Positions 1 through 64,000 of a stretch of 64,000 nt of DNA are shown in pieces (positions within the stretch are counted from its first letter, which is position 1; each line of letters opens with the position of its first letter). The translations under genes were made by a program, and so were the position numbers. Origin of the DNA: Enterobacter sp. BIGb0383. Its GTDB lineage: Bacteria; Pseudomonadota; Gammaproteobacteria; Enterobacterales; Enterobacteriaceae. Location: contig NZ_RJKQ01000002.1 in NCBI RefSeq assembly GCF_003751845.1, forward strand, positions 1,460,668 to 1,524,667. The letters are read 5' to 3'. Below the pieces are notes generated by a model. That model was not told the origin of the DNA and did not search any database. It saw only the letters and a program-made list of their open reading frames with translations.

Positions 1-1
1 G

Positions 2-409
2 CGTAAGCTACAGACGCTGATGGACGTTGGCCTGACCTATATTCGTCTCGGTCAGTCCGCCACGACCCTTTCCGGCGGCGAGGCCCAGCGCGTGAAGCTG
101 GCGCGTGAGCTGTCGAAACGTGGGACCGGTCAGACCCTGTATATTCTCGATGAGCCGACCACCGGTCTGCACTTTGCGGATATTCAGCAGCTGCTGGAAG
201 TGCTGCATCAGCTACGCGATCAGGGCAATACCATCGTGGTGATTGAGCACAATCTCGATGTGATCAAGACCGCCGACTGGATTGTCGATCTCGGTCCGGA
301 AGGCGGCAGCGGCGGCGGCGAAATCCTCGTCTCCGGCACGCCGGAAACGGTCGCAGAGTGTGAAGCCTCGCACACCGCCCGCTTCCTTAAGCCACTGCTG
401 AAAGCGTGA
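2..409 (+). CDS. uvrA: UvrA excinuclease ABC subunit A, C-terminal fragment (gene starts upstream of window)
   Basis: ABC ATPase signature [12 protein letters not shown], Walker B ILDEP, H-loop; near-identical to E. coli UvrA C-terminus; stop TGA 407-409. Confidence 0.95.
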
Positions 410-418
410 CCCACACGG

Positions 419-772
419 TCATGATAAAAGCTGCTGTCTGACAGAGTCAGGCAGCAGCTCTGTGACCTGCTGATACGACGCATCCACCAGATAGTAAATT
501 TGTGAATCGGGCAGCGCGCCATCAAGAAAAACGGTGCTCCAGTGCGCCTTGTTCAGATCCCGACAGGGGTGAACATCATCATGCTGCTGACGCAGTAGCT
601 CCGCCAGTTCCGGGCTGGTTTTCAGCGAAGCCGTCGGCCTGCCGTCCACCTCTTTCACCATCGCAAACAGCACGTCCGCCACCTTAATTTGCGTGGCTTT
701 CCAGTCGCTGTGAACGCTCTGTTCCGCCCCGGGCTTCGCCATGCAGTACTGTAATAACTCCGAACTGGTCAT
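419..772 (-). CDS. yjbR: MmcQ/YjbR family DNA-binding protein
   Basis: 117 aa, convergent with uvrA as in E. coli; GGGAG RBS before ATG at 772. Confidence 0.8.
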   Translation of the reverse strand: MTSSELLQYCMAKPGAEQSVHSDWKATQIKVADVLFAMVKEVDGRPTASLKTSPELAELLRQQHDDVHPCRDLNKAHWSTVFLDGALPDSQIYYLVDASYQQVTELLPDSVRQQLLS

Positions 773-858
773 CAGTCTCCCCCGTGAATGAGATACGCCT
801 TACTGGAAAAATGATTCGCTGCCGGATCAGTATAGTGGTCTGTACAAAAGAGCGCGTT

Positions 859-2241
859 TCAGCGTTTCACCAGTGCCTGACGTTTGCTGAGCAGGAAGGG
901 CGTCAGAAACGCGACCGTGTCGCTTAAAGGCAAAACCTCTTCTCTCAAATCAACGTTAATCGCCTCTTTCAGCCAGGCCCGTCGCCGCTGAATGCGCTGC
1001 CAGAGTTCCGGATAGAGTCTGCTGATTTCCGCTCGCAGCGACGCATCAGCAATAGCCACCGGCTCTTCACAGCTGGCCCCGGCATAGCCCTTCACCGACG
1101 GAATAATATCAATTTGAAAAAGCTGGCCGCTTTGCACGACGGCGGTCGAGCCCTCGAAGAAAGGCGACGCCAGCCACTCTTCATCGGCAGTGTAATGGCC
1201 CGGATTTAACGTCCAGCCATAGTCCATACGGGGGAGAACCGACTCAATGGTCGCGTACATCGCCTGCCCGCTCAGCCCAACGGCAATCGTTTCAAGCCAG
1301 GTCAGATACGCCCGGAAATAGGGTTTTGCGACGCGATCCAGATACTCTCTCTGCTCGTCGGGAAGCTGGTCGGTGCGTTCGATAACAAAGCCGCTCCGGC
1401 TGCTCAGCCCACCCTTGTAGCCCACCGTCATAGCGAACTTATCCTGGTGCTGAATGGCCTTGTCGCGGGGATAGAGCGTCGCATGGGAAAAGCGATCCCC
1501 GGTGGCACAGATGGTGGTGACGGAGTTGGGCTGCCCCTCTCTCGCCAGCAGCGCCCCGACCTCTCTTTCACCCTTGCCGGGTTCAATCGCCTGAAGCGCA
1601 TCAAACATCGCCGCGCCGGCCAGGGTCGCACCGTACTCATAGTGGGCGATCTCATTGGCATTGTTGAGGGTGCGGATCCCCTCCTGCGGGGAAATCAGTA
1701 TGCCGGTCGCATTCACCAGCGATCCCTGTTCACCCACAAATTCCCGCAGCGCATCGACAACAAAGGAAGGAAGGTCAAACAACGCGGTATTATCCAGGGT
1801 CTTAGCCGTAAACAGCTTCCAGCCAATCACGCCGATACGGCTGTCGGGTGACAGTCCCGCATCGTGGAAGTAGTCCGCAAAAGGACGTTCACCCGCCATC
1901 GGCTGGTTGGGCAGAGAGAAAAAGGGCACGTGCACGGCGGCGGCCACAATACGTGCGTGACTGGCCATTTTCAGGTTTTCATTGCCCAGCAGTAAACGGC
2001 TCTCACCGTTCGCCTGCACTACCAGACAGGCTTCCTCAAAACGAGGGATAAACCCGGTAAAATACTCGAAATTCGCGCCATGCTCGCGATCGGCATAGAT
2101 AATCACCGCATCGAGACGATGCTGCTGCATCCTGGAGAGCAGTTTGCTTTTACGCTCTGCGAGCGTGGCATCCGTCAGCGTCACCGGGCTGACCTGGCGG
2201 TGGATGACAGGCGCACTGATGCTGACCAGTTCAATATTCAT
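859..2241 (-). CDS. M24-family metallopeptidase (Xaa-Pro aminopeptidase/creatinase-like), 460 aa
   Basis: Creatinase_N-like N-terminus (LDAVIIYADREHGANFEYFTGF) and pita-bread C-terminal half; ATG at 2241 preferred over TTG at 2274; occupies the yjbQ position of E. coli. Confidence 0.55.
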   Translation of the reverse strand: MNIELVSISAPVIHRQVSPVTLTDATLAERKSKLLSRMQQHRLDAVIIYADREHGANFEYFTGFIPRFEEACLVVQANGESRLLLGNENLKMASHARIVAAAVHVPFFSLPNQPMAGERPFADYFHDAGLSPDSRIGVIGWKLFTAKTLDNTALFDLPSFVVDALREFVGEQGSLVNATGILISPQEGIRTLNNANEIAHYEYGATLAGAAMFDALQAIEPGKGEREVGALLAREGQPNSVTTICATGDRFSHATLYPRDKAIQHQDKFAMTVGYKGGLSSRSGFVIERTDQLPDEQREYLDRVAKPYFRAYLTWLETIAVGLSGQAMYATIESVLPRMDYGWTLNPGHYTADEEWLASPFFEGSTAVVQSGQLFQIDIIPSVKGYAGASCEEPVAIADASLRAEISRLYPELWQRIQRRRAWLKEAINVDLREEVLPLSDTVAFLTPFLLSKRQALVKR

Positions 2242-2254
2242 CGCTATAGGCTCT

Positions 2255-2968
2255 CTAATACTCAGAGTTAACAATCACCTCTTCACCCAACGCTCCCGCC
2301 TGCGGCAGCGGACGGTAAGTCGAGTTTGAGGCGCGCAGGATGCGTATGGCTCTGGCTCCGACCTCGCGAGCAGCGGTCATATCGTTGTCCGAGTCACCGT
2401 AGAAGATTTTGATCTGTTTCGACTCAAGCCACTGGGTTTTGCTGTTCTGACCCGGCTTATCTCCGGCGAAAATCACCGGGTTCATATTGGCAGCCGGGAT
2501 CGCAAAATCATCCTGCAGCGTTTTCGATACCGTTTCGGTCCGCGTCTGGCTGCGGCCGGTGACAAACCAGATGCTGTCGCCGCGACGAACGTGCAGGGCA
2601 ATCAGAGCGCGACCCACTTCTTTCGGCACGCTAAACGCGTCCCAGCCGTTATTCATTTTTTCCCAGAAAGCCGGGTTTTTAAGGTACTCCTCGCTATCCG
2701 GGGAGTATGTTTTTTTGCCGCGCCAGAAGCCCGGGCTGGAGAACAGAACGGTATCATCGATATCAAAGCCTACCGCCATGGGCGGCTGCCCCTGCAGGCT
2801 GTGTTCGATTTGTGCGACCGATACCCAGTGAATCGGAGCCTGCTCGGCCAGTTTTGCCGTATTGGTCCCGCTATAGAGCGGCATTGGAGTGGAGGCATGG
2901 GCGAGAACCGTGCTGCTCAGCGTTAATAGCAGACAGGCGGCGCTCATAATACGGATCGTCTTGCGCAT
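2255..2968 (-). CDS. aphA: Class B acid phosphatase AphA
   Basis: 237 aa with signal peptide, DDDD motif [13 protein letters not shown]-terminus ...EEVIVNSEY as in E. coli AphA. Confidence 0.95.
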
Positions 2969-3184
2969 ATATATCCCTTAACAATCATTTAGTTATTGTT
3001 ATGTCATCTATAAATGCTCAAAAAGCATTCCGACATTACCCCCGGTAACGGACGAAGGAAAGGAATATGTCGCCCTGAAGTCATAGAAAACGGTGATGAT
3101 CACATTCTGAAAAAGGCGCGAGGCAAAACGGTGGGGAAAATCCTCTTCCGAAGAAGAGGATGATTTAAAAATGATAGTGAGTGC

Positions 3185-4378
3185 TTACATTACGGCAGCA
3201 AAAGCCTGGGCCACGCGCTGAACGTTGCGACTGTTCAGCCCGGCCACGCACATACGTCCGCTGGCAATCAGGTAGACGCCAAACTCATCCCGCAGGCGAT
3301 CGACCTGGGCCGCACTCAGGCCGGTATAGCTGAACATCCCGCGCTGCTTCAGCAGATAGTCAAAGTTATGCCCTGGCAGCGTCTCTTTCAGCACGTTAAC
3401 CAGCGCCTGACGCATCGCCAGAATACGGGTGCGCATCGCTTCGACTTCCGCCAGCCAGGAGGCTTTAAGCGTCGCATCGTTAAGCACGGTCGCCACCAGC
3501 TGCGCGCCAAAGTGCGGCGGGCTGGAGTAGTTGCGACGTACGGTTGCCTTAAGCTGGCCCAGCACGCGCTCTGCCGTTGCGGCGTCGTCACAAAGAATGG
3601 ACAGCCCACCGACGCGCTCGCCATACAGAGAGAAAATCTTCGAGAATGAGTTGCTGACCAGCGCCGTCAGGCCTGCATCGGCGATGGCGCGAATGGCGTA
3701 AGCATCCTCTTCCATTCCGGCACCAAAGCCCTGGTAGGCGATATCGAGGAACGGGATCAGGTCGCGGGCTTTCAGCACCTCAATCACCGCATCCCACTGA
3801 GCGTTAGTCAGGTCGGCTCCGGTCGGGTTATGGCAGCACGGGTGCAGCAGCACAATACTGCGCGCCGGTAAGCCGGAGAGCGTTTCCAGCAGCGCGTCAA
3901 CGCGCACACCGTTGCTCTCGTTATCAAACCAGGGGTAAGTACTTACTTCGAATCCAGCCCCTTCAAAGATGGCGATATGGTTTTCCCAGGTCGGATCGCT
4001 GACCCACACACCTGACGCAGGGAAATAGCGCTTAAGAAAATCAGCCCCCACCTTGAGCGCACCGGAACCACCCAGCGTCTGGATGGTAGCCACGCGTTTC
4101 TCAGCCAGAGCCGGATGATCGGCACCAAACAGCAGCGGCGCAACCGCCTGGCGATAGGTATTCATCCCTTCCATCGGCAGATAGAGTGAAGCCCCGTGCG
4201 GCTGGGCGTTAAGACGCGCCTCGGCTTCCGCCACCGCCTGCAGCTGAGGAATAATGCCCTCTTCGTTGTAATAGAGGCCGATACTGAGATTGACCTTGTC
4301 GCTGCGCGGATCTTCTTTGAAACGCTCCATTAAGGAGAGGATGGGGTCGCCAGCGTAGGCGTCAACTTTTTGAAACAC
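3185..4378 (-). CDS. tyrB: Aromatic-amino-acid aminotransferase TyrB (GTG start)
   Basis: 397 aa, collinear with E. coli TyrB ([25 protein letters not shown]...); E. coli Met1 position is GTG at 4378-4376 with GGAGAA RBS; the longer ORF-track N-terminus has no homolog. Confidence 0.9.
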
Positions 4379-4492
4379 GCGGTGGTTCTCCAGGTTTACG
4401 GTCAAGATGAAACCACACAATAAACCGGATACCGAAGAAGATCGAGAGGATGTTTTTCTGGCCCTCACCGGGAGAGCAAGGGCCAGAGCGCG

Positions 4493-5572
4493 TCAGTCGA
4501 GATAGTGCATCGTGACCCTTGAGGTCAGACGGGTAATCAATTCATAGGCGCTGACGCCGGTAACGCTGGCAATACGCTCAACGGGCAACCCTTCACCCCA
4601 CATCACCACCGGATCGCCGGGGTTATCCTGCGACTCAGGCCCCAGGTCGACGCAAATCATATCCATCGCCACGCGACCGACAATGGGCACTTCCCGACCG
4701 TTGACCAGTACCGGCGTTCCCGACGGTGTCGCACGCGGATAGCCGTCACCGTAGCCCATTGCCACGACGCCAAGCCGCGTGTCACGGTCGCTCTCCCAGG
4801 TGCCGCCATAGCCCACCGGTTCCCCGGCAAGATGTTCGCGCACGGCAATCAGGCTGGAGGTAAGAGACATTGCTGGCTGGAAGCCGAATTCGCTACCCCA
4901 GGGATGGCCGTCCAGCGGCGAGACGCCGTAAAGAATAATCCCCGGGCGCACCCAGTCGTAGTGGGACTGAGGCCACAGGAGGATCCCGCCCGATGCAGCA
5001 ATAGAGCGCATCCCGGGTTTGCCGTCGGTAAAGCTACTGAAAATATCCAGCTGTTTTTCGGTCGCGCCACATTCCGGCTCGTCGGCCCGGGCAAAGTGGC
5101 TCACCACGTTGACCGGCTGACGCACGTTTTTGCACTGGCACAGGCGCTGATAAAACGCTTCGGCCTGGTCCGGGCGCACGCCGAGACGGTGCATACCGGT
5201 GTCGAGTTTCATCCAGACGGTAACCGGCTGACGTAAATCCGCCGCTTCCAGCGCTACCAGCTGTTCAGGACTGTGCACAGCGGTCTGAAGTTGATTATCG
5301 ACGAGCGTTGGCAGATCGGCGGCGTTAAAGAAACCTTCCAGCAGTAAAATCGGCTGGGTAATTCCCCCTTCTCTTAAACGAAGGGCTTCTTCCAGGCGGG
5401 CAACGCCAAAGGCGTCAGCGTCGGGGAGCGTTCGCGCGGTCTCCAGCAGACCGTGTCCATAGGCGTTCGCTTTCACCACTGCAACCAGTTTGCTGGCGGG
5501 CGCCAGCTCACGCAGACGCTGCAGGTTGTGTCGCAGAGCGCGGCGGTTGATTACGACAGTTGCCGCTTGCAT
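4493..5572 (-). CDS. alr: Alanine racemase (biosynthetic)
   Basis: 359 aa, [25 protein letters not shown]... near-identical to E. coli Alr; PLP site [10 protein letters not shown]. Confidence 0.95.
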
Positions 5573-5724
5573 TTATATTCCTTAGATCCTTAATAAAGAA
5601 TCGCCAAAATCATTCACGTTGCAGGAAGGCGACAAGCCCGCGAATCCCCGGGAGCTTAGCCAACTAAGTGACCGGGGTGAGCGGGCGCAGTCAACGCACC
5701 TGCGGCGTGAAGGATGAAGGCGAT

Positions 5725-7131
5725 TTATTCGTCGTCGTATTGGGGGCCCGCATAATTATCAAAACGCGACCACTGACCGTTAAAGGTCAGACGCACCGTA
5801 CCAATCGGGCCGTTACGCTGCTTGCCGAGGATAATTTCGGCAATGCCTTTCAGGTCGCTGTTCTCGTGATAAACCTCATCACGATAGATAAACATAATTA
5901 AGTCGGCATCCTGCTCGATGGAGCCGGACTCACGCAGGTCCGAGTTGACCGGGCGTTTATCGGCGCGCTGTTCAAGGGAGCGGTTAAGCTGGGACAGCGC
6001 CACCACCGGCACGTGTAGCTCTTTGGCCAGCGCCTTCAGAGAACGGGAAATTTCGGCAATTTCCAGGGTACGGTTGTCCGACAGGGACGGCACGCGCATC
6101 AGCTGAAGGTAGTCGATCATAATCAGACCGATGCCGCCGTGTTCACGGGCAATACGCCGCGCACGGGAACGCACTTCCGTTGGCGTCAGGCCGGAGGAGT
6201 CATCAATATAGATATTACGTTTTTCCAGCAGGATCCCCATGGTGCCTGAGATCCGCGCCCAGTCCTCATCATCCAGCTGACCGGTACGAATACGGGTCTG
6301 ATCGACACGCGACAGGGACGCCAGGCAGCGCATCATAATCTGCTCGGAGGGCATCTCAAGACTGAAAATAAGAACCGGCTTATCCTGCAACATCGCCGCA
6401 TTTTCGACGAGGTTCATCGCAAATGTCGTTTTACCCATCGACGGACGCGCGGCGACGATAATCAAATCCGACGGCTGAAGGCCCGCGGTTTTTTTGTTGA
6501 GATCGTCATAGCCCGTGTTCACGCCCGTGACCCCGTCGTGGGGCTGCTGGAACAGCTGCTCAATACGCGAGACGGTCGCATCCAGCACATCGGCAATATT
6601 CTTCGGGCCTTCGTCTTTATTGGCGCGGCTCTCGGCGATTTTAAAGACGCGGGATTCAGCGAGGTCCAGCAGTTCATCGCTGTTGCGGCCCTGCGGGTCG
6701 AAACCGGCTTCGGCAATCTCATTGGCCACCGAGATCATATCGCGTACAACCGCACGTTCGCGCACGATATCGGCGTAAGCGCTGATATTCGCTGCACTTG
6801 GCGTATTTTTCGATAACTCCGCCAGATAGGCGAAGCCGCCGACGGCATCGAGCTGCCCCTGACGCTCCAGCGATTCCGCGAGGGTAATCAGGTCAATCGG
6901 ACTCCCCGATTCCTGCAGGCGCGCCATTTCCGTGAAGATATGACGGTGTGGGCGAGCGTAAAAGTCTTCCGTCACCACGCGCTCGGCGACGTCGTCCCAG
7001 CGTTGGTTATCCAGCATTAAACCGCCCAACACCGACTGTTCCGCTTCAATCGAGTGCGGGGGCATTTTCATCCCTTCGAACTGGCGCTCGCGGGGTTCAG
7101 TCTGTTTGTTGAAGGGTTTATTTCCTGCCAT
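5725..7131 (-). CDS. dnaB: Replicative DNA helicase DnaB
   Basis: 468 aa; Walker A GKTTFAMNL; >90% identical by eye to E. coli DnaB. Confidence 0.97.
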   Translation of the reverse strand: MAGNKPFNKQTEPRERQFEGMKMPPHSIEAEQSVLGGLMLDNQRWDDVAERVVTEDFYARPHRHIFTEMARLQESGSPIDLITLAESLERQGQLDAVGGFAYLAELSKNTPSAANISAYADIVRERAVVRDMISVANEIAEAGFDPQGRNSDELLDLAESRVFKIAESRANKDEGPKNIADVLDATVSRIEQLFQQPHDGVTGVNTGYDDLNKKTAGLQPSDLIIVAARPSMGKTTFAMNLVENAAMLQDKPVLIFSLEMPSEQIMMRCLASLSRVDQTRIRTGQLDDEDWARISGTMGILLEKRNIYIDDSSGLTPTEVRSRARRIAREHGGIGLIMIDYLQLMRVPSLSDNRTLEIAEISRSLKALAKELHVPVVALSQLNRSLEQRADKRPVNSDLRESGSIEQDADLIMFIYRDEVYHENSDLKGIAEIILGKQRNGPIGTVRLTFNGQWSRFDNYAGPQYDDE

Positions 7132-7191
7132 AGTGAATGGAGTTACCGAGATAGAGATTGGGTCGAAAGATTACCACATTCTGGAGGAAGC

Positions 7192-8178
7192 ATGGCAACA
7201 CGAATAGAATTTCACAAGCACGGCGGTCCTGACGTCCTGAAAGCGGTGGAGTTTACGCCCGCAGCGCCTGGCGAAAACGAAATTCAGGTGGAAAACAAAG
7301 CCATCGGCATCAACTATATCGACACCTATATCCGCAGCGGCCTCTATCCGCCGCCGTCGCTGCCGAGCGGGTTAGGAACAGAAGCCGCAGGCATCGTCAG
7401 CAAGGTCGGCCACGGCGTCAGCCATATTAAAGAAGGCGATCGCGTGGTCTACGCTCAGTCAGCGCTGGGTGCCTACAGTTCGGTGCATAACGTCCCGGCG
7501 GATAAAGCGGCAATTTTACCTGACGCTATCAGCTTCGAACAGGCGGCAGCCTCCTTCCTCAAAGGGCTGACGGTCTACTATTTGCTGCGCAAAACCTATG
7601 AAATCAAACCGGATGAGACCTTCCTGTTCCATGCCGCTGCCGGTGGCGTTGGGCTTATCGCCTGCCAGTGGGCCAAAGCGCTTGGCGCCAAACTGATCGG
7701 CACCGCGGGTAGCGCCCAGAAAGCGCAGCGAGCGCTGGAGGCCGGAGCCTGGCAGGTGATTAACTACCGCGAGGAGAATCTGGTCGAGCGTTTGAAAACC
7801 ATCACCAACGGCAAGAAAGTCCCGGTGGTGTATGACTCGGTAGGTAAAGATACCTGGGAGCCGTCGCTGGACTGCCTCCAGCGTCACGGCCTGATGGTGA
7901 GCTTTGGTAACGCCTCCGGTCCGGTGACCGGCGTAAACCTCGGCATACTGAATCAGAAAGGTTCTCTGTTTGTGACCCGCCCGTCCCTGCAGGGCTATAT
8001 CACTAACCGTGATGAACTGACCGAAGCCAGTAACGAGCTCTTTTCACTGATCGCCAGCGGGGTGATTAAAGTTGACGTGGCGGCAAGCCAGAAATTCCCG
8101 CTGCATGACGCGCAGCGCGCGCATGAGGTGCTGGAGAGCCGTGCCACTCAGGGTTCGAGTTTGCTGATCCCGGGCTGA
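7192..8178 (+). CDS. qorA: NADPH:quinone oxidoreductase (zeta-crystallin family)
   Basis: Starts MATRIEFHKHGGPDVLK as in E. coli Qor; GGAGGA RBS upstream of ATG 7192; MDR fold AAAGGVG motif. Confidence 0.9.
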   Translation: MATRIEFHKHGGPDVLKAVEFTPAAPGENEIQVENKAIGINYIDTYIRSGLYPPPSLPSGLGTEAAGIVSKVGHGVSHIKEGDRVVYAQSALGAYSSVHNVPADKAAILPDAISFEQAAASFLKGLTVYYLLRKTYEIKPDETFLFHAAAGGVGLIACQWAKALGAKLIGTAGSAQKAQRALEAGAWQVINYREENLVERLKTITNGKKVPVVYDSVGKDTWEPSLDCLQRHGLMVSFGNASGPVTGVNLGILNQKGSLFVTRPSLQGYITNRDELTEASNELFSLIASGVIKVDVAASQKFPLHDAQRAHEVLESRATQGSSLLIPG

Positions 8179-8195
8179 TCGGGCGGCAGAAAGAA

Positions 8196-8232
8196 TTAGG
8201 GCCTCCACATGGGAAGCCCTTTTCTTTTTTTA
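8196..8232 (+). terminator. Rho-independent terminator of qor
   Basis: Imperfect inverted repeat AGGGCCTCC...GGAAGCCCT followed by TTTTCTTTTTTT. Confidence 0.6.
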
Positions 8233-8476
8233 GTTCGGCTGTATGTAGGGTACAGCGCGATGAATCTGTTGACGGCGCCATAGTGACAGATTTGATAAGC
8301 AAATCCTATGTTGTTCTAAGCAAGCCTGAGGGAAAGTTATCGGGTTGTGACGGACACCACAATAACCCGAAAGTGGGAGGATGCCGATTCTCCCACGCCT
8401 TTTCCGTCAATTGCACCCGATCTTACACCGCTGATATTACGGCACTTTACCGCCGAAAACAGACCACAGTACCCGT

Positions 8477-9529
8477 TTAACGCTTATCAGCAACGAGGCT
8501 CAGCGCCTGCTCTACAACCTGGATGTCGGCGCCTGGCTTATGGGCATTTTCACTCAGATGACGACGCCACTGGCGTGCACCGGGAACGCCCTGGAACAGG
8601 CCCAGCATGTGTCGGGTAATGTGTCCGAGATAAGCCCCCTGGCTCAGCTCGCGTTCAATATAGGGATACATGGCGCGCACCACCTCAACCGGGTCAGCGA
8701 TCGGGCTTTCGACGCCAAAGATGTCGCGATCTACCGTCGCCAGGATCCCCGGGTTCTGGTAAGCCTCGCGCCCGACCATCACCCCATCCAGATGCTGCAG
8801 ATGGGTCTGCGCCTCTTCCAGCGATTTAATACCGCCGTTAAGGGAAAGGGTCAGATGCGGGAAATCGCGCTTAAGCTGGTACACGCGTGGGTAGTCCAGC
8901 GGTGGGATCTCACGGTTTTCTTTCGGGCTCAGGCCGGAAAGCCAGGCCTTGCGGGCGTGGATAATAAACATCTCACACTCGCCTTTACCGGCCACGGTAT
9001 TAATAAAGTCGCAGAGGAATTCGTAGCTATCCTGGTCATCAATCCCGATACGGGTTTTTACCGTCACCGGAATAGAGACCACGTCGCGCATCGCTTTGAT
9101 GCAGTCGGCAACCAGCTGCGCCTCGCCCATCAGACAGGCACCGAAACGACCATTCTGCACGCGGTCAGACGGGCAGCCGACGTTCAGGTTGATTTCATCA
9201 TAGCCGCGCTGTTCGGCCAGTCGGGCGCAGTGGGCCAGAGCCTGCGGATCGCTGCCGCCAAGCTGAAGTGCGATGGGATGCTCTTCGTCGCTGAATGCTA
9301 AATAATCGCCCTTGCCGTGAATAATCGCGCCGGTCGTCACCATCTCCGTGTACAGCAGCGTGTGGCGCGACAGCAGACGAAGGAAGTAACGGCAGTGCCT
9401 GTCCGTCCAGTCGAGCATAGGCGCGATGGAAAAACGGTGGGCGGGGAAAGCGGTAACAACGTTGTTTTCTAAAGCTTTGTCTGGAGACTGTGTTGGATAC
9501 ATGTTTAAACTTTTTATGTGGTCGTGCAT
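8477..9529 (-). CDS. dusA: tRNA-dihydrouridine(20/20a) synthase DusA
   Basis: 350 aa; core [20 protein letters not shown]... matches E. coli DusA; alternative ATG at 9502; start ATG overlaps the stop of the upstream antitoxin gene (TAATG). Confidence 0.9.
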
Positions 9530-9825
9530 TAAATGGTTTTTAGCTGGTTGATGATAAAGGGGTTAGCCTGTAACAGCAGCAGTAATTTTCGCGTTGCGCC
9601 CGTTGGATGCCGTCGTTTTGTTTCCCAGCTTTTCACCAGGTCATAGCTGACGCCGACAGCAACAGCAAAATCCTGCTGCTTTAACCCGGTTGATTCGCGA
9701 ATCGCTTTTACGTCAATCTCGCTAAATGTGTGGACGTGCTCCGGTTGCGGCGTCAGTTCACCTTTTTCAATCCGGACCATCTCTTCCGCGCTGGCCAGAA
9801 GGTCAGCAAATAACTCGTCTTTCAT
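9529..9825 (-). CDS. higA2: HigA-2-like XRE-family antitoxin
   Basis: 98 aa HTH protein; [18 protein letters not shown] matches Vibrio HigA-2 (…[13 protein letters not shown]…); immediately downstream of the HigB-2-like toxin. Confidence 0.75.
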
Positions 9826-9859
9826 CTGTACCTCATTCCACTCATTCGCACCGTATCCA

Positions 9860-10177
9860 CTAAGCCAGCCTGTCAGATAGCTGCTTCAGCGCTTTTCTCT
9901 GCTCTTCCGTTAGCTCATCCTGCTCATTCTTTGGATAGATCAGCGCCAGATAAATTCGGCCTTTTTGGGCAAGGCTATAATAGATAACCCGAACGCCACC
10001 GCGCTTTCCCATTCCTTGCCTGCCCCAGCGGATCTTTCGAAACCCTCCGGTTCCGATAATGATGTCTCCGGCAGCAGGAGTGTCGATAAGCAATTCCTGG
10101 AAAGCCCGAAACTCATCATCCGGTAAAAGCGCCTGTCGCTGTTTACTGAAACCCTGTAGCTCAATAAAAGTAAGCAT
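9860..10177 (-). CDS. higB2: HigB-2-like RelE/ParE-superfamily toxin
   Basis: 105 aa from ATG 10177; GTGGFRKIRWGRQGMGKRGGVRVIYY...IYPKNEQDELTEEQRKALKQL closely resembles V. cholerae HigB-2 (GTGGLRKIRV...GKRGGSRIIYY...IYGKNE); toxin-first order typical of hig loci. Confidence 0.75.
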   Translation of the reverse strand: MLTFIELQGFSKQRQALLPDDEFRAFQELLIDTPAAGDIIIGTGGFRKIRWGRQGMGKRGGVRVIYYSLAQKGRIYLALIYPKNEQDELTEEQRKALKQLSDRLA

Positions 10178-10213
10178 ATCATTCCCTGATACGATGCAAC
10201 TTACACGGGATTT

Positions 10214-10262
10214 TACGTGTACAGGGTACAGCAATCAAGGCATTTCAAGTACCGGGTACACT
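10214..10262. promoter_or_regulatory. Putative operator/promoter of higB2-higA2: two GTACnGGGTACA near-palindromes ~30 bp apart
   Basis: GTGTACAGGGTACAG (10217-10231) and AGTACCGGGTACAC (10247-10261) directly upstream of the toxin start. Confidence 0.4.
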
Positions 10263-10332
10263 TTGAAGTTTTAGCACGGGATGTGGGGAAGAAGAGGAAG
10301 GAATTGATGTGATGAGATTACAAAGAAAAACC

Positions 10333-10358
10333 GGAGGCTTATCGCCTCCGGTTAAACC
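10333..10358 (-). terminator. Rho-independent terminator of the OMP gene
   Basis: CCGGAGGC-TTAT-GCCTCCGG hairpin followed on the minus strand by TTTTTCTTT. Confidence 0.7.
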
Positions 10359-10360
10359 GA

Positions 10361-11578
10361 TTAGAAGGTCAGGCTAAGCTGTGCCCCGGCCCCCCAGGTT
10401 TCGTTTTCACCCACCAGACCCATCAGGTCGAGATGAACGCGGTTGAACGGCGCAAAGCCAACACCGCCGGTAAAGACGTTGCTGTCGTTGTCTTTAACAT
10501 CCGCACGGTAACCGGCGCGAACGGCAAGCCAGTCCAGGGGGCGCACTTCGGCACCGACGCCAACGTACTGGGAATTCGATTCGCTTTTAAAGCCCTTGGT
10601 TTCGGTCAGATCGCCATCGGCGCTGAGGGTAACCAGGTCATTTTGCCAGGAGACACCGGCGGTGACGACCGGTGAAATCTGGAAGGTATCGCGGAAGCCG
10701 TTGACCACTTTGGTGTCGATATCACGCGAGATCAGGTTGTGCCCGGTCAGGCCGACGCTGAAGTTTTCGCTCAGGTCAGCGGCCACACCGGCATCCACGT
10801 TAAAACCGGTATCGTCGTTACGGTAGCGGCTGTTTCTCAAATCCCCGCTGTCGTAGTTGTAGACCGGCACGCTGTAGTTATAGAGCCAGGTTTTTTGCAG
10901 CTTTGGTGTGACGCCTATCGAAACCGGCACGCCGCCGAAATCAAACTGACGGGCAACGGCAACACCATAGTCAGAAACGATGGCCGCACGACCAAATCCG
11001 GTAGAGTTGAAGTTGTCAGGATCGATACCAATCGCTGCGATCGGGTTAGCTTCAACCAGACGTATCTGGTCAATATCCCCCTGATCGATGTAAGAACTGA
11101 CGTTCGCTCTGGCCCAGGCTTTAGTGACAAACGCCACGGAAAGCACGTCGTTCGGGATACTGACGGCAATACCGCCCGCCGCTTTAGCATGGGCCGTTTT
11201 GCCTTTTAAGGATTCAAGCTTGTCGGCAAGATCGCCCGCTGCCGCTGAGATCTGCGGCAGATTAGGAGGGAAGCCGATGGAGTCGCGATAGCTATTCAGC
11301 GTATTACTGAAATTATCGATTTCGTCTTCCAGATTGTCTTTATCGCTGATCTGCGCACCGATCGCAGGCAGGATCACCGTAATATCATCGTCCGGCTTTG
11401 CCTTTGCCAGTAGTGCGGGGTTAATCAATACGCCACTGCCGTAATGTGCGGAAGCCACCCCCGTGCCCCCCATCGCATCACTGCGCGCCTCTGCCCAGGT
11501 ATTAGCTGCGCCCGCCTGTTGTGCCATAAACAAGGTTGCGCCGATAGTCACAGCCAAAAGTTTGATGTTTGTTTTCAC
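10361..11578 (-). CDS. Outer-membrane beta-barrel protein, TraF_2 (PF13729)-like, 405 aa
   Basis: Signal peptide MKTNIKLLAVTIGATLFMAQQAGAA, Gly/Asp/Asn-rich alternating beta-strand pattern, C-terminal ...LSLTF (terminal Phe); occupies the yjbL-yjbM position of E. coli. Confidence 0.5.
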   Translation of the reverse strand: MKTNIKLLAVTIGATLFMAQQAGAANTWAEARSDAMGGTGVASAHYGSGVLINPALLAKAKPDDDITVILPAIGAQISDKDNLEDEIDNFSNTLNSYRDSIGFPPNLPQISAAAGDLADKLESLKGKTAHAKAAGGIAVSIPNDVLSVAFVTKAWARANVSSYIDQGDIDQIRLVEANPIAAIGIDPDNFNSTGFGRAAIVSDYGVAVARQFDFGGVPVSIGVTPKLQKTWLYNYSVPVYNYDSGDLRNSRYRNDDTGFNVDAGVAADLSENFSVGLTGHNLISRDIDTKVVNGFRDTFQISPVVTAGVSWQNDLVTLSADGDLTETKGFKSESNSQYVGVGAEVRPLDWLAVRAGYRADVKDNDSNVFTGGVGFAPFNRVHLDLMGLVGENETWGAGAQLSLTF

Positions 11579-11913
11579 TGTTCGCCCGTTTTTTTTCAGG
11601 TAATGAATATCCTCTGCCCTTTATCGCTCAAACAGAGGAGAACCGTTGCTGTGAAAAGAGGTGAGAAAAGTCCGCATTTCTCCAGAATGACTACGCAAGC
11701 TTCCGGCTTGTTATAATTGTGACAATCCTCAATATTTATAGAAGAAGATGTTATTTTCGCCCAACTTTTCCATAAGCGTGGGCTAAAAAAATTTGCAGAG
11801 GTATTTCCGGGAGCGATGAATGCGTCGTTCATGCCTTGCCGCCCGAAACTCGGCGTTTAGCGCAGAACATGGTAAAGTGTGGGCACGATCCCCAATGCAA
11901 CCAGAGGCTGCCC

Positions 11914-12429
11914 ATGGATAAGACCACTTCGCAAGAGATGCTGGCGCAGGCTGAACAGCTTTGCGTACAGCGTAATGTGCGCCTGACCCCACAGCGTCTG
12001 GAGGTACTGCGCCTGATGAGCCTGCAGAACGGAGCGATTAGCGCCTACGATCTGCTTGACCTGCTTCGTGAGGCCGAACCGCAGGCAAAACCACCGACCG
12101 TCTACCGGGCGCTGGAGTTTTTGCTCGAACAGGGTTTCGTTCACAAAGTCGAATCCACTAACAGCTACGTGCTGTGTCATCTGTTCGATCAGCCAACCCA
12201 TACCTCGGCCATGTTTATCTGCGACCGCTGCGGCGTCGTTCGGGAAGAGCAGGCGGAAGGCGTGGAGGATATAATGCATTCGCTGGCGGCAAAACTCGGT
12301 TTTGCCCTGCGTCACAACGTGATCGAAGCGCACGGTCTGTGCACCCAGTGTTCAGAAGTGGAAGCCTGTAGCCATCACGATAATTGCCATCACGATCACA
12401 GCATTCAGGTAAAGAAAAAGCCGCGCTAA
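11914..12429 (+). CDS. zur: Zinc uptake regulator Zur (Fur family)
   Basis: 171 aa from ATG 11914 (MDKTTSQEMLAQAEQLCVQRNVRLTPQRLEVLRLM...) collinear with E. coli Zur; AGAGG RBS. Confidence 0.92.
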   Translation: MDKTTSQEMLAQAEQLCVQRNVRLTPQRLEVLRLMSLQNGAISAYDLLDLLREAEPQAKPPTVYRALEFLLEQGFVHKVESTNSYVLCHLFDQPTHTSAMFICDRCGVVREEQAEGVEDIMHSLAAKLGFALRHNVIEAHGLCTQCSEVEACSHHDNCHHDHSIQVKKKPR

Positions 12430-12438
12430 GCGCGGCTT
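12415..12438 (+). terminator. Hairpin at the zur 3' end (stop codon TAA forms the loop)
   Basis: AAGCCGCGC-TAA-GCGCGGCTT perfect 9-bp stem; no strong T-run. Confidence 0.4.
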
Positions 12439-12514
12439 CAGAATGGATTATCTTCCCCCGTAGGGGTGGTACTTCCGTGTACCATGGGTAGAAGCATTCA
12501 TTACGCTGGAAAAA

Positions 12515-12724
12515 CTACCAGCGATAGTTGTTACGGGTTTCCCAGTCGACAACTTCTTTCTCGGCCTGGTCTTTCGCGTAGCCGTAACGTTCCTGAATTT
12601 TCCCGACCAGCTGGTCGCGTTTACCTTCAACAATCGTCATATCGTCGTCGGTTAACTTACCCCACTGTTCTTTCGCTTTACCTTTGAACTGTTTCCAGTT
12701 ACCGCCGATTTCGTCTTTATTCAT
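12515..12724 (-). CDS. yjbJ: Stress-response protein YjbJ (CsbD family), 69 aa
   Basis: MNKDEIGGNWKQFKGKAKEQWGKLTDDDMTIVEGKRDQLVGKIQERYGY near-identical to E. coli YjbJ; GAGGA RBS. Confidence 0.9.
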   Translation of the reverse strand: MNKDEIGGNWKQFKGKAKEQWGKLTDDDMTIVEGKRDQLVGKIQERYGYAKDQAEKEVVDWETRNNYRW

Positions 12725-12956
12725 CGTCAAGTCCTCATCGTTCGGTTGTGATCCGTTTTCCATCAAACCAGTCAGCATGTCGCTGCTGGACTTAATGTTT
12801 ATTGTAGTTAAGGATTTCGGTAAACAGACAATATTCAGAATCTTTAACCATAAACGAAGCGGCAAACGCTGAGGGAACAGGAGCTATCAAGGCGGGGAGA
12901 AGGTGAAGCAAGAGGAAAACGGTGACACCGGACGTGCCACCGGATACGGCAGAGAG

Positions 12957-13571
12957 TTACAGCCAGTCGCCGTTGCGGATAACGCCTACGGCCAGCCCTT
13001 CGATAGAGAAGTTTTGCTCGCGCAGGTCAACAACGATGGGCGAGAATTCGCTGTTTTCAGGCAGTAAATGTACGGTATTGCCCTGTTTTTTCAGACGTTT
13101 TACGGTAACTTCGTCTTCGATGCGCGCCACCACAACCTGGCCATTACGGACATCCTGGGTTTTATGCACCGCCAGCAGGTCGCCATCCATAATACCGATG
13201 TCTCGCATCGACATGCCGCTGACCCGCAGCAGAAAATCCGCATGAGGTTTAAACAGCGCCGCATCAACCTTGTAATGACTTTCGATATGCTGCTGCGCCA
13301 GCAGAGGCTCACCGGCGGCCACGCGGCCAATCAGCGGCAGACCGATGTCTTCTTCCTGCTCAAGCAGCACCCGGATGCCACGGGAAGCGCCGGAGACGAT
13401 TTCAATGACGCCTTTACGCGCCAGTGCTTTGAGGTGCTCTTCCGCCGCATTCGGGGAACGGAAGCCGAGTCGCTGTGCGATTTCCGCACGCGTCGGTGGC
13501 ATGCCCGTCTGGCTGATATGATCCCGAATGAGATCGAACACCTCTTGCTGCCTGGTCGTTAACGCTTTCAT
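12957..13571 (-). CDS. lexA: LexA SOS repressor
   Basis: 204 aa, >90% identical to E. coli LexA; cleavage site A-G and Ser/Lys dyad ([10 protein letters not shown]...KRL) present. Confidence 0.97.
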
Positions 13572-13579
13572 TCCGCCCC

Positions 13580-13616
13580 CTGAATGGATATACAGTTATG
13601 CTGTGAGTATATACAG
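13580..13616 (-). promoter_or_regulatory. Two SOS boxes (LexA operators) in the lexA promoter
   Basis: Minus-strand CTGTATATACTCACAG (plus 13601-13616) and CTGTATATCCATTCAG (plus 13580-13595), CTGT-N8-ACAG type, same arrangement as E. coli lexA. Confidence 0.85.
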
Positions 13617-13661
13617 TTAAAGGCGACTTTGGAATCATAATTCGCACAAAAAACCAGAGGG

Positions 13662-14027
13662 TTAAAACGCGTTCCACAGTAAAAGAACCCAGGTCATCAC
13701 CGCAACGCCTATCGACAGCAGCACGGCGGCAGAACCCAAATCCTTTGCCCGACCGGACAACTCATGATGCTCAGTCCCGACCCTGTCGACCACCGCCTCA
13801 ATGGCGCTGTTGATGATTTCCACTATCATCACCATCAGGACCGAGCCAATCAGCAGCACCCGGGTAATGGGGTCAACGTCCAGCCAGCAGGCAACAATCA
13901 CGGCAATCAGCGACGCGACAGATTCCTGGCGAAAGGCGGCCTCGTTGACCCAGGCGGCACGAAATCCCTTCCAGGAGTAGCCGGCAGCTTTAATTATTCG
14001 GGTTAACCCAGTGGTATTATTAGCCAT
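13662..14027 (-). CDS. dgkA: Diacylglycerol kinase
   Basis: 121 aa, MANNTTGLTRIIKAAGYSWKG... matches E. coli DgkA. Confidence 0.95.
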   Translation of the reverse strand: MANNTTGLTRIIKAAGYSWKGFRAAWVNEAAFRQESVASLIAVIVACWLDVDPITRVLLIGSVLMVMIVEIINSAIEAVVDRVGTEHHELSGRAKDLGSAAVLLSIGVAVMTWVLLLWNAF

Positions 14028-14156
14028 GAAAAAGAACCTTTTTACGTAATTAGCGTCAATGTCTGTACAGGTCGAGTGCGGTACAAAGATATTCTGTGCA
14101 CTTTCTGATATTCTTGCCGCGCATTTGCATTATTAACCAGAGGCTTTACATCGTTT

Positions 14157-16580
14157 ATGTCTGGCTGGCCACGAATTTACTACAAATTACTTAATTTACC
14201 ATTAAGCATATTGGTAAAAAGCAAGTCTATCCCTGCTGAACCTGCGCAGGAGCTGGGGCTTGATACCTCACGCCCGATTATGTACGTCTTACCGTACAAT
14301 TCGAAGGCGGACTTGCTGACCCTGCGCGCCCAGTGCCTGGCGCATGATTTGCCCGACCCGCTTGAACCGCTGGAAGTCGACGGCACCCTGCTGCCGCGCT
14401 ATGTCTTTATCCACGGCGGTCCGCGCGTGTTTACCTACTACACGCCGAAAGAAGAGTCGATCAAGCTGTTCCACGACTACCTTGACCTGCATCGCAATCA
14501 TCCGGATCTGGATGTGCAGATGGTGCCGGTTTCCATCATGTTCGGCCGCTCTCCGGGCCGGGAAAAAGGCGACGTCAACCCGCCGCTGCGGATGCTTAAC
14601 GGCGTACAGAAATTCTTCGCCGTCTCCTGGCTTGGCCGCGACAGCTTCGTGCGTTTTTCGCCGCCGGTTTCGCTGCGTAAAATGGCGACCGAGCACGGCA
14701 CCGACAAAATCATCGCGCAAAAACTGGCTCGCGTAGCGCGTATGCACTTCGCCCGTCAGCGTCTTGCCGCCGTCGGTCCGCGCCTGCCTGCCCGCCAGGA
14801 CCTGTTTAATAAGCTGCTGGCGTCGAAAGCCATCGCCCGTGCGGTAGAAGACGAAGCGCGCAGCAAAAAAATCTCTCATGAAAAGGCACAGCAGAACGCT
14901 ATCGCCCTGATGGAAGAGATCGCCGCTAACTTCTCTTACGAGATGATCCGCCTGACCGACCGTATTCTGGGCTTTACCTGGAACCGGCTCTATCAGGGGA
15001 TTAACGTGCATAACGCAGAGCGCGTGCGCCAGCTGGCCCATGACGGTCATGAGATCGTCTATGTTCCCTGCCACCGCAGTCATATGGACTATATGCTGCT
15101 GTCGTATGTGCTCTATCATCAGGGGCTGGTTCCGCCGCATATCGCCGCCGGTATCAACCTGAACTTCTGGCCAGCCGGCCCGATTTTCCGCCGCCTGGGC
15201 GCGTTCTTCATTCGCCGTAGCTTTAAAGGCAACAAGCTCTACTCTACCGTGTTCCGCGAATACCTCGGCGAGCTGTTCAGCCGCGGCTACTCCGTCGAAT
15301 ACTTTGTCGAAGGCGGGCGCTCGCGCACCGGTCGACTGCTGGATCCGAAAACCGGCACCCTGTCGATGACCATCCAGGCCATGCTGCGCGGCGGTACCCG
15401 CCCTATCACGCTGGTGCCGATCTATATCGGTTATGAGCACGTGATGGAAGTCGGCACCTACGCCAAAGAGCTGCGCGGAGCGACCAAAGAGAAAGAGAGC
15501 TTCCTGCAGATGGTGCGCGGCTTAAGCAAGCTGCGTAACCTCGGCCAGGGCTACGTTAACTTCGGCGAACCGATGCCGCTGATGGCGTATCTGAACCATC
15601 ATGTCCCGGAGTGGCGCGAATCCATCGACCCGATTGAAGCCATTCGCCCGGCCTGGTTAACGCCTACCGTTAACCGTATCGCCGCCGATTTGATGGTGCG
15701 CATCAACAACGCAGGCGCGGCCAACGCCATGAACCTGTGCTGTACCGCGCTGCTGGCCTCTCGCCAGCGTTCTCTGACGCGTGAGCAGTTGACCGAACAG
15801 CTGAACTGTTACCTGGAGCTGATGCGCAACGTGCCTTACGCGGCAGACGCCACGGCACCGACCGCCAGCGCCGATCAGCTGATCGATCATGCCCTGCAGA
15901 TGAACAAGTTTGAGGTTGAGCAGGATACCATCGGCGAGATCATCGTTCTGCCGCGTGAGCAGGCGGTTCTGATGACCTACTACCGCAACAATATCGCCCA
16001 TATGCTGATGCTGCCGTCCTTGATGGCGGCGATTGTCACCCAGTATCGGGCGATCTCCCGCCAGCAGATACTCAGCCATATTGAGCAGCTGTATCCGATG
16101 CTGAAGGCCGAGCTGTTCCTGCGCTGGGACAAGAGCGAGCTGCCGGCGGTGATTGATGCGCTGACCGAAGAGATGCTACGTCAGGGGCTGGTGTCCGTCC
16201 GCGATGATGAGCTACGCGTTAATCCGGCCCATTCACGTACCCTGCAGCTGCTGGCCGCAGGCGCACGTGAAACCCTGCAGCGCTACGCCATCACCTTCTG
16301 GCTGCTGAGCGCGAACCCGTCGATGAACCGCAGCACCCTTGAGAAAGAAAGCCGCACGGTCGCACAGCGCCTGTCGGTGCTGCACGGTATCAACGCGCCG
16401 GAGTTCTTTGATAAAGCGGTCTTCAGCACCCTGGTGCTGACCCTGCGTGACGAAGGCTTTATCAGCGATACCGGCGATGCCGAACCGGGTGAAACCATGA
16501 GGGTATATCAGATGCTGGCCGAGCTGGTGACGTCTGATGTGCGCCTGACCATCGAGAGTGCCACCCAGGCAGAAGAGTAA
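14157..16580 (+). CDS. plsB: Glycerol-3-phosphate acyltransferase PlsB
   Basis: 807 aa, [27 protein letters not shown]...; HXXXXD motif CHRSHMDY; same length as E. coli PlsB. Confidence 0.97.
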
Positions 16581-16585
16581 AAAAA

Positions 16586-16619
16586 GGGGCGGGTCGTTAC
16601 GAACCCGCCCTTTTCTTTT
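16586..16619. terminator. Bidirectional rho-independent terminator between plsB and the convergent DKNYY gene
   Basis: GGGCGGGT-CGTTACGA-ACCCGCCC hairpin followed by TTTTCTTTTC. Confidence 0.75.
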
Positions 16620-16628
16620 CGATAGGGC

Positions 16629-17582
16629 TTACAGCTTATTACATGTCGGCTCGTCATTGGTTTGCGACGAGGTACATTCCCAGCTGTTAACGCCGTCAGT
16701 AATTTTTTTCCCGTCCATTGTCTCCTTCCAGCTGACTTTCCCGGCATTGATTCCGGTCAGCAGCGTGGCTTCAATACCCACAAACCAGACATGCTTGCCG
16801 TCACTCAGAATATTTTCAGCAAGCGGTTTGATCGCCCGTACATTTACACCTGCCGGGATAACGGCCTGCGGTGGTTTGCCACCGGCGTAAAAACCGTGCT
16901 TATCTGCGGCAGTACTGAATGAAAAACAGGTAAAGCTTTCACTGTCGACATCAGGACGAGGCTTACCTTCATAGTGCATCGTGCCATCGACATTTCCCCA
17001 GCCATAGCATGGCGCATAGGCACTGGCGCTACGCTTATACGGCAGGATCACATCTTCACTGGCCATAAAATAGTAGTGATTTTTATCTTTGGCCTGATTA
17101 CGCGCCAGGGTCTCAAAGCTGGCGCCATCAGCGTCCTTTATGCGCTCACCCGTCACGGTGAGTACAACTTTGCCGTCGCTATAGAAAGGGAAGTCGAGCG
17201 CTGCAAACTTCCCGGCATCGAGGGAGTAATCCAGCGGTTTACAATCGGCCCAGGCCTTGCCCTCAAAGAGCACAAAGTCGTCGACCATCCGGGCAGAGGC
17301 AGGATCGAATCCCGCCGGTAATTTTACCGCATTGCAGTAGTAATTATTGCCGGAGCGCGCCACGGCGGTGCTTCCTTCGCGATAGAGGATCTTAAAATCT
17401 CCGGACTCGGCATAGGGTACCAGCTCGGGATCGACATTGCTGGAAGGCTGGTATACCACGATATCACCCGCGGCCTTATAGGGAGGCTTGACGTTATCGT
17501 CTTCTGCGGCAAACGCATGCTGTGCGGTGAGTAACGTAAAGGCACCCAGCGTCAAAGCGCGGGCGAAAGGGGAAGTGCTCAT
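16629..17582 (-). CDS. Secreted DKNYY-repeat family protein (PF13644-like), 317 aa
   Basis: ATG 17582 gives signal peptide MSTSPFARALTLGAFTLLTAQHAFA; repeated ...ADGASFETL...AKDKNHYYF / DKHGFYAGGK / DGKHVWFVG units typical of the DKNYY family; not present between plsB and ubiA in E. coli. Confidence 0.55.
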   Translation of the reverse strand: MSTSPFARALTLGAFTLLTAQHAFAAEDDNVKPPYKAAGDIVVYQPSSNVDPELVPYAESGDFKILYREGSTAVARSGNNYYCNAVKLPAGFDPASARMVDDFVLFEGKAWADCKPLDYSLDAGKFAALDFPFYSDGKVVLTVTGERIKDADGASFETLARNQAKDKNHYYFMASEDVILPYKRSASAYAPCYGWGNVDGTMHYEGKPRPDVDSESFTCFSFSTAADKHGFYAGGKPPQAVIPAGVNVRAIKPLAENILSDGKHVWFVGIEATLLTGINAGKVSWKETMDGKKITDGVNSWECTSSQTNDEPTCNKL

Positions 17583-17732
17583 TGAATGTCCTTTTCTGTG
17601 TTGAGGCGATGACTGCGCCGTTTGATATTGAGCTGATTTTAAACAATAAGCGCAAAAAACCACACTATCAGGATGGGTAGTATGAACAAAGGAAGGCTGG
17701 GGCCGCAGAGGAGCAGCCCCGAGAATCAATAA

Positions 17733-18602
17733 TTAGTGCAGATAACTTATCGCCAGGCCGAGGAATAGCACCAGGCCCACGTAGTTATTATTCATAAAGG
17801 CTTTAAAGCAGGCGTCACGCTCGCGTCCGGCAATCAGCTTCTGCTGCCAGATAAACAGCGCCCCGGCGACCGCGACAGCCGCGTAAAATATCCCACCCAG
17901 CGCGTTCAGCCAGCCCACCAGCACCATCAGGACCAGTACCGCCAGTTGAAGAATGCCGATGATAAGCTTGTCGTAGCGACCAAAGAGGATTGCCGTCGAT
18001 TTGACGCCGATCTTCAGATCGTCGTCGCGATCGACCATCGCATATTCCGTATCGTAGGCAACGGCCCACAGAATATTGGTCAGAAACAGCAGCCAGCAGC
18101 TCAGCGGCACGGTTTCACCCACCGCCGCAAAGGCCATCGGAATCGACCAGCCAAACGCCGCGCCCAGCACCACCTGCGGCAAATGGGTGTAGCGTTTCAT
18201 AAACGGATAAACCCAGGCCAGCGCCAGCGCCGCGACGGAGAGCAGGATGGTCATGGTATTGAGAGTCAGCACCAGCAGAAATGACAGCACCACCAGCAGC
18301 ACAAACAGGTTGCGTGCCTCTTTTTCCGTTACCGCGCCGCTGGGCATTGGCCGATTGGCGGTACGCTTCACATGGCCGTCAATCTTGCGATCCGCATAGT
18401 CATTGACCACGCAGCCCGCCGCGCGCATCAGCCAGACGCCCGCCACAAATACGACCAGGATCCACACCGGCGGCACGCCAGATGTTGCCAGCCAGAGCGC
18501 CCACAGCGTCGGCCACAGCAGCAAAAAGGTGCCAATCGGCTTATCCGTACGCATCAGGCGGTGATACGCCAACAGCTTGTTCTGCGTCAGACTCCACTCC
18601 AT
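17733..18602 (-). CDS. ubiA: 4-hydroxybenzoate octaprenyltransferase
   Basis: 289 aa, [24 protein letters not shown]...[15 protein letters not shown]; near-identical to E. coli UbiA. Confidence 0.96.
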
Positions 18603-18615
18603 TTTCTTCTTCCTC

Positions 18616-19113
18616 TCAGTACAACGGCGACGCGGGTAAAAACAGTTCGGTCAGCAGCAGCGGTTTACCGCTCAGCCGTAGACGGGAACGTCGTCCCCAC
18701 AGCTCGCCCTCGCGGCCAATCTCAATAAAATCCCGGGTTAACGTGGAGGCAGTAAAAAGATAGCGCCCCAGCGGCGTTTTTCCCAGCTGTTGCAGCGCCA
18801 GTTCGGGGCCGGAAAGCGTTGAGGCTGGCACCAGGGTACGCCCGGCCAGCCAGGGCACATCGTCGGCACACAGGATAATTTCCCGTAGCCAGTATCGCGG
18901 CTCATCGGGAAGCAGCGCCAGCGCTTCCGTCGCCTCATCGCGGGTCACAAACCCTTCCTGCACCACCGTCACGCTAACCCGTTTCCCCTGCTGCTCAAAC
19001 CGTTTGGTCATTGAGTCCTCCAGCAACAGCCACTCCAGCAATTGCGGATCCAGGTCGGGGACAACATCAAAATAGCGTAGCGCGCGCAGCTGCTTAAGCG
19101 CAGGGTGTGACAT
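18616..19113 (-). CDS. ubiC: Chorismate pyruvate-lyase
   Basis: 165 aa from ATG 19113 ([15 protein letters not shown]...) collinear with E. coli UbiC; the ORF-track N-terminal extension has no homology. Confidence 0.92.
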
Positions 19114-19302
19114 CGATGACTCTCCGGAACATAAGGTAACAGCATTGTATCGCAGAAAAGCCTGAGTGGGTGCGGGCAAACGTCGATTGGCGATCAAAAG
19201 CGCAACAGAGATGCAACAGCGGGGTCGGAAAGAGGAAAAAAGATGCGCCACACCGGGCGCACCGAAAGGCCAGAGCCTGAAAATCAGCACTGCGGGGAGA
19301 GT

Positions 19303-20214
19303 TTACCCCTTGCCTTTTACACTGCTGATAAATGTCGAACGGGCAGAGGTTGAGCCCAGGCGCTCGGCTTCATTCAGCAATTTCAGGGCCTTATCAATAT
19401 CGCCGCTGCTGGCGGCCTGCTTAATCGCCTGGTTGAAATAGCTTTCGGTATCGTTGAGCACCGGCGCAGGCTTCGAGGCCGGCGCAGGCGCAGCCACCGG
19501 AGCAGCAGTATTGCCCACGGTCACCGGCCCCGGTGCGGAAGAGCCAAAGAGCGGCCCCACCAGCACGCTTGAGCTGCTGCTGGCTTTCACTTTCAGCGTC
19601 AGCACGCCGTCGGTGACATGGCGGGCCAGCGGATCGGGAATGTCCGGTACCGCGTTTCCTGCGCCCTGAGCATAGGCTTTGGCCGGGTCAATCAGGGTCG
19701 TGGTCTGCTGTAAATCCTTGTCGGTGGTAAACGCCAGCACATAGATTTTTTGCTGCCCCAGGGCTGGAGTCATACGCATCACCCCTTCCAGACGGTCAGC
19801 ATTCATCACGCCGGGCTGCTGGTAAGTGAAATAGCTGGCGGGGAAAAAGGCCGCCGGATGCATATTCTCATCGAGAATCAGTACGTTGGGCGCAAAGACC
19901 TGGCTACGTTTCTGAACCTCGCTGGCAAGCGTGAGGGTCAGCTCGCCAATATTGGCGGGCACGCTCCAGGCGGCGACAGGCCCGGTTATGCCGGAGATAT
20001 CCAGCCGCTGACCAGCAGTGGCTAAATTCGCCGTCTGGCTACGGGATTGATCGGCCGGGGTCCAGGTCAGCTGCTGTAGCGCCGCAGCCGGAATCGCGGG
20101 CGCCGCGCTGGTATTCTGCGGCACGATATTAACGTCGGCGAGGCTGGCGATGGGCACGACGGCCAGCAGGCTCGCAGACAAACAGAGAGCAACGAGACGT
20201 TTTTTCATTTTCAT
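19303..20214 (-). CDS. malM: Maltose operon periplasmic protein MalM
   Basis: ATG 20214 (MKMKKRLVALCLSASLLAV...) aligns with E. coli MalM MKMNKSLIVLCLSAGLLAS; C-terminus ...STFISSVKGKG identical. Confidence 0.93.
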   Translation of the reverse strand: MKMKKRLVALCLSASLLAVVPIASLADVNIVPQNTSAAPAIPAAALQQLTWTPADQSRSQTANLATAGQRLDISGITGPVAAWSVPANIGELTLTLASEVQKRSQVFAPNVLILDENMHPAAFFPASYFTYQQPGVMNADRLEGVMRMTPALGQQKIYVLAFTTDKDLQQTTTLIDPAKAYAQGAGNAVPDIPDPLARHVTDGVLTLKVKASSSSSVLVGPLFGSSAPGPVTVGNTAAPVAAPAPASKPAPVLNDTESYFNQAIKQAASSGDIDKALKLLNEAERLGSTSARSTFISSVKGKG

Positions 20215-20313
20215 TGTTATCACCCTTAATAGCGCGGGGGCAGCGGTAGCCAGGCAATAGCGCGCGCCTCCCGGAAATGAGGGGCTTACGCCCCTCTCTC
20301 GGTTAAACGTGTC

Positions 20314-22801
<2,488 letters not shown>

Positions 22802-23171
22802 GCCTTTCTCCCTTCGTGACAACCTGTCGTCGACAGAAACTTTCAAGATGGGCCGACTATGGGCGATTGTCCGGCCGGGCAAATCCTCCGCCCCGGGGTT
22901 TTTAATGGGGGAGGAGACGGGAGGATGACGGCACGGGCTCTGCCACCGGCTCGGATGTTGACGGGGGAGTTTCGTGATGGGAGTGGCAAAAATGGCCGCG
23001 TATTTCTGTGCGCTGATACGCATAACTCCCCGTTATGCAACGGAGATCACATAAACAGGCGGTGGGGCGTAGGGTTCAGGAGGATGGAAAGGGCTTGCGA
23101 AATCCGCAAACTGGGTAACGTTAAGCACTCCCTGTGTATCCACGAGCACATCACCAAGAAGGACGGGATAA
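22802..23171. promoter_or_regulatory. Divergent malK-lamB-malM / malEFG control region with MalT boxes and a candidate CRP site
   Basis: GGAGGATGA at ~22919-22927 and CAGGAGGATGGAAAG at 23077-23091 match the MalT-box core GGA(T/G)GA; the proximal block is almost identical to the E. coli malEp sequence caggaggatggaaagagg...cacgagcac.tcaccaa.aaggac; TGTGCgctgatACGCA (~23004-23019) is CRP-like. Confidence 0.6.
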
Positions 23172-24362
<1,191 letters not shown>

Positions 24363-24375
24363 TCATATGTTGTTC

Positions 24376-24398
24376 CCCCGCCTTCCCGTAAGGCGGGG
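24376..24398 (+). repeat. malE-malF intergenic stable hairpin (REP-like mRNA stabiliser position)
   Basis: CCCCGCCTT-CCCGT-AAGGCGGGG perfect 9-bp stem in the 71-nt malE-malF spacer, where E. coli carries REP elements. Confidence 0.5.
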
Positions 24399-24433
24399 TG
24401 AGGATTGTTAAATCGCGGTAGAGGATTATCCCC

Positions 24434-25978
24434 ATGGATGTCGTTAAAAAGATGCGCTGGTGGCAAAGCGAGAGGCTGAAGTGGTCAGTGATAGCGTTGC
24501 TCGGCCTGTTAGTAGGCTATCTTGTGGTGCTGATGTACGCCCAGGGGGAATACCTGTTTGCCATCATGACGCTGATTTTAAGCTCGGTTGGCCTTTACAT
24601 TTTTGCCCGTCGTAAGGCCTACGCATGGCGCTATGTTTATCCCGGCGTCGCCGGAATGGGGCTGTTCGTCATCTTCCCGCTGATCTGTACCATCGCCATC
24701 GCCTTCACCAACTACAGCAGTACCAACCAGCTGACTTTCGAGCGCGCGCAGCAGGTGCTGCTGGACCGCACTTATCAGGCGGGCAAGACTTACAACTTTG
24801 GGATCTGGCCCGAGCGGGATAAATGGCGGCTGGCATTGAGCGATGGAGAGAGCGGTAAAAATTATATCTCCGACGCTTTTACCTTCGGCGGCGAGCAAAA
24901 ACTCCCGTTACGCGAATCCGCAGCCGTGCCTGAAGGAGAGCGCGCTAACCTTCGCGTAATCACCCAGAATCGACAGGCCCTGAATCAGATAACCGCCGTG
25001 CTGCCCGACGACAGCAACGTGGTGATGAGTTCTCTGCGTCAGTTTTCCGGCACCCGGCCGCTCTACCAGCTGGCGGAGAACGGAACCCTGACCAACAACC
25101 AGAGCGGCGTGCAATATCGCCCAAATAACACCACCGGCTTCTATCAGGCGCTGGCCGCGGATGAAAGCTGGGCCAGCGAAAAACTCAGCCCCGGCTATAC
25201 GGTCAGCATCGGCTGGGATAACTTTACCCGCGTCTTTACTGACGAAGGGATCCAGAAGCCCTTCCTCGCCATCTTTGCCTGGACGATAGTGTTCTCGGTG
25301 CTGACGGTGGTGCTCACCGTCGCCGTCGGCATGGTGCTGGCCTGCCTGGTACAGTGGGAAGCGCTGCGCGGCAAGGCGGTCTATCGGGTGCTGCTGATCC
25401 TGCCCTATGCCGTGCCTGCCTTTATCTCGATTCTGGTGTTTAAAGGACTGTTCAACCAGAGTTTCGGTGAGATCAATATGCTGCTGGGCACGCTGTTCGG
25501 GATCAAACCGGCCTGGTTTAGCGATCCCACCACCGCCCGCAGCATGATCGTGATCGTCAATACCTGGCTGGGTTACCCCTATATGATGATCCTCTGCATG
25601 GGCCTGCTGAAGGCGATCCCCGACGATCTGTATGAAGCTTCGGCAATGGACGGCGCCGGGCCGCTGCAAAACTTTTTCCGCATCACCTTCCCGCTGCTGA
25701 TCAAGCCGCTGACGCCGCTGATGATTGCCAGCTTCGCCTTTAACTTTAATAACTTCGTGCTTATCCAGCTCCTGACCAACGGCGGACCGGATCGTCTCGG
25801 CACAACCACGCCCGCAGGCTATACGGACCTGCTGGTGAACTACACCTGGCGTATCGCCTTCGAAGGCGGTGGCGGACAGGACTTCGGGCTGGCGGCGGCG
25901 ATCGCCACGCTGATCTTCCTGCTGGTTGGCGCCCTGGCTATCGTCAATCTTAAAGCCACGCGCATGAAGTTTGATTAA
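24434..25978 (+). CDS. malF: Maltose ABC transporter permease MalF
   Basis: 514 aa; MDVVKKMRWWQSERLKWSVIALLGLLVGYLVVLMYAQGEYLFAI...; EAA loop ...AMDGAGPLQNFFRITFPLL. Confidence 0.97.
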   Translation: MDVVKKMRWWQSERLKWSVIALLGLLVGYLVVLMYAQGEYLFAIMTLILSSVGLYIFARRKAYAWRYVYPGVAGMGLFVIFPLICTIAIAFTNYSSTNQLTFERAQQVLLDRTYQAGKTYNFGIWPERDKWRLALSDGESGKNYISDAFTFGGEQKLPLRESAAVPEGERANLRVITQNRQALNQITAVLPDDSNVVMSSLRQFSGTRPLYQLAENGTLTNNQSGVQYRPNNTTGFYQALAADESWASEKLSPGYTVSIGWDNFTRVFTDEGIQKPFLAIFAWTIVFSVLTVVLTVAVGMVLACLVQWEALRGKAVYRVLLILPYAVPAFISILVFKGLFNQSFGEINMLLGTLFGIKPAWFSDPTTARSMIVIVNTWLGYPYMMILCMGLLKAIPDDLYEASAMDGAGPLQNFFRITFPLLIKPLTPLMIASFAFNFNNFVLIQLLTNGGPDRLGTTTPAGYTDLLVNYTWRIAFEGGGGQDFGLAAAIATLIFLLVGALAIVNLKATRMKFD

Positions 25979-25990
25979 GGGGAAAAGACA

Positions 25991-26881
25991 ATGGCTATGG
26001 TGAGACCAAAATCGCAGAAGCTGCGCCTGCTGCTGACGCATCTGGGCCTGCTGCTCTTTATTGCGGCCATCATGTTCCCGCTGCTGATGGTGATTGCTAT
26101 CTCGCTCAGGAGCGGGAACTTTGCGACCGGAAGCCTGATCCCGGAGCAGATCTCCTGGGAGCACTGGCGTCTGGCATTAGGTTTTAGCGTTGAGCACGCT
26201 GACGGGCGGGTCACCCCGCCGCCCTTCCCGGTTCTGCTGTGGCTGTGGAACTCGGTAAAAATCGCCGGGATCACCGCGGCGGGTATCGTCACCCTCTCCA
26301 CCACCTGTGCCTACGCTTTCGCCCGTATGCGCTTTTCCGGCAAGGCGACCCTGCTGAAAGGGATGTTGATTTTCCAGATGTTCCCGGCGGTGCTTTCCCT
26401 GGTGGCGCTCTATGCCCTGTTCGACCGGCTTGGCCAGTACATTCCGTTTATTGGTCTTAATACGCACGGTGGGGTGATCTTCGCCTATCTTGGCGGTATC
26501 GCGCTGCATGTATGGACGATTAAGGGCTATTTCGAAACTATTGACGGTTCGCTGGAAGAAGCGGCGGCGCTGGATGGCGCAACGCCGTGGCAGGCCTTCA
26601 GGCTGGTATTGCTGCCGCTGTCAGTGCCGATCCTGGCTGTCGTCTTTATTCTGTCGTTTATCGCCGCCATCACCGAAGTCCCGGTGGCCTCGCTGCTGCT
26701 GCGGGACGTGGACAGCTACACCCTGGCGGTCGGGATGCAGCAATATCTGAACCCACAAAACTACCTGTGGGGCGATTTTGCCGCTGCGGCGGTACTCTCT
26801 GCCATTCCGATAACCCTGGTGTTCCTGCTGGCCCAGCGCTGGCTGGTTAATGGTCTGACGGCAGGCGGTGTGAAAGGTTAA
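25991..26881 (+). CDS. malG: Maltose ABC transporter permease MalG
   Basis: 296 aa; EAA motif [21 protein letters not shown]; same length as E. coli MalG. Confidence 0.97.
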
Positions 26882-26938
26882 GTTTCATCGTTAGAAAGCG
26901 GTAACCCTCAACTTTTATCCCTAACTTGTGATCGTTTT

Positions 26939-26968
26939 CAGGCGGCCTACGGGCCGCCCTTTTTTTAT
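26939..26968. terminator. Terminator after malG (overlaps the psiE stop on the opposite strand)
   Basis: GGCGGCC-TACG-GGCCGCC hairpin followed by TTTTTTTATT. Confidence 0.75.
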
Positions 26969-27375
26969 TCACGTTTCAGGCGTTTGGAGTTACATAGCCA
27001 GAGCGTGATCACCAGCAGCAGGATCGCTCCGGAGTAGATCAGCACATCCATCGGTGAGGTGTGATCGACGATGATCAGTCGGACGATCGCCGTGATACCG
27101 ATATAGATAAAGTAGCGCAGCGGGAAGTGATAGCCTGACTGAAAATACTTCACAATCAGCGCGATGAACTCAAAGTACAGAAAATAAACCACGAGTCCTT
27201 CCACCAGCTCATACTTGCTGGTCTGCACCGGCGCAAACAGTACGTCCGCCAGATGCAGCGTCTCTTTGCCGAGAAAGACGACCAGGATCAGCCCCAGACT
27301 CAGCAGGCCAAGGTTGAGCACGGTCTGTAGAATCGTTGAGATAAACTCAACGCGTGGACGGGGCAGCGACGTCAT
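26965..27375 (-). CDS. psiE: Phosphate-starvation-inducible protein PsiE
   Basis: 136 aa from ATG 27375 ([25 protein letters not shown]...) matching E. coli PsiE; GAGGTG RBS. Confidence 0.93.
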
Positions 27376-27493
27376 AAAACACCTCATTCTCTGTGGCTAG
27401 CCTTCTGTATAGCGCAAAGATGTGATCCAGATCTACATTTTTTGCTTATATCTTGTTCATGCTGCTCACTCGCTTACCCAGGGATGAAAAACT

Positions 27494-28006
27494 ATGATGA
27501 CGCTCCGCGATGCACGGCCGGAAGATGCCCCGCTGCTCAGTGAAATGGGCTTTACCAGCTACCGCCACCATTTTGCCCATTTATGGGTTTCGCCCGCTGA
27601 GCTGGCTACCTTTCTGAGTCAGGAGTATGGCGTTGATGCCCTTGTGCACAGCCTCGCCGGAAGTACCAGTCACTGGCTTATCGCTGCAGATAATGAGCGA
27701 CCGGTGGGTTTTGCGAAGTATTCCTGCCATCAGCCGATTGATCCACAGGGGCCAACCGGCACCCTACTCCACAAGCTCTATCTTCTGCCCGATGAGACGG
27801 GAAAAGGTTATGGCGAAGAGATCATCACCGGGGTCATTCAGCGGGCCAAAATCGAGGGCGATAGTTGGCTATGGCTGGAAGTCCTGTCCAGCAATCCCCA
27901 GGCCAGGCGTTTTTACCAGCGCCAGGGCATGGTGCATCTAAAAGACACCCTATTCAGCACCGCCTCACAACAAAGCACGCTACATATTCTGGGAATGGAA
28001 ATTTAG
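27494..28006 (+). CDS. GNAT-family N-acetyltransferase, 170 aa
   Basis: Acetyl-CoA binding motif region ...LYLLPDETGKGYGEEII... (Q/RxxGxG/A) and overall GNAT fold length. Confidence 0.7.
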   Translation: MMTLRDARPEDAPLLSEMGFTSYRHHFAHLWVSPAELATFLSQEYGVDALVHSLAGSTSHWLIAADNERPVGFAKYSCHQPIDPQGPTGTLLHKLYLLPDETGKGYGEEIITGVIQRAKIEGDSWLWLEVLSSNPQARRFYQRQGMVHLKDTLFSTASQQSTLHILGMEI

Positions 28007-28247
28007 CGACGGCGCCGCCAATAATTAAGATTATCCTTAGTAATAAATAAATGCCAACGACAAAACAATAGGAATAATAGTAAATTCCGGCCCAATATTG
28101 GCAGTTGCTGACGCGGACATCGATATATTATTATCGCCGCCCGCGTCGGCACGCTGTCAAAATATTTACGTGCGGACCACGATCGAGAAAACTATTTCGA
28201 CCTTACGTTATTAATTTATTATTCCCCGTCCAAAAGGAACTGACTCA

Positions 28248-28805
28248 ATGAAAAAAATCACTCTCGCTATCTTGCTGACCGCAGGAATGAGCAGCGGCGC
28301 GGTGCTGGCTGATGACCATACATTCTCTGTCGGCTATGCGCAGAGCAAAGTCCAGGACTTTAAAAATATTCGTGGTGTGAATCTGCAGTATCGCTATGAA
28401 TTTGACTCTCCGGTTAGCATCGTCGGTTCTTTTACCTGGATGAAAGGGGATGAGAGTGTCAGCGAGTACGATGAGCAGGACCTTATCAGCAGTCAGGTTG
28501 ACGTGGACTATTACTCACTGATGGCCGGCCCGGCTTACCGCGTTAATGACTATGTGTCCTTCTATGCCCTCGGCGGTGTTGCACATACCAAAGCCAGCGG
28601 CTCTTACCGGGTGGATTACGATGATGGCTTCACCGAAGGCGGAAGCCTTGACGGGAAATCAACCAACTTCGCCTGGGGCGCCGGTATTATCGTGAACCCG
28701 ATGACAAACTTATCCATCACTGCAGGATATGAAGGCACTAAAGCCAACCTCGATGGTAACCACAGCATCAATGGCTTTAATGTCGGCGTGGGCTATCGTT
28801 TCTGA
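28248..28805 (+). CDS. Ail/Lom/OmpX-family outer-membrane beta-barrel protein
   Basis: 185 aa, signal peptide MKKITLAILLTAGMSSGAVLA, ...GYAQSKVQDF...GFNVGVGYRF C-terminal strand typical of OmpX/PagC/Ail. Confidence 0.85.
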   Translation: MKKITLAILLTAGMSSGAVLADDHTFSVGYAQSKVQDFKNIRGVNLQYRYEFDSPVSIVGSFTWMKGDESVSEYDEQDLISSQVDVDYYSLMAGPAYRVNDYVSFYALGGVAHTKASGSYRVDYDDGFTEGGSLDGKSTNFAWGAGIIVNPMTNLSITAGYEGTKANLDGNHSINGFNVGVGYRF

Positions 28806-28812
28806 TAAATTT

Positions 28813-28837
28813 CAGCCGGGCTAATGTGCCCGGCTGC
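28813..28837 (+). terminator. Hairpin downstream of the ail-like gene
   Basis: CAGCCGGGC-TAATGTG-GCCCGGCTG perfect stem; weak T tract. Confidence 0.5.
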
Positions 28838-28874
28838 ATTGATATATGCCTGTGTGTCGAATCGAGGAAATAGA

Positions 28875-29180
28875 TTATTTCTTGTCCTTTTTATTCAAGA
28901 AATTTTCCGCCTGCGAGATTGCAATCATGGCAATCTTGACGATCAGCACACTGCTAATAAACGCCCCCATCGATCGACCAATATGGACAGAGCCTGGCAG
29001 GTATGAATCCAGCAGCGATACGGCGGTGTCCGCACCTTCAATCCCCATAAAAAATGAAGTCATAAAAATAATACATTTTTTTCGACCATCAAAATTACGC
29101 TGGATAAGCGTATAAAGCGCAGCCCCTGAGAAAGCGGCAGCGATAACCGAATCATAAAACTTATCAAAAGAGTGAATCAT
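28875..29180 (-). CDS. Holin-like small membrane protein (3 TM segments, charged C-tail), 101 aa
   Basis: ATG 29180 with AAGGGG RBS; hydrophobic segments SVIAAAFSGAALYTLI / CIIFMTSFFMGI / MGAFISSVLIVKIAMIAI and C-terminal NKKDKK; directly downstream of the chitinase gene. Confidence 0.55.
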   Translation of the reverse strand: MIHSFDKFYDSVIAAAFSGAALYTLIQRNFDGRKKCIIFMTSFFMGIEGADTAVSLLDSYLPGSVHIGRSMGAFISSVLIVKIAMIAISQAENFLNKKDKK

Positions 29181-29285
29181 CTTAGGGCCCCTTCGCTTTA
29201 TATAAAACGGCCAGGAAAATGAGTACAAACAGCAACCCTGTGCTTCATCTGGCGCAGAAAACGCTGAGGGATCAAGGCAGGAGGA

Positions 29286-30392
29286 TCAGCAGGGATTCCA
29301 GAGTCTGCTCGCTCTTTCCGGGGTCCAGAAGATATCGGAGTCGTGCGGCATGACGCAGATCCACTCTTTCCCGTTCCAGCAAACAACGTCGGCATCGGTG
29401 TAGTACAATCCCGGCCTCCATTCAGGCACATCCGGCACCGGAGGCGGAGTCATTTTTCCCCCCATCAGGCCGCCGTAACGTCGGATAAATTCCCAGCTAT
29501 AGGCCTCGCCACCGGCGCTTGTGCCCGCATCCCAGTTGACCGACCATGCCATTAATCCACGAATCGATAGGCCTTTCGCTTTCAGGCGCGCCAGTGCGTT
29601 TTTCATATCCTGAGGCTCGACAACATAGCCCGTTGCCGCTGCATCACTGTTTGCTGGCAATCCGATAATCAGTTTTTCATGAGGGATCTGAATAAAATTG
29701 CGGGTCCCGGTAAGCAGACTTTCGGTCAGGTAGTAGAGGAAATTTTCCTTCGTGGCATGGCTGTTTTGTACAATCCAGCCCACATCATCAACCAGCACAC
29801 CCTCACCGCCCTGGTTATAATATTGCGGCACCATAACGTCATAATACCCTTCCAGCGCATTAATCCAGGACACATACTCACTCTCAAGGGTCAGAAAAGG
29901 AAATGCCGGGCTCATGCTGATCATAAAACGTTGCCCAAGGGCGCGGTAGTAATCCTTGACCATCCGCAAAGCAGCAGGGATCACCGTCCTGTTGTCCGCC
30001 GCAGTCATCGCCTTTTTCTCGAGAGCGATATCCAGACCATCAAAGCTGAATTTATCGACCAGCGCCTTAATCCGCGTCGCCAGCGCCAGCTCATCTCCGG
30101 CATGTAATTCGATATGCGCTTCTGCACCGCCCAAAGAGATGATGACCTTGCGCCCCTGATTGTGCAGTACTTCAATTTGCTGACGAAACTCAGACTCCGT
30201 TCCTTTGTACGGTTTAAAGTCAGGAACAGGATCCTCACTGCCGTCGATGACGTTCATAAAAGCGACGGCGATCACATTATATTCCTGCGGGATATCCGTG
30301 AGCGTCACTTCCCTGGATTTGCCCCCGCAGCAACCCTGTTCTGATGAGGATGGCCAGTTATGCCAGAATCCCATCATAATATTTTCATTCAT
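29286..30392 (-). CDS. GH18 chitinase with C-terminal chitin-binding (CBM5/12-like) domain, no signal peptide, 368 aa
   Basis: GH18 catalytic-region motif FDGLDIALE (DGxDxDxE variant), ...SLGG...; C-terminal WRPGLYYTDADVVCWNGKEWICVM aromatic module; N-terminus MNENIMMGFWHNWPSS lacks a Sec signal; ATG 30392 with GAGG RBS (ORF-track start is TTG). Confidence 0.75.
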   Translation of the reverse strand: MNENIMMGFWHNWPSSSEQGCCGGKSREVTLTDIPQEYNVIAVAFMNVIDGSEDPVPDFKPYKGTESEFRQQIEVLHNQGRKVIISLGGAEAHIELHAGDELALATRIKALVDKFSFDGLDIALEKKAMTAADNRTVIPAALRMVKDYYRALGQRFMISMSPAFPFLTLESEYVSWINALEGYYDVMVPQYYNQGGEGVLVDDVGWIVQNSHATKENFLYYLTESLLTGTRNFIQIPHEKLIIGLPANSDAAATGYVVEPQDMKNALARLKAKGLSIRGLMAWSVNWDAGTSAGGEAYSWEFIRRYGGLMGGKMTPPPVPDVPEWRPGLYYTDADVVCWNGKEWICVMPHDSDIFWTPERASRLWNPC

Positions 30393-30646
30393 ATAGAGCC
30401 TCAAATAGAATTATTTATTTTACATTTGTATTTAACGCCTTTAATCCTGACATCAGATTTTTGATGAAGTCCAGATGATTATTCCTCGATATGCAGCATA
30501 AGCCAAATTCAAAAAAGACAATTGGCCAGTGCAAAAATTAGCAGAAGAATAAAAAATAATCTTTTTCATTTTGCTTTAATATTCGTTTATTGATTTTCCT
30601 TTCGACATCACATCATCATGACCGGAATCTATTTTTTTCCATATAA

Positions 30647-31528
30647 ATGAGGGTCATAAAATTGCTGACATCCCGAACTCTTGAATCATTTATAGAAGTC
30701 GCAAAAAAAAAGAATATAAAAACCGCATCCACATCTCTTAATCTGACCGCTTCACCCGTCTCCCGAAGGATAAAAATTCTTGAAAACTGGGTCGGCTTTA
30801 AACTTTTTGTCAGAATGCAAAACGATTTTGTACTGACGGAGAAGGGGCGCGCCTTTTATGAGGATATCCTTCCCTGCCATGAACAAATGGCCGTTCTTGA
30901 GAAGACCTACAAGAGTAAAAAATGCGATGAAAATAAAATAAAATCGCTAAAAATCGGCATAGAACTGCTGAGTCAGTCGGTGATAAAGAAGTTTATCGAA
31001 TATTTCAGAGGAAATAAAGAAGTCAATCATGTGCTATATTATGAATGCAATAAAGACACTGCGCTTGATAAACTACTGGCAGAGGACATTGAATTATTGT
31101 TCTCGCACAGGGTTATTCGTCATGAACGCATCTCTTTTATGGAACTCAACTCAGAACCTTTATGGCTAACGTACCATAACGATCTCGAAAGAAAAATAAA
31201 AGATAAAAGCATCGAAACCATTTTCATCATCGAACAAAAAACTATTGATCAGGATAACCTGAATAAAATATCGAACTATATTTGCACGTCATACCCTAAT
31301 GCCGACATCCTCATTGTTAATAGTTTCATTCCCTATCTTAACCTGATTGAATCAGGCAATGCCGCTTTTATTATTAATGAAACATCCCCTTTAGCCAACA
31401 AACAACACAAAAACACTCCAGTACCCTCACCCATGAATAAAGTGAAGGTCAATATTAGTCTGAAAACGCATGTTTATTTTCTTAAAGACAATGAAGATAT
31501 CTCAAGACAGGTTGCCGAGATAGTGTAA
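30647..31528 (+). CDS. LysR-family transcriptional regulator (divergent from the chitinase gene)
   Basis: N-terminal LysR HTH ...ASTSLNLTASPVSRRIKILENWVGFKLFVR...; 293 aa; AT-rich codon usage unlike flanking genes. Confidence 0.8.
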   Translation: MRVIKLLTSRTLESFIEVAKKKNIKTASTSLNLTASPVSRRIKILENWVGFKLFVRMQNDFVLTEKGRAFYEDILPCHEQMAVLEKTYKSKKCDENKIKSLKIGIELLSQSVIKKFIEYFRGNKEVNHVLYYECNKDTALDKLLAEDIELLFSHRVIRHERISFMELNSEPLWLTYHNDLERKIKDKSIETIFIIEQKTIDQDNLNKISNYICTSYPNADILIVNSFIPYLNLIESGNAAFIINETSPLANKQHKNTPVPSPMNKVKVNISLKTHVYFLKDNEDISRQVAEIV

Positions 31529-31544
31529 AAGACGCCATAACGGC

Positions 31545-31568
31545 ATCTGCCCCACTTCCGGGGCAGAT
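31545..31568. terminator. Bidirectional hairpin terminator between the lysR-like gene and yjbH
   Basis: ATCTGCCCC-ACTTCC-GGGGCAGAT perfect 9-bp stem. Confidence 0.6.
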
Positions 31569-31578
31569 ACCGTATTCG

Positions 31579-33675
31579 TTAGCGGAAATTGATACTCTTA
31601 TCGCTGGTGAGATCATAGAGGTCAAATTTACGACCCAGTTTCTGGCCACCGTCACGCGTCAGCGGCGTCCAGCCAATCGCCGCCCGACTGCGGGTCGGGC
31701 CGGACGTGAAGAGATCCAGCGGCACGGAAACGTAGACGCCTTTGGTAAAATCGCCTTCCCCGTACTGTTCCGCCGAGACGTTGGTGATAGTGGCGTAAGC
31801 GCCAACCACTACGCCGCTGTCAAAGTGCTTCATCACCTCCAGAGTGCCGCCCTTATCACCCGCCAGATACTGCCCTACACTCGCTTTAATCAAGACATTA
31901 TCCGCGAAGGAAGGATTCCAGTAAGCGGTAAAGTGGCCGGTTTTCACGCTGTAGTCAGTGAATTTCATCATCTCTTTCGCACTGTGCCAGTCACGCTGTT
32001 TCACATAGTTGGCATCAATGCCGAAGGCCCAGTTACCGTCTACCGGACGCCACAGCAGTTCAGCTCCCGCGCCGCCGTACATGGTTTCCAGATAGCCGCC
32101 GTAAACCTGCCCGTAAAAGTTATTCCCCAGATACTGGAAATAGTTGGCCTGCAGGTTATTCACGTAAATGTCGTTACCTACATACTCGCGCACGTAGGTA
32201 CGCACACGCGGCAGGGCGGAATCCGTTGGCGGGTTGGTATAGTTAAATTTACCGTAGTTGTTTTTCAGGTTGGCAAAAAGACTACCGGTGGTCAGCAGAT
32301 GGTCGGTCACCCACCAGTCCGCAGTGCCCATAACCCCGAGCTGGTACATATAGAAGCTTTCCGGTCCACCGATAGACTGGTTAAGGACCGGATCAAAATG
32401 GTAATCGAAGCTTTTCTTATCGATATACCAGCCCTGCTCCGTCGTATCCGGGACAACAGGCGTCACGCGCTGCTGCACCAGTTCGGTTTCATGCCCCAGC
32501 GGCTCACCTTCCAGATGGCGCTTCAGACTATCCACGTCCACCTCCGTGGTCACCTGAGGCATATTCAGGCGGTTCTCGGTAATGCGCAGCGTGTGAACCC
32601 CGTCCGGCAGATCGTTCATCATGATGCGCTTCGCACGTTCGATGCCTTCCTGCGACTCACGATATTTCACCTGCTCACCGGTGACGTACAGCGTGTGATC
32701 GTTAACTTCCACTTTCGGATCGGCGAGCCCCGCGTTGTATTTCAGCAGGGTCAACTGATTAGCTACTACCGTGTGCTGCAGGATGGCATCCTGCTCCTGA
32801 GGCTGGTACTGCGGACGGGCATTATCGTTATAGCTCGGGCGTAAATCGTTGAAGTTGGTACGCAAGGTGAAGCCAAACATCACCGTATTGCCCCGCTCGT
32901 AACTCAGGTTGACGTCCGCCCAGTCGGCCACCCGGTAGATGGCCCCGACGTTAAAATTGCTGCGCTGCGGGAGCTTGCCGGCAAAGTCCTGCTGATAGTT
33001 GTTGCCTTCATACTCCAGCTTCAGGCGCAGCGGCTGCCACGGCGTCTGATACTCTACCCCGCCAAACAGCGAAGCGGGACCATGAAACATCTGGCTGCTG
33101 TCGATAGAGCCGGCCTGACCGTAGCTGTTGTCACGGTAGCAGTACTTTTGGCTGTAGCTGCACAGCGGGTTAGAAATATTGCCAGACGTTCCCAGATAGC
33201 CCCAGCCCAGACCGAGAGAGAAATCAAACGGTCCCCAGGCTTTATTCGCCACGATATACTCGGCATCGAACAGGCCAGTACCGCCGATATCGCGCGCGCC
33301 GACGGCAACCTGCGGCAGCCAGTATCCCTCTTCCCACAGCCGCAGTTTGAGGTCGAAAGCTTTATCTTTATAGCTCTGATTGCCGGAGAAGGCGTCAACG
33401 GAGCTGTACTGGCGGGTTCGCACATCCGTATAGCGTAGGGAGGTTTCCAGCCACGGGAACAGCTGGATCGACGCGGAATAGTAGCGATACTGATCGTTAT
33501 CGCGATAGTTAAGGCTCAGCTCGCCGTCTCGTGCCATCCGCGCGGTCGGCGTCTGCAGCAGGCCGACTCCACCGAAATCAGACTGAGAGGGGCCCACCGG
33601 AGCCGGATACGTCTCAGCATGGCAGGCGACGCTTACACCCAGCGCCAGCAGACTATAGAGGTATGTTTTCTTCAT
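31579..33675 (-). CDS. yjbH: YjbH outer-membrane protein (GfcD paralog) of the yjbEFGH exopolysaccharide operon
   Basis: 698 aa with signal peptide [20 protein letters not shown]; conserved gene order yjbE-F-G-H next to pgi as in E. coli. Confidence 0.9.
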
Positions 33676-34413
33676 TTAATCCGGTATCCGATGCGTCAGG
33701 GAGTGAAGAATGTCGGCGTTCAGCGCTTCCCATTTGTTAGTCCACAGCGAGTCGCCGAATCCCACAAAAATGACGCTGCCAGGCATAGGCTCGACGTGGC
33801 GTTTATTCCAGTAGGCCACGGGCACCTTCTGCGTCCTGCCATCTGGATACACCACCCAGGCATAGCTTCGCTCGGCCCCGCTTAGCAGGTCCATCTCATC
33901 GAGGTAGTCCGCCACGTCACGGCCTGGCGTAAATGGTTTTTTGCCCGGCCCGCTGATAAGCCCCACGACGGTAACGGTCGATGGCTGTGGCCCCACCCAC
34001 AGGGTGTATTCACCCTGCAGTGGCGGATTGGTCCTGGGTCGGACCCGGACCACATCAGGATCGAGCGGCACAAGCTGCCTGCCCGTGACCTTAATCGCCT
34101 CAAGCTGACGGCGCAGCGCCTGAATGGCCGCGCCATCGTCACCGCCCTCTTCGGTGGCAAGCGAGCCGAGCTGCGTCAGCAGCGCCTGATGCCGCTTTTC
34201 CGCCACCGCCGTTGCCTGGCGTTCGGCGATAACCGCGCCAGGCCACCAGCTTTCCGCCAGCCGGGGCTGGGCGACCAGATCGACCAGACGCTCGGCGCCG
34301 GTCAGTTTGATGGGTTCTTTGCTGTCTGCGGTAAAGACCTCAACGTTGCCAGCGGCAAAGGCCGTCGATGAGGCAAAAAGAGAAAAGAGCAGTGCTGCCG
34401 GTATTATTTTCAT
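33676..34413 (-). CDS. yjbG: YjbG (GfcC paralog) periplasmic protein
   Basis: 245 aa, signal peptide MKIIPAALLFSLFASSTAFA; stop abuts the yjbH start. Confidence 0.88.
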   Translation of the reverse strand: MKIIPAALLFSLFASSTAFAAGNVEVFTADSKEPIKLTGAERLVDLVAQPRLAESWWPGAVIAERQATAVAEKRHQALLTQLGSLATEEGGDDGAAIQALRRQLEAIKVTGRQLVPLDPDVVRVRPRTNPPLQGEYTLWVGPQPSTVTVVGLISGPGKKPFTPGRDVADYLDEMDLLSGAERSYAWVVYPDGRTQKVPVAYWNKRHVEPMPGSVIFVGFGDSLWTNKWEALNADILHSLTHRIPD

Positions 34414-35048
34414 TCTTTGGCCGCCTTAATCAGCGTGGTCTCAACCGGGAAGTAATCCGCCCCTAAATACTGTCTGGACTGGCGGATTTGCCCTTCGCTG
34501 TCAACCCAGTAACGGTTGGTCCAGCTGGCGTTATCCGTTGAAACTTCCTCTTCAAGCACGCGAACCTCGGTGACATCGCTGCCGAGCGTCAGGGTATCGG
34601 TACCGTCCCAGCGAAACACGGAGCGGGCCGTGGCATAGCGCACCTGCTGATATTCGGTCCAGCCCATCGTGCGGACCCATTCGGCCCCATCGATAATTTG
34701 ATTCGGTTTCGCCAGGGGATCGGCCGCAATGTTGTTGACCTCAATCAGATTGTCACCGGGCAGTCGCGTTTTTACGATACGACCACGCTGGGTCACAATG
34801 GTCGCTCTGTCCTGCGTCACCCATTTCTGCTGCCCGTTTTCCGAGAACGCGAGCACCACAAACAGCTGTGGGCCGTTGTTAAGCTGCATGTACTGGCTGG
34901 CGTAGGGCATGTTGAGAATATCGTCATCGGTGAGCTGTATACCGTCTGCGCCAAACAGGCTTTCCCGAAGGGAATGTCCAAGACCTTGAGTGGAATCCGA
35001 GCATGCCTGAAGTAGCAGGCAAAGCAGAATGATTGCGGGTCGCTTCAC
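34410..35048 (-). CDS. yjbF: YjbF lipoprotein (GfcB paralog), GTG start
   Basis: 212 aa from GTG 35048 (M)KRPAIILLCLLLQAC lipobox; matches E. coli YjbF MKRPALILICLLLQAC; GGAGAAGAG RBS; overlaps the yjbG start by 4 nt. Confidence 0.85.
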   Translation of the reverse strand: MKRPAIILLCLLLQACSDSTQGLGHSLRESLFGADGIQLTDDDILNMPYASQYMQLNNGPQLFVVLAFSENGQQKWVTQDRATIVTQRGRIVKTRLPGDNLIEVNNIAADPLAKPNQIIDGAEWVRTMGWTEYQQVRYATARSVFRWDGTDTLTLGSDVTEVRVLEEEVSTDNASWTNRYWVDSEGQIRQSRQYLGADYFPVETTLIKAAKE

Positions 35049-35111
35049 GACTCTTCTCCAGAGGGGCAAAATAACCACACCGAAGTGTGGTTATGGTTAA
35101 TATCCCCGTAA

Positions 35112-35354
35112 TTACCGGGTACTGGTTGTTGTGGTGGTCGTGGTTCCGGTATTGGAACCATCACCGCCACCGGTAGCCGCCAGGGCGACACCGACTGCTG
35201 AACCTACGGTGCTGGCGCTGGTTGCCGAAGAACTACCGGCAGACACAGACGTCGCTGCCGACCCTGCTGCTTCACCAACCTGAACCGGTGCTGCATAGAC
35301 AGAAGTCGCCGCAAGCGCAGCTATGGCAAAAATGCCATACAGTGCTTTTTTCAT
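35112..35354 (-). CDS. yjbE: YjbE secreted Ser/Thr-rich small protein
   Basis: 80 aa, [48 protein letters not shown]...[10 protein letters not shown] near-identical to E. coli YjbE. Confidence 0.9.
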
Positions 35355-35679
35355 AACAATTTCCCTTCATTGAATGAATGGAGAGTTACCTGAAAAGGAT
35401 CCAGGCGGGGTTGAGTATACACAACTAAAGCAGGCTGTTTGCGGCGTGTCTAAATAGCGAAGGGGTTTTAGGATAAATGAACGGGGAGTAAATTCGGGGT
35501 ATTTTATTGAAGTAAAAACCAAACAAAATCAAATGGATAAAATACAAACATCAACAGCACATATCGGTATATTCCGAAAATGGCAGAAAATAAAACGGTG
35601 GGGTTTTATATTTTTCAGAAAAAGCTCAGCGTTGAATTTCACCTAAGAACACAGGCAACAAGAATCTTCTGATAAAAAT

Positions 35680-35706
35680 AATGCCGGTAATATACCGGCA
35701 TTATTT
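35680..35706 (-). terminator. Rho-independent terminator of pgi
   Basis: GCCGGTATATTACCGGC perfect palindrome followed on the minus strand by ATTATTTTTATC. Confidence 0.8.
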
Positions 35707-35717
35707 ATCAGGTTTAA

Positions 35718-37367
35718 TTAGTCACGCCAGGCCTTATAACGGTTAATTAAGCCATTTGTGGAACTGTCGTGGCTGGCAACCTCTTTACTGTCGCCCAGCT
35801 CCGGCAGAATGCGGTTCGCCAGCTGTTTACCCAACTCTACGCCCCACTGATCGAAGGTGAAGATGTTGAGGATCGCGCCCTGGGTAAAGATTTTATGCTC
35901 ATAGAGGGCAATCAGCGCGCCGAGGCTACGCGGTGTGATATCACGCAGCAGGATGGAGTTCGTCGGACGGTTACCTTCAAACACTTTGAACGGAACGACG
36001 TGGTCCAGCGTGGACGGGTCTTTACCCTGATCGCGATACTCCTGCTCAACCACATCGCGCGCTTTACCGAAGGCCAGGGCTTCAGTCTGGGCGAAGAAGT
36101 TAGACAGCAGCTTCGGATGATGGTCGGACAGCGGGTTATGGGTATTGGCCGGCGCAATAAAGTCGCACGGGACCATTTTGGTGCCCTGATGGATCAGCTG
36201 ATAGAACGCATGCTGGCCGTTAGTGCCCGGCTCACCCCAGATAATCGGACCGGTCTGGTAATCCACAGCGTTGCCGTTGCGATCAACGTATTTGCCGTTG
36301 GACTCCATATTGCCCTGCTGGAAGTAGGCCGCAAAGCGGTGCATATACTGGTCATACGGCAGGATAGCTTCGGTTTCAGCACCGAAGAAATTGTTGTACC
36401 AGATACCGATCAGCGCCAGCAGCACCGGCAGGTTGTGCTCCGCATCGGTCGTCGCAAAGTGCCGATCCATCTCGTGCGCACCGGAGAGCAGTTCAACAAA
36501 GTTGTCGAAGCCCACGGACAGAATGATGGACAGGCCAATGGCGGACCACAGGGAGTAACGGCCACCCACCCAGTCCCAGAATTCAAACATATTGGCGGTG
36601 TCGATACCAAACTCGCCCACCGCTTTTCCGTTGGTGGAGAGCGCCGCAAAGTGTTTTGCCACGTGCTGGTTATCGCCCGCCGTTTTCAGGAACCAGTCGC
36701 GCGCGCTATGGGCGTTGGTCATGGTTTCCTGAGTGGTGAAGGTTTTAGAGGCGACCAGGAACAGGGTGGTTTCCGGGTTCACTTTTTTCAGCACTTCGGC
36801 GATGTGGGTACCATCGACGTTGGACACGAAGTGCATATTGAGATGGTTTTTGTACGGGCGCAGCGCTTCGGTCACCATAAACGGGCCGAGGTCGGAGCCG
36901 CCAATGCCGATGTTCACAACGTCGGTAATCGCTTTGCCGGTGTAGCCTTTCCAGCTACCGGAGATAATGGCTTCGGAGAAGGCTTTCATCTTCTCCAGCA
37001 CCGCATTCACTTCCGGCATGACATCTTTGCCGTCAACCACGATCGGCGTGTTGCTGCGGTTACGCAGCGCCACGTGCAGCACAGCGCGGTCTTCAGTACG
37101 GTTGATCTTCTCGCCGGCGAACATGGACTTAATCGCACCGGCCAGGTCGGTTTCTTTCGCCAGCGCCTGCAGTTTGTTCAGCGTCTCTTCGGTAATGCGG
37201 TTTTTGGAGAAATCGACCAGCATCTGGTCGCCGAAGGTGGCGGAGAACTTGCTAAAACGATCCGCATCTTTCGCGAACAGTTCTGCAATGGTTACGTCTT
37301 TTACGTCGTCATAGTGTTTCTGTAATGCCTGCCAGGCAGCGGTCTGCTTGGGATTGATGTTTTTCAT
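35718..37367 (-). CDS. pgi: Glucose-6-phosphate isomerase
   Basis: 549 aa from ATG 37367 ([21 protein letters not shown]...) as in E. coli Pgi; ORF-track start 37373 is TTG. Confidence 0.97.
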
Positions 37368-37659
37368 TAGCAATACTCTATTTTGATTTAAAAATGTCGA
37401 CTGAGGTCGATTGTAGCGCCTGACGAATGTTTTGCGATGGATTTTGTGCGCTTACCCCGATGCCCTTTGAAGCCCGGTCAAAAACGCTGCAAACACGAGG
37501 GTTATTAGTCATTTTTCTCGCCGCCCTCCGACCATGAAAAATACGCATAATCGTAACGTTGACTCTCCTGCGCGAACCCTTTATTTATACCTGTGCTATC
37601 TGCTTTATGCAGATAAGTGTATTACCAACGCTTTTCGCGCTAAGAAAGGTGCTGGTAAT

Positions 37660-37885
37660 TGCCAGAAGAGGCGCGTTGTCCAGGTAAAATGTCGAGAAGC
37701 CGGTTCATTGAAGACATTGGAGGGGGAACAACGCCGAGGTGGTGAATGCCCGGCAGCTTTCACTATCGGCTACAGGGGCTGAATCCTCTGGGTTGTCACC
37801 AGAAACGTTCCCGGTCGGTCGTTTCTTGCCCGCGAAAATAACGGATGCGGGCAGACAAGGTGGAGCACTTCTGGGTGTACCGTAG
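37660..37885 (+). ncRNA. Lysine riboswitch (L-box) in the lysC 5' leader
   Basis: AGAAGAGGCGCGTTG...CCGAGGTG...ATCGGCTACAGGGGCTGAATCCTCTGGGTTGTCACCAGAA...GGTGGAGCACTTCTGGGTG closely matches the E. coli lysC leader/L-box conserved segments. Confidence 0.8.
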
Positions 37886-37966
37886 TGGTTTTTCCTTCTG
37901 CGTCTACCCCGTATATCGCTCTTCCCTTGTGCCATGGCTGAATACTTGACACGAGGTTGTATAACA

Positions 37967-39328
37967 ATGAATCACCCAGCTTCATCACTTGTCGTCGCCA
38001 AATTCGGCGGCACCAGCGTGGCCGATTTTGCTGCCATGAACCACAGCGCTAATGTCGTGCTTGCCGATCCGAATACCCGTCTGGTCGTTCTGTCCGCCTC
38101 TGCGGGCATCACCAACCTGCTGGTTGCTCTCGCGGAAGGCCCGGAAGCCACCGAGCGCTTTGTAAAGCTCGACGCCATCCGAAAAATTCAGTTCGATATT
38201 CTTGAGCGGCTCTCTAATCCGAACGTGATCCGCGAAGAGATCGAACGCCTGCTGGAAAATATCACCACCCTGGCAGAAGCCGCATCGCTGGCCACCTCCA
38301 CCGCCCTGACGGATGAACTGGTGAGCCACGGCGAACTGATGTCGACTCTGCTGTTTGTTGAGGTGCTGCGCGAGCGCGGCGTTCAGGCCCAGTGGTTTGA
38401 CGTGCGTAAAGTGATGCGCACCAGCGATCGCTTTGGCCGTGCCGAACCGGACATCGCCGCTCTTTCCGAGCTGGCAACCCAGCAGTTGGCCCCGCGTCTG
38501 GACGAAGGCATGGTGATTACCCAGGGCTTTATCGGCAGCGAAGCCAAAGGCCGCACCACCACCCTTGGCCGCGGCGGCAGCGATTACACCGCCGCCCTGC
38601 TTGGCGAAGCCCTGCACGCCAGCCGCGTGGATATCTGGACCGACGTACCGGGCATCTACACCACCGACCCGCGCGTGGTACCGGCAGCAAAACGCATTGA
38701 TGAAATCGCCTTTGAAGAAGCCGCCGAAATGGCGACCTTCGGCGCGAAAGTTCTGCACCCGGCAACCCTGTTACCGGCCGTACGCAGCGATATTCCGGTG
38801 TTTGTTGGCTCCAGCAAAGATCCGAAAGCCGGTGGCACGATGGTCTGTAATAAAACCGCCAATCCGCCGCTGTTCCGCGCCCTGGCCCTGCGTCGCCGCC
38901 AGACCCTGCTGACGCTGCACAGCCTGAATATGCTGCACTCCCGTGGTTTCCTGGCGGAGGTGTTCGGCATCCTGGCGCGACACAATATCTCCGTGGATCT
39001 GATCACGACCTCTGAAGTGAGCGTGGCGCTGACCCTCGATACGACGGGTTCCACCTCCACTGGCGATACCCTGTTGACCCAGGCGCTGCTCACGGAGCTC
39101 TCTTCGCTTTGCCGCGTTGAAGTGGAAGAGAATCTGGCCCTGATCGCCCTGATTGGCAACAACCTGTCAAAAGCCTGCGGCGTGGGTAAAGAGGTCTTTG
39201 GCGTGCTGGATCCGTTTAATATCCGCATGATTTGCTACGGTGCCTCCAGCTATAACCTCTGTTTCCTGGTACCGGGAACGGAAGCCGAGCAGGTGGTTCA
39301 GACGCTGCACCACAATCTGTTCGAGTAA
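37967..39328 (+). CDS. lysC: Lysine-sensitive aspartokinase III
   Basis: 453 aa from ATG 37967 (MNHPASSLVVAKFGGTSVADFAAMNHSANVVL...) collinear with E. coli LysC; C-terminus ...VQTLHHNLFE. Confidence 0.95.
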   Translation: MNHPASSLVVAKFGGTSVADFAAMNHSANVVLADPNTRLVVLSASAGITNLLVALAEGPEATERFVKLDAIRKIQFDILERLSNPNVIREEIERLLENITTLAEAASLATSTALTDELVSHGELMSTLLFVEVLRERGVQAQWFDVRKVMRTSDRFGRAEPDIAALSELATQQLAPRLDEGMVITQGFIGSEAKGRTTTLGRGGSDYTAALLGEALHASRVDIWTDVPGIYTTDPRVVPAAKRIDEIAFEEAAEMATFGAKVLHPATLLPAVRSDIPVFVGSSKDPKAGGTMVCNKTANPPLFRALALRRRQTLLTLHSLNMLHSRGFLAEVFGILARHNISVDLITTSEVSVALTLDTTGSTSTGDTLLTQALLTELSSLCRVEVEENLALIALIGNNLSKACGVGKEVFGVLDPFNIRMICYGASSYNLCFLVPGTEAEQVVQTLHHNLFE

Positions 39329-39336
39329 AAGAAAAG

Positions 39337-39368
39337 GCCCGGCAGCAGAAGCTTTCCGGGCCTTTTTT
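39337..39368. terminator. Bidirectional terminator between lysC and the rtcB-operon end
   Basis: AAAAGGCCCGG-...-CCGGGCCTTTTTT hairpin flanked by A/T runs on both sides. Confidence 0.75.
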
Positions 39369-40152
39369 ACGCCATCACCGTCTGATACAGCAGATGGTCT
39401 AGCTCCCTGACGTTTCCGCTGCGGCTCTCAGGCAGGGCATCCGCCACTTCCCCTCGTGCCAGCTCTGCCTGGATAAACGCGTGCAGCAGCGGCCTGCGCG
39501 GACCGTACTGTGCTTCCCCGGCTTTCTGCTTTAAAACCAGCAATGCATCTATCTCAGCCCGCAGAGGTGCGGTCAGATCGCTACCGTCAAGCAGCGTGGC
39601 GAAACGCATCGGCGGCATTCCTTTCCCGGCCTCTATCCAGCGAACCGCCAGCAGCGGACGCAGCACGTAGAAATACTTCTTCAGCCGCACCTCTGCATCC
39701 TGCAGGTAGCCACGAAAGTTCTTTTTCGCCATCGAGTAGTAGTGCCAGCGCGCCCTGACCGGTGAAAACCAGTGCGGAACCTGAGCACGCAGCGCGGCCA
39801 GTACCGCATCGTCCTGCTGATAGACCACCGGCGAATCCAGCCACTCGATCAGCGTCGGGTTCGCGCCTTTCAGCAGCCCCAGCGCCTTGCGCCACTCCCA
39901 GCCGCAGACGTCCAGTTCATCGTCTATCGGCAGTTCGATCACATCCCGCTGCGGCTCCACGCGCAGATACCACTTCGGCGGATGTACATATAAAAACCGC
40001 ACGTCGTAGTCGCTATCCGGGGAGGCGAACCCCCAGCCGCGACTGCCGGACTCGCAGGCGTAGAGCACCCTCACGCCATATTTTTTCTCGACCTCCTGCA
40101 ATGCCTGCCTGACGCGTGCGCGCATGGTGGCATCAACACTCTCATATTCCAT
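39367..40152 (-). CDS. Pol-beta-superfamily nucleotidyltransferase (COG3541-like), 261 aa, last gene of the rtcB operon
   Basis: Minimal NTase motif ACESGSRGWGFASPDSDYDVRFLY (GS...D.D); ATG 40152 with AAGGA RBS 5 nt after the rtcB stop; occupies the position of rtcA. Confidence 0.6.
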   Translation of the reverse strand: MEYESVDATMRARVRQALQEVEKKYGVRVLYACESGSRGWGFASPDSDYDVRFLYVHPPKWYLRVEPQRDVIELPIDDELDVCGWEWRKALGLLKGANPTLIEWLDSPVVYQQDDAVLAALRAQVPHWFSPVRARWHYYSMAKKNFRGYLQDAEVRLKKYFYVLRPLLAVRWIEAGKGMPPMRFATLLDGSDLTAPLRAEIDALLVLKQKAGEAQYGPRRPLLHAFIQAELARGEVADALPESRSGNVRELDHLLYQTVMA

Positions 40153-40157
40153 TTCTC

Positions 40158-41387
40158 TTATCCTTTTACACACACCACCTGGCGCAGGGTATGGACCACT
40201 TCGACCAGCGCTGACTGGGCCGTCATCACGGCATCAATGTCTTTGTACGCCATCGGGATCTCATCGATCACGTCGCTGTCTTTACGGCACTCTACGTGCG
40301 CGGTGGCGCGGATCTGATCTTCAACGGTAAAACGTTTTTTCGCGGCGGTACGGCTCATAGTACGTCCCGCACCGTGGCTGCAGGAACAGAAGCTCTCTTC
40401 GTTGCCAAGCCCGCGCACAATAAAGCTTTTCGCGCCCATCGAACCGGGAATAATCCCCATCTGCCCTTTCTGCGCCGAGACCGCGCCTTTACGCGTGACC
40501 AGGACTTCTTCACCAAAGTGCGTCTCTTTCTGGACATAGTTATGGTGGCAATTCACCGCTTCCTGCTGCGTCATAAAGGGCTTAGTGACAATTTTTGATA
40601 GCGCGGCCAATACCCGCGACATCATCACTTCCCGATTATGACGGGCGAAATCCTGTGCCCAATCAACGGCTTCCAGATAGTCGTCATAGTGCAGACTGCC
40701 CTCCTGGAAGTACGCCAGATTTCTGTCCGGCAGGTTGGCAATATGCTGCTGCATATCCTGCTGAGCAAGGGTGATAAACACGTTGCCAATCGCATTACCT
40801 ACGCCACGCGACCCGCTGTGGAGCATCACCCATACCCGCTGCTGCTCATCCAGACAGACTTCAATAAAGTGGTTACCGGTTCCCAGCGTTCCCAGATGCT
40901 GGTGATTATTGGTCTTCAGCAGCTGCGGATATTTATCCGTCAGGCGTTTGAAACGCGGGGCCAGCTGCGCCCAGTGACTGTCCACGATATCTGGCGGCGT
41001 TTCCCACGAACCTTTATCCCGCTTCGAACGGTTCACCGAGCGCCCGTGCGGCACCGCCTGCTCAATCGCGCTACGCAGTCCGCTCAGGTTATCGGGCAGA
41101 TCCCCGGCCAGCAGGGAGGTGCGCACGGCAATCATTCCGCAGCCGATATCCACACCCACCGCCGCAGGGATAATGGCCCCTTTGGTCGGGATCACGCTGC
41201 CGATGGTTGAACCTTTACCGAGATGCACATCCGGCATCACCGCCAGATGTTTGAAGATAAAGGGCATTTTTGCCGTATTCAGAAGCTGCTCCCGCGCCTC
41301 CGGCTCCACGGGCACGCCGTGGGTCCACATTTTTACCGGGGCGCTGTTTTCCTGCGCCATCAGCTGATATTCGTTATGCGCCATCAT
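40158..41387 (-). CDS. rtcB: RNA-splicing ligase RtcB
   Basis: 409 aa from ATG 41387; ENSAPVKMWTHGVPVEPEAREQLLNTAKMPFIFKHLAVMPDVHLGKGSTIGSVIPTKGAIIPAAVGVDIGCGM... ~80% identical to E. coli RtcB; AGGAG RBS. Confidence 0.95.
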   Translation of the reverse strand: MMAHNEYQLMAQENSAPVKMWTHGVPVEPEAREQLLNTAKMPFIFKHLAVMPDVHLGKGSTIGSVIPTKGAIIPAAVGVDIGCGMIAVRTSLLAGDLPDNLSGLRSAIEQAVPHGRSVNRSKRDKGSWETPPDIVDSHWAQLAPRFKRLTDKYPQLLKTNNHQHLGTLGTGNHFIEVCLDEQQRVWVMLHSGSRGVGNAIGNVFITLAQQDMQQHIANLPDRNLAYFQEGSLHYDDYLEAVDWAQDFARHNREVMMSRVLAALSKIVTKPFMTQQEAVNCHHNYVQKETHFGEEVLVTRKGAVSAQKGQMGIIPGSMGAKSFIVRGLGNEESFCSCSHGAGRTMSRTAAKKRFTVEDQIRATAHVECRKDSDVIDEIPMAYKDIDAVMTAQSALVEVVHTLRQVVCVKG

Positions 41388-42516
41388 GCGCTCCTTTAAT
41401 GTTAACAAGACCGTGCAGAACCTGATCCAGACCACCGAAGACCGAGATCTTATCGATGCGTTCCGCAACACGCTCCAGAGTTTCCAGTTCTTTCAGTCGC
41501 AGCGCGACCGGGTTGCTTTCCATCACTTTCGCCGTATTCAGCAGCGAACGGGTCGCGGCCGTCTCTTCCCGGCGGCGGATCACATTTGCCTGCGCCGATT
41601 TTTCCGCCTCCACTAACCGCGACAGGATGGTTTTCATCTCGCCGGGCAGGATGACGTCTTTCACACCCAGCGACGCCACTTCAATACCAAAGGCGGCCAT
41701 ACGTTCTGCAACCTGCACGCTCACCACTTCGTCGATAATTTGCTTATCTTCCAGCAGCTCATCAAGCGTACGCGTGCCCACCGCTTCGCGCAGCGCAAAC
41801 TGCAGCTCGCGATAAAGATGGTCCAGCGGTTTGCTCAGTTGAGCAAAGGCGCTCAGCACGTCGGTATAGCGCCAGTTCGCCGCCAGGTTCAGCCGCAGGG
41901 TCACTTTATCTTTGGTCAGGATCTCCTGACCGCTGACTTCCAGCACCTGCAGGCGCAGATCCACCACCTCAGCCTCGACCAGATGGTTCACCTTCCAGTA
42001 ACCGCTCAGACCTGCCGACAGCAGCGCCTGGGTTTCACCATCCACCTTCAGGACACCGACGTGCCATGCCGGAACCTGAACCGTCAGAATAGTATCGCGG
42101 CCTTTGATACTATTACCGCGCTTCGGCTGCAGTACCGCATTGAGGATCTCAGCGGGTACGCTCACCTCACGCGTATCCAGACGGACCAGCTTTAATGTCT
42201 CATCCGCTTTCCAGTACAGGCGACGGGTCGAAGGTGGCAGGATCTCCTGCAATATGCCGTTGCTGTACAGGGCGCCCGCTTCGTTATCTGTCATATCGGC
42301 CACCAGGCAGTATTGCTCAATCCAGCCCGGCTGGAAGCGACGCAGATACTCAGCCAGTCCGGTTTCCACTTCGCTGCCGTCGAGGTTCACCACCCGCACT
42401 TTCGGCACGCTAAACCATGAAAGACGATGTTCACCGCTTTCCAGAACCTGATAGTAATCGCCCTCTTTTGCCAGTAAGCCCAGCTGACCTTTTCGTATTG
42501 TGATTTTCTTTGTCAT
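41374..42516 (-). CDS. SPFH/band-7 (stomatin/flotillin/HflC-like) domain protein without a predicted TM segment, 380 aa, first gene of the rtcB operon
   Basis: SPFH core ...DKVTLRLNLAANWRYTDVLSAFAQL... and C-terminal coiled-coil EAEKSAQANVIRRREETAATRSLLN...; ATG 42516 with AAGGA RBS preferred over GTG 42549; 3' end overlaps the rtcB start by 14 nt. Confidence 0.65.
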   Translation of the reverse strand: MTKKITIRKGQLGLLAKEGDYYQVLESGEHRLSWFSVPKVRVVNLDGSEVETGLAEYLRRFQPGWIEQYCLVADMTDNEAGALYSNGILQEILPPSTRRLYWKADETLKLVRLDTREVSVPAEILNAVLQPKRGNSIKGRDTILTVQVPAWHVGVLKVDGETQALLSAGLSGYWKVNHLVEAEVVDLRLQVLEVSGQEILTKDKVTLRLNLAANWRYTDVLSAFAQLSKPLDHLYRELQFALREAVGTRTLDELLEDKQIIDEVVSVQVAERMAAFGIEVASLGVKDVILPGEMKTILSRLVEAEKSAQANVIRRREETAATRSLLNTAKVMESNPVALRLKELETLERVAERIDKISVFGGLDQVLHGLVNIKGAHDGA

Positions 42517-42622
42517 TCTGTTTTCCTTAATTTTTGCCTTAACGACCACGGATGCAGGGGCGAAGCCGCAGGGGAAACAACGTTTTGCCTGCGACCCGGC
42601 ATCATTACCGGCGGTCGTGAGA

Positions 42623-42647
42623 GGTCATCGTTAACGGCCCGATGACC
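42623..42647 (-). other. Perfect 8-bp palindromic hairpin in the rtcB-operon leader
   Basis: GGTCATCG-TTAACGGCC-CGATGACC. Confidence 0.5.
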
Positions 42648-42674
42648 GGGTACACCTGTTTATCTCTTTGGATA

Positions 42675-42725
42675 GAGGTGCGCGAATACGGGATTCGAAC
42701 CCGTGGAAACCGACTTTTCGCAAAA
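42675..42725 (-). ncRNA. tRNA-like minihelix (acceptor-stem mimic plus canonical T-arm) in the leader of the SPFH-rtcB operon; Y-RNA-like element
   Basis: Minus-strand 5'-tGCGAAAAgtcggtttccACGGGTTCGAATCCCGTATTCGCgCACC: canonical 5-bp T-stem with 7-nt T-loop TTCGAAT, flanked by a ~7-bp acceptor-like helix (GCGAA/TTCGC) but no D or anticodon arms; lies between the sigma54 promoter and the first ORF. Confidence 0.5.
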
Positions 42726-42832
42726 TGTCTTACCGCTGACGGAACGCCCCCCGGAAAACGGCCTCTGCCGTTCCTGGTGCGCCGGCGGGGTGTGTTACCC
42801 CCTGCTATTCCAGCGTGCTGACGGGAGAGTTA

Positions 42833-42850
42833 TTGCCAGAAGCGTGCCAG
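42833..42850 (-). promoter_or_regulatory. Sigma-54 (-24/-12) promoter driving the SPFH-rtcB-NTase operon
   Basis: Minus-strand cTGGCACGCTTCTGGCAa vs consensus TGGCACG-N4-TTGCW (GG and GC correctly spaced); divergent from the rtcR enhancer-binding-protein gene, same arrangement as E. coli rtcR/rtcBA. Confidence 0.75.
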
Positions 42851-42984
42851 AATTGATAAACAACAGGATTAATTTTTATATAATTGATAATTAATGATTT
42901 TATTTTTAACGCATTGATCTGTCGTTGTCAGGCAACGCTTTATTTTTTATCTTTAGTTATCGCAATTTATCTTCAGGGATAAAA
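42851..42984. promoter_or_regulatory. AT-rich rtcR-rtcB intergenic control region (candidate RtcR UAS / IHF site / rtcR promoter)
   Basis: Direct repeats AATTGATAA (42851 and 42882), inverted repeat CGTTGTCAGGCAACG (~42935-42949); AT-rich unlike flanks. Confidence 0.35.
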
Positions 42985-44571
42985 ATGAAACGTCGCGTAG
43001 TGATTGGCGTACTGGGAACGGTGCTGGATAAGCGTGGAAAACGGCATAATCGCTTCAAAAAATGGCGGCCGACCGTCGGCCTGTGTCAGCAGCCCGATTT
43101 TCCCGTCGACCGTCTTGAGCTTTTGCATCAGCCGCGGGATGCAGGCCTGGCCCGTCAGCTTGCAGAGGATATTGACCAGGTGTCGCCGCAGACCAGCGTC
43201 TGCACGCATTCGGTCGAGATTCACGATCCCTGGGATTTCGAAGAGGTGTACGCTGCCTTTCTTGATTTCGCCAGCCGTTATCCGTTCGATACGGAAAACG
43301 AGGAGTACCTGGTCCATATCACCACCGGGACACACGTCGCGCAGATTTGCTGGTTCCTACTGACCGAAGCCCGCTATCTTCCCGCCAGCCTGCTGCAAAC
43401 CGGCCCCGCACCAAAAGATGCAGCCGACGAGGCCATTGCCGCCGGAAGCTGCTCGGTGATTGACCTTGATTTAAGCCGCTACGCCACCCTGACCAGCCGC
43501 TTTCAACGTGAACAGCAGCAGTCGGTATCGTTTCTTAAATCGGGGATTGATACCCGCAACGCGACCTTTAACCGTCTGATCGACCAGATAGAGCGCGTGG
43601 CGCTACGCTCTACCGCGCCGATATTGCTGACCGGCCCGACCGGTGCGGGCAAATCTTTCCTTGCAAAGCGCATCTTCCAGCTGCGCCAGTCCCGACATCA
43701 GGTTCAGGGTAAACTGGTCGCGGTAAACTGCGCCACCCTGCGTGGGGATAACGCGATGTCGACCCTGTTTGGTCACGTGAAAGGCGCGTTTACCGGCGCG
43801 CTCCAGGCTCGTACAGGACTGCTGCGCGAGGCGGATGGCGGGGTGTTATTTCTCGATGAGATCGCCGAGCTGGGCCTCGACGAGCAGGCGATGCTGCTCA
43901 AGGCCATCGAAGAGAAAACCTTTTTCCCGTTTGGCTCGGATAAAGAAGTCCACAGCGATTTTCAGCTGATCGCAGGGACGCATCGAAATATGCCGCAGTG
44001 GGTCGAAGAAGGCCGTTTCAGGGAGGATTTGTACGCCCGCATCAATATGTGGACCTTCGCGCTGCCGGGACTGGCAGAGCGGCGGGAAGATATCGCCCCG
44101 AATATCGAGTACGAGCTTGAACGCTATGCCCGGGAACAGCAGACGCAAATTCGCTTTGATAAGGGCGCTCGCGAGCGCTATCTGGCCTTTGCCTGCTCGC
44201 CCCATGCCGCATGGAGAGGTAATTTCCGGGAACTGAGTACGTCTATTGCCCGAATGGCGACGATGGCGGAACAGGGACGTATCAATGACGACCTGGTCGA
44301 CGAGGAGCTGCAGCGCTTAACGTATCACTGGCAGGCGTCGCCTGAGCAAACCACCCTGCCGGTGGATCTGAGTACGCTCGATCTTTTTGACCGCCACCAG
44401 CTTGAAACGGTGGTGGCCGTCTGTCGACGCTGCCATACATTGTCGGAGGCCGGGCGTGAGCTGTTTTCCGTCTCACGGCAGAAGAAAGCAAACCCCAATG
44501 ATGCCGATCGTCTGCGCAAGTATCTCGCCCGTTTTGGCCTGAGCTGGGAGAGCGTGCGCGGCGCAACATAA
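42985..44571 (+). CDS. rtcR: RtcR sigma-54-dependent transcriptional activator (CARF sensor domain - AAA+ - HTH)
   Basis: 528 aa from ATG 42985 (MKRRVVIGVLGTVLDKRGKRHNRFKKWRPTVGLCQQ...) collinear with E. coli RtcR; Walker A GPTGAGKSFLA; GAFTGA sigma54-interaction motif; C-terminal DADRLRKYLARFGL. Confidence 0.93.
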   Translation: MKRRVVIGVLGTVLDKRGKRHNRFKKWRPTVGLCQQPDFPVDRLELLHQPRDAGLARQLAEDIDQVSPQTSVCTHSVEIHDPWDFEEVYAAFLDFASRYPFDTENEEYLVHITTGTHVAQICWFLLTEARYLPASLLQTGPAPKDAADEAIAAGSCSVIDLDLSRYATLTSRFQREQQQSVSFLKSGIDTRNATFNRLIDQIERVALRSTAPILLTGPTGAGKSFLAKRIFQLRQSRHQVQGKLVAVNCATLRGDNAMSTLFGHVKGAFTGALQARTGLLREADGGVLFLDEIAELGLDEQAMLLKAIEEKTFFPFGSDKEVHSDFQLIAGTHRNMPQWVEEGRFREDLYARINMWTFALPGLAERREDIAPNIEYELERYAREQQTQIRFDKGARERYLAFACSPHAAWRGNFRELSTSIARMATMAEQGRINDDLVDEELQRLTYHWQASPEQTTLPVDLSTLDLFDRHQLETVVAVCRRCHTLSEAGRELFSVSRQKKANPNDADRLRKYLARFGLSWESVRGAT

Positions 44572-44629
44572 AAGATCTTCACCATAATAAGTTTGAATAT
44601 TATTCCTTAGCACGATAAACAATACCGAT

Positions 44630-44657
44630 GGCCGGGCTCGATCCCGGCCTTTTTTAT
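44630..44657 (+). terminator. Rho-independent terminator of rtcR
   Basis: GGCCGGGCTCGATCCCGGCC hairpin + TTTTTTAT. Confidence 0.8.
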
Positions 44658-44692
44658 AAAAAACACAACACAACGATCGCAAGGAAAACATA

Positions 44693-45622
44693 ATGCTCGC
44701 AACACTGACGCGGCTGTTCCCGCTCTGGGCGCTGCTGCTCTCGCTTCTCGCCTGGTATACCCCGCCCACCTTTACCGCCATTGGCCCCTGGGTCACAACG
44801 CTGCTGATGCTGATTATGTTCGGCATGGGCGTACACCTGAAACTTGATGATTTTAAGCGCGTGCTTTCGCGCCCGGCACCGGTAGCCGCAGGGATTTTCC
44901 TGCACTATCTGGTGATGCCGCTCGCGGCATGGCTGTTGGCTATCCTTTTTAAAATGCCGCCTGACCTCTCCGCCGGTATGGTGCTGGTCGGCAGCGTGGC
45001 CAGCGGCACCGCCTCCAACGTGATGATCTATCTGGCAAAAGGGGATGTTGCTCTGTCGGTCACCATATCTTCCGTGTCAACGCTGGTTGGCGTGGTCGCC
45101 ACCCCGCTATTGACGCGTCTGTACGTTGACGCCCATATCCAGGTGGACGTGATGGGTATGCTGCTCAGCATCCTGCAAATAGTAGTGATCCCGATTGCCC
45201 TGGGGCTGATTATCCACCACCTCTTCCCACGGATGGTCAAAGCCGTCGAACCCTGGCTACCCGCGTTCTCAATGGTCTGCATTCTGGCCATTATCTGTGC
45301 GGTTGTGGCGGGTTCTGCGGCCAATATCGCGTCAGTGGGTCTGGTGGTGATTATCGCCGTGATCCTGCATAACACCATTGGTCTGCTGGGCGGCTACTGG
45401 GGCGGACGCCTGTTTGGCTTCGATGAGTCCACCTGCCGCACGCTGGCGATTGAGGTGGGGATGCAGAACTCCGGCCTTGCCGCTGCGCTTGGGAAAATCT
45501 ACTTCTCTCCTCTGGCTGCACTACCTGGCGCACTGTTCTCCGTCTGGCATAACCTCTCCGGTTCGCTGCTGGCGGGCTACTGGTCCGGTAAGCCCGTTGA
45601 TGCTAAACGCAAAAAGGGCTGA
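44693..45622 (+). CDS. Bile acid:sodium symporter (BASS) family transporter
   Basis: 309 aa polytopic membrane protein; ...[24 protein letters not shown]... and ...[11 protein letters not shown]... motifs typical of the SBF/BASS family. Confidence 0.75.
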
Positions 45623-45633
45623 CGTTATTAGAT

Positions 45634-45660
45634 TGCCGGATGGCGTTTGCGCCATCCGGT
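45634..45660. repeat. REP-like palindromic hairpin between the convergent BASS gene and higA
   Basis: GCCGGATGGCG-TTTG-CGCCATCCGGT (resembles the enterobacterial REP core GCCGGATG...CATCCGGC). Confidence 0.5.
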
Positions 45661-46085
45661 TATCGGGAACGAGGTTCGATAAACACCTCAGCCGATACGT
45701 TAAAACGTTCAGCTAAAGCTCTGATATGATCGACGGTCAGATTGCGCTCTCCGCTGAGAATGCGGCTTACCAGCGACCGTTGGCCGATCTCATTCGTAAA
45801 TGAAGACTGATTTAATCCGTACTGATCCATCAGGACGCGAAGAGCCGCCACGCCACGCGGCAGCGCCTCAATACGCGCATTAAAGGCGGCGAGTTCGGGG
45901 TCATTGTTTTCATAACGGTCAATTTTCGCCATCAGCAATTCGATCAATGGGCTATCAGGGGCCTGCTCCATCAGACGTTCAATCACGTCCAGCGCCTGCT
46001 CATAATCTTGTTTGCGGGTACTGCGTCCTAAAAAGGGAATCAGCGTCACCAGTTCATCAGCCGCTTTAATCGCATGATTAATCAT
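45660..46085 (-). CDS. higA: HigA antitoxin (HTH, XRE family)
   Basis: 141 aa; ...RVLMDQYGLNQSSFTNEIGQRSLVSRILSGERNLTVDHIRALAERFNVSAEVFIE aligns with E. coli HigA (...RTLMDQYGLTLSDLPEIGSKSMVSRVLSGKRKLTLEHAKKLATRFGISPALFID). Confidence 0.85.
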   Translation of the reverse strand: MINHAIKAADELVTLIPFLGRSTRKQDYEQALDVIERLMEQAPDSPLIELLMAKIDRYENNDPELAAFNARIEALPRGVAALRVLMDQYGLNQSSFTNEIGQRSLVSRILSGERNLTVDHIRALAERFNVSAEVFIEPRSR

Positions 46086-46393
46086 TCTTTTGTCTCCCGG
46101 TAAAACCTCACCAGTTTGTCATACACCGCATGGGGAACGATGTGCTTCACAAAAATCCGCCCATACTCAAAATCGGCAAAAAACAGCAGTCGCAGATTAT
46201 TTCCCCCGACATTAATTACCCACCATTTGTCCCTGAACTTCATTCTGTCCAGGCTGGGAAAATCATGCCTCAGCTCATCCGGACTTTCATAAGATGTGCT
46301 TTTGAGGATCTTGTAAACGGCGTCCAGGGCCAGGGCATCATTAGGAAAACCTCTTGCCGCATCGTTGAACGGCCTCCTTGATATAACATGCAT
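46082..46393 (-). CDS. higB: HigB mRNA-interferase toxin (RelE/ParE superfamily)
   Basis: 103 aa; MHVISRRPFNDAARGFPN...FPSLDRMKFRDKWWVINVGGNNLRLL... aligns with E. coli HigB (MHLITQKALKDAAEKYPQ...FPSLDNFKYLDKHYVFNVGGNELRVV); 4-nt overlap with higA. Confidence 0.85.
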   Translation of the reverse strand: MHVISRRPFNDAARGFPNDALALDAVYKILKSTSYESPDELRHDFPSLDRMKFRDKWWVINVGGNNLRLLFFADFEYGRIFVKHIVPHAVYDKLVRFYRETKE

Positions 46394-46682
46394 AGTTCCC
46401 TCACAGGTTCCATAATGGAAACACTATAGCCGCGACGCATGACGTTGACAACATGGAAACATTCCATTCGAACGATTTTGCTTGTCATCTCTCAATAACT
46501 ATCGCAGCCCATACGGCTTATCGGTTCAGCATTAACTTACGCCGACGAAAACAGGTGTCACGCGATTGTGGAGAAACCTGCGAGGTGCTTTCCAGTCTAC
46601 ATAATCGCACTCAGACAATATGAGGAATGCACAACGCCCCCAGGTGGCGTACACTCGGTGCACTTCCTCAGGAGAGAATCCC

Positions 46683-46955
46683 ATGGCTCTGACCAGACTG
46701 ACGCAGCAAGATATGACGGAAAGCGAACAGCGGGAACTGAAAACGCGGCTCGATCGCGCGCGAATTGCCCACGGTCGTCCGCTGACCAACTCAGAAACCA
46801 ACCATGTGAAAAAAGAGTACATCGACAAGCTGATGGTGGAGCGGGAAGCGGCCGCGAAAAAGGCCCGTCAGGTGAAGAAGCAGAAAGCGTATAAGCCGGA
46901 TGCCGAATCAACCTTCTCCTGGTCGGCGAATACGCCGACCCGAGGCAGACGATAA
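46683..46955 (+). CDS. yjbD: DUF3811 protein YjbD
   Basis: 90 aa from ATG 46683; MALTRLTQQDMTESEQRELKTRLDRARIAHGRPLTNSETNHVKKEYIDKLMVEREA... near-identical to E. coli YjbD. Confidence 0.85.
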   Translation: MALTRLTQQDMTESEQRELKTRLDRARIAHGRPLTNSETNHVKKEYIDKLMVEREAAAKKARQVKKQKAYKPDAESTFSWSANTPTRGRR

Positions 46956-46967
46956 CAAAGAGCGCGA

Positions 46968-47843
46968 TTAGCGCCCTTTTTTCTTACGACCCGGCTGGTT
47001 AAAGCGCTTACGCGCGGCAAGCTCTGCCGGGGTTTTTGCCATGTTCTTCGCCCCGCTGGCGGCCGGTTTTTTCACCGCGACGGCCGCTTTAGGCTTCGCT
47101 TTTTTGGCCGGTTTTGCCTCAGACGTTGAATCTTCAATCAGCTTAAACAGCTCAACAAGCTCATCGGCGGTCAGATCTCGCCACTCGCCCGGCGGCAGCC
47201 CGGTAAGGCTGACGTTCATGATCCTGGTACGCTCCAGCTTTGTTACCTCAAAGCCAAAGTGTTCGCACATGCGGCGAATCTGGCGGTTCAGCCCCTGAAC
47301 CAGCGTAATGCGGAAGGCAAACGGCGCTTCTTTTTTCACTTTGCATTTTTTGGTCACAGTACCGAGGATAGGCACGCCCGCGCCCATGCCGCGAATAAAA
47401 TCATCGGTAACGGGTTTATTGACGGTCACCACGTACTCTTTCTCGTGATCGTTACCGGCACGCAGAATTTTATTCACCAGATCGCCGTGGTTGGTCAGGA
47501 AGATCAGCCCCTGCGAGTCCTTATCCAGACGCCCAATCGGGAAAATGCGGGTACTGTGATTGACGAAATCGACAATGTTGTCCTTCTCGCCATCTTCGGT
47601 TGTGCTGACAATCCCCACCGGCTTATTCAGGGCGATAAACACCAGGTCTTCTTCGTTGCGCGGCTCAATCAGCTGGCCGTTTACCTTGACCACGTCACCG
47701 GCGACCACCTGATCGCCAATGCCGGCGCGTTTGCCGTTAATAAAGACGTTGCCCTGTTCGATATAGCGATCGGCCTCACGACGTGAGCAGATCCCGCTCT
47801 CGCTAATGTATTTGTTTAATCGGGTTGATTGAGTCGGCAGCAT
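46968..47843 (-). CDS. rluF: 23S rRNA pseudouridine(2604) synthase RluF
   Basis: 291 aa; S4 domain N-terminus [31 protein letters not shown]; catalytic region ...[22 protein letters not shown]...; Lys-rich C-tail as in E. coli RluF. Confidence 0.93.
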
Positions 47844-47913
47844 AATTTCTCCTGTAAACGCGGAATATACCTTACCTCCCGCATGAGAAAAAATGGCTTT
47901 GCGCTTTATGCCG

Positions 47914-48285
47914 TCAGATTTGTGCGTCGGGGCGAAAAGAAATGCTCTGGCCTACCGTTAATGAAACCGGTTTTCCCAGCCTGACCAGCATCGTCACCAG
48001 CGCATCCAGGGTAAATTTGCTGGTTTTAAGATTCACGACATCAGATACCCGGGGCCGTGAGATATCAAGTTTTAACGCAGCATCCGCCTGTCGGAGGTTG
48101 TTGTCGGCTATCCATCCTGAGATTTCCTGCATCAGCTGCTGTTTAAGCACTAACAGCTGGCGAACCTCTTTTTCTGCACCCGCTAAAAGCTGCTGCGCCT
48201 GAGATTCATCAAACCCCAGTTCGCTAAAAATATTAGCGCCCGCAGGTGTGATATGGCGAATACCATTGTCCATTTTTGACTTCAT
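47914..48285 (-). CDS. XRE-family HTH antitoxin (COG5606-type partner of Gp49 toxins)
   Basis: 123 aa; HTH ...[40 protein letters not shown]...; 4-nt overlap with the upstream toxin gene. Confidence 0.7.
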
Positions 48286-48638
48286 GTGTGACTCCTGTGA
48301 TGCTGCATCACGGCCTGGTAACGTGATTTTCCGATGGCTTTGTCCCTGCCAGACGTACGCTGCGATTTTTTATTAAAACAGTGCAGGATATAAATTGCCT
48401 CGTCCAGTCGGGCCAGATAGAACACTCGCCAGGAACCGACCTCATCACGCAACCGAATTTCGACAGTGCCCGGTCCGATTTCCGTCATAGGTTTCCAGTC
48501 CTCGGCCCCAAGGCCCGCCTGAATCCGATGAAGTTGGTATCCAGCTTGTCGGCGGGGCCCTTCAGGAAAAGCAAGCAAATCCTCGTATGACGACCCCATC
48601 CAGATAATCGGTTTTGGTACTGATCTTATCGAAAGCAT
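48282..48638 (-). CDS. Gp49-like (PF05973/COG4679) RelE/ParE-superfamily toxin
   Basis: 118 aa; ...PKPIIWMGSSYEDLLAFPEG...WRVFYLARLDEAIYILHCFNKKSQRTSGRDKAIGKSRY characteristic of phage Gp49-type addiction toxins; toxin-first order with XRE antitoxin. Confidence 0.7.
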   Translation of the reverse strand: MLSIRSVPKPIIWMGSSYEDLLAFPEGPRRQAGYQLHRIQAGLGAEDWKPMTEIGPGTVEIRLRDEVGSWRVFYLARLDEAIYILHCFNKKSQRTSGRDKAIGKSRYQAVMQHHRSHT

Positions 48639-48755
48639 AACACATCCCTGTATAAAATTTTATACAAACATCAGGGATAGCGTACGCCTTTTACCTAAGC
48701 TGTCACACAGCAGAGGTGAACGTTACGAGGCGCTTTCCAGAATTCTTGCGGTGCC

Positions 48756-50387
48756 TCAATATTCATCCCGTTCTTCGTCTTCATCCGGCTGCTCCATCAC
48801 GCTGTAAGCCACCGCGCAGAACAGGGAGTTGAGTCGTTTCATATCGCCAAGCAGGCCAAGGTGCAGCGAGCTGGTTTCAATGCTCTGCACGTTTTGCTGA
48901 TGCAGCCTGTCGACGTGAGCGTGGGAGTAGCGGCGGTTGAGGATACGGAAGCGATGCTTGCGGCGGCGCAGGCGTCGGGCGCTTGGCACATCGCTGGAGA
49001 AGAAGACCGACATAGCCAGCTGCAGGTTACTGAGGAGCTGATCCAGCAGGCCGTCCAGTTCATTGATCCCCGCCAGCGAGAAAGCCCGACGGGCAGAGAG
49101 CGATTTATCGGCAATTTCGCTGCCCATACGTTCCGCGATATCCGACGCCTGCTCCAGGTTAAGCGACATCTCAATGATTTCCGCCCAGCGGCGCGACTCT
49201 TCATCCGCCAGCGCCTCTTTCGGCATCCGGGCAAGGTAGAGCTTAATGGCGGTATACAGCACGTTGATGTCGTCGGCAGTTTTGCGCAGCTCCTTTTCCT
49301 GCCGGGGTTCACCGTGCATTACCTTTTTCAGGTCGACCATCATCATCTCCATGGCGTCGCCCATGCGCAGGGTTTCGCGTGCGGCATTAGCCAGCGCCAG
49401 CGCGGGCGTATCAAGCGCCGCGGGATCGAGATGTTTGGGTTTTAGTCGTGCGTCGAGTTCCGGTTCATCGCGGATCAGCCGTTTACAGAACTCCGCCATT
49501 GGTCCGGCAAAGGGGACCATCACCAGGCAGCGGATCAGGTTGTAAAAGACATGGAAATAGATCACCAGCTCGGAGGCTTTCAGCGGCAGCTTCGCCATCA
49601 GACCGGCCAGGATATGGATAAACGGCAGGATCGCCAGGCAGCCCACCAGCTTAAACAACAGGCTCCCCAGCGCCACGCGGCGGGCGGCGGCATTGGCGGC
49701 GCTGTTGTTGAGCATCGCCAGCAGGCCGGAGCCGAGGTTTGCCCCGATGACCAGGCACAGAGCCACCGGGAAGGAGATGGCCCCTGCCGCAGTCAGGGTG
49801 GCGGTGAGCAGCACCGCGGCAAGGCTGGAATAGGTGATGATGGCAAACACGGCGCCGATCAGCGCATCCAGCATCAGATCGCCCGTCAGCGAGGCAAAAA
49901 TCACCTGTACACCGTTGGCCTGGGTAATCGGCGTGACGGCCTGAACAATAAGCTCAAGCGCCAGCAGGATAAGCCCAAGGCCGATTCCGACGCGGCCAAG
50001 CTGCCCTGCCCGGGTCTGCTTGCGGCTGAGGAAGAAGATCACGCCAATAAAAATCAGCAGCGGTGACAGCCAGGAGAGATCGAAGGTCAGGACTCGCGCC
50101 ATCAGGGCGGTCCCCACATCGGCACCAAGCACAATCACCAGCGCCGGAGCCAGCGCCACCAGATCCTGAGCAACAAAGGACGTGACCAGCAGGGTAGTGG
50201 CATTGCTGCTCTGTACCAGCGCGGTGACGCCAATACCGGCACAGAAGGCGAGCGGTTTCTTTTCCACACTTCGGCTAAGTACGGTACGCAGGCGTGCGCC
50301 ATAGACGCGCATGACGCCGGTACGCACGATATGCGTGCCCCAGACCAGAAGGGCGACGGCTGAAAGCAGGTGTAAAAGCGTTAGCAC
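48756..50387 (-). CDS. yjbB: Na+/Pi-cotransporter-family protein YjbB (with PhoU-like repeats)
   Basis: 543 aa, same length and N-terminus (MLTLLHLLSAVALLVWGTHIVRTGVMRVYGARLR) as E. coli YjbB. Confidence 0.9.
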   Translation of the reverse strand: MLTLLHLLSAVALLVWGTHIVRTGVMRVYGARLRTVLSRSVEKKPLAFCAGIGVTALVQSSNATTLLVTSFVAQDLVALAPALVIVLGADVGTALMARVLTFDLSWLSPLLIFIGVIFFLSRKQTRAGQLGRVGIGLGLILLALELIVQAVTPITQANGVQVIFASLTGDLMLDALIGAVFAIITYSSLAAVLLTATLTAAGAISFPVALCLVIGANLGSGLLAMLNNSAANAAARRVALGSLLFKLVGCLAILPFIHILAGLMAKLPLKASELVIYFHVFYNLIRCLVMVPFAGPMAEFCKRLIRDEPELDARLKPKHLDPAALDTPALALANAARETLRMGDAMEMMMVDLKKVMHGEPRQEKELRKTADDINVLYTAIKLYLARMPKEALADEESRRWAEIIEMSLNLEQASDIAERMGSEIADKSLSARRAFSLAGINELDGLLDQLLSNLQLAMSVFFSSDVPSARRLRRRKHRFRILNRRYSHAHVDRLHQQNVQSIETSSLHLGLLGDMKRLNSLFCAVAYSVMEQPDEDEERDEY

Positions 50388-50499
50388 GGGGTGACGGCCT
50401 CTTTCTTGTTATCAGTTTCCTTTGTTAAGTATAAGAGGTTAACCTTAATAAAGAGACAAGGCACCTTACCGGTGCCTTGTTTGTTAGTCAGATAGCGTT

Positions 50500-53400
50500 T
50501 TAGTCCGCATCGTATCCCAGGTTCGGTGCCAGCCAGCGCTCAACTTCCGCCACCGGCATGCCTTTACGTCGGGCATAGTCTTCCACCTGATCGCGCTGGA
50601 GCTGGGCGACGGCAAAATACTTGCTGTCAGGATGGCTGAAGTACCAGCCGGAAACGGAGGCTCCCGGCCACATGGCGAAGGATTCCGTCAGTTTCATGCC
50701 CGTATGGGTTTCCACATCCAGAAGCTGCCAGATAGTGCCTTTTTCCGTGTGCTCCGGGCAGGCCGGATAGCCCGGTGCCGGTCGGATGCCCTGGTAGTTT
50801 TCGCGGATCAGCTCTTCGTTACTCAGGTTCTCATTCGGCGAGAAGCCCCAGTAAACTTTACGCACGCGCTCGTGCAGATACTCGGCAAAGGCTTCCGCCA
50901 GACGGTCGGCTACGGCTTTGACCATGATCTTATTGTAGTCATCGTGCTGCGCGTCATACGCCTCGGCCAGCGCGTCCTCTTCCAGCCCGCCGGTAACGGC
51001 AAAGGCGCCGATATAGTCAGCTTTGCCGCTCAGTTTCGGGGCGACAAAATCGGCCAGACAGTAGTTGGCAAAGCCGGTTTTCTCCGTCTGCTGGCGCAGA
51101 TGATGGCTGACCGTCAGTATCTGTGTCCGGGTTTCGTCGCGGTAGATCTCCACGTCATCCCCCACCCGGTTAGCCGGGAATAAGCCCACCACGCCACGTG
51201 GGTTCAGCAGCCGTTCTGCGCTCAGCTTATCGAGCATCTCGTTGGCATCCTGGAACAGGCGCTTCGCCTCTTCCCCGACAACCTCATCTTCAAGAATGCG
51301 CGGATACTTCCCGGCCAGCGACCAGGTCATAAAGAACGGGGTCCAGTCGATATAGTTCCGCAGCGTCTCGATACTGGCCGTGATTTCCTGCACGCCGAGG
51401 CGATGGGCGACCGGCGGGGTGTAGCTCGCCCAGTCAAAGGCCAGATCGTTATCACGTGCCGCCTGCAGCGTCACCGGCGGCGTGCGCGGTTTTTTACGGC
51501 CATGCTGGATACGTACGGTTTCATACTCTTTACGGGTGCGGGCAACAAACTCGTCGTGCTGGGTGTCGGAAAGCAGCGCTGACACCACGCCAACGGTGCG
51601 CGAGGCGTTCTGCACATAGACCGTCGGCCCGCTGTAGTTCTGCTCGATTTTCACCGCCGTATGGGCTTTTGAGGTGGTCGCGCCGCCAATCAGCAGGGGA
51701 ATCGTAAAGCCCTGACGCTCCATCTCTTTGGCCACGTTGACCATTTCGTCCAGCGACGGAGTGATAAGCCCGGACAGGCCAATCAGATCGGCATTCTCTT
51801 CGCGGGCGGTTTTGAGGATTTTTTCCGCCGGGACCATCACGCCAAGATCGATAATTTCGTAGTTATTACACTGCAGCACCACGCCAACAATATTCTTACC
51901 GATATCGTGAACATCGCCCTTCACGGTGGCGATCACCATCTTGCCGTTGGAGGAGCCTTTCTCTTTGCTGGCTTCAATATAGGGCTGCAGATACGCCACC
52001 GCCTGCTTCATCACGCGGGCGGATTTCACCACCTGCGGCAGGAACATTTTCCCTTCGCCGAACAGGTCGCCAACCACGTTCATCCCGTCCATCAGCGGGC
52101 CTTCAATGACCTGGATCGGTCGGTCAGCCTGTTGGCGCGCCTCTTCCGTATCCAGCTCGATAAATTCGGTGATCCCTTTCACCAGCGAGTATTCCAGACG
52201 TTTTCTGACGTCCCAGCTACGCCACTCGGCCATCTGGGCATTCGCACCGTCGTCAGCCTTGCTACCGCGGTATTTTTCCGCCAGTTCCAGCAGCCGCTCG
52301 GTGCCGTCGTCGCGACGGTTAAGGACCACATCCTCAACCGCATCGCGCAGTTCCTGCGGCAGGTCGTCATAGATCGCCAGCTGACCGGCGTTAACGATCC
52401 CCATATCCATCCCGTTCCGGATGGCGTAGTAGAGGAATACCGCGTGAATCGCTTCACGAACCGGATCGTTCCCACGGAAGGAGAAGGAGACGTTGGATAC
52501 GCCGCCGGAGATCATCGCGTGCGGCAGTTCGCGTTTGATATCTTCACAGGCGCCGATAAAGTCCTGGGCGTAGTTGTTATGCTCTTCAATCCCGGTCGCG
52601 ACGGCAAAGATATTCGGGTCGAAGATAATATCTTCCGGCGGGAAACCGACGTCCTGAGTCAGAATATTGTACGCCCGACGACAGATCTCAATCTTGCGCT
52701 CGCGGGTATCGGCCTGGCCCACTTCATCAAAGGCCATCACCACCATCGCCGCGCCGTAGCGCCGCACTTTTTTCGCATGTTCGATAAAGAGGTCAACGCC
52801 CTCTTTCATCGAAATGGAGTTCACGATGCCTTTGCCCTGAATGCATTTCAGGCCCTTTTCGATGACTTCCCATTTCGAGGAGTCGATCATAATCGGCACG
52901 CGGGCGATATCCGGCTCACCGGCAATCAGGTTGAGGAAACGCACCATCGCCGCTTCGGCGTCGAGCATCCCCTCATCCATATTGATATCGATGATCTGCG
53001 CGCCGCTTTCGACCTGCTGCAACGCCACATCCAGCGCTTCGCTGTATTTCTCTTCTTTGATTAGGCGCTTAAATTTGGCCGAACCGGTAACGTTAGTACG
53101 CTCCCCGACGTTCACAAACAGGCTGTCCGCGCCGATATTCAGCGGCTCCAGCCCGGCGAGCCGACAGGCGACCGGCAGTTCAGGCAGCTGACGCGGCGGC
53201 AATCCGTCCACCGCCCGGCTCATCGCCGCAATATGTTCCGGCGTGGTGCCGCAGCAGCCGCCGACGATATTAAGGAACCCGGCTTCCGCCCACTCGCGGA
53301 TCTGCGCCGCCATGGTGTCGGCATCCAGATCGTATTCACCGAAGGCGTTTGGCAGACCGGCGTTCGGGTGTGCGGTCACGTAGCATTCGGCGATACGCGA

Positions 53401-54183
53401 CAGCTCCTGAACGTACTGGCGCAGTTCATCCGGACCCAGGGCACAGTTCAGGCCGAAGGTAAGCGCATCGGCATGGCGCAGGGAGTTATAAAATGCCTCG
53501 GTGGTTTGCCCGGACAGCGTGCGTCCTGAGGCGTCGGTGATGGTGCCGGAAATCATAATCGGCAGGTCCACGCCTAACGCTTCAAACTCTTCTTTCACCG
53601 CGAAGATAGCGGCTTTGGCGTTCAGGGTATCGAAGACCGTTTCAATCATGATCAGGTCAACACCGCCTTCAACCAGCGCTTTGGTGGATTCACGGTAGGC
53701 TTCCACCAGCAGGTCAAAAGTAATATTACGGAATGCCGGATCGTTAACGTCCGGCGAGATTGATGCGGTGCGGTTGGTCGGGCCAAGAACCCCGGCGACA
53801 TAGCGCGGTTTGTCCGGCGTGCGGGCCGTCCATTCGTCGGCGCAGGCGCGCGCCAGCCGGGCCGCTTCGACGTTGATCTCCGCCGACAGGGATTCCATCT
53901 GGTAATCCGCCATGGCGATGGTCGTCGAGTTAAAGGTGTTGGTTTCAACAATGTCGGCACCCGCCTCGAAGTAGGCGGAGTGGATGGCAGCGATGACATC
54001 CGGCTTGCTGAGAACCAGCAGGTCGTTATTGCCTTTGAGATCGCAGGGCCAGTCGGCGAAACGTTCGCCGCGGAAATCGTCCTCGCTCAGACGATAGCCC
54101 TGAATCATGGTTCCCATCCCACCGTCCAGTACCAGGATGCGCTTTTTTAACTGCTGGTGCAGTTGCTCAATTTTGCTGCTCAC
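50500..54183 (-). CDS. metH: Cobalamin-dependent methionine synthase MetH (GTG start)
   Basis: 1227 aa from GTG 54183 ((M)[25 protein letters not shown]... vs E. coli [26 protein letters not shown]); GGGAG RBS; same length as E. coli MetH; B12-binding DxHxxG (GDVHDIGKN) present. Confidence 0.95.
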
Positions 54184-54378
54184 ACTTACTCCCGACAAGG
54201 CTCAACCAGGCCAAAAAGGCCAGCAGGTCATACTGGCATAATATGGCAGGGTGGAACAGTCACCGTGCGGTAACATGAGAGATGTTCACTATTACTCATC
54301 CGATCAGTGTGTCGGGCGGTTGCAAAATTGGCAAATAAAACGAAAACTATTTCCATGATACAGAAAAAGGAGTCTGAC

Positions 54379-55203
54379 ATGGTCGCACCCGTTCCCGCCA
54401 AACGCGGCAGAAAACCCGCCGCGGCTCCCGCACAGGCAACCGGCCAGGTCCAGTCGCTAACGCGCGGGCTGAAACTGCTGGAGTGGATTGCCGAATCCCA
54501 GGGCAGCGTGGCGCTGACCGAGCTGGCCCAGCAGGCTGGCCTGCCTAACTCCACCACCCATCGGCTTCTCACCACCATGCAGCAACTGGGCTTTGTCCGC
54601 CAGGTCGGCGAGCTGGGGCACTGGGCGGTAGGCGCGCATGCCTTCGTGGTCGGCAGCAGCTTTTTGCAGAGTCGAAACCTACTGGCGATTGTCCATCCGG
54701 TCCTGCGCAGTCTGATGGAAGAGTCCGGGGAAACGGTCAATCTGGCGGTACTGGATAAAGGCGACCATCAGGCGATTATTGTCGACCAAGTACAGTGTAC
54801 TCAGTTAATGCGTATGTCAGCGCCTATCGGCGGCAAGCTGCCGATGCACGCCTCCGGCGCAGGCAAAGCCTTTCTGGCGAATCTCAACGATGACCAGGTC
54901 AGCGGCCTGCTGCACCGTAAGGGGCTACACGCCTATACCCACGCCACGCTGGTATCGCCGGTGCATCTGAAAGAGGATCTCGCCCAGACGCGCAAGCGCG
55001 GTTACTCATTTGACGATGAAGAACACGCTCTCGGCCTGCGCTGCGTGGCGGCCTGTATTTATGATGAGCATCGGGAACCCTTTGCCGCTATCTCTATTTC
55101 CGGCCCCATTTCGCGTATTACCGACGACCGGGTGACCGAGCTGGGCGCGCTGGTTATCAGGGCGGCGAAGGATGTCACGCAGAAATATGGTGGAATGCGT
55201 TAG
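54379..55203 (+). CDS. iclR: IclR glyoxylate-shunt repressor
   Basis: 274 aa from ATG 54379 (MVAPVPAKRGRKPAAAPAQATGQVQSLTRGLKLLEWIAES...) collinear with E. coli IclR; AAGGAG RBS. Confidence 0.95.
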   Translation: MVAPVPAKRGRKPAAAPAQATGQVQSLTRGLKLLEWIAESQGSVALTELAQQAGLPNSTTHRLLTTMQQLGFVRQVGELGHWAVGAHAFVVGSSFLQSRNLLAIVHPVLRSLMEESGETVNLAVLDKGDHQAIIVDQVQCTQLMRMSAPIGGKLPMHASGAGKAFLANLNDDQVSGLLHRKGLHAYTHATLVSPVHLKEDLAQTRKRGYSFDDEEHALGLRCVAACIYDEHREPFAAISISGPISRITDDRVTELGALVIRAAKDVTQKYGGMR

Positions 55204-55261
55204 CATTTAAAAGGTTATATACTGAGCGTCCACTTTTTACTCATCTTACCGGGACGTGCTG

Positions 55262-55951
55262 ATGATAAAGGATGCTCAGGAGTGCCACCCGCCCAGGGCG
55301 CGCAAATTTTCTCTCGATCAGCGCCTGATCCAGGGAGTGCTGGTCACACTCTGCCGCCTGCTGACCGGCATCAGGTCTTTCTGGCACAGCCTGCCGGACA
55401 CGGATCAGGCCACTATCTATTACGCCAACCACAGCAGTCACCTCGACGGTTTAGTCATCTGGGCCAGCCTGCCTCGTACGCTGCGCAATCGGGTACATCC
55501 GGTAGCAGCCGCCGATTACTGGAACAAAACGACCCTGCGTCGCTATCTGGCAACGCGGATATTTAACGCGGTGCTGGTGGAGCGTCGCAGTGCCCCGGCG
55601 GAAGCCTCAACGGACGTATCGTCTCGCGACCCGCTCCTGCCGCTGGTCGAGAAGCTGGCCGCGGGTCATTCGCTGATTTTCTTCCCGGAGGGTACCCGTG
55701 GCACGGGCGATGAAGTCGCCGCCTTCAAAAGCGGGCTATTCCATCTCATTCAGCGCGTCCCTCAGGTGCGACTCGTCCCGGTGTGGCTGGAAAATATGAA
55801 CCGGGTACTGCCAAAAGGCTCCCGGCTGGTGGTCCCGATTATTTGTACCGCCACTTTCGGCGCTGCCCTTGAAAATTCCGCTGAGGATGAAGGCAAAAGA
55901 GAATTTCTGGCCCGCGCAAAACAGGCGCTGGAGGCGCTGACCCATGATTAA
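55262..55951 (+). CDS. PlsC-like lysophospholipid (1-acyl-glycerol-3-phosphate) acyltransferase family protein
   Basis: HX4D motif NHSSHLDG and FFPEGTRG acyltransferase motif; 229 aa from ATG 55262; occupies the arpA position of E. coli. Confidence 0.7.
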   Translation: MIKDAQECHPPRARKFSLDQRLIQGVLVTLCRLLTGIRSFWHSLPDTDQATIYYANHSSHLDGLVIWASLPRTLRNRVHPVAAADYWNKTTLRRYLATRIFNAVLVERRSAPAEASTDVSSRDPLLPLVEKLAAGHSLIFFPEGTRGTGDEVAAFKSGLFHLIQRVPQVRLVPVWLENMNRVLPKGSRLVVPIICTATFGAALENSAEDEGKREFLARAKQALEALTHD

Positions 55952-56876
55952 TGTCGATTCAGAAGTGGGCCTGCTGCTGGGCGGTTTGTTTGGCATCCTG
56001 ATCGTCGCCAGCCTGATTGGCTTTATCCTCTCCTGCCGCAAACAGAATGCCACCATCAGTAACCTTAACGCCCGCATCCGCGCCTGGTGGGTGATGTGTA
56101 CCATCGCCGTTATCGCCATGCTGATTGGTCCCATTGGCTCGGTGGTTCTGTTTGCCTTGATGTCTTTTTTTGCGTTACGCGAATGCATTACGCTGATGCC
56201 AACCCGCCGGGGCGATCACGAGGCGCTGTTCTGGTGTTTCTTTATCATTCTGCCAGTGCAGTACCTGCTGGTCGGGATCCAGTGGTACTCGGTATTTGTC
56301 ATCTTTATCCCGGTATACGCATTTCTGTTTATCCCGGCACGTGTCGCCATTGCCGGTGATACCCATCAGTTCCTGGAGCGCAGCGCCAAAATTCAGTGGA
56401 GCCTGATGATGGCGGTGTACTGTGTCAGCCACGCGCCTGCGCTGCTGATGCTGTCGATTCCGGGCTATGAAGGCGAAAACATCAAGCTCATCCTGTTTAT
56501 GATGATAGTGGTGCAGATTTCCGACGTGCTGCAGTACGTCTTCGGCAAGCTCTGGGGCAAGCGCCCGATTGTGCCGAAACTCAGCCCGAACAAAACCGTG
56601 GAGGGCTTTGTCGGTGGGCTACTGAGCGCCAGCCTGGTGGGAGCCGGTCTGTGGTGGGTCACGCCGTTTAATCCGCTGCAGGCGTTTTTTATCTCCCTGC
56701 TGATAACCCTGCTTGGCTTTCTCGGCGGGCTCTGTATGTCGGCGATTAAACGCGATCGCGGCGTGAAGGATTTCGGCGCTATGCTGGAAGGCCACGGCGG
56801 AATGATGGATCGCATCGACTCCCTGTGCTTCGCCGCGCCGGTCTTTTTCCACGTGGTGCGCTACTGGTTTACCTGA
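55944..56876 (+). CDS. CdsA-like phosphatidate cytidylyltransferase (CTP_transf_1) family membrane protein
   Basis: C-terminal signature ...SAIKRDRGVKDFGAMLEGHGGMMDRIDSLCF (KRxxGVKDxGxxxPGHGGxxDRxDS); 8-nt overlap with the upstream acyltransferase gene. Confidence 0.75.
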   Translation: MINVDSEVGLLLGGLFGILIVASLIGFILSCRKQNATISNLNARIRAWWVMCTIAVIAMLIGPIGSVVLFALMSFFALRECITLMPTRRGDHEALFWCFFIILPVQYLLVGIQWYSVFVIFIPVYAFLFIPARVAIAGDTHQFLERSAKIQWSLMMAVYCVSHAPALLMLSIPGYEGENIKLILFMMIVVQISDVLQYVFGKLWGKRPIVPKLSPNKTVEGFVGGLLSASLVGAGLWWVTPFNPLQAFFISLLITLLGFLGGLCMSAIKRDRGVKDFGAMLEGHGGMMDRIDSLCFAAPVFFHVVRYWFT

Positions 56877-56878
56877 AG

Positions 56879-58621
56879 CTATCCCGCCTGCCGCAGGGTG
56901 CCATAGCGCAGACAGAAGCGCTGGCGTCGGCGGTAGGCATACACATCCTCGACGTGCCCATTGCGGATCCGCGCCTGTAGCGATCGCCAGTAGTCGGCGC
57001 GGAACAGGTCAGCGTGCATCTCTTCAAATAGCGGGCCGATTCGGGGATCGGCGCACAGCCAGTGCCGGAACTCCTCGGGGAAAACATCCCCCGGCGACAC
57101 GCTGTACCAGGGCTCGCCGGCCAGCTCATCTTCCGGATAGCGCGGGGGCGGAATATCGCGGAAATTCACCTCCGTCATATAGCAAATTTCATCGTAATCG
57201 TAGAACACCACCCGCCCGTGACGCGTCACGCCGAAGTTTTTAAACAGCATATCGCCGGGGAAAATATTGGCGGCGGCCAGCTGACGAATGGCGTTACCGT
57301 ACTCCTCAATCGCATCGCGTAATGACTGTCCGCTGGCCTGCTCCAGCCAGATATTGAGCGGCACCATCCGCCGCTCAATATAGAGATGGCTGATGGCAAT
57401 ACGGTCGCCCAGATCGGTGATTTTCTCTGCAGCCTCCTGCAACAGGAGATCCATCAGGGCCGGGGCAATTTGTCGCTTTTCCAGGACAAAGTTTTCAAAC
57501 TCCTGGGTATCCGCCATCCTTCCTACGCGGTCGTGCTCTTTTACCAGCTGATAGCAGGCGCGAACGTGGGCGGCGCTCATCTCTTTTTGTGGGGCGAAGC
57601 GGTCCTTGATGATTTTAAAGACCCGATCAAATCCCGGCAGCGTAAAGACCAGCATCACCATCCCGCGTATCCCCGGCGCTTCGATAAACTGCTCGTCGCT
57701 GCGGGCAAGGTAATGAAGATATTCGCGGTAGCTTTCGGTTTTGCCGTGCTTCTGGCAGCCAATGGCCATATACAGCTCGGCGGTGGTTTTCCCCGGCAGA
57801 ATATCGCGCAGCCACTCTACCGTCGCCGCGGGAAGCGGGGCATAGACCATAAAGTAGGAGCGGGCGAAGCCGAAAACGATACTCGCCTCGGCGTGGGTCG
57901 TCAGGCAGGTATCCACCACCAGTTCGCCCTCCGTGCTGCGGTGAATCGGCAGCAGAAACGGCAGCGTCCCGTCCGGCGTAATCAGTTTTCCAACCAGCCA
58001 GGCCGCCTTATTGCGGTAGAACAGTTCGTTTGCAACCTGCAGATGCGCCTGACGCAGAATCTCACTGCCGAAGGTTTCGCTCAGATGGTTGCTGATATAA
58101 CCCACGTCACGCGCCCGATCCTGCCAGGGCAGGCGCAGGGGCAGATCGGTCAGGACTTTGGTCAGCAGGATTTCCCAGCCACGGTCGGGGAAAAAATCTT
58201 TCGCCAGCGGTCGGGGAATGGTCCGGAAGCGGCGTTCCGGCTGGGAGCTAAAGACAAACAGCCGTGCAGGTAGAAGCGCCCGATGATCGAAGAGTCGACA
58301 ATAGACGGAGTTAAAAAAGCTTTCGGCAATTTCAAAGCGGGGATAGTCGGGCAACAGCTGGGTATACTGCGCTTTCACCTGCAGCAGAAAATCGATATCC
58401 GCCGTTTTACCGTCGGTAATGCAGCGCAGCTGTTCCACCACCAGACCAACGTGGTGATCGTAGAGGTGAATACGCTGTTTCATGGCCTGCTGGACGGCGT
58501 GCCAGTCAGCCTGCTCAAAGCGCTGCTGGGCACCGGAGGTGACCTCCAGAAAGCGACCATACTGCGCATCGAAGCCCTGGAGAATCGTTTGAGCAATCAG
58601 TAATTCCAGACCACGCGACAT
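56879..58621 (-). CDS. aceK: Isocitrate dehydrogenase kinase/phosphatase
   Basis: 580 aa; [48 protein letters not shown]... near-identical to E. coli AceK. Confidence 0.96.
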
Positions 58622-58669
58622 CGTTTTCCCTCAGGTGAACCCTCTCCCGGACGGGGAGAGGGGGAAGCA

Positions 58670-59974
58670 TCAGAACTGACTTTCTTCGGTCGATCCGGTC
58701 AGGGCGGTAACGGAAGAGACGCCGCCCTGAATAATCGTGGTCACCTTATCGAAGTAGCCCGTGCCCACTTCCTGCTGGTGAGAGACGAAGGTGTAACCTT
58801 CTTTGGCGGCGGCGAATTCAGGCTGCTGCACTTTTTCCACGTAGTGCTTCATCCCTTCGCCCTGAGCATATGAGCGGGCCAGATCGAACATGTTGAACCA
58901 CATGCTGTGAATACCTGCCAGAGTGATGAACTGGTACTTGTAGCCCATCTCGGAGAGCTGCTGCTGGAAGCTGGCGATAGTCTTGTCATCCAGATTCTTC
59001 TGCCAGTTGAATGACGGCGAGCAGTTGTAGGCCAGCAGCTTACCGGGATATTTCGCATGGATCGCATCAGCAAAACGCTTCGCCAGGGCCAGGTCGGGCG
59101 TAGACGTTTCACACCACACCAGATCCGCATAGGGCGCGTAGGCCAGGCCACGGCTGATGGCCTGTTCAATTCCGGCGTGGGTGCGGTAGAAACCTTCGCT
59201 GGTGCGTTCTCCAGTAACAAACTCGGCGTCATACGCGTCACAATCGGAGGTGATGAGGTCCGCTGCATCCGCATCGGTGCGGGCAATTAACAGCGTCGGC
59301 ACGCCCAGCACATCCGCGGCCAGACGGGCTGCGACCAGCTTCTGAATGGCTTCCTGAGTCGGAACCAGCACCTTGCCGCCCATATGACCGCACTTCTTCA
59401 CCGAGGCCAGTTGATCCTCGAAGTGAACCGCCGCGGCACCGGCTTCGATCATCGATTTCATCAGCTCAAAGGCATTCAGCACGCCGCCAAAGCCCGCTTC
59501 CGCATCGGCGACAATCGGCAGGAAGTAGTCGGTATAGCGTGAATCGCCCGGCTCAATACCGGATGCCCACTGGATCTGATCCGCGCGGCGGAAGGTGTTG
59601 TTGATCCGATCGACGACTGACGGAACGGAATTCGCCGGATAAAGCGATTGATCCGGGTACATGCTGGCGGCGAGGTTGGCATCCGCAGCCACCTGCCAGC
59701 CGGAGAGATAAATCGCCTCAACGCCGGCTTTAGCCTGCTGCAGTGCCTGGCCGCCGGTCAGCGCACCGAGGCTGTTTACGTAGCCCTTTTTCGACTCGCC
59801 GTGCAGCAGGCGCCACATTTTTGCCGCTCCCAGCTGGGCCAGAGTACACTCCGGATTAACCGAGCCGCGCAGTTTTACCACCTCTTCGGCGCTATAAGGG
59901 CGGCGAATGCCTTCCCAGCGCGGCTGTGTCCATTCTTTTTGTAATTGTTCGATTTGTTGGGTACGGGTCTTCAT
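58670..59974 (-). CDS. aceA: Isocitrate lyase
   Basis: 434 aa from ATG 59974 ([15 protein letters not shown]...); active-site [10 protein letters not shown]-terminus ...GSTEESQF as in E. coli. Confidence 0.97.
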
Positions 59975-60126
59975 GTGCAGATGCTCCATTTCATCCTGGA
60001 TCTCCAGGCGTTATTGGTGAAGGCAGTTTGGTCACGGCCAGCGCGCAAAAATCGGAGCGTACATACAGTACGTGAGGATTTTGAGCACTGCCCGGGGCCA
60101 AAATGGCGAACAAAATAGCCTGGTTA

Positions 60127-61728
60127 TTAAGCCAGCAGGCGGTAGCCTGGCAAGGTAAGGAAATCGATCAGCTCGTCTGAAGTGGTGATCTGCTCCATCA
60201 GGCGGGCAGCATCATCAAAACGCCCGCTGCTGAAGCGGTGTTCGCCCAGCTCCTCCTGGATGACCAGCATCTCCTCGGCCAGCATCTGACGGAACAGGTC
60301 TTTGGTAACCGGTTTGCCGTTGCTGAGGGTTTTCTGGTGATGGATCCACTGCCAGATGGAGGTGCGGGATATCTCGGCGGTAGCGGCATCTTCCATCAGG
60401 CCGTATATCGGCACGCAGCCGTTACCGGAGATCCAGGACTCGATATACTGCACCGCCACGCGGATATTCGCCCGCATCCCCTCTTCCGTCCGTTCGCCGT
60501 CGCAGGCGGCCAGTAGGTGGTCGGCGGTAATGGGTGCGTCGTTATCGCGCGATACCGAAAGCTGATTTTTATTGGTACCCAGCGCGCTGTTAAAAACGGC
60601 CATTGCCGTATCGGCGAGGCCCGGATGCGCAATCCAGGTTCCGTCATGACCGTTGCGGGCTTCCAGCTCTTTATCCGCCTTCACCTTGCCGAGCACCTGG
60701 TTATTACGCTCGGCATCTTTGCTCGGGATAAAGGCCGCCATACCGCCCATCGCAAATGCGCCGCGCTTATGGCAGGTTTTGATCAGCAGCCGCGAGTATG
60801 CGCTGAGGAAAGGTTTGTCCATCGTCACCACCTGGCGATCCGGCAGGACGCGATCGGGATGGTTTTTCAGGGTTTTGATATAGCTGAAAATATAGTCCCA
60901 GCGCCCGCAGTTCAGGCCGACAATATGGTCTCGCAGGGCGTGGAGGATTTCGTCCATCTGAAAGACCGCCGGGAGCGTTTCGATCAGCAGAGTGGCTTTG
61001 ATGGTGCCACGCGGTAAATCAAAGCGGTCTTCGGTGTAGCTGAAGATTTCGCTCCACCATGCCGCCTCCTGCCAGGCCTGGGTTTTCGGCAGATAGAAGT
61101 AGGGGCCGCTACCTTTTGCCAGCAGGGCTTTGTGGTTGTGGAAGAAGTAGAGCGCAAAATCAAACAGGCTGCCCGGAATGGCCTCGCCTTGCCAGGTCAC
61201 GTGCTTTTCCGGCAGGTGCAGGCCGCGCACCCGACATACCAGCACGGCGGGATCGGGCTTCAACTGGTAGATTTTCCCGGCTTCGTTGGCATAGCTGATA
61301 GTGCCATTGACCGCATCGCGCAGATTGATTTGACCGTCGATCACTTTGTGCCAGTCCGGTGCCAGGGAATCTTCGAAGTCGGCCATAAACACTTTGACGT
61401 TGGCATTCAGCGCATTAATCACCATCTTGCGCTCAACCGGCCCGGTGATTTCGACCCGGCGGTCCTGCAGGTCGGCAGGGATCCCGCGAATCGTCCAGTC
61501 ACCGTTCCGAATGGAATGTGTTTCCGAAATAAAATCCGGGAGTTTTCCCGCATCGATGTCCTGCTGTTGTTTAACCCTGGCCGCCAGCAGCTGATTGCGT
61601 GCGGGCGTAAAGCGCGCCACCAGTTCACTCAGAAACTCTACCGCCTCTGGCGTCAGAATCTGTTGTTCTTGCTTGCCGTGTGGCTGGCTGAAAGCCAGTT
61701 CGTCGATCGTTGTCGCCTGTTGTGTCAT
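60127..61728 (-). CDS. aceB: Malate synthase A
   Basis: 533 aa from ATG 61728 (MTQQATTIDELAFSQPHGKQEQQILTPEAVEFL...) collinear with E. coli AceB; GAGGAG RBS. Confidence 0.96.
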   Translation of the reverse strand: MTQQATTIDELAFSQPHGKQEQQILTPEAVEFLSELVARFTPARNQLLAARVKQQQDIDAGKLPDFISETHSIRNGDWTIRGIPADLQDRRVEITGPVERKMVINALNANVKVFMADFEDSLAPDWHKVIDGQINLRDAVNGTISYANEAGKIYQLKPDPAVLVCRVRGLHLPEKHVTWQGEAIPGSLFDFALYFFHNHKALLAKGSGPYFYLPKTQAWQEAAWWSEIFSYTEDRFDLPRGTIKATLLIETLPAVFQMDEILHALRDHIVGLNCGRWDYIFSYIKTLKNHPDRVLPDRQVVTMDKPFLSAYSRLLIKTCHKRGAFAMGGMAAFIPSKDAERNNQVLGKVKADKELEARNGHDGTWIAHPGLADTAMAVFNSALGTNKNQLSVSRDNDAPITADHLLAACDGERTEEGMRANIRVAVQYIESWISGNGCVPIYGLMEDAATAEISRTSIWQWIHHQKTLSNGKPVTKDLFRQMLAEEMLVIQEELGEHRFSSGRFDDAARLMEQITTSDELIDFLTLPGYRLLA

Positions 61729-61884
61729 TGTGCCGCTCCTCGCTGTTGATCCGAATACACTCCCCAACGCGAACGAAAGATCCTGCGCGGTTTTCGTTCA
61801 GCACAATTAAGACTAATTAATAAAATTATAAAATCAAAAACAATTTCCATTTTAATTGTTAATTCAAGGTAAGGCATTGATCAA

Positions 61885-61912
61885 AATGGAATTAAATATT
61901 TTTCTGGTTGTG
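61885..61912. promoter_or_regulatory. Candidate IclR operator in the AT-rich aceBAK promoter region
   Basis: AAAATGGAATTAAATATTTTTCTGG resembles the IclR-box (TGGAAAT-N-ATTTCCA-like) region of E. coli aceBp; position upstream of aceB. Confidence 0.35.
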
Positions 61913-61927
61913 AATATATTTTCATAA

Positions 61928-61953
61928 ATAAAAAAGGCACCCGAAGATGCCTT
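61928..61953 (-). terminator. Rho-independent terminator of metA
   Basis: AGGCACCCGAAGATGCCT hairpin followed on the minus strand by TTTTTTATTTAT. Confidence 0.7.
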
Positions 61954-61994
61954 AATGGTGTGCTGAAACGCTTTAGGATCTTACGCGCAGAGGA

Positions 61995-62924
61995 TTACTC
62001 CAGCGTCGGATTCATATGGCGCAGATCGAACGGCGTGATCTGGTAGACGTAGTAGTTCAGCCAGTTGGTGAACAGCAGATTGCCGTGGCTACGCCAGGTC
62101 GCACGCGGTTTGTTCTGCGGATCGTTTTTTGGGAAGTAGTTATACGGAACCTCCGGACTCAGACCGGCTTCCACATCGCGGAAGTATTCGCCTGCCAGGG
62201 TATGGTCATCATACTCAGGATGGCCGGTCACAAAGGCAATACGCTTGTCTTTGCTGGCAAACAGATAGGCATCGCCACCTTCAGTTTCTGCCAGGATCTC
62301 AAGATCGGTATAGTCGCGGATCAACTCAGCCGGGAAGTCGGCATAACGGGAGTGCGGCGCCAGAAACGCATCATCAAATCCGCGGGTCAGCAGAGCATGA
62401 GGATGCAGGATATGGTGCTCATAGACACCGGAGAGTTTATCGCTGCGGGTCTGTTTCGGTATGCCATAAAGAATATTCAATGCGGCCTGGACAGCCCAGC
62501 ACACAAACAGGGTCGAGGTGACGTGATCTTTGGCCCACTCCAGGACCTGTTTGATCTGCGGCCAGTAGGCCACGTCGTTGAACTCCACCAGGCCCAGCGG
62601 CGCACCGGTGACGATCAGTCCATCGAAGTTTTCATCACGGATATCGTCGAAGTCACAGTAGAAGTTATTCAGATGCTCGGCCGGGGTATTACGCGACTCG
62701 CGGGCATCGATACGCAGGAGTCGGATATCTACCTGCAGCGGTGAGTTAGACAGTAGCCGCAGAAACTGGTTTTCCGTTTCGATTTTCTTCGGCATCAGGT
62801 TAAGGATAAGCACCTTCAGCGGACGAATTTCCTGACCTGTAGCACGCGAAGCCGTCATTACAAAGACGTTTTCTTCACGCAAGAAATTGACGGCTGGTAG
62901 CTCGTCCTGCACCCGAATCGGCAT
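61995..62924 (-). CDS. metA: Homoserine O-succinyltransferase
   Basis: 309 aa; [28 protein letters not shown]...; same length and sequence as E. coli MetA. Confidence 0.97.
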
Positions 62925-62944
62925 AACCTTATATCCTCACAGCA

Positions 62945-62985
62945 TACGTTTAAACGTTTAGACATCCAGATAGCCGAAGATACCC
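62945..62985 (-). promoter_or_regulatory. Candidate tandem MetJ boxes upstream of metA
   Basis: TTTAAACGTTTAGACATCCAGATAG contains tandem degenerate 8-mers related to AGACGTCT (TAAACGTT/TAGACATC/CAGATAGC). Confidence 0.35.
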
Positions 62986-63077
62986 AGGAATAACCAAAAT
63001 GTCGAGTCCGCATATGAAAGGTGAGAAAGTTTCACGTCGCGGCCATTAGCCACAACGTGTTCAGAAAGGGGTACAGA

Positions 63078-63485
63078 TTACGAAGCGTTACGGCGAGTTT
63101 TTTCGCCATCGGCAAAAGTGAGCAGCACTTCACTATCGCTCAGAGGAGACTGACTGGAGATAACCTGAGGATACTTTGCTCTGCCGCCCGAGGCGCCAAA
63201 GATAACTTCCAGAATCGCACGCTCCTCAACCTGTGACAGGCCACCCTCATTCATTTCCAGCGCGTGCGCCAGGATCCCAAACTGTTTTCGTCCGAAGAAC
63301 GGAGTCCATATTGAACGAGGCATAAGCTGTTCGATAAGATCGTACACCAGTTTTTCTGCCTGAAAGAATTCGGCGACCAATATCCGCTGGTTGCTGAAGG
63401 TTCGGGAACCGGAAACCTGTTGCCCGGTAGTGGTATTACGTACAACTATCCGGTTTTTATACATCTGAACATACAAAATGATCAT
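63078..63485 (-). CDS. Hypothetical 135-aa protein resembling an N-terminal fragment of the MreB/actin fold
   Basis: ATG 63485 with AAGGA RBS; by-eye local similarity to MreB: ...RILVAEFFQAEKLVYDLIEQ (MreB VIADFFVTEKMLQHFIKQ) and ...GGLSQVEERAILEVIFGASGGRA (MreB [22 protein letters not shown]); lacks the phosphate-1 loop. Confidence 0.4.
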   Translation of the reverse strand: MIILYVQMYKNRIVVRNTTTGQQVSGSRTFSNQRILVAEFFQAEKLVYDLIEQLMPRSIWTPFFGRKQFGILAHALEMNEGGLSQVEERAILEVIFGASGGRAKYPQVISSQSPLSDSEVLLTFADGEKTRRNAS

Positions 63486-63527
63486 TGCGATTTCCTTTCT
63501 CAGTCCGTGATAAAGCCGAAAACGCAA

Positions 63528-63555
63528 AAAGGCCATCCTTTCGGATGGCCTTCTG
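63528..63555 (-). terminator. rrn operon terminator downstream of 5S rRNA
   Basis: AGGCCATCC-TTTC-GGATGGCCT hairpin followed on the minus strand by TTTTTGCGTTTT. Confidence 0.8.
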
Positions 63556-63564
63556 CTTTATTTG

Positions 63565-63684
63565 ATGCCTGGCAGTTCCCTACTCTCGCATGGGGAGACC
63601 CCACACTACCATCGGCGCTACGGCGTTTCACTTCTGAGTTCGGCATGGGGTCAGGTGGGACCACCGCGCTAGTGCCGCCAGGCA
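63565..63684 (-). rRNA. rrf: 5S ribosomal RNA
   Basis: Reverse complement is TGCCTGGCGGC...CCCATGCGAGAGTAGGGAACTGCCAGGCAT, essentially identical to E. coli 5S rRNA (120 nt). Confidence 0.97.
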
Positions 63685-63793
63685 AATCTTTTATGCATGA
63701 AATGAACTAAAAGCTTCATTTCCGCAAATTCTTTATCTGTAATCAAGCTGAAATCGATGTCTGTCTCTCACACCAAAACATCTTTGGCGTTGT

Positions 63794-64000
63794 AAGGTTA
63801 AGCCTCACGGTTCATTAGTACTGGTTAGCTCAACGTATCGCTACGCTTACACACCCAGCCTATCAACGTCGTAGTCTTCAACGTTCCTTTAGTGAGCTCA
63901 AGGCTCAAGGGAGAACTCATCTCGGGGCAAGTTTCGTGCTTAGATGCTTTCAGCACTTATCTTTTCCGCATTTAGCTACCGGGCAATGCCATTGGCATGA
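63794..64000 (-). rRNA. rrl: 23S ribosomal RNA, 3' end (continues beyond the window)
   Basis: Reverse complement ends ...GCGTAGCGATACGTTGAGCTAACCAGTACTAATGAACCGTGAGGCTTAACCTT, the conserved 23S 3' terminus. Confidence 0.95.

Follow-up and report, generated by a model that had tools for sequence, protein, structure and literature searches.

An Enterobacter locus encoding a holin and a leaderless ChiC-like GH18 protein is a probable reduced variant of a holin–chitinase system

Results

A GH18–holin islet between yjbH and psiE

We analyzed a 64,000-nucleotide stretch of Enterobacter sp. BIGb0383 DNA (hereafter the window) carrying an islet at positions 28875 to 31528, where all elements described in an initial annotation are indeed present. 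A LysR-family regulator gene (30647..31528, + strand) encodes 293 amino acids from the ATG at 30647, or 288 amino acids from 30662 in the NCBI annotation. An AT-rich divergent control region (30393..30646; 29% GC) separates it from the gene for a 368-amino acid leaderless ChiC-type GH18 protein with a CBM5/12 module (29286..30392, − strand). This gene is followed, after a 105-bp spacer (29181..29285, − strand), by the gene for a 101-amino acid holin of the Phage_holin_8 family (28875..29180, − strand). The initial annotation had called the whole islet low in GC. This description suits the holin gene (42%), the regulator gene (37%), and the intergenic region (29%), but not the GH18 gene, whose GC content of 52% is close to the 55% of the window.

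The islet lies between psiE and yjbH, as initially noted, and is flanked by yjbH, psiE, and the mal genes. However, it had also been proposed to replace xylE. The psiE–yjbH gap of E. coli holds the gene for a small periplasmic protein alone, and xylE is located in the malG–psiE interval, so this proposal is inaccurate. The cargo gene adjoins the holin gene outside any prophage. We considered whether the holin gene is a prophage lysis gene and rejected this assignment, as the flanks carry no phage genes and the nearest phage homologues of the holin are only 30 to 33% identical.

Two further genes identified by Pfam and NCBIfam models sit between the holin gene and psiE, encoding an Ail/Lom (PagC-like) outer-membrane protein (28248–28805, + strand) and a GNAT acetyltransferase (27494–28006, + strand). 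Among related loci at the same site, ail is present and the GNAT gene absent in L011, and both are absent in L003, L010, and L026. These genes are later insertions that lie outside the cassette and occupy the place where L003 carries a lysozyme remnant.

The cargo is a leaderless ChiC-type GH18 protein with a chitin-binding module

Profile searches place both predicted domains above their cut-offs, with 31.5 bits for Pfam Glyco_hydro_18 (cut-off 29.6) and 31.3 bits for CBM_5_12 (cut-off 26.2), thus bearing out the CBM5/12-like C-terminal module that had been proposed. The best solved relative is the catalytic domain of Serratia ChiC1 (PDB 4AXN, E 1e-115), and an alignment covering 88% of the query shows 56% identity to Serratia ChiC. 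Its GH18 domain spans residues 1 to about 310 and is connected by a short Pro-rich linker to the CBM5/12 module (residues 324–365; 29298..29423, − strand), which retains the conserved aromatic residues in an alignment of ChiC-family modules. The Fn3 domain of the ChiC order GH18-Fn3-CBM5/12 is absent, and this short form is common to about nine related clusters.

The reported lack of a Sec or Tat signal is also upheld. Hydropathy analysis reveals no hydrophobic stretch in residues 1 to 35, there is no twin-arginine motif, and the first barrel strand (IMMGFWHNW) begins at residue 5. Serratia ChiC is itself leaderless, and its secretion requires ChiW and ChiX (PMC4259817).

The catalytic motif lacks an otherwise invariant aspartate

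The SxGG and QxYN motifs are present (SLGG at residues 86–89; Q190-Y-Y192-N193). However, translation and homologue alignment reveal that the catalytic motif, DGLDIALE (residues 118–125; 30018..30041, − strand), reads DxAxE rather than the complete DxDxE. Alignment with 4AXN indicates that the retained Glu125 corresponds to ChiC E141, and that Ala123 (GCT, 30024–30026) replaces the Asp adjacent to the catalytic Glu, namely D139 in ChiC and D142 in ChiB. The lost Asp is the residue that stabilizes the oxazolinium intermediate. All 116 homologues from outside the clade have this Asp, and Ala is found in all five clade members. Three other changes affect columns that are otherwise 100% invariant: Y21C (30330–30332), E163A (29904–29906), and T282A (29547–29549), where E163 corresponds to the cleft residue Glu201 of Listeria ChiA (PMC7334433). 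All five members share Ile129Met and Thr282Ala, but not all carry Tyr21Cys and Glu163Ala. A Glu-to-Asp change at the catalytic acid is also seen in relatives.

These substitutions suggest that catalysis is likely impaired. A point against this prediction is that a D-to-A change need not kill a ChiC-type enzyme: the equivalent D161A mutant of Listeria ChiA was reported to keep about 30% of its activity on colloidal chitin, although mutations of DxDxE residues in ChiB dramatically reduce activity (PMC7334433). Of the initial label "chitinase," the leaderless ChiC-type GH18 assignment holds, but the outright label is doubtful given DxAxE and the changes at other invariant sites. Rather than a competent chitinase, the product would most likely be a ChiC-like protein that binds chitin and has weak activity or none.

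The holin gene probably shares an operon with the GH18 gene

The proposed three-transmembrane holin with a charged C-terminal tail is well supported. The protein matches Pfam Phage_holin_8 (39.6 bits, cut-off 26.4, E 6.5e-10) and PHROG 198, annotated "holin" (E 4.9e-16). Hydropathy places three hydrophobic or helical segments at about residues 10–26, 35–58, and 67–88, an AF2 model of low confidence (pLDDT 61), used for the helix count only, has helices at 2–26, 33–60, and 66–99, and the C-terminal tail is Lys-rich (NKKDKK). A ribosome-binding site, AAGGGG, lies 8 nt 5′ of the ATG. The description of this holin as ChiW-like fails, however, because Phage_holin_8 is the sole match at E values up to 0.1 and ChiW belongs to the holin-3 (lambda S) family (PMC4259817). 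The subfamily to which the protein belongs, of roughly 100 amino acids, comprises about 19 clusters at 50% identity with E values below 1e-10, and all members whose context was examined lie outside prophages. A profile built from the holin alignment matched 262 stretches of genome contigs, none of which was confirmed, and a literature search on PF16931/Phage_holin_8 returned only an unrelated phage genome paper.

A terminator scan found none in the GH18–holin spacer, and the two genes are therefore probably co-transcribed. Between the convergent holin and ail genes, the sequence contains a GC-rich hairpin (28813..28836, no strand assigned) with a perfect 9-bp stem, CAGCCGGGC-N6-GCCCGGCTG, which likely serves as a bidirectional terminator that marks the end of the operon. 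The consensus terminator scan did not flag this hairpin because it lacks a T-run.

A divergent LysR regulator and a conserved promoter

The divergent arrangement of a LysR regulator and the 368-amino acid GH18 gene was confirmed, as the genes lie on opposite strands and the regulator matches Pfam HTH_1 (E 2e-14). There is no match to Pfam LysR_substrate, and NCBIfam LysR models align to about residue 240 with all scores far below cut-off. Orthologues at the same site (L003, L010, L011, and L026) are 62 to 75% identical, and the regulators of two complete cassettes described below (L024 and L029) are 33 to 36% identical. In a search against Serratia genome loci, residues 1 to 101 alone matched (29–32% identity). 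With the queries used, no LPMO or GH18 gene was detected near these loci, which therefore are not assignable as chiR. A search of genome contigs with the cassette regulator yielded one real relative (E. hormaechei B17-3, L029) and 62 loci matching in the HTH domain only, the Serratia loci among them.

A promoter scan identified a sigma-70-like promoter for the GH18 gene, TTGGCT-17-AATAAT (30506..30478, − strand). In an alignment of five lineages, in which coding dS exceeds 1.5, the TTGG of the −35 element, the −10 element AATAAT, and a block reading AAATCAATAAA..A.ATTAAAG are invariant. The intergenic region also contains an imperfect dyad, AATA-N6-TATT, for which we make no claim of a LysR box.

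Relatives form a deletion series that includes loss of a lysozyme gene

Complete chitinolytic cassettes are found on E. huaxiensis plasmid NZ_CP043343.1 (L024), with genes for a GH18 protein (DIDLE intact), LPMO, holin, LysR, and lysozyme, and in E. hormaechei B17-3 (L029), where the same set is complete with IS elements inserted. At the yjbH/psiE site, loci L003/4/5 carry a LysR gene divergent from an intact GH18 gene, followed by LPMO and holin genes and then a lysozyme remnant. In L003, this remnant (11382–11597) lies directly after the holin gene and is 47% identical to residues 6–77 of the cassette lysozyme; it is interrupted by stop codons, including one at the conserved Glu of KEFEG. 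At the same site, the LPMO gene of L010 is internally deleted, and in L011 and L026 it is absent, as in the window. An LPMO10 gene lies between the GH18 and holin genes in L003, L010, L013, L024, and L029, at the position of the spacer in the window. Decay is also evident in sister lineages: the LysR gene of L011 contains a stop codon, and in L026 the holin gene has lost its own stop codon and the GH18 gene is highly degenerate.

Holin relatives also occur in cassettes on a plasmid of S. entomophila (holin, second holin, lysozyme, and a TcA-like gene), a plasmid of S. liquefaciens (holin, Rz-like protein, lysozyme, and TcA), and Pantoea stewartii pDSJ09 (holin, lysozyme, and RHS protein), with another in a holin–lysozyme cassette of E. 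asburiae. On pADAP, the holin and lysozyme genes lie 5′ of sepA (PMC12890329). In a limited literature search, we found no description of a cassette combining Phage_holin_8, GH24, ChiC-type GH18, LPMO10, and LysR components.

The initial annotation had noted that no peptidoglycan endopeptidase or spanin gene is visible, and our searches agree for the 64-kb window: a Pfam scan of 20 small or medium ORFs found no peptidoglycan hydrolase or spanin, and tblastn with the cassette-type lysozyme and with a spanin gave no match. When the window, L010, L011, L013, and L026 were searched by permissive tblastn, no remnant of an LPMO or lysozyme gene was detected, and the only matches were CBM-to-CBM cross-matches. 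A cluster look-up with five cassette proteins (four lysozymes and a short L022 ORF) found no BIGb0383 member and was uninformative. The complete cassettes and the stop-riddled remnant in L003 revise the initial expectations about the partner in two respects. The ancestral hydrolase is a GH24 muramidase, rather than a ChiX-type L-Ala-D-Glu endopeptidase, and the partner is better described as a lysozyme once encoded in cis and lost than as one encoded elsewhere or unneeded. Judged from these comparisons, the window has deleted both its lysozyme and its LPMO genes.

The GH18 and holin genes remain under purifying selection

For the GH18 gene, dN/dS is 0.17 to 0.20 inside the DxAxE clade vs 0.05 to 0.11 in clades with the intact motif, and the CBM5/12 module alone gives 0.17 to 0.18. 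Values for the holin gene are 0.13 to 0.16, including 0.13 against both L011 and L026 (p < 1e-8 against neutrality), and those for the LysR gene are 0.05 to 0.15. Every GH18 and holin value departs from neutrality at p < 1e-5, where islet-gene dS is high (1.5–1.6) and pairwise estimates from the deeper comparisons are rough. This purifying selection and the conserved promoter, read from sequence comparison, indicate that the GH18 and holin genes are not dead.

Discussion

A probable reduced derivative of a chitinolytic holin–muramidase cassette

We read the locus as an incomplete, reduced form of a known holin–chitinase system. Descent from a larger cassette followed by gene loss is highly probable. 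On balance, we favor the fuller reading that the locus derives from a mobile chitinolytic cassette of the holin–muramidase (T10SS) type and has become fixed in the chromosome. The ancestral set would have comprised a dedicated LysR regulator, a leaderless ChiC-type GH18 protein, a leaderless LPMO10, a Phage_holin_8 holin, and a signal-less GH24 lysozyme. After deletion of the LPMO and lysozyme genes, BIGb0383 would retain the LysR gene and a probable two-gene operon for the holin and a GH18 protein that has lost the DxDxE Asp and three other invariant residues.

Because both ORFs and their promoter remain under selection, LysR-controlled expression of the pair probably persists. For any release of the GH18 protein, the holin would have to permeabilize the inner membrane, and a peptidoglycan hydrolase would have to be supplied from another locus unless the cells expressing the protein die. 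Such continued holin-dependent release is possible but doubtful. Two observations count against the reduced-cassette reading. Purifying selection on a holin that lacks a hydrolase in cis is unexplained if the locus is purely a remnant, and the ongoing decay in sister lineages may argue that the function is dispensable.

[quoted passage not shown] The locus has the holin and an adjacent non-prophage cargo gene, but a paired signal-less hydrolase was not found within the window. Thus, it falls outside this definition in cis and by itself cannot be a type 10 secretion system. The link proposed in the initial annotation survives only in part, in that the closest holin relatives lie in non-phage holin–lysozyme cassettes beside Tc toxin or chitinolytic genes, but the paired hydrolase is missing. 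Its suggestion that the holin alone might suffice has no Gram-negative precedent, as the Serratia holin exports the hydrolase, not the chitinase, and ChiC reaches the periplasm without ChiW (PMC4259817).

Alternative explanations

A working T10SS-like islet that secretes an active chitinase, with its hydrolase elsewhere or unnecessary, seems unlikely to us. The intact holin, GH18, and LysR ORFs under purifying selection, the conserved promoter, a cargo that is leaderless like Serratia ChiC (PMC4259817), and a holin subfamily otherwise found in T10SS-like cassettes would all fit such an islet, as would the retention of the holin in five chromosomal lineages, none of which keeps an intact lysozyme. 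However, the 64-kb window lacks the hydrolase that defines such systems, and this gene was demonstrably lost rather than moved as a unit; the catalytic Asp is replaced; the LPMO partner is deleted; and both Serratia and Salmonella need the holin and the hydrolase, the former exporting the latter (PMC4259817, PMC10109510, PMC13284979). Another explanation is a functionless relic, whose unused genes are heading for deletion and whose low dN/dS mostly reflects past selection. Stepwise losses in each lineage (the lysozyme in L003; an internal part of the LPMO gene in L010; the LPMO gene, with DxAxE, in the window, L011, and L026; the LysR gene in L011; and the holin stop in L026) and an approximately 2.5-fold relaxation of GH18 constraint relative to intact clades are consistent with this explanation. 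Nevertheless, we regard it as improbable, because A123, M129, A282, and the LPMO deletion are common to three lineages that have since diverged to dS 0.5 to 1.6. Over this distance, the GH18 and holin ORFs have stayed open at dN/dS 0.13 to 0.20 and the promoter hexamers are invariant, whereas neutral drift would have yielded many stop codons.

The retention of both genes after lysozyme loss could also mean that the altered GH18 protein was recruited as the cell-wall partner of the holin, with cleavage of GlcNAc-MurNAc linkages replacing the lost GH24 enzyme. A leaderless glycosidase gene followed by a holin gene mimics a holin–endolysin pair, and hevamine, a plant-type GH18 enzyme related to the ChiC type, has lysozyme activity. 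We nonetheless judge this explanation very improbable, as the clade-defining change removes a residue of the substrate-assisted mechanism that GH18 lysozyme-type cleavage also uses, the retained CBM5/12 module binds chitin and not peptidoglycan, and ChiC-type enzymes are not known to act on peptidoglycan.

Returning to the reduced cassette, a more speculative and distinctly unlikely extension is that two genes, those for the orphan holin and the DxAxE protein, suffice as a minimal release module with no dedicated hydrolase. A LysR-triggered subpopulation would then free a leaderless chitin-binding pseudo-chitinase by holin alone, as a Gram-negative counterpart of clostridial holin-only toxin export.

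Comparison with known systems

The Serratia marcescens T10SS comprises chiR and chiWXYZ, with ChiA, ChiB, ChiC, and Cbp21 as cargo (PMC4259817). Like that system, the islet has a LysR-type regulator, a phage-derived holin, a leaderless ChiC-type cargo (56% identical catalytic domain), and a non-prophage chromosomal context, and its ancestral cassette included an LPMO, the equivalent of Cbp21. It differs in having a Phage_holin_8 rather than a holin-3 (lambda S) protein, an ancestral GH24 lysozyme rather than the M15 L-Ala-D-Glu endopeptidase ChiX, no spanins, a hydrolase and LPMO that are now absent, a cargo with DxAxE and no Fn3 domain, and a cargo gene in the probable operon of the holin.

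The chitinase T10SS of Salmonella Typhimurium consists of STM0014 (LysR), chiH (holin), chiP (muramidase), chiR, and chiA (PMC10109510, PMC13284979). The ancestral islet likewise combined a holin, a signal-less muramidase-type hydrolase, and a GH18 cargo; in both, a LysR gene adjoins the holin and spanins are absent. Unlike in Salmonella, the muramidase is missing from the islet, and Salmonella ChiA is a different type of GH18 enzyme. In Salmonella, the ToxR-like ChiR acts as master regulator, and STM0014 had no effect on expression or secretion (PMC10109510, PMC13284979).

The holin belongs to the same short Phage_holin_8 subfamily (36–48% identity) as the holins of the Tc-toxin holin–lysozyme cassettes on pADAP-type Serratia plasmids and pDSJ09 and in Yersinia, which are non-phage and lie directly beside genes for large leaderless exoproteins (PMC12890329, PMC10847048). 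Unlike the islet, these cassettes keep a GH24 lysozyme, often with a second holin and an Rz-like protein, and their cargo consists of Tc or RHS toxins, not chitinolytic proteins. The Y. entomophaga system, which has been studied by experiment, uses the endopeptidase PepB, and its cargo is freed by lysis of a subpopulation (PMC12890329, PMC10847048).

The GH18 protein also resembles catalytically inactive GH18 chi-lectins such as mammalian YKL-40 (CHI3L1), whose GH18 barrel is under selection despite a replaced DxDxE residue. In YKL-40, the Asp that adjoins what was once the catalytic Glu is likewise Ala. Unlike chi-lectins, the window protein keeps the catalytic Glu and has a bacterial ChiC-type fold with no insertion domain; its activity is predicted to be impaired.

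The Enterobacter cassettes constitute a family that brings together a Phage_holin_8 holin and a GH24 lysozyme with two leaderless proteins, a ChiC-type GH18 protein and an LPMO10, and a LysR regulator. The yjbH/psiE site provides a natural deletion series, with successive loss of the hydrolase, the LPMO, and the catalytic Asp while the holin and GH18 genes remained under purifying selection, and this series bears on whether a T10SS holin functions without its cognate hydrolase. For the window, the labels "chitinase" and "secretion system" both exceed what the sequence supports. The GH18 protein is instead a candidate bacterial pseudo-chitinase, which, if released by the holin as outlined above, might serve in chitin adhesion or sensing, for example, on the surface of nematodes, fungi, or insects, given that the name BIGb0383 points to a C. 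elegans-associated strain collection.

Organization of the psiE–yjbH islet

Gene order across nucleotides 25991 to 33675 was confirmed by an ORF listing combined with profile searches. Following malG (+) and psiE (−), the Pfam and NCBIfam profiles identify a GNAT acetyltransferase gene (27494–28006, +) and a gene for a PagC-like Ail/Lom outer-membrane protein, annotated with "resistance to complement killing" (28248–28805, +). Next come the genes for a 101-aa holin (28875–29180, −) and a 368-aa GH18 protein with a CBM5/12 module (29286–30392, −), then an AT-rich gap of 254 bp, a LysR-family regulator gene (30647–31528, +) and yjbH (−). The existing NCBI names for the islet genes are "chitinase," "putative phage holin," and "LysR family regulator." The LysR regulator, leaderless GH18-CBM5/12 protein and holin of the initial annotation are thus all present, as judged by the ORF listing, Pfam and PHROG profiles, and helix prediction. 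The suggestion that they replace xylE is inaccurate, as the islet occupies the gap between psiE and yjbH, where E. coli has just one gene, for a small periplasmic protein.

Against a window GC content of 55%, the holin gene has 42%, the GH18 gene 52%, the intergenic region 29%, and the LysR gene 37%. A terminator scan of the 105-bp spacer between the GH18 and holin genes detected none, the holin gene has a good ribosome-binding site, and a perfect 9-bp GC hairpin can be read 3′ of the holin gene (28813–28836). In the mechanism we propose, LysR would activate a GH18–holin operon.

The GNAT and ail genes are inserted between the holin gene and psiE (27494–28805). Among loci from relatives that share the yjbH–psiE site, ail occurs without GNAT in L011, and neither gene is found in L003, L010, or L026.

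The holin is a member of a small non-phage subfamily

The predicted holin, which has three hydrophobic or helical segments and a Lys-rich tail, matches Pfam Phage_holin_8 above the cut-off and also matches PHROG 198 ("holin"). It had been described as similar to ChiW, the holin of Serratia type 10 secretion (T10SS), but the two differ in family, ChiW being a holin-3 (lambda S) protein (PMC4259817). An exhaustive profile search (E up to 1e-3) yielded only 104 clusters at 50% identity. Nineteen of these have E <1e-10 and consist mostly of ~100-aa proteins; the weaker matches are mostly 110 to 140 aa. Two phage holin relatives that we examined are ~124 to 130 aa, carry an N-terminal extension, and reside in phage lysis cassettes. 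The holin encoded in the window is a member of a small non-phage subfamily.

Named members of this short subfamily lie in cassettes that pair the holin (in some cases with a second holin) with a GH24 lysozyme (in some cases with an Rz-like protein) and adjoin exoprotein genes. Such cassettes adjoin TcA/sepA on plasmids of Serratia entomophila, proteamaculans, and liquefaciens and an RHS protein gene on Pantoea stewartii pDSJ09, and another is present in E. asburiae. Holin and lysozyme genes 5′ of sepA have been noted previously (PMC12890329), and the placement of such genes beside exoprotein genes is the genomic hallmark of release systems of the T10SS type (PMC10847048, PMC13284979).

A plasmid of Pantoea sp. 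OXWO6B1 (L019, 8001–16318) also carries a short-subfamily holin gene, with no lysozyme called in the next 8 kb. This gene lies upstream of genes for methyltransferase-like proteins, Big_1 (invasin/intimin-type) proteins, and a lipoxygenase, and may represent another orphan-holin context.

The GH18 protein lacks a catalytic-motif aspartate

The best solved relative of the GH18 protein is the catalytic domain of Serratia marcescens ChiC1 (4AXN, E 1e-115), and full-length Serratia ChiC is 56% identical across 88% of the query. Serratia ChiC carries an Fn3 domain, whereas the window protein is missing this domain. Its first barrel strand starts at residue 5 and is preceded by no hydrophobic or twin-arginine segment, which bears out the initial view that the protein has no Sec or Tat signal peptide.

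When the window protein is aligned with 120 homologues, the Asp preceding the catalytic Glu is replaced by Ala in this protein and in its four closest clade members (P0001, P0002, P0007, P0009), and is retained in the other 116 of 116. The window motif reads DGLDIALE, where A123 corresponds to ChiC D139 and E125 to ChiC E141. Thus, the complete DxDxE that defines GH18 enzymes is lacking. Three 100%-invariant columns also deviate (Y21C, E163A, T282A), of which the E163A site is equivalent to Listeria ChiA Glu201, a substrate-cleft residue (PMC7334433). Degeneration is more advanced in relatives: P0002/L011 carries DIALD, and P0007, P0009, and L026 carry NIALD and have lost several invariant Trp residues. 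The window protein keeps SxGG, QxYN, and the aromatic residues of CBM5/12.

The Asp before the catalytic Glu stabilizes the oxazolinium intermediate, and mutation of its equivalent in ChiB is reported to be severe; the D161A variant of Listeria ChiA, a ChiC-type enzyme, keeps ~30% activity (PMC7334433). Given this residual activity, the sequence suggests that the window GH18 is probably an impaired enzyme rather than a dead one.

Intact cassettes and a deletion series in related loci

Two complete cassettes were found. On an E. huaxiensis plasmid (L024, NZ_CP043343.1), genes for a GH18 protein with an intact DIDLE motif, an LPMO10-Fn3-CBM5/12 protein, a 79-aa ORF, and the holin are followed by a LysR gene divergent from a gene for a 147-aa signal-less Phage_lysozyme protein. 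The E. hormaechei B17-3 chromosome (L029) carries the same set with IS66, IS3, and IS5 inserted between the holin and lysozyme genes, and the metagenomic contig L013 has the same element. A limited literature search found no description of a cassette that combines a Phage_holin_8 protein, GH24 lysozyme, leaderless ChiC-type GH18, leaderless LPMO10, and LysR. The 79-aa ORF (L024:5695–5934; L029:5737–5976) is conserved between the LPMO and holin genes, has no Pfam match, and is absent from the window.

The LPMO10 proteins of related cassettes (L003:9544–10917; L006:11131–12498; L013:8935–10338; L024:4212–5606; L010:11136–11783) have no Sec signal, and thus both cargo proteins of the cassette are leaderless. 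In each LPMO10 the N-terminal 15 residues form a hydrophilic leader, M-x-x-I-I-S-x-K-K-x-Q-P-x-L-R, that runs straight into HGH[IMV]FSPKSR. LPMO function requires His1 as a free N-terminus. Because the leader precedes this residue, the LPMO10 would have to be processed after Arg by a protease. The same short GH18 and LPMO10 pair occurs without a holin or LysR gene in Yersinia proxima (L006/L007, 10001–12498), where it adjoins a HemolysinCabind protein gene and the kdp operon; this cargo pair therefore also travels alone.

At the yjbH–psiE site, relatives present a series of deletions. In L003/4/5, LysR and a GH18 gene with an intact motif (69% identical) are accompanied by LPMO and holin genes and then a lysozyme remnant. 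The L003 remnant (11382–11597) is 47% identical to residues 6 to 77 of the cassette lysozyme and is interrupted by stop codons, one of which falls on the conserved KEFEG Glu; its 3′ half is gone. L010 keeps GH18 intact and retains the holin, with an internally deleted LPMO and no lysozyme remnant. L011 has GH18, holin, and ail as in the window, with DIALD, a LysR nonsense codon, and no GNAT. In L026/27 the LPMO is absent, GH18 is very degenerate, and the holin stop codon is lost (158-aa read-through), with psiE directly after. In the window itself, tblastn recovered neither LPMO nor lysozyme remnants. Common substitutions (A123, M129, A282) and a common loss of the LPMO unite the window with L011 and L026 in one clade, a grouping also supported by their higher identities in the holin and LysR.

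Selection on the remaining genes

Nei–Gojobori estimates of dN/dS for GH18 are 0.18 for the window versus L011 (dS 0.54) and 0.17 versus L026, and 0.05 to 0.11 in clades with an intact motif. For the catalytic domain, values are 0.17 to 0.19 within the DxAxE clade and 0.07 for L003 versus L010. The holin gives 0.13 for the window against both L011 and L026, and LysR 0.05 to 0.16 in all comparisons. All values differ from neutrality (p <1e-5). As these divergences came after the Asp-to-Ala replacement and the LPMO deletion, GH18 and the holin have kept open reading frames since those losses, under a constraint that has relaxed ~2.5-fold. The sigma-70-like promoter of the GH18 gene (TTGGCT-17-AATAAT, 30506–30478) has hexamers and upstream blocks that are invariant in five lineages. 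Counting against continued use is fresh damage in individual lineages, namely the nonsense codon in LysR of L011 and, in L026, read-through of the holin stop and a hyper-degenerate GH18.

Across 26965 to 33675, comparison with L003 and L026 gives dS of 1.5 to 1.6 and above in the islet versus 0.4 to 0.8 in the psiE, malE, and yjbH flanks. Old alleles, recombination at the site, or weak codon-usage constraint in AT-rich genes are possible explanations.

Relationship to type 10 secretion

The islet had been proposed to be T10SS-like. [quoted passage not shown] It is very likely that the islet descends from a T10SS-type chitinolytic cassette that lost its lysozyme and LPMO genes, and it may work in a similar way. 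In experimentally studied Gram-negative systems, holin and hydrolase are both essential, the demonstrated role of the holin is export of the hydrolase, and Serratia ChiC does not need ChiW to reach the periplasm (PMC4259817, PMC10109510, PMC13284979). Thus, the earlier suggestion that the holin alone suffices would be unprecedented in Gram-negatives. We think it more likely that cell exit would need a breach of the inner membrane by the holin together with either the death of the cell or a hydrolase gene at another locus. The product would be a chitin-binding ChiC-like protein, weakly active or inactive. The chief interest of the locus is as a natural experiment, in which selection has preserved a T10SS holin orphaned of its hydrolase, alongside a GH18 carrying DxAxE.

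Elsewhere in the window, a 152-aa ORF (63078–63536, −) matches no Pfam profile (E ≤1e-3). Three toxin–antitoxin-like modules comprise a HigB toxin with HTH_3 (45660–46393), a Gp49-like protein with HTH_37 (47914–48638), and a RelE-like ORF (9860–10234).

Follow-up and report, generated by a model that had tools for sequence, protein, structure and literature searches.

An RtcR/sigma-54-controlled operon of the Band-7/RtcB/RlaP RNA-repair class and its structured leader RNA in Enterobacter sp. BIGb0383

What might be the role of an operon in which a divergent RtcR regulator faces genes for a soluble SPFH/Band-7 protein, the RNA ligase RtcB and a Pol-beta nucleotidyltransferase, with no RtcA? 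The locus was examined within a 64-kb window, the whole stretch of DNA that was analysed. The operon belongs to an RNA-repair class predicted by comparative genomics in 2016; RtcB operons with a Band-7/MVP-homologous protein and a predicted tRNA-like b7a-tRNA are credited to Burroughs & Aravind 2016 in papers that cite it (10.1101/312249; PMC13404743). We consider it likely that the operon is a stress-inducible, RtcR/sigma-54-controlled RNA-repair system of this Band-7 (SPFH)/tRNA-like RNA/RtcB/RlaP class, with the SPFH protein and the RNA acting as a scaffold. An earlier note on this DNA had called the module uncharacterised, allowing that the arrangement might already be a described, named operon. 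The latter is partly so, as the class has been described in silico and the biochemistry and structure of RlaP have been published, while the SPFH protein and the RNA are known by prediction only, and for these the claim stands.

Table 1. Positions in the window of the features discussed in the text.
Feature	Position	Strand	Description
Hairpin	39329..39366		G+C-rich, with U-tracts, between the convergent rlaP and lysC stops; read from AAAAGGCCCGGAAAGCTTCTGCTGCCGGGCCTTTTCTTTT
rlaP	39367..40152	-	RNA-ligase-associated Pol-beta nucleotidyltransferase, 261 aa
rtcB	40158..41387	-	3'-phosphate/5'-OH RNA ligase, 409 aa; ATG at 41387
SPFH/Band-7 ('slipin') gene	41374..42516	-	Soluble protein, 380 aa
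Leader RNA	42517..42822	-	Structured, ~305 nt, between promoter and SPFH gene
Leader Domain 3	42541..42619	-	Long interrupted hairpin; P5-P7, 42616-42584 paired with 42576-42544
tRNA-like mini-helix (reduced b7a-tRNA)	42682..42721	-	Acceptor-like stem P4 + 12-nt linker + T-arm; P4 GCGAA/UUCGC, 42721-42717/42686-42682; T-arm ACGGG-UUCGAAU-CCCGU, 42704-42688
Leader Domain 1	42733..42816	-	Three-way junction; P1 42814-42810/42739-42735; P2 hairpin 42805-42799/42790-42785; P3 42784-42767/42762-42740
Sigma-54 -24/-12 promoter	42834-42849	-	TGGCACGCTTCTGGCA; 1 mismatch to TGGCAC-N5-TTGCW
Divergent control region	42850..42984		AT-rich, between rtcR and sigma-54 promoter
rtcR	42985..44571	+	Sigma-54-dependent activator (CARF, AAA+, HTH), 528 aa

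All four genes are intact, as judged from their ORFs and junction sequences (Table 1), and the profile searches that the earlier note had proposed recovered Band_7, RtcB, RlaP and RtcR/CARF. The rtcR product matched the NCBIfam RNA_repair_RtcR equivalog with 838 bits (cut-off 650), as well as Pfam RtcR (1e-82, with the RtcR/CARF domain complete) and Sigma54_activat (1e-49), and carries the Walker A and GAFTGA motifs; its true start is probably the ATG at 42985, not the TTG at 42925 of the mechanically called ORF. RtcB (Pfam RtcB, E = 7e-132) shares 73% identity with E. coli RtcB along its full length and retains the metal-binding and His-GMP motifs VDIGCG, GNHF, HSGSRG, CHHN and SHGAGR. The last gene product, correctly anticipated as a Pol-beta nucleotidyltransferase, matched positions 1-248 of 249 of Pfam RlaP (PF10127, E = 5e-94; 'RlaP, RNA repair pathway DNA polymerase beta family') and carries the GS-x10-DSD (GS...DxD) motif at residue 36. 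For two Pseudomonas RlaP enzymes encoded in rtc operons, the biochemistry was published in 2025, with a structure for one; they attach 1-2 NMP to RNA 3'-OH ends (PMC12776372).

As claimed before, rtcR diverges from a near-consensus sigma-54 promoter. Taken as a bare pattern, the site occurs no more often in the window than chance predicts (2 matches vs 2.95 expected); the position of the site (-310 to -365 from the Band-7 ATG) and its sequence are kept in 10/10 Enterobacterales loci examined, TGGCACG-N4-TCGC variants were seen in Pseudomonas, Burkholderia and other loci, and the site resembles E. coli PrtcBA (TGGCACGACGGTTGCA). RtcR presumably binds in the adjoining control region, which would also carry the rtcR promoter; sigma-70-like hexamers lie there at 42857-42884 (+ strand). 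The SPFH gene, whose ATG is preceded by an AAGGA Shine-Dalgarno sequence, is translationally coupled to rtcB: the junction sequence confirmed a 14-nt overlap between the rtcB ATG and the end of the Band-7 stop (41374-41376), and an alternative rtcB ATG at 41384 would give 11 nt. The rlaP gene follows 5 nt past the rtcB stop at its best start (ATG 40152); a GTG at 40173 is less likely. Terminator-like sites were not found on the - strand inside the operon, and the hairpin beyond rlaP is probably a bidirectional terminator. From this anatomy of leader, SPFH, rtcB, rlaP and terminator, we infer co-transcription of the three genes. The stated lack of RtcA and Rsr was borne out: tblastn with E. coli RtcA found no homologue in the 64-kb window, no ORF between rtcR and lysC fits Rsr and the operon has no room for it.

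The absence of a transmembrane segment from the SPFH protein (Pfam Band_7, E = 2e-25) likewise held up, with a highest 19-residue Kyte-Doolittle mean of 1.33 and no N-terminal hydrophobic helix in its AlphaFold model. The protein instead starts with three tandem copies of one beta module, standing where a membrane anchor would be, continues with an SPFH core resembling that of stomatin and ends in a long helix. In this fold and helix it is like stomatin, HflK/C and MVP, which form rings or cages, and the N-terminal beta-module architecture resembles MVP at the fold level only. The protein is 55-59% identical to its Pseudomonas and Burkholderia counterparts.

The region between promoter and SPFH gene forms a structured leader, which the earlier note had missed; its predicted start lies ~12 nt past the -12 element. 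An RNAalifold consensus of nine Enterobacterales leaders held 51 pairs with 97.2% of cells paired, and 22 pairs changed on both sides, compared with 8.2 in shuffles (0/500 reached 22) and 1-4 with slid partners. By this covariation the leader is under structural selection. ARAGORN detected no tRNA and Rfam no family match in the window leader. A Domain 1 covariance model, built from Enterobacterales sequences only, found the domain at the matching site upstream of Band-7 in 15 beta-/gamma-proteobacterial loci; in the cross-order alignment, which was fitted to the model, both partners vary in 20/27 pairs, and paired cells make up 94.3% vs 39-48% when slid. The b7a-tRNA model R1 matched the window leader in the T-arm only (42688-42705, 16 bits, E = 0.016). 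The P4 stem of the mini-helix covaries, reading GCGAA/TTCGC in the window, Kosakonia, Superficieibacter and Mangrovibacter, GATA/TATC in Lonsdalea and GATGA/TCATC in Klebsiella and Citrobacter, and in beta-proteobacteria a similar mini-tRNA lies directly 5' of the cloverleaf. Ten pairs of Domain 3 helices 5-7 change on both sides; the domain is specific to Enterobacterales, beyond which its model R3 matched Gilliamella (L021) alone. None of the leader helices, Domain 3 included, is followed by a U-tract, and thus there is no intrinsic attenuator.

The Band-7 family comprised 543 clusters at E < 1e-30, with homologous loci in Pseudomonas, Burkholderia, Kosakonia and many other taxa. Among 62 genome loci of the family whose flanks were complete, a divergent rtcR was present in 28, a downstream rtcB in 27 and rlaP in 19; 26 loci contained no Rtc gene, and there tRNA-like genes still accompany Band-7. 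In nearly all beta-/gamma-proteobacterial loci the tRNA-like genes share the strand of Band-7 and lie 230-460 nt ahead of it, and the full Pseudomonas form (L010, L013) comprises a divergent rtcR, two tRNA-like genes, Band-7, RtcB, RlaP and RtcA. RtcA is also missing in Burkholderia (L012), P. entomophila (L020) and Kosakonia (L004). Furthermore, otherwise identical operons lack rtcB in Klebsiella, Citrobacter, Superficieibacter, Lonsdalea and Mangrovibacter; in Klebsiella, Citrobacter and related genera, the chromosomal position of leader, SPFH and RlaP is that of the window operon. The core activity of the module may thus be something other than ligation. The window's operon was present in 0/5,426 complete E. 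coli genomes at megablast sensitivity.

The rtcB-less operons and the three-beta-module N-terminus are counted here as new, as is the covariation-supported leader RNA, with Domain 1 conserved across beta-/gamma-proteobacteria, a mini-helix where the cloverleaf would be and a 3' domain restricted to the clade. The novelty of the leader, Domain 1 included, was judged against Rfam and against Burroughs & Aravind 2016 as described by its citing papers.

By analogy with E. coli and Salmonella RtcR, the CARF domain would sense damaged RNA, e.g. tRNA halves with a 2',3'-cyclic phosphate (the sensing of tRNA halves is described in PMC7790460 and PMC10159003), and the activated RtcR would switch on the sigma-54 promoter. 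The SPFH protein would oligomerise into a ring or cage, like other SPFH proteins and MVP, and bind the leader-derived RNA, whose acceptor/T-arm mini-helix would mimic the top half of a tRNA. This particle may serve as a scaffold or cofactor bringing damaged tRNA-like substrates to RlaP and RtcB. As established for their enzyme families, RlaP adds 1-2 nucleotides to RNA 3'-OH ends and so could restore nucleotides trimmed from cleaved tRNA, and RtcB joins 5'-OH ends to ends that carry 3'-P or 2',3'>P. SPFH protein and leader RNA would then resemble Ro60 and Y RNA of Salmonella rsr-yrlBA-rtcBA, an analogy drawn for the class in 10.1101/312249. Since only a mini-helix and no cloverleaf b7a-tRNA is present, the RNA cofactor may act differently here or be purely cis-acting.

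Several observations count against the repair scheme, among them the mini-helix in place of a cloverleaf, the sister operons without rtcB and a P. aeruginosa deletion without phenotype (see below). In addition, RlaP products end in 3'-OH and are not joinable by RtcB, and the operon lacks a cyclase, kinase or phosphatase gene that could link the two; RtcA is absent, whereas E. coli RtcR activation needs RtcA together with RtcB (PMC9650030).

The window RNA is an incomplete tRNA and the whole leader lies between promoter and Shine-Dalgarno sequence, with its Domain 3 ending ~25 nt before the ribosome-binding site and being, like many regulatory leaders, clade-specific. These features would fit a solely cis-acting 5' UTR, a riboregulator of SPFH-rtcB-rlaP and not a trans-acting SPFH partner, acting for example as a sensor of tRNA or of a repair intermediate or through mRNA stability. 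We regard this as rather unlikely, given the lack of an intrinsic attenuator and the presence at this site, in most other taxa, of cloverleaf tRNA-like genes that exceed the Rfam tRNA threshold and that tRNA-processing enzymes would be expected to cut out; their persistence in the Rtc-less loci ties the RNA to the protein and not to rtcB regulation.

The sister operons without rtcB, together with the incompatibility of RlaP products with RtcB, speak for a further alternative, in which RlaP and an SPFH-RNA particle modify, sequester or decoy RNAs as a conflict or defence device (e.g. a tRNA mimic soaking up anticodon nucleases) and RtcB is an optional accessory. Band-7 homologues also adjoin long tRNA arrays in other taxa, which PMC8421152 and PMC12803027 propose as sponges or anti-defence elements. 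This alternative appears improbable, as the RtcB orthologue of the E. coli repair ligase is full-length and coupled to the SPFH gene, no operon protein other than RtcR matched a PADLOC defence model and RlaP improved the aminoacylation of repaired tRNA in vitro (PMC12776372). For the SPFH protein, an ordinary role as a scaffold of membrane microdomains or as a protease modulator, with a merely incidental place in an rtc locus, is very improbable. The NCBI name 'slipin family protein', an SPFH core closest to stomatin and weak HflK/HflC profile matches would suit such a role, but the protein has beta modules in place of a transmembrane or hairpin anchor, the HflK/HflC matches fall far under their cut-offs, no NfeD partner gene adjoins it, its gene is translationally coupled to rtcB, and its linkage to rtcR, rtcB, rlaP and tRNA-like genes recurs across proteobacteria and beyond.

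The operon can be set beside the known systems closest to it. The predicted Band-7/b7a-tRNA/RtcB/RlaP class, of which the rtc locus of P. aeruginosa is an example, shares an SPFH gene directly upstream of rtcB, RlaP PF10127, a divergent rtcR, a sigma-54 promoter and a T-loop-containing RNA between promoter and Band-7; the window differs in its missing RtcA (unlike Pseudomonas L010 and L013, though like Burkholderia L012), its mini-helix instead of a cloverleaf, one T-arm instead of two, and its Enterobacterales-specific Domain 3. The P. aeruginosa homologue PaFlo8 (PA14_60630) was noted inside the rtc locus, and its deletion gave no phenotype in growth, virulence, motility, biofilm and oxidative-stress assays, ribotoxin stress not being among them (PMC13086221). 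E. coli rtcR-rtcBA has orthologous RtcR and RtcB and a similar divergent sigma-54 promoter, but includes RtcA, has a leader of only ~45 nt, lacks SPFH and RlaP genes, and lies at malT/glpR, whereas the window operon lies at lysC/rluF. Salmonella rsr-yrlBA-rtcBA shares RtcR control and places a ring-forming non-enzymatic protein (the ring being predicted for the window) and a tRNA-mimicking ncRNA upstream of rtcB, with Ro60/TROVE in place of SPFH and RtcA in place of RlaP; no Rfam match to YrlA or YrlB and no Ro60/TROVE gene was found in the window. The eukaryotic vault (MVP, vault RNA, TEP1) also ranks among the closest systems. The tRNA-like domain of tmRNA and tRNA acceptor/T-arm mini-helices are comparable in their acceptor-like stem on a canonical GGGUUCGAAUCCC T-arm without an anticodon arm, whereas the window element has a 5-bp stem, lacks a tag reading frame and 3' CCA, and sits in an mRNA leader; the homologous mini-tRNA element of Undibacterium (L062) scored 31 bits against the tmRNA tRNA-like domain model.

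Four intact genes were found across 39367-44571, with rtcR diverging from the SPFH (Band-7, or 'slipin') gene, rtcB and rlaP, the last of which encodes a Pol-beta nucleotidyltransferase. The rtcR product contains a complete Pfam RtcR/CARF domain (1-183 of 183 positions) followed by Sigma54_activat, with the Walker A and GAFTGA motifs present. The predicted RtcB was 73% identical to that of E. coli with all of its catalytic motifs in place, and RlaP retains the GS...DxD motif; a PDB sequence search with RlaP returned no match. The rtcB ATG lies inside the SPFH reading frame, giving an overlap of 14 nt, and rlaP starts 5 nt past the rtcB stop with its own Shine-Dalgarno sequence preceding it. 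No terminator-like sites were found within the operon, and the 38-nt gap between the convergent stop codons of rlaP and lysC is filled by a G+C-rich hairpin and U-tracts. The leader RNA, SPFH gene, rtcB and rlaP are predicted to form one compact sigma-54 transcription unit.

Features of the window and loci referred to in the text (L, fetched genome loci carrying Band-7 homologues; P, SPFH family member proteins)
Feature	Position	Strand	Evidence or remark
rtcR	start probably ATG 42985	+	528 aa; NCBIfam RtcR equivalog 838 bits vs cut-off 650
sigma-54 -24/-12 element TGGCACGCTTCTGGCA	42834-42849	-	pattern + conservation
leader	~305 nt, between sigma-54 element and SPFH gene	-	comparative structure
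leader Domain 1	42816-42733	-	three-way junction
leader mini-helix	42721-42682	-	5-bp acceptor-like stem + 12-nt linker + T-arm
leader Domain 3	42619-42541	-	long interrupted hairpin; no U-tract behind
SPFH/Band-7 gene	42516-41374	-	380 aa; Pfam Band_7 2e-25
rtcB	41387-40158	-	Pfam RtcB 7e-132
rlaP	40152-39367	-	261 aa; Pfam PF10127 'RlaP' 5e-94, full profile
HTH_3 antitoxin gene	45660-46085	-	overlaps HigB gene by 4 nt
HigB (RelE-like) toxin gene	46082-46393	-	Pfam HigB_toxin 7e-21
lysine riboswitch RF00168	37658-37878	+	94 bits; upstream of lysC, as expected
STnc430 sRNA (enterobacterial)	35550-35712	+	69 bits; just downstream of pgi
5S rRNA gene + 23S rRNA 3' end	63567-64000	-	right edge of window
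rtcB-less loci	L001, L002, L003, L005, L006, L007, L008, L040		RlaP 5-55 nt after Band-7
long SPFH sub-family	P0122, P0125, P0127, P0128, P0132, others; L009, L021, L030, L052, L059
tetraloop b7a-tRNAs	L012:5670-5742, L016:5671-5743, L013:5607-5749, L018:5692-5763, L029:5635-5708
tRNA-array loci	L022, L031, L035, L061, L064, L071, L083		~0.4-4.5 kb upstream of Band-7 start

The 3' position of the operon is held by rlaP, and the RtcA of an E. coli-type Rtc operon is missing: tblastn with the E. coli RtcA query (E <= 1e-3) gave no match in the 64-kb window. No further ORF lies between rtcR and lysC and there is no space for a Ro60 (TROVE)/Rsr gene, while YrlA, YrlB and Y_RNA gave no Rfam match in the window. 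This differs from the rsr-yrlBA-rtcBA arrangement of Salmonella, in which Ro60 and YrlA/YrlB lie upstream of rtcB. An earlier note made from the sequence had described an intact rtcR facing a sigma-54 promoter, a soluble 380-aa SPFH protein, the 14-nt overlap and the absence of RtcA and Rsr, and these observations are confirmed by the four intact genes, the overlap, the absent genes and the lack of a hydrophobic segment in the SPFH protein. The profile searches it proposed matched Band_7, RtcB, RtcR and the nucleotidyltransferase (RlaP, PF10127), and only two start codons needed slight correction. Its view of the arrangement as uncharacterised held only in part, as the class had been predicted in silico and RlaP has been characterised.

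PF10127 carries the Pfam title 'RNA repair pathway DNA polymerase beta family', and RtcB is known to ligate 3'-phosphate or 2',3'-cyclic phosphate ends to 5'-OH ends. With an SPFH gene overlapping an RNA-ligase gene and an RlaP gene in the same operon, the locus is an instance of the Band-7/b7a-tRNA/RNA-ligase repair systems predicted by Burroughs and Aravind (2016), b7a-tRNA being the tRNA-like gene beside Band-7, and is not a new discovery as such. According to a December 2025 preprint (PMC12776372), these authors named the RlaP family for its position beside RNA ligases. The same preprint places RlaP of P. fluorescens and P. aeruginosa between rtcB and rtcA, shows that these two enzymes add 1-2 NMP onto RNA 3'-OH ends with a preference for damaged RNA, and reports that they help over-trimmed tRNA to regain aminoacylation. 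The 3'-OH product of RlaP is no substrate for RtcB (PMC12776372), and the present locus bears on an acknowledged puzzle, the cooperation of a 3'-OH maker with a 3'-phosphate user. RtcR is reported to respond to damaged tRNA fragments (PMC7790460, PMC10159003), and its activation in E. coli reportedly needs RtcA as well as RtcB (PMC9650030); of these two, RtcA is missing in the window.

A divergent predicted promoter with -24 GG and -12 GC elements, TGGCACGCTTCTGGCA, precedes the repair genes, as in RtcR-regulated operons. The pattern by itself was not above chance (2 matches vs 2.95 expected in 64 kb). The predicted promoter is credible because each of the ten Enterobacterales loci examined keeps the site, at -310 to -365 relative to the SPFH start, equivalent TGGCACG-N4-TCGC motifs occur at Pseudomonas, Burkholderia and other loci, and the element resembles E. 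coli PrtcBA.

The leader separating this promoter from the SPFH gene is far longer than the ~45 nt of E. coli rtcB, and its structure had been overlooked in the earlier note. Nine aligned Enterobacterales leaders yielded a 51-pair consensus in which 97.2% of cells were paired. In this same alignment, from which the structure had been predicted, 22 pairs changed on both sides compared with 8.2 ± 2.0 in shuffles (0/500 shuffles reached 22), and sliding the 3' partners left 1-4 two-sided changes and 35-49% pairing. The single-sequence fold was unexceptional (z = -1.4), so that the comparative analysis alone was informative. In the mini-helix a canonical T-arm (ACGGG-UUCGAAU-CCCGU) is joined to a GCGAA/UUCGC stem, which covaries to GAUA/UAUC in Lonsdalea and to GAUGA/UCAUC in Klebsiella and Citrobacter, the latter two lacking the 12-nt linker. 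Covariation thus argues for a structured RNA under selection.

ARAGORN detected no tRNA in the leader of the window or of any Enterobacterales relative examined, and R1, a covariance model built from 35 b7a-tRNA genes, matched in the window only the T-arm (42688-42705, 16 bits, E = 0.016). Rfam gave no match to the leader at E <= 1, and at gathering thresholds the whole window contained the lysine riboswitch, STnc430 and rRNA only, with no family over the leader. The leader is consequently an uncatalogued structured RNA outside any Rfam family, bearing a reduced tRNA mimic. A cloverleaf reading, with GTCAGCGGTAAGAC as D-arm and AUUUU-GCGA-AAAGU as tetraloop-capped anticodon arm, was rejected by covariation, since GUCAGC pairs with an upstream GCUGG (stem P1) and GCGAA pairs with UUCGC (stem P4).

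A Domain 1 covariance model built from Enterobacterales sequences only and searched against 0.9 Mb returned 17 further matches, 15 of them just upstream of tRNA-like units (Pseudomonas, Accumulibacter, Aquabacterium and others). In the alignment fitted to this model, 20/27 Domain 1 pairs showed compensatory changes and 94.3% of cells were paired vs 39-48% when slid. The equivalent Domain 3 model gave no convincing match beyond Enterobacterales and Gilliamella, to which this domain appears to be restricted.

In most beta- and gamma-proteobacterial loci, ARAGORN or R1 detected tRNA-like genes that share the strand of Band-7 and precede it by 230-460 nt, usually as two T-arms ~72 nt apart, and the cloverleaf units exceeded the Rfam tRNA threshold. 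Beta-proteobacterial leaders carry a 'mini-tRNA' (6-7-bp acceptor stem, short linker and T-arm) directly 5' of the cloverleaf, which in Undibacterium (L062) matched the tmRNA tRNA-like domain with 31 bits. The Enterobacterales mini-helix is homologous to the first of these two units, and because an equivalent mini-tRNA stands beside a cloverleaf in beta-proteobacteria, the Enterobacterales leader looks like the ancestral leader minus its cloverleaf unit. At several rtcR-linked loci the anticodon stem of the b7a-tRNA was capped by a GNRA/UNCG tetraloop (GAAA, UCCG or UUCG) and lacked a 7-nt loop; ARAGORN called these 'tRNA-???' with 2-nt anticodons, and a role in decoding is unlikely. At many rtcR-less loci, Band-7 lay directly downstream of, or within, a long same-strand array of 10-25 tRNAs. 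The tRNA L-array paper ties such arrays to rtcB and makes no mention of Band-7/SPFH (PMC8421152).

The SPFH family comprised 543 clusters at 50% identity (E < 1e-30). Gene neighbourhoods were surveyed at 80 genome loci with the family alignment, plus four close relatives; loci were scored with the window proteins, E. coli RtcA and ARAGORN, and counts refer to the 62 loci with full flanks. A divergent rtcR was present in 28/62, downstream rtcB in 27/62, rlaP in 19/62 and rtcA in 9/62, while 26/62 lacked any Rtc gene, most of them still with upstream tRNA or tRNA-like genes. Two Pseudomonas loci (L010, L013) have rtcR divergent from two tRNA-like genes, Band-7, RtcB, RlaP and RtcA, and the RtcA-less arrangement of the window was repeated in Burkholderia (L012), P. 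entomophila (L020) and Kosakonia (L004), identifying the absence of RtcA as a common variant.

In Klebsiella, Citrobacter, Superficieibacter, Lonsdalea and Mangrovibacter, rtcR diverges from a leader, Band-7 and RlaP, and rtcB is cleanly missing. The Klebsiella and Citrobacter operons occupy the lysC/rluF site, as does that of the window, and a Providencia locus (L009) shows the converse gene content, Band-7 and RtcB without RlaP. The constant core in Enterobacterales is the RNA, SPFH and RlaP, a linkage that, on genomic evidence, is kept across orders. Judging from these rtcB-less sister operons, ligation may not be obligatory in cis. Megablast found the operon in no complete E. coli genome, where the canonical rtcB alone matched (~75-77% identity). 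Proteins of the type of PaFlo8, the P. aeruginosa SPFH homologue, are said to be absent from Enterobacterales (PMC13086221, 2026). Contrary to this, SPFH homologues 55-59% identical to the fetched Pseudomonas Band-7 proteins are encoded in the window and in many genomes of Citrobacter, Klebsiella, Kosakonia and Enterobacter. PaFlo8 itself lies within the rtc locus, and its deletion was without phenotype in general physiology assays (PMC13086221).

The SPFH protein shares its core domain with stomatin, HflK/C and QmcA, as an ordinary membrane scaffold would, yet that reading is very improbable. These canonical members have an N-terminal TM helix or hairpin and often an NfeD partner, whereas the window protein has no hydrophobic segment (peak 19-residue hydropathy mean 1.33), a beta-repeat array at the place of the membrane anchor, and rtcB and rlaP as adjoining genes. 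Self-comparison of the profile with hhalign showed a single beta module occurring three times, at residues 3-61, 71-131 and 144-188 (98.4-98.9% probability), with the third copy forming the start of the SPFH domain. Members of a 500-560-aa sub-family matched the query in 2-3 stretches, as extra N-terminal beta modules would give, and module number therefore seems variable within the family. At E <= 1, none of the 55 family members searched matched the Pfam Vault or MVP_shoulder profile, so that 'MVP-like' (MVP, major vault protein) denotes an architectural resemblance and not demonstrated orthology. The 'bacterial MVP homologs' of bioRxiv 10.1101/872010 were set aside as full-length MVP homologues of gliding bacteria, a different family.

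In the most probable mechanism, the SPFH protein would form a ring or cage and bind the leader-derived tRNA mimic, and the two would serve as a scaffold or cofactor for damaged-tRNA handling, by analogy with Salmonella Ro60 and YrlA. In a bolder and less likely reading, the processed multi-domain leader, with a Domain 1 extending from Enterobacter to Pseudomonas and Accumulibacter and with T-loop modules, may assemble with the anchor-less, repeat-bearing SPFH protein into a soluble vault-like RNP, and this RNP together with RlaP, not RtcB, may be the functional core; the exclusion of RtcB is suggested by the rtcB-less Klebsiella and Citrobacter operons. A leader in this 5' position could instead be purely cis-regulatory, a rather unlikely reading. 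That the module is a decoy or defence device is improbable, and PADLOC matched none of the three operon proteins. A soluble vault-like RNP with RlaP, if real, would represent the equivalent of the vault in bacteria and would add a tRNA-surveillance machine of a new type, accessible in genetically tractable enterics.

SPFH/MVP-like proteins and tRNA-like RNAs in RNA-repair operons were reportedly predicted in 2016. The window locus and its rtcB-less relatives offer a compact system (one promoter, one structured RNA and 2-3 genes) in easily manipulated enterics, making the Band-7/tRNA-like RNA hypothesis testable there; the leader with its reduced tRNA mimic and the rtcB-less Enterobacterales variants are the results worth keeping. 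For annotation, a 'slipin family protein' and a 'nucleotidyltransferase domain protein' beside rtcR are best treated as components of a single RNA-repair module, with a conserved structured RNA lacking an Rfam model in its 5' region.

Approximately 1.1 kb past rtcR, the HigB/HTH_3 pair places a ribosome-dependent mRNA endonuclease module adjoining the RNA-repair operon; this pair was not seen at the Klebsiella or Kosakonia loci examined. On the lysC side, several mechanical ORFs are not genes, since they coincide with the lysine riboswitch.

Follow-up and report, generated by a model that had tools for sequence, protein, structure and literature searches.

Genomic Context

The window analyzed here is the whole 64,000-nucleotide stretch of DNA from Enterobacter sp. 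BIGb0383. The element described below is on the minus strand. The gene order is rtcR (divergent), sigma54 promoter, leader, slipin, rtcB, and rlaP, and the genes flanking the operon are lysC, rtcR, and panS. The features of the locus are as follows.

42985 to 44571, plus strand: RtcR, a sigma54 activator with a CARF domain (NCBIfam RNA_repair_RtcR, 838 bits)
42834 to 42849, minus strand: sigma54 promoter TGGCAC-N5-TGGCA, divergent from rtcR (-24 GG at 42848-42847, -12 GC at 42836-42835)
42514 to 42528, minus strand: Shine-Dalgarno sequence AAGGA (42528-42524) and slipin start codon (42516-42514)
41374 to 42516, minus strand: slipin, an SPFH (Band_7) protein of 380 amino acids (Pfam Band_7, E = 2e-25; 100% identity to a protein of Enterobacter sp. 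BIGb0383)
40158 to 41471, minus strand: RtcB RNA ligase (Pfam RtcB, E = 7e-132)
39367 to 40173, minus strand: RlaP nucleotidyltransferase (Pfam RlaP, E = 5e-94)

The leader is approximately 310 nucleotides in length and lies between the promoter (42849-42834) and the first ORF, which starts at 42516. A reading made from the sequence alone (the sequence-only reading) had placed a structured leader between a sigma54 promoter and the first ORF, and had assigned it to an rtcB operon in a region without rsr. The gene order found is that of an RtcR/sigma54 RNA-repair operon, and rsr is absent from both the slipin-rtcB-rlaP operon and the flanking lysC, rtcR, and panS genes. As judged by this layout, the leader is co-transcribed with slipin-rtcB-rlaP from the RtcR/sigma54 promoter. 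No terminator-like site or intrinsic terminator was found in the leader. The promoter has nearly no variation among 19 Enterobacteriaceae leaders, and many RtcR-linked loci have a sigma54 promoter at the equivalent site.

The RtcB ORF as listed overlaps the slipin gene, and its real start is probably further downstream. RlaP enzymes add one to two nucleotides onto RNA 3'-OH ends (PMC12776372). Two plus-strand ORFs that overlap the leader (42642-42821 and 42703-42894) were rejected as genes because the orthologs carry a 17-nucleotide indel and paired compensatory changes.

Structure of the Minihelix

The leader contains a short tRNA-like structure, which is the minimum free energy fold of its segment.

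42677 to 42722, minus strand: tRNA-derived minihelix
42688 to 42704, minus strand: T-arm ACGGG-UUCGAAU-CCCGU, with a 5-base-pair stem (42704-42700 and 42692-42688) and a 7-nucleotide loop, UUCGAAU (42699-42693)

The minihelix is composed of (5' to 3') GCGAA (42721-42717), a 12-nucleotide linker (42716-42705), the T-arm, A42687, UUCGC (42686-42682), and GCACC (42681-42677). The arm order is acceptor 5' strand, T-arm, acceptor 3' strand. The string picked out by the sequence-only reading, GCGAAAA-GTCGGTTTCC-ACGGG-TTCGAAT-CCCGT-ATTCGCG-C-ACC, is located at 42721-42677 and begins 114 nucleotides after the -12 GC, consistent with the approximately 100 nucleotides given there. Its canonical tRNA T-stem-loop is exact, and the loop matches the UUCRANY consensus. 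The 7-base-pair acceptor helix was an error. GCGAAAA and ATTCGCG are not complementary over seven positions, and only GCGAA and UUCGC pair, for five Watson-Crick base pairs. A U42722·G42681 wobble may extend this helix, and an A·A mismatch adjoins the T stem. The 3' tail reads G-CACC rather than N-CCA. The complete tRNA end of a 7-base-pair acceptor, discriminator, and (N)CCA is therefore not present. The lack of D and anticodon arms was correctly described, with only the 12 nucleotides of the linker between the acceptor-like 5' strand and the T stem.

ARAGORN called no tRNA in the window, and there is no four-arm cloverleaf. The Rfam 15 tRNA model (RF00005) gave a local match to the T-arm, covering model positions 46-63, with 14.2 bits against a gathering score of 29 bits. 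A D-arm reading of GUC-AGCGGUAA-GAC (42740-42727) is doubtful: it has a C·A mismatch in four of the six "long" leaders, and its loop GG is not conserved.

The T-loop motif GGTTCGANTCC has one copy in the window, where 0.12 copies are expected, and one or more copies appeared in 10 of 100 shuffles. The 48-nucleotide minihelix is the minimum free energy fold, yet it has an ordinary energy (z = -0.16). A complementary run of at least six positions (G·U allowed) upstream of the T-arm was present in 53% of shuffles, and an automatic acceptor-stem scan with shuffled controls is powerless for stems of 5-6 base pairs. With motif count, energy, and acceptor complementarity all near chance, the minihelix as seen in a single sequence proves nothing, and it is the comparison with other genomes that decides whether it is real. 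The folding energy of the whole leader (z = -1.3) is uninformative alone. The folds that stand out are an 8-base-pair hairpin (z = -2.8) and the 3' domain (z = -3.4), both listed further below.

Conservation and Covariation

The comparison set consisted of 80 of the more than 585 slipin loci, and the Enterobacteriaceae alignment consisted of 19 leaders. Upstream sequence was long enough in 79 loci, and 77 of these carry GGTTCGANTCC upstream of slipin and on the same strand. They extend from Enterobacteriaceae as far as Betaproteobacteria and include one cyanobacterium. Counted over the first 81 loci fetched, the T-arm motif is present in 78. The slipin loci without the T-loop motif belong to a Pseudomonas lineage (L083), Providencia (L025), and a betaproteobacterial metagenome-assembled genome (L045), so that some backgrounds can dispense with the T-loop. 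Where slipin has neither rtcB nor rtcR as a neighbor, as in E. coli and many metagenome-assembled genomes, the RNA still accompanies it. About 30% of complete E. coli genomes carry the leader, as do many species of Citrobacter, Klebsiella, Enterobacter, Proteus, and Providencia.

Within the Enterobacteriaceae, GGTTCGA-TCC is invariant in 19 of 19 leaders, while the flanking columns average 65% identity. No invariant run in the transcribed portion of these leaders is longer than the 11-nucleotide T-loop block, and the T stem covaries. The acceptor-like helix is present in six of the 19, the window among them, and the other 13 have the T-arm only. One compensatory change was found among the six carriers (Siccibacter, GCAAA/UUUGC). 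When 11 armless minihelices of different lineages were given to RNAalifold, only the T stem was recovered because the acceptor strands are out of register.

The whole leader of approximately 310 nucleotides is a covarying structured RNA without an Rfam match. The 39 pairs of its proposed structure are 95.1% paired, compared with at most 51% when partners are slid by one to three columns, and 20 pairs have double changes. The observed values were reached by 0 of 500 shuffles on four of five measures and by 5 of 500 on the fifth. Orthologous leaders had been proposed as the place to look for conservation and covariation of the minihelix, and it is conserved there with some covariation. The helices suggested downstream of it are genuine structure by both covariation and per-sequence folds. 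Searches of Rfam 15 gave no match to riboswitch or leader families, and the leader matches obtained were far below gathering scores and were judged to be chance.

Other Domains of the Leader

The remaining domains are listed in the order in which they would be transcribed.

42781 to 42814, minus strand: module 1, a hairpin with a 5-nucleotide bulge on its 5' side (outer helix GCUG/CGGC, inner helix GC-A-GGGG/CCCCGC, followed by CACCA)
42753 to 42774, minus strand: P2, a hairpin read by eye as GGAACGG-cagagg-CCGUU(UU)CC
42736 to 42746, minus strand: conserved junction CGUUCCGUCAG, an invariant block
42653 to 42680, minus strand: variable hairpin CACCU...AGGUG after the minihelix, from per-sequence folds
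42623 to 42647, minus strand: 8-base-pair hairpin GGUCAUCG/CGAUGACC (DNA GGTCATCG/CGATGACC), strands 42647-42640 and 42630-42623
42544 to 42616, minus strand: 3' domain, a long irregular hairpin with conserved loops GGCAAAA, UUCCCC, and CUUCG

Helices 1 and 2 of module 1 are 95-99% paired, with double changes at four pairs. The stems read GAAGG/CCUUC in Franconibacter and UGAAC/GUUCA in Providencia, and a comparable hairpin exists in Pseudomonas. P2 has a compensatory GAAAC/GUCUUUC in K. oxytoca, and in Providencia, Proteus, and Pseudomonas its site is occupied by a long hairpin whose sequence is unrelated. RNAalifold prefers an alternative pairing, GGAACG/CGUUCC, in which CGUUCC is located at 42746-42741. 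Both pairings are possible, and the K. oxytoca change and the other genera favor P2.

The junction was aligned by eye with AUGCCGCCGUCAG in the leaders of other lineages (Providencia, Burkholderia, and Pseudomonas). No pairing partner was found for CGUUCCGUCAG. The sequence CCGUCAG also occurs at 42824-42818. The 13 "short" leaders contain a UUCAUU/AAUGAA-type hairpin directly 3' of the T-arm in place of CACCU...AGGUG.

The 8-base-pair palindromic hairpin had been called perfect, and it is exact in the window. All 19 leaders have a stable stem-loop at this site, mostly a single hairpin and mostly with differing stem sequences. Helices 5-7, in the 3' domain, comprise 19 pairs that are 95-99% paired, and 13 of these have double changes. 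A covariance model of the 3' domain (R1) matched a single site in the window, and it also matched the leaders of Providencia, Proteus, Gilliamella, and Orbus at this position.

Cloverleaf Relatives and Probable Descent

The counterpart of the element in distant relatives consists of one or two complete cloverleaf tRNA-like genes, called by both ARAGORN and Rfam. These are downstream of sigma54 promoters. Their anticodons are variable, and many anticodon loops have 6 or 8 nucleotides. The T-arm and 3' strand of the window, GGGTTCGAATCCCGTATTCGCGCACC, resembles the 3' end of the first betaproteobacterial tRNA-like gene, GGGTTCGATTCCCGTACTCGCCACCA in locus L049. Armless minihelices with linkers of 12-16 nucleotides exist in the separate lineages Undibacterium, Burkholderia, Providencia, and Proteus, and the same architecture with other stem sequences is found in L042, L084, L024, and Proteus. 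A covariance model built from Enterobacteriaceae only (R2) gave full-length matches at the expected location in Proteus, Providencia, Stenoxybacter, Undibacterium, Burkholderia, and others, with E values of 3e-6 to 7e-3 and a score that is partly that of a generic T-arm.

The element of the window is between divergent rtcR and slipin, on the operon strand, downstream of the sigma54 promoter. This is also the slot of P. aeruginosa PA4581.1 ("tRNA-Arg4"), a gene annotated as a tRNA, between divergent rtcR and the SPFH/slipin gene of a slipin-rtcB-rlaP(-rtcA) cluster (PMC13637947, PMC13086221). PA4581.1 is located between rtcR and PA4582-PA4585, lacks CCA, and is expressed, having been detected by qRT-PCR and RNA-seq (PMC13637947, PMC8743555). 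We compare it here by its description, as a gene without an encoded CCA and with odd D-loop features (PMC13637947, PMC13086221). Its relatives in L084-L086 share with the window the operon strand, the position downstream of a sigma54 promoter, and the T-arm sequence. PA4581.1 and these relatives are full cloverleaves called by tRNA finders, whereas the element of the window lacks the D and anticodon arms and is not detected. The Pseudomonas and Burkholderia loci L084-L086 have two tandem cloverleaves, and the window has a single element. In P. aeruginosa, tRNA-Arg4 levels do not rise upon induction of the Rtc proteins (PMC13637947), which is a poor fit with simple co-transcription.

Many distant loci have slipin inside or right after 9-28 tRNA genes on the same strand, with the tRNA-like genes as the last units before the mRNA. 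In P. nitroreducens, two tRNA-like genes abut, as array tRNAs do. A known system of this kind is that of Anabaena, in which a single stress response comprises tRNA genes, RtcB, and a slipin-family protein (PMC8421152, PMC10272220). The repressor TrcR binds the promoter of alr0739, from which alr0739-alr0740 is driven, and a trcR mutant shows strong up-regulation of alr0740, the slipin gene. TrcR also controls rtcB and a tRNA array (PMC10272220). The embedding of slipin among tRNAs is shared with the distant loci. The Anabaena arrays contain complete, presumably decoding tRNAs under TrcR, while the window has a lone armless remnant inside an mRNA leader.

These comparisons suggest that the minihelix is a reduced descendant of the tRNA-like gene or genes found between rtcR and slipin in many Proteobacteria. 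The sequence-only reading had named a decayed tRNA gene fragment as an outcome that would count against it. That description is right insofar as the element appears to be a cut-down tRNA-like gene, but it would have been reduced in place, and it is not a stray pseudogene because its position is conserved across phyla and its T-loop is under strict selection. A remnant of an integrase att site was rejected, since the place of the element within the leader is constant from phylum to phylum.

Proposed Function and Alternatives

Part of a tRNA shape within a longer transcript can be read by tRNA-specific proteins, for autoregulation or end formation. The thrS operator, the mascRNA of MALAT1, and acceptor/T-arm minihelix substrates are alike in principle and have no sequence relationship to the element described here. 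The thrS operator mimics the anticodon arm, and the element of the leader mimics the T-arm.

The explanation we favor, to which we give about an even chance, is that a tRNA-derived "top half" in the RtcR/sigma54 leader, with its T-loop under selection, acts as a tRNA-mimic handle for proteins. The short acceptor-like stem stacked on the T-arm would be one domain of the leader. Selection would act on the T-loop hairpin, and the losses would comprise both the D and anticodon arms and, for most Enterobacteriaceae, the acceptor strand as well. The handle would be bound by tRNA-recognizing proteins, for which the operon's own products, slipin, RtcB, and RlaP, are the first candidates. The T-arm enzymes TruB and TrmA would almost certainly bind it as well. 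Acting either in cis or after being cut out, the handle may link the tRNA-damage response to how the repair machinery is expressed, processed, or assembled. Counted against this explanation are the absence of the acceptor helix in 13 of 19 leaders, the chance-level minihelix energy and acceptor complementarity, the single compensatory change among the six carriers, the mismatched D-like GUC/GAC in four of six, the slipin loci that lack the T-loop motif, and the tRNA-Arg4 levels that stay flat on Rtc induction in P. aeruginosa (PMC13637947).

The minihelix may instead be a processing or stability signal, which we consider unlikely. RNase P (5') and RNase E/Z (3') would cut it and release a small tRNA-like RNA, and the cuts would determine where the slipin-rtcB-rlaP mRNA begins as well as its half-life, a "tRNA punctuation" inherited from arrays. 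[quoted passage not shown] Salmonella YrlA, with a stem of fewer than 7 base pairs, is not cleaved by RNase P (PMC4201824), and the acceptor-like helix of the window is 5-6 base pairs instead of 7 and has no RCCA tail. The 13 leaders without the acceptor 5' strand still have an invariant T-loop, and processing leaves the conserved 5' and 3' domains unexplained.

A decoy or feedback role is improbable. Here, the induced tRNA-like RNA would soak up ribotoxins, or its 2',3'-cyclic-phosphate fragments would feed the CARF domain of RtcR. Damaged tRNA fragments activate RtcR, and the authors of that work suggested that YrlA acts as a competitive inhibitor (PMC7790460). A "sponge" role has been proposed for the Anabaena array tRNAs (PMC8421152). 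The hypervariable and often abnormally sized anticodon loops of the cloverleaf relatives are also what would be expected under conflict or for a non-cleavable mimic. The enterobacterial version, however, lacks the anticodon arm, which is the usual target, and what is conserved is the T-loop. With a single copy of the RNA on each operon transcript, the sponge would be weak.

We hold it to be equally improbable that the T-loop is a tertiary-structure module docking within a large cis-regulatory RNA (riboswitch-like or a sensor) and not a site for tRNA-specific proteins. T-loop motifs are used for docking by RNase P RNA, by rRNA, and by T-box leaders, and the present leader covaries, has several domains, and contains unpaired blocks that are conserved (CGUUCCGUCAG, GCAGUACC-like, GGCAAAA, UUCCCC, and CUUCG). 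Against this stand the missing Rfam family and intrinsic terminator and a Shine-Dalgarno sequence that is not obviously sequestered by the 3' domain. In the relatives, the T-arm is within a complete cloverleaf and would pair with its own D-loop.

A non-functional relic, a tRNA pseudogene decaying in an intergenic region, is very improbable. It would account for the stepwise loss of arms from the cloverleaves of the relatives through the minihelix of the window to the T-arm of most Enterobacteriaceae, for the complete loss of the motif in a few lineages, and for the lack of an ARAGORN call. It does not fit an 11-nucleotide T-loop block that is invariant beside columns of 65% average identity, the compensatory changes in stem pairs, or a position and strand kept in 77 of 79 loci across phyla.

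Comparison with Y RNAs

The element was described as Y-RNA-like in the sequence-only reading, and the analysis does not support this label. YrlA of Salmonella (rsr-yrlBA-rtcBA) is, like the element of the window, a non-decoding tRNA mimic with a canonical T-arm on the transcript of an RtcR/sigma54 RNA-repair operon, with a proposed contact to tRNA-recognizing proteins (PMC4201824, PMC7790460). The T-arms of YrlA RNAs are substrates of tRNA-modifying enzymes (PMC4201824). YrlA is a discrete RNA of approximately 100 nucleotides with a Ro-binding stem and GNCGAA(N)G, neither of which is found here: the 316-nucleotide leader has no terminal Ro-binding stem and lacks the motif, defined as GNCGAA(N0-1)G (PMC4201824). 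YrlA always adjoins rsr, and the operon of the window does not. The arms of YrlA are in the permuted order T, acceptor-like stem-loop, D, while the order in the window is not permuted and the cloverleaf relatives have the normal tRNA order of D before T rather than T-AS-D (PMC4201824). A search of Rfam 15 at E ≤ 10 with 8 kb and with the 421-nucleotide leader alone gave no Y RNA or YrlA-type match. In the Rfam search suggested in the sequence-only reading, the tRNA model gave the 14-bit local match to the T-arm, below its gathering score, and Y RNA models gave none. A YrlA-like Y RNA that binds a Ro60/Rsr encoded elsewhere, already disfavored, is for these reasons the least credible explanation, in spite of the operon location and tRNA-like T-arm that it shares with YrlA.

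Slipin and the tRNA-Like RNA

It was already known that RtcR-controlled RNA-repair operons respond to damaged tRNAs, that Salmonella has an RtcR operon with tRNA-like Y RNAs, and that an odd "tRNA-Arg4" occupies the corresponding place in Pseudomonas. The enterobacterial case connects these three facts and defines an unannotated structured leader RNA of about 300 nucleotides or more. Also new is that a tRNA-derived RNA accompanies slipin, with or without RtcB and RtcR, from full cloverleaves by tRNA arrays to a bare T-arm. This association suggests that the T-arm is the functional kernel and that slipin is linked to tRNA. The role of an SPFH protein in RNA repair, the substrates of RlaP and RtcB, and the reason that tRNA mimics recur now become approachable by simple genetics in tractable hosts.

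A more specific proposal, which we regard as doubtful, is that the T-arm RNA is a dedicated partner of slipin, and that slipin is a soluble cage-forming protein like the Major Vault Protein, giving a vault-like or Ro/Y-like ribonucleoprotein that presents tRNAs or their fragments. Slipin would begin with beta-repeat units, continue with an SPFH "shoulder", and end in a long helix. The particle would capture tRNAs or fragments by the T-arm/elbow and present them to RtcB and RlaP, and the tRNA arrays around slipin in other lineages would be its cargo or a replacement set. The N-terminal region of slipin, approximately 190 amino acids, is beta-rich, and the AlphaFold2 model has a mean pLDDT of 83. 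No slipin homologs were found in phages. Slipin matches on plasmids are in very large records of 0.4-4.8 Mb, two of which are of chromosome size.

Locus layout

The minihelix and the leader that carries it are encoded on the minus strand. The main features are:

42985-44571 (+), rtcR (NCBIfam RtcR equivalog, 838 bits), facing the sigma54-type promoter
42849-42834 (-), sigma54-type promoter, TGGCAC-N5-TGGCA
42616-42544 (-), leader 3' domain, the last 75 nt, a long irregular hairpin with covariation and conserved loops
42516-41374 (-), slipin/SPFH gene (Pfam Band_7)

The approximately 310 nucleotides downstream of the promoter contain no long ORF. The leader is followed by the slipin gene, rtcB, and the RlaP nucleotidyltransferase gene, and the locus is flanked by lysC and panS. 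No terminator-like site was found in the leader when it was scanned, and by this layout the leader and the slipin operon appear to form one transcript. Between the convergent lysC and rlaP, a strong stem-loop with a U-tract after it (39298-39370, +) is probably a terminator common to both genes and explains weak Rfam matches to STnc40, Thr_leader, and STnc250. No published description of the enterobacterial leader was found in the literature covered.

The minihelix in the window

The tRNA-like string quoted in the sequence-only reading is present at 42721-42677 (-). The T-arm proposed there is exact (ACGGG / UUCGAAU / CCCGU, 42704-42688, -), as is the 8-base-pair hairpin (42647-42623, -). The proposed 7-base-pair acceptor helix is shorter: of the seven positions in GCGAAAA and ATTCGCG, pairing is confined to GCGAA with UUCGC. 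A U·G wobble is an optional extension, an A·A mismatch adjoins the T stem, and the tail reads GCACC, not NCCA. ARAGORN found no tRNA, and of the tRNA-like or Y RNA-like similarity to be sought in Rfam, release 15 returned only a 14-bit local T-arm match to the tRNA model.

By chance, the window should contain 0.12 copies of the 11-mer GGTTCGANTCC. Minimum-free-energy folding yields the minihelix, yet its z value is -0.16, and an upstream complement of at least 6 positions is present in half of the shuffles. Taken alone, in a single sequence, the minihelix is not beyond chance.

Leader structure in Enterobacteriaceae

Eighty loci, one per species, were gathered via slipin homologs of 43-84% identity. 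An E. coli locus was added and stands for the 1632 of 5426 complete E. coli genomes in which its leader was matched. Nineteen Enterobacteriaceae leaders could be aligned from the promoter through to the start codon, and the covariation that the earlier reading had proposed to look for is present. The 39-pair structure is 95.1% paired, whereas sliding the 3' partners by 1-3 columns leaves no more than 51% paired, and 20 of the 39 pairs have changed on both sides. The observed values were reached by 0 of 500 shuffles on four of five measures, and by 5 of 500 on the fifth. The position of the 8-base-pair hairpin holds a stable stem-loop in 19 of 19 leaders, with stem sequences that differ in most. 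The 3' domain has 13 of 19 pairs covarying and the conserved loops GGCAAAA, UUCCCC, and CUUCG. It ends approximately 15 nucleotides ahead of the Shine-Dalgarno sequence, with which it shows no obvious pairing, and is conserved out to Providencia, Proteus, and Orbales. This pairing, covariation, and loop conservation mark the entire leader as a genuine structured RNA.

Within the transcribed region, no invariant run is longer than GGTTCGA-TCC. The inner three pairs of the T stem form in every leader, and one alternates between G-C and A-U. Only six leaders have an acceptor-like helix (the window, Superficieibacter, Franconibacter, Siccibacter, and two Mangrovibacter species), with a single compensatory change (Siccibacter, GCAAA/UUUGC). 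The other 13, E. coli, Citrobacter, and Klebsiella among them, lack a 17-nucleotide segment bearing the acceptor 5' strand and have instead a local hairpin directly 3' of the T-arm. In this alignment the T-loop hairpin is thus the universally kept part, and the acceptor is limited to some lineages.

The leader has two copies of the heptamer CCGUCAG (42818-42824 and 42736-42742, -), one near the predicted transcript start and the other before the tRNA-derived module. Both are within conserved blocks of the alignment; no pairing partner was found in the leader comparison.

The T-loop motif outside Enterobacteriaceae

Of the 79 loci with sufficient upstream sequence, 77 have the T-loop motif 5' of slipin and on its strand. 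Morganellaceae share the layout with other stems around the T-arm (Providencia GUGAU/AUCAC, Proteus GGUG/CACC). Beta- and Gammaproteobacteria mostly have two T-arms spaced 62-77 nucleotides apart, in elements that ARAGORN and Rfam call tRNAs. Their anticodons vary between species, and many have 6- or 8-nucleotide anticodon loops and the ARAGORN label "tRNA-???". In the first unit, the acceptor is often rich in G+C and the end is often CCA (GGCGAGU/ACUCGCC-A-CCA); the T-arm and 3' strand of this unit resemble those of the window. Armless versions with 12- to 16-nucleotide linkers occur in separate lineages, such as Undibacterium and Burkholderia. Sigma54 promoters lie upstream of the tRNA-like units in distant loci.

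Covariance models trained on Enterobacteriaceae leaders only were used for the distant search. The 3' domain model matched at the same position in Providencia, Proteus, Gilliamella, and Orbus. The 5' domain model matched the correct place in Proteus, Providencia, Stenoxybacter, Undibacterium, Burkholderia, and others; its second, weak match in the window (50936-51031, +, 13.5 bits, E = 0.04) is probably noise.

In P. nitroreducens and P. anguilliseptica, rtcR diverges from two tRNA-likes followed by slipin, zf_Tbcl, and rtcB; in P. nitroreducens, rlaP and rtcA come after rtcB. In P. aeruginosa, a gene annotated as tRNA-Arg4 (PA4581.1) is located between rtcR and PA4582-PA4585; it is expressed, encodes no CCA, and shows an unusual D loop (PMC13637947, PMC8743555). 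The P. aeruginosa rtc locus also encodes the SPFH protein PaFlo8 (PMC13086221).

The GGTTCGANTCC motif is missing from L083 3055-3500 (Pseudomonas sp., CP087173.1) and from L025 (Providencia sp.). L083 has rtcR, slipin, rtcB, and rlaP. It keeps the two elements 5' of the minihelix, module 1 and the P2 hairpin, and a different hairpin, GGUCUCGAG...CUCGAACC, fills the T-arm slot. A small zf_Tbcl gene (PF13451) lies between slipin and rtcB (L085 4178-4576, L086 4208-4570) in the two Pseudomonas loci with tRNA-likes, of which L083 is not one, and is absent from the window's operon.

Possible roles of the leader

We infer that an rtc-locus tRNA-like gene was reduced in place to give the minihelix. 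The reading we prefer, held at roughly even odds, is that the T-arm would serve as a tRNA-mimicking handle for tRNA-recognising proteins. Acting in cis, it would provide autoregulation by mimicry; alternatively, it could work after excision, like a Y RNA.

The RNA accompanies slipin also at loci where rtcB or rtcR is not close by; this makes RtcR a less likely partner than slipin or the fold of the leader itself. One rival explanation makes the T-loop a tertiary docking module. Another makes the minihelix a true Y RNA; Salmonella YrlA is a tRNA-like Y RNA of the rsr-rtcBA operon and is modified by tRNA enzymes (PMC4201824). The minihelix may also be a toxin decoy or an RtcR feedback element. 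RtcR senses damaged tRNA (PMC7790460), and RlaP adds 1-2 nucleotides to RNA 3'-OH ends (PMC12776372). A further rival is that the minihelix is a relic. The last rival is a processing signal; the T-loop is invariant even where the acceptor strand is lost, and an RNase P-type role therefore cannot be universal.

The slipin gene

As modelled by AlphaFold2 (mean pLDDT 83), the slipin has three 5-stranded beta units, followed by the SPFH core and, after it, a long helix. Much the longest Foldseek alignments were to Major Vault Protein chains (430-478 columns); those to stomatin, HflK/C, prohibitin, and erlin covered about 210-280. This suggests a vault-like architecture, which a fold match does not prove. 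Some orthologs are approximately 150 residues longer (L027, L028, L030, L031, L033, L035; proteins P0136, P0153, and others, 520-590 aa). Their N-terminal part gives a second, weaker tblastn match to the query, pointing to duplication of the N-terminal beta region.

The E. coli operon (FDAARGOS_1285, L001 5040-7285), located between yjbD and a prophage, has a sigma54-type promoter, the T-arm leader, slipin, and an RlaP-like gene. Neither rtcR nor rtcB is adjacent; any activity of the operon would require RtcR from the rtcBA locus to act on it in trans.

Arrays of 9-28 same-strand tRNA genes surround or adjoin slipin in many genomes and MAGs of Beta- and Gammaproteobacteria:

about 0-4000 and 5100-6500 (locus coordinates), tRNA arrays, in L040, L049-L052, L058, L059, L061, L063, L066, L067, L073, L076, L077, and L080

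In L063, 18 tRNAs are upstream and 10 downstream of slipin, and some of these loci also encode, at a distance of a few kb, a divergent RtcB (28-29% identity). No paper describing such linkage was found. In Anabaena, a trcR mutant shows strong up-regulation of the slipin gene alr0740; the TrcR repressor binds the alr0739 promoter, which drives alr0739-alr0740, and has rtcB and a tRNA array under its control as well (PMC10272220, PMC8421152). In Burkholderia L084, the ORF seems to begin approximately 430 nucleotides upstream of the called slipin gene.
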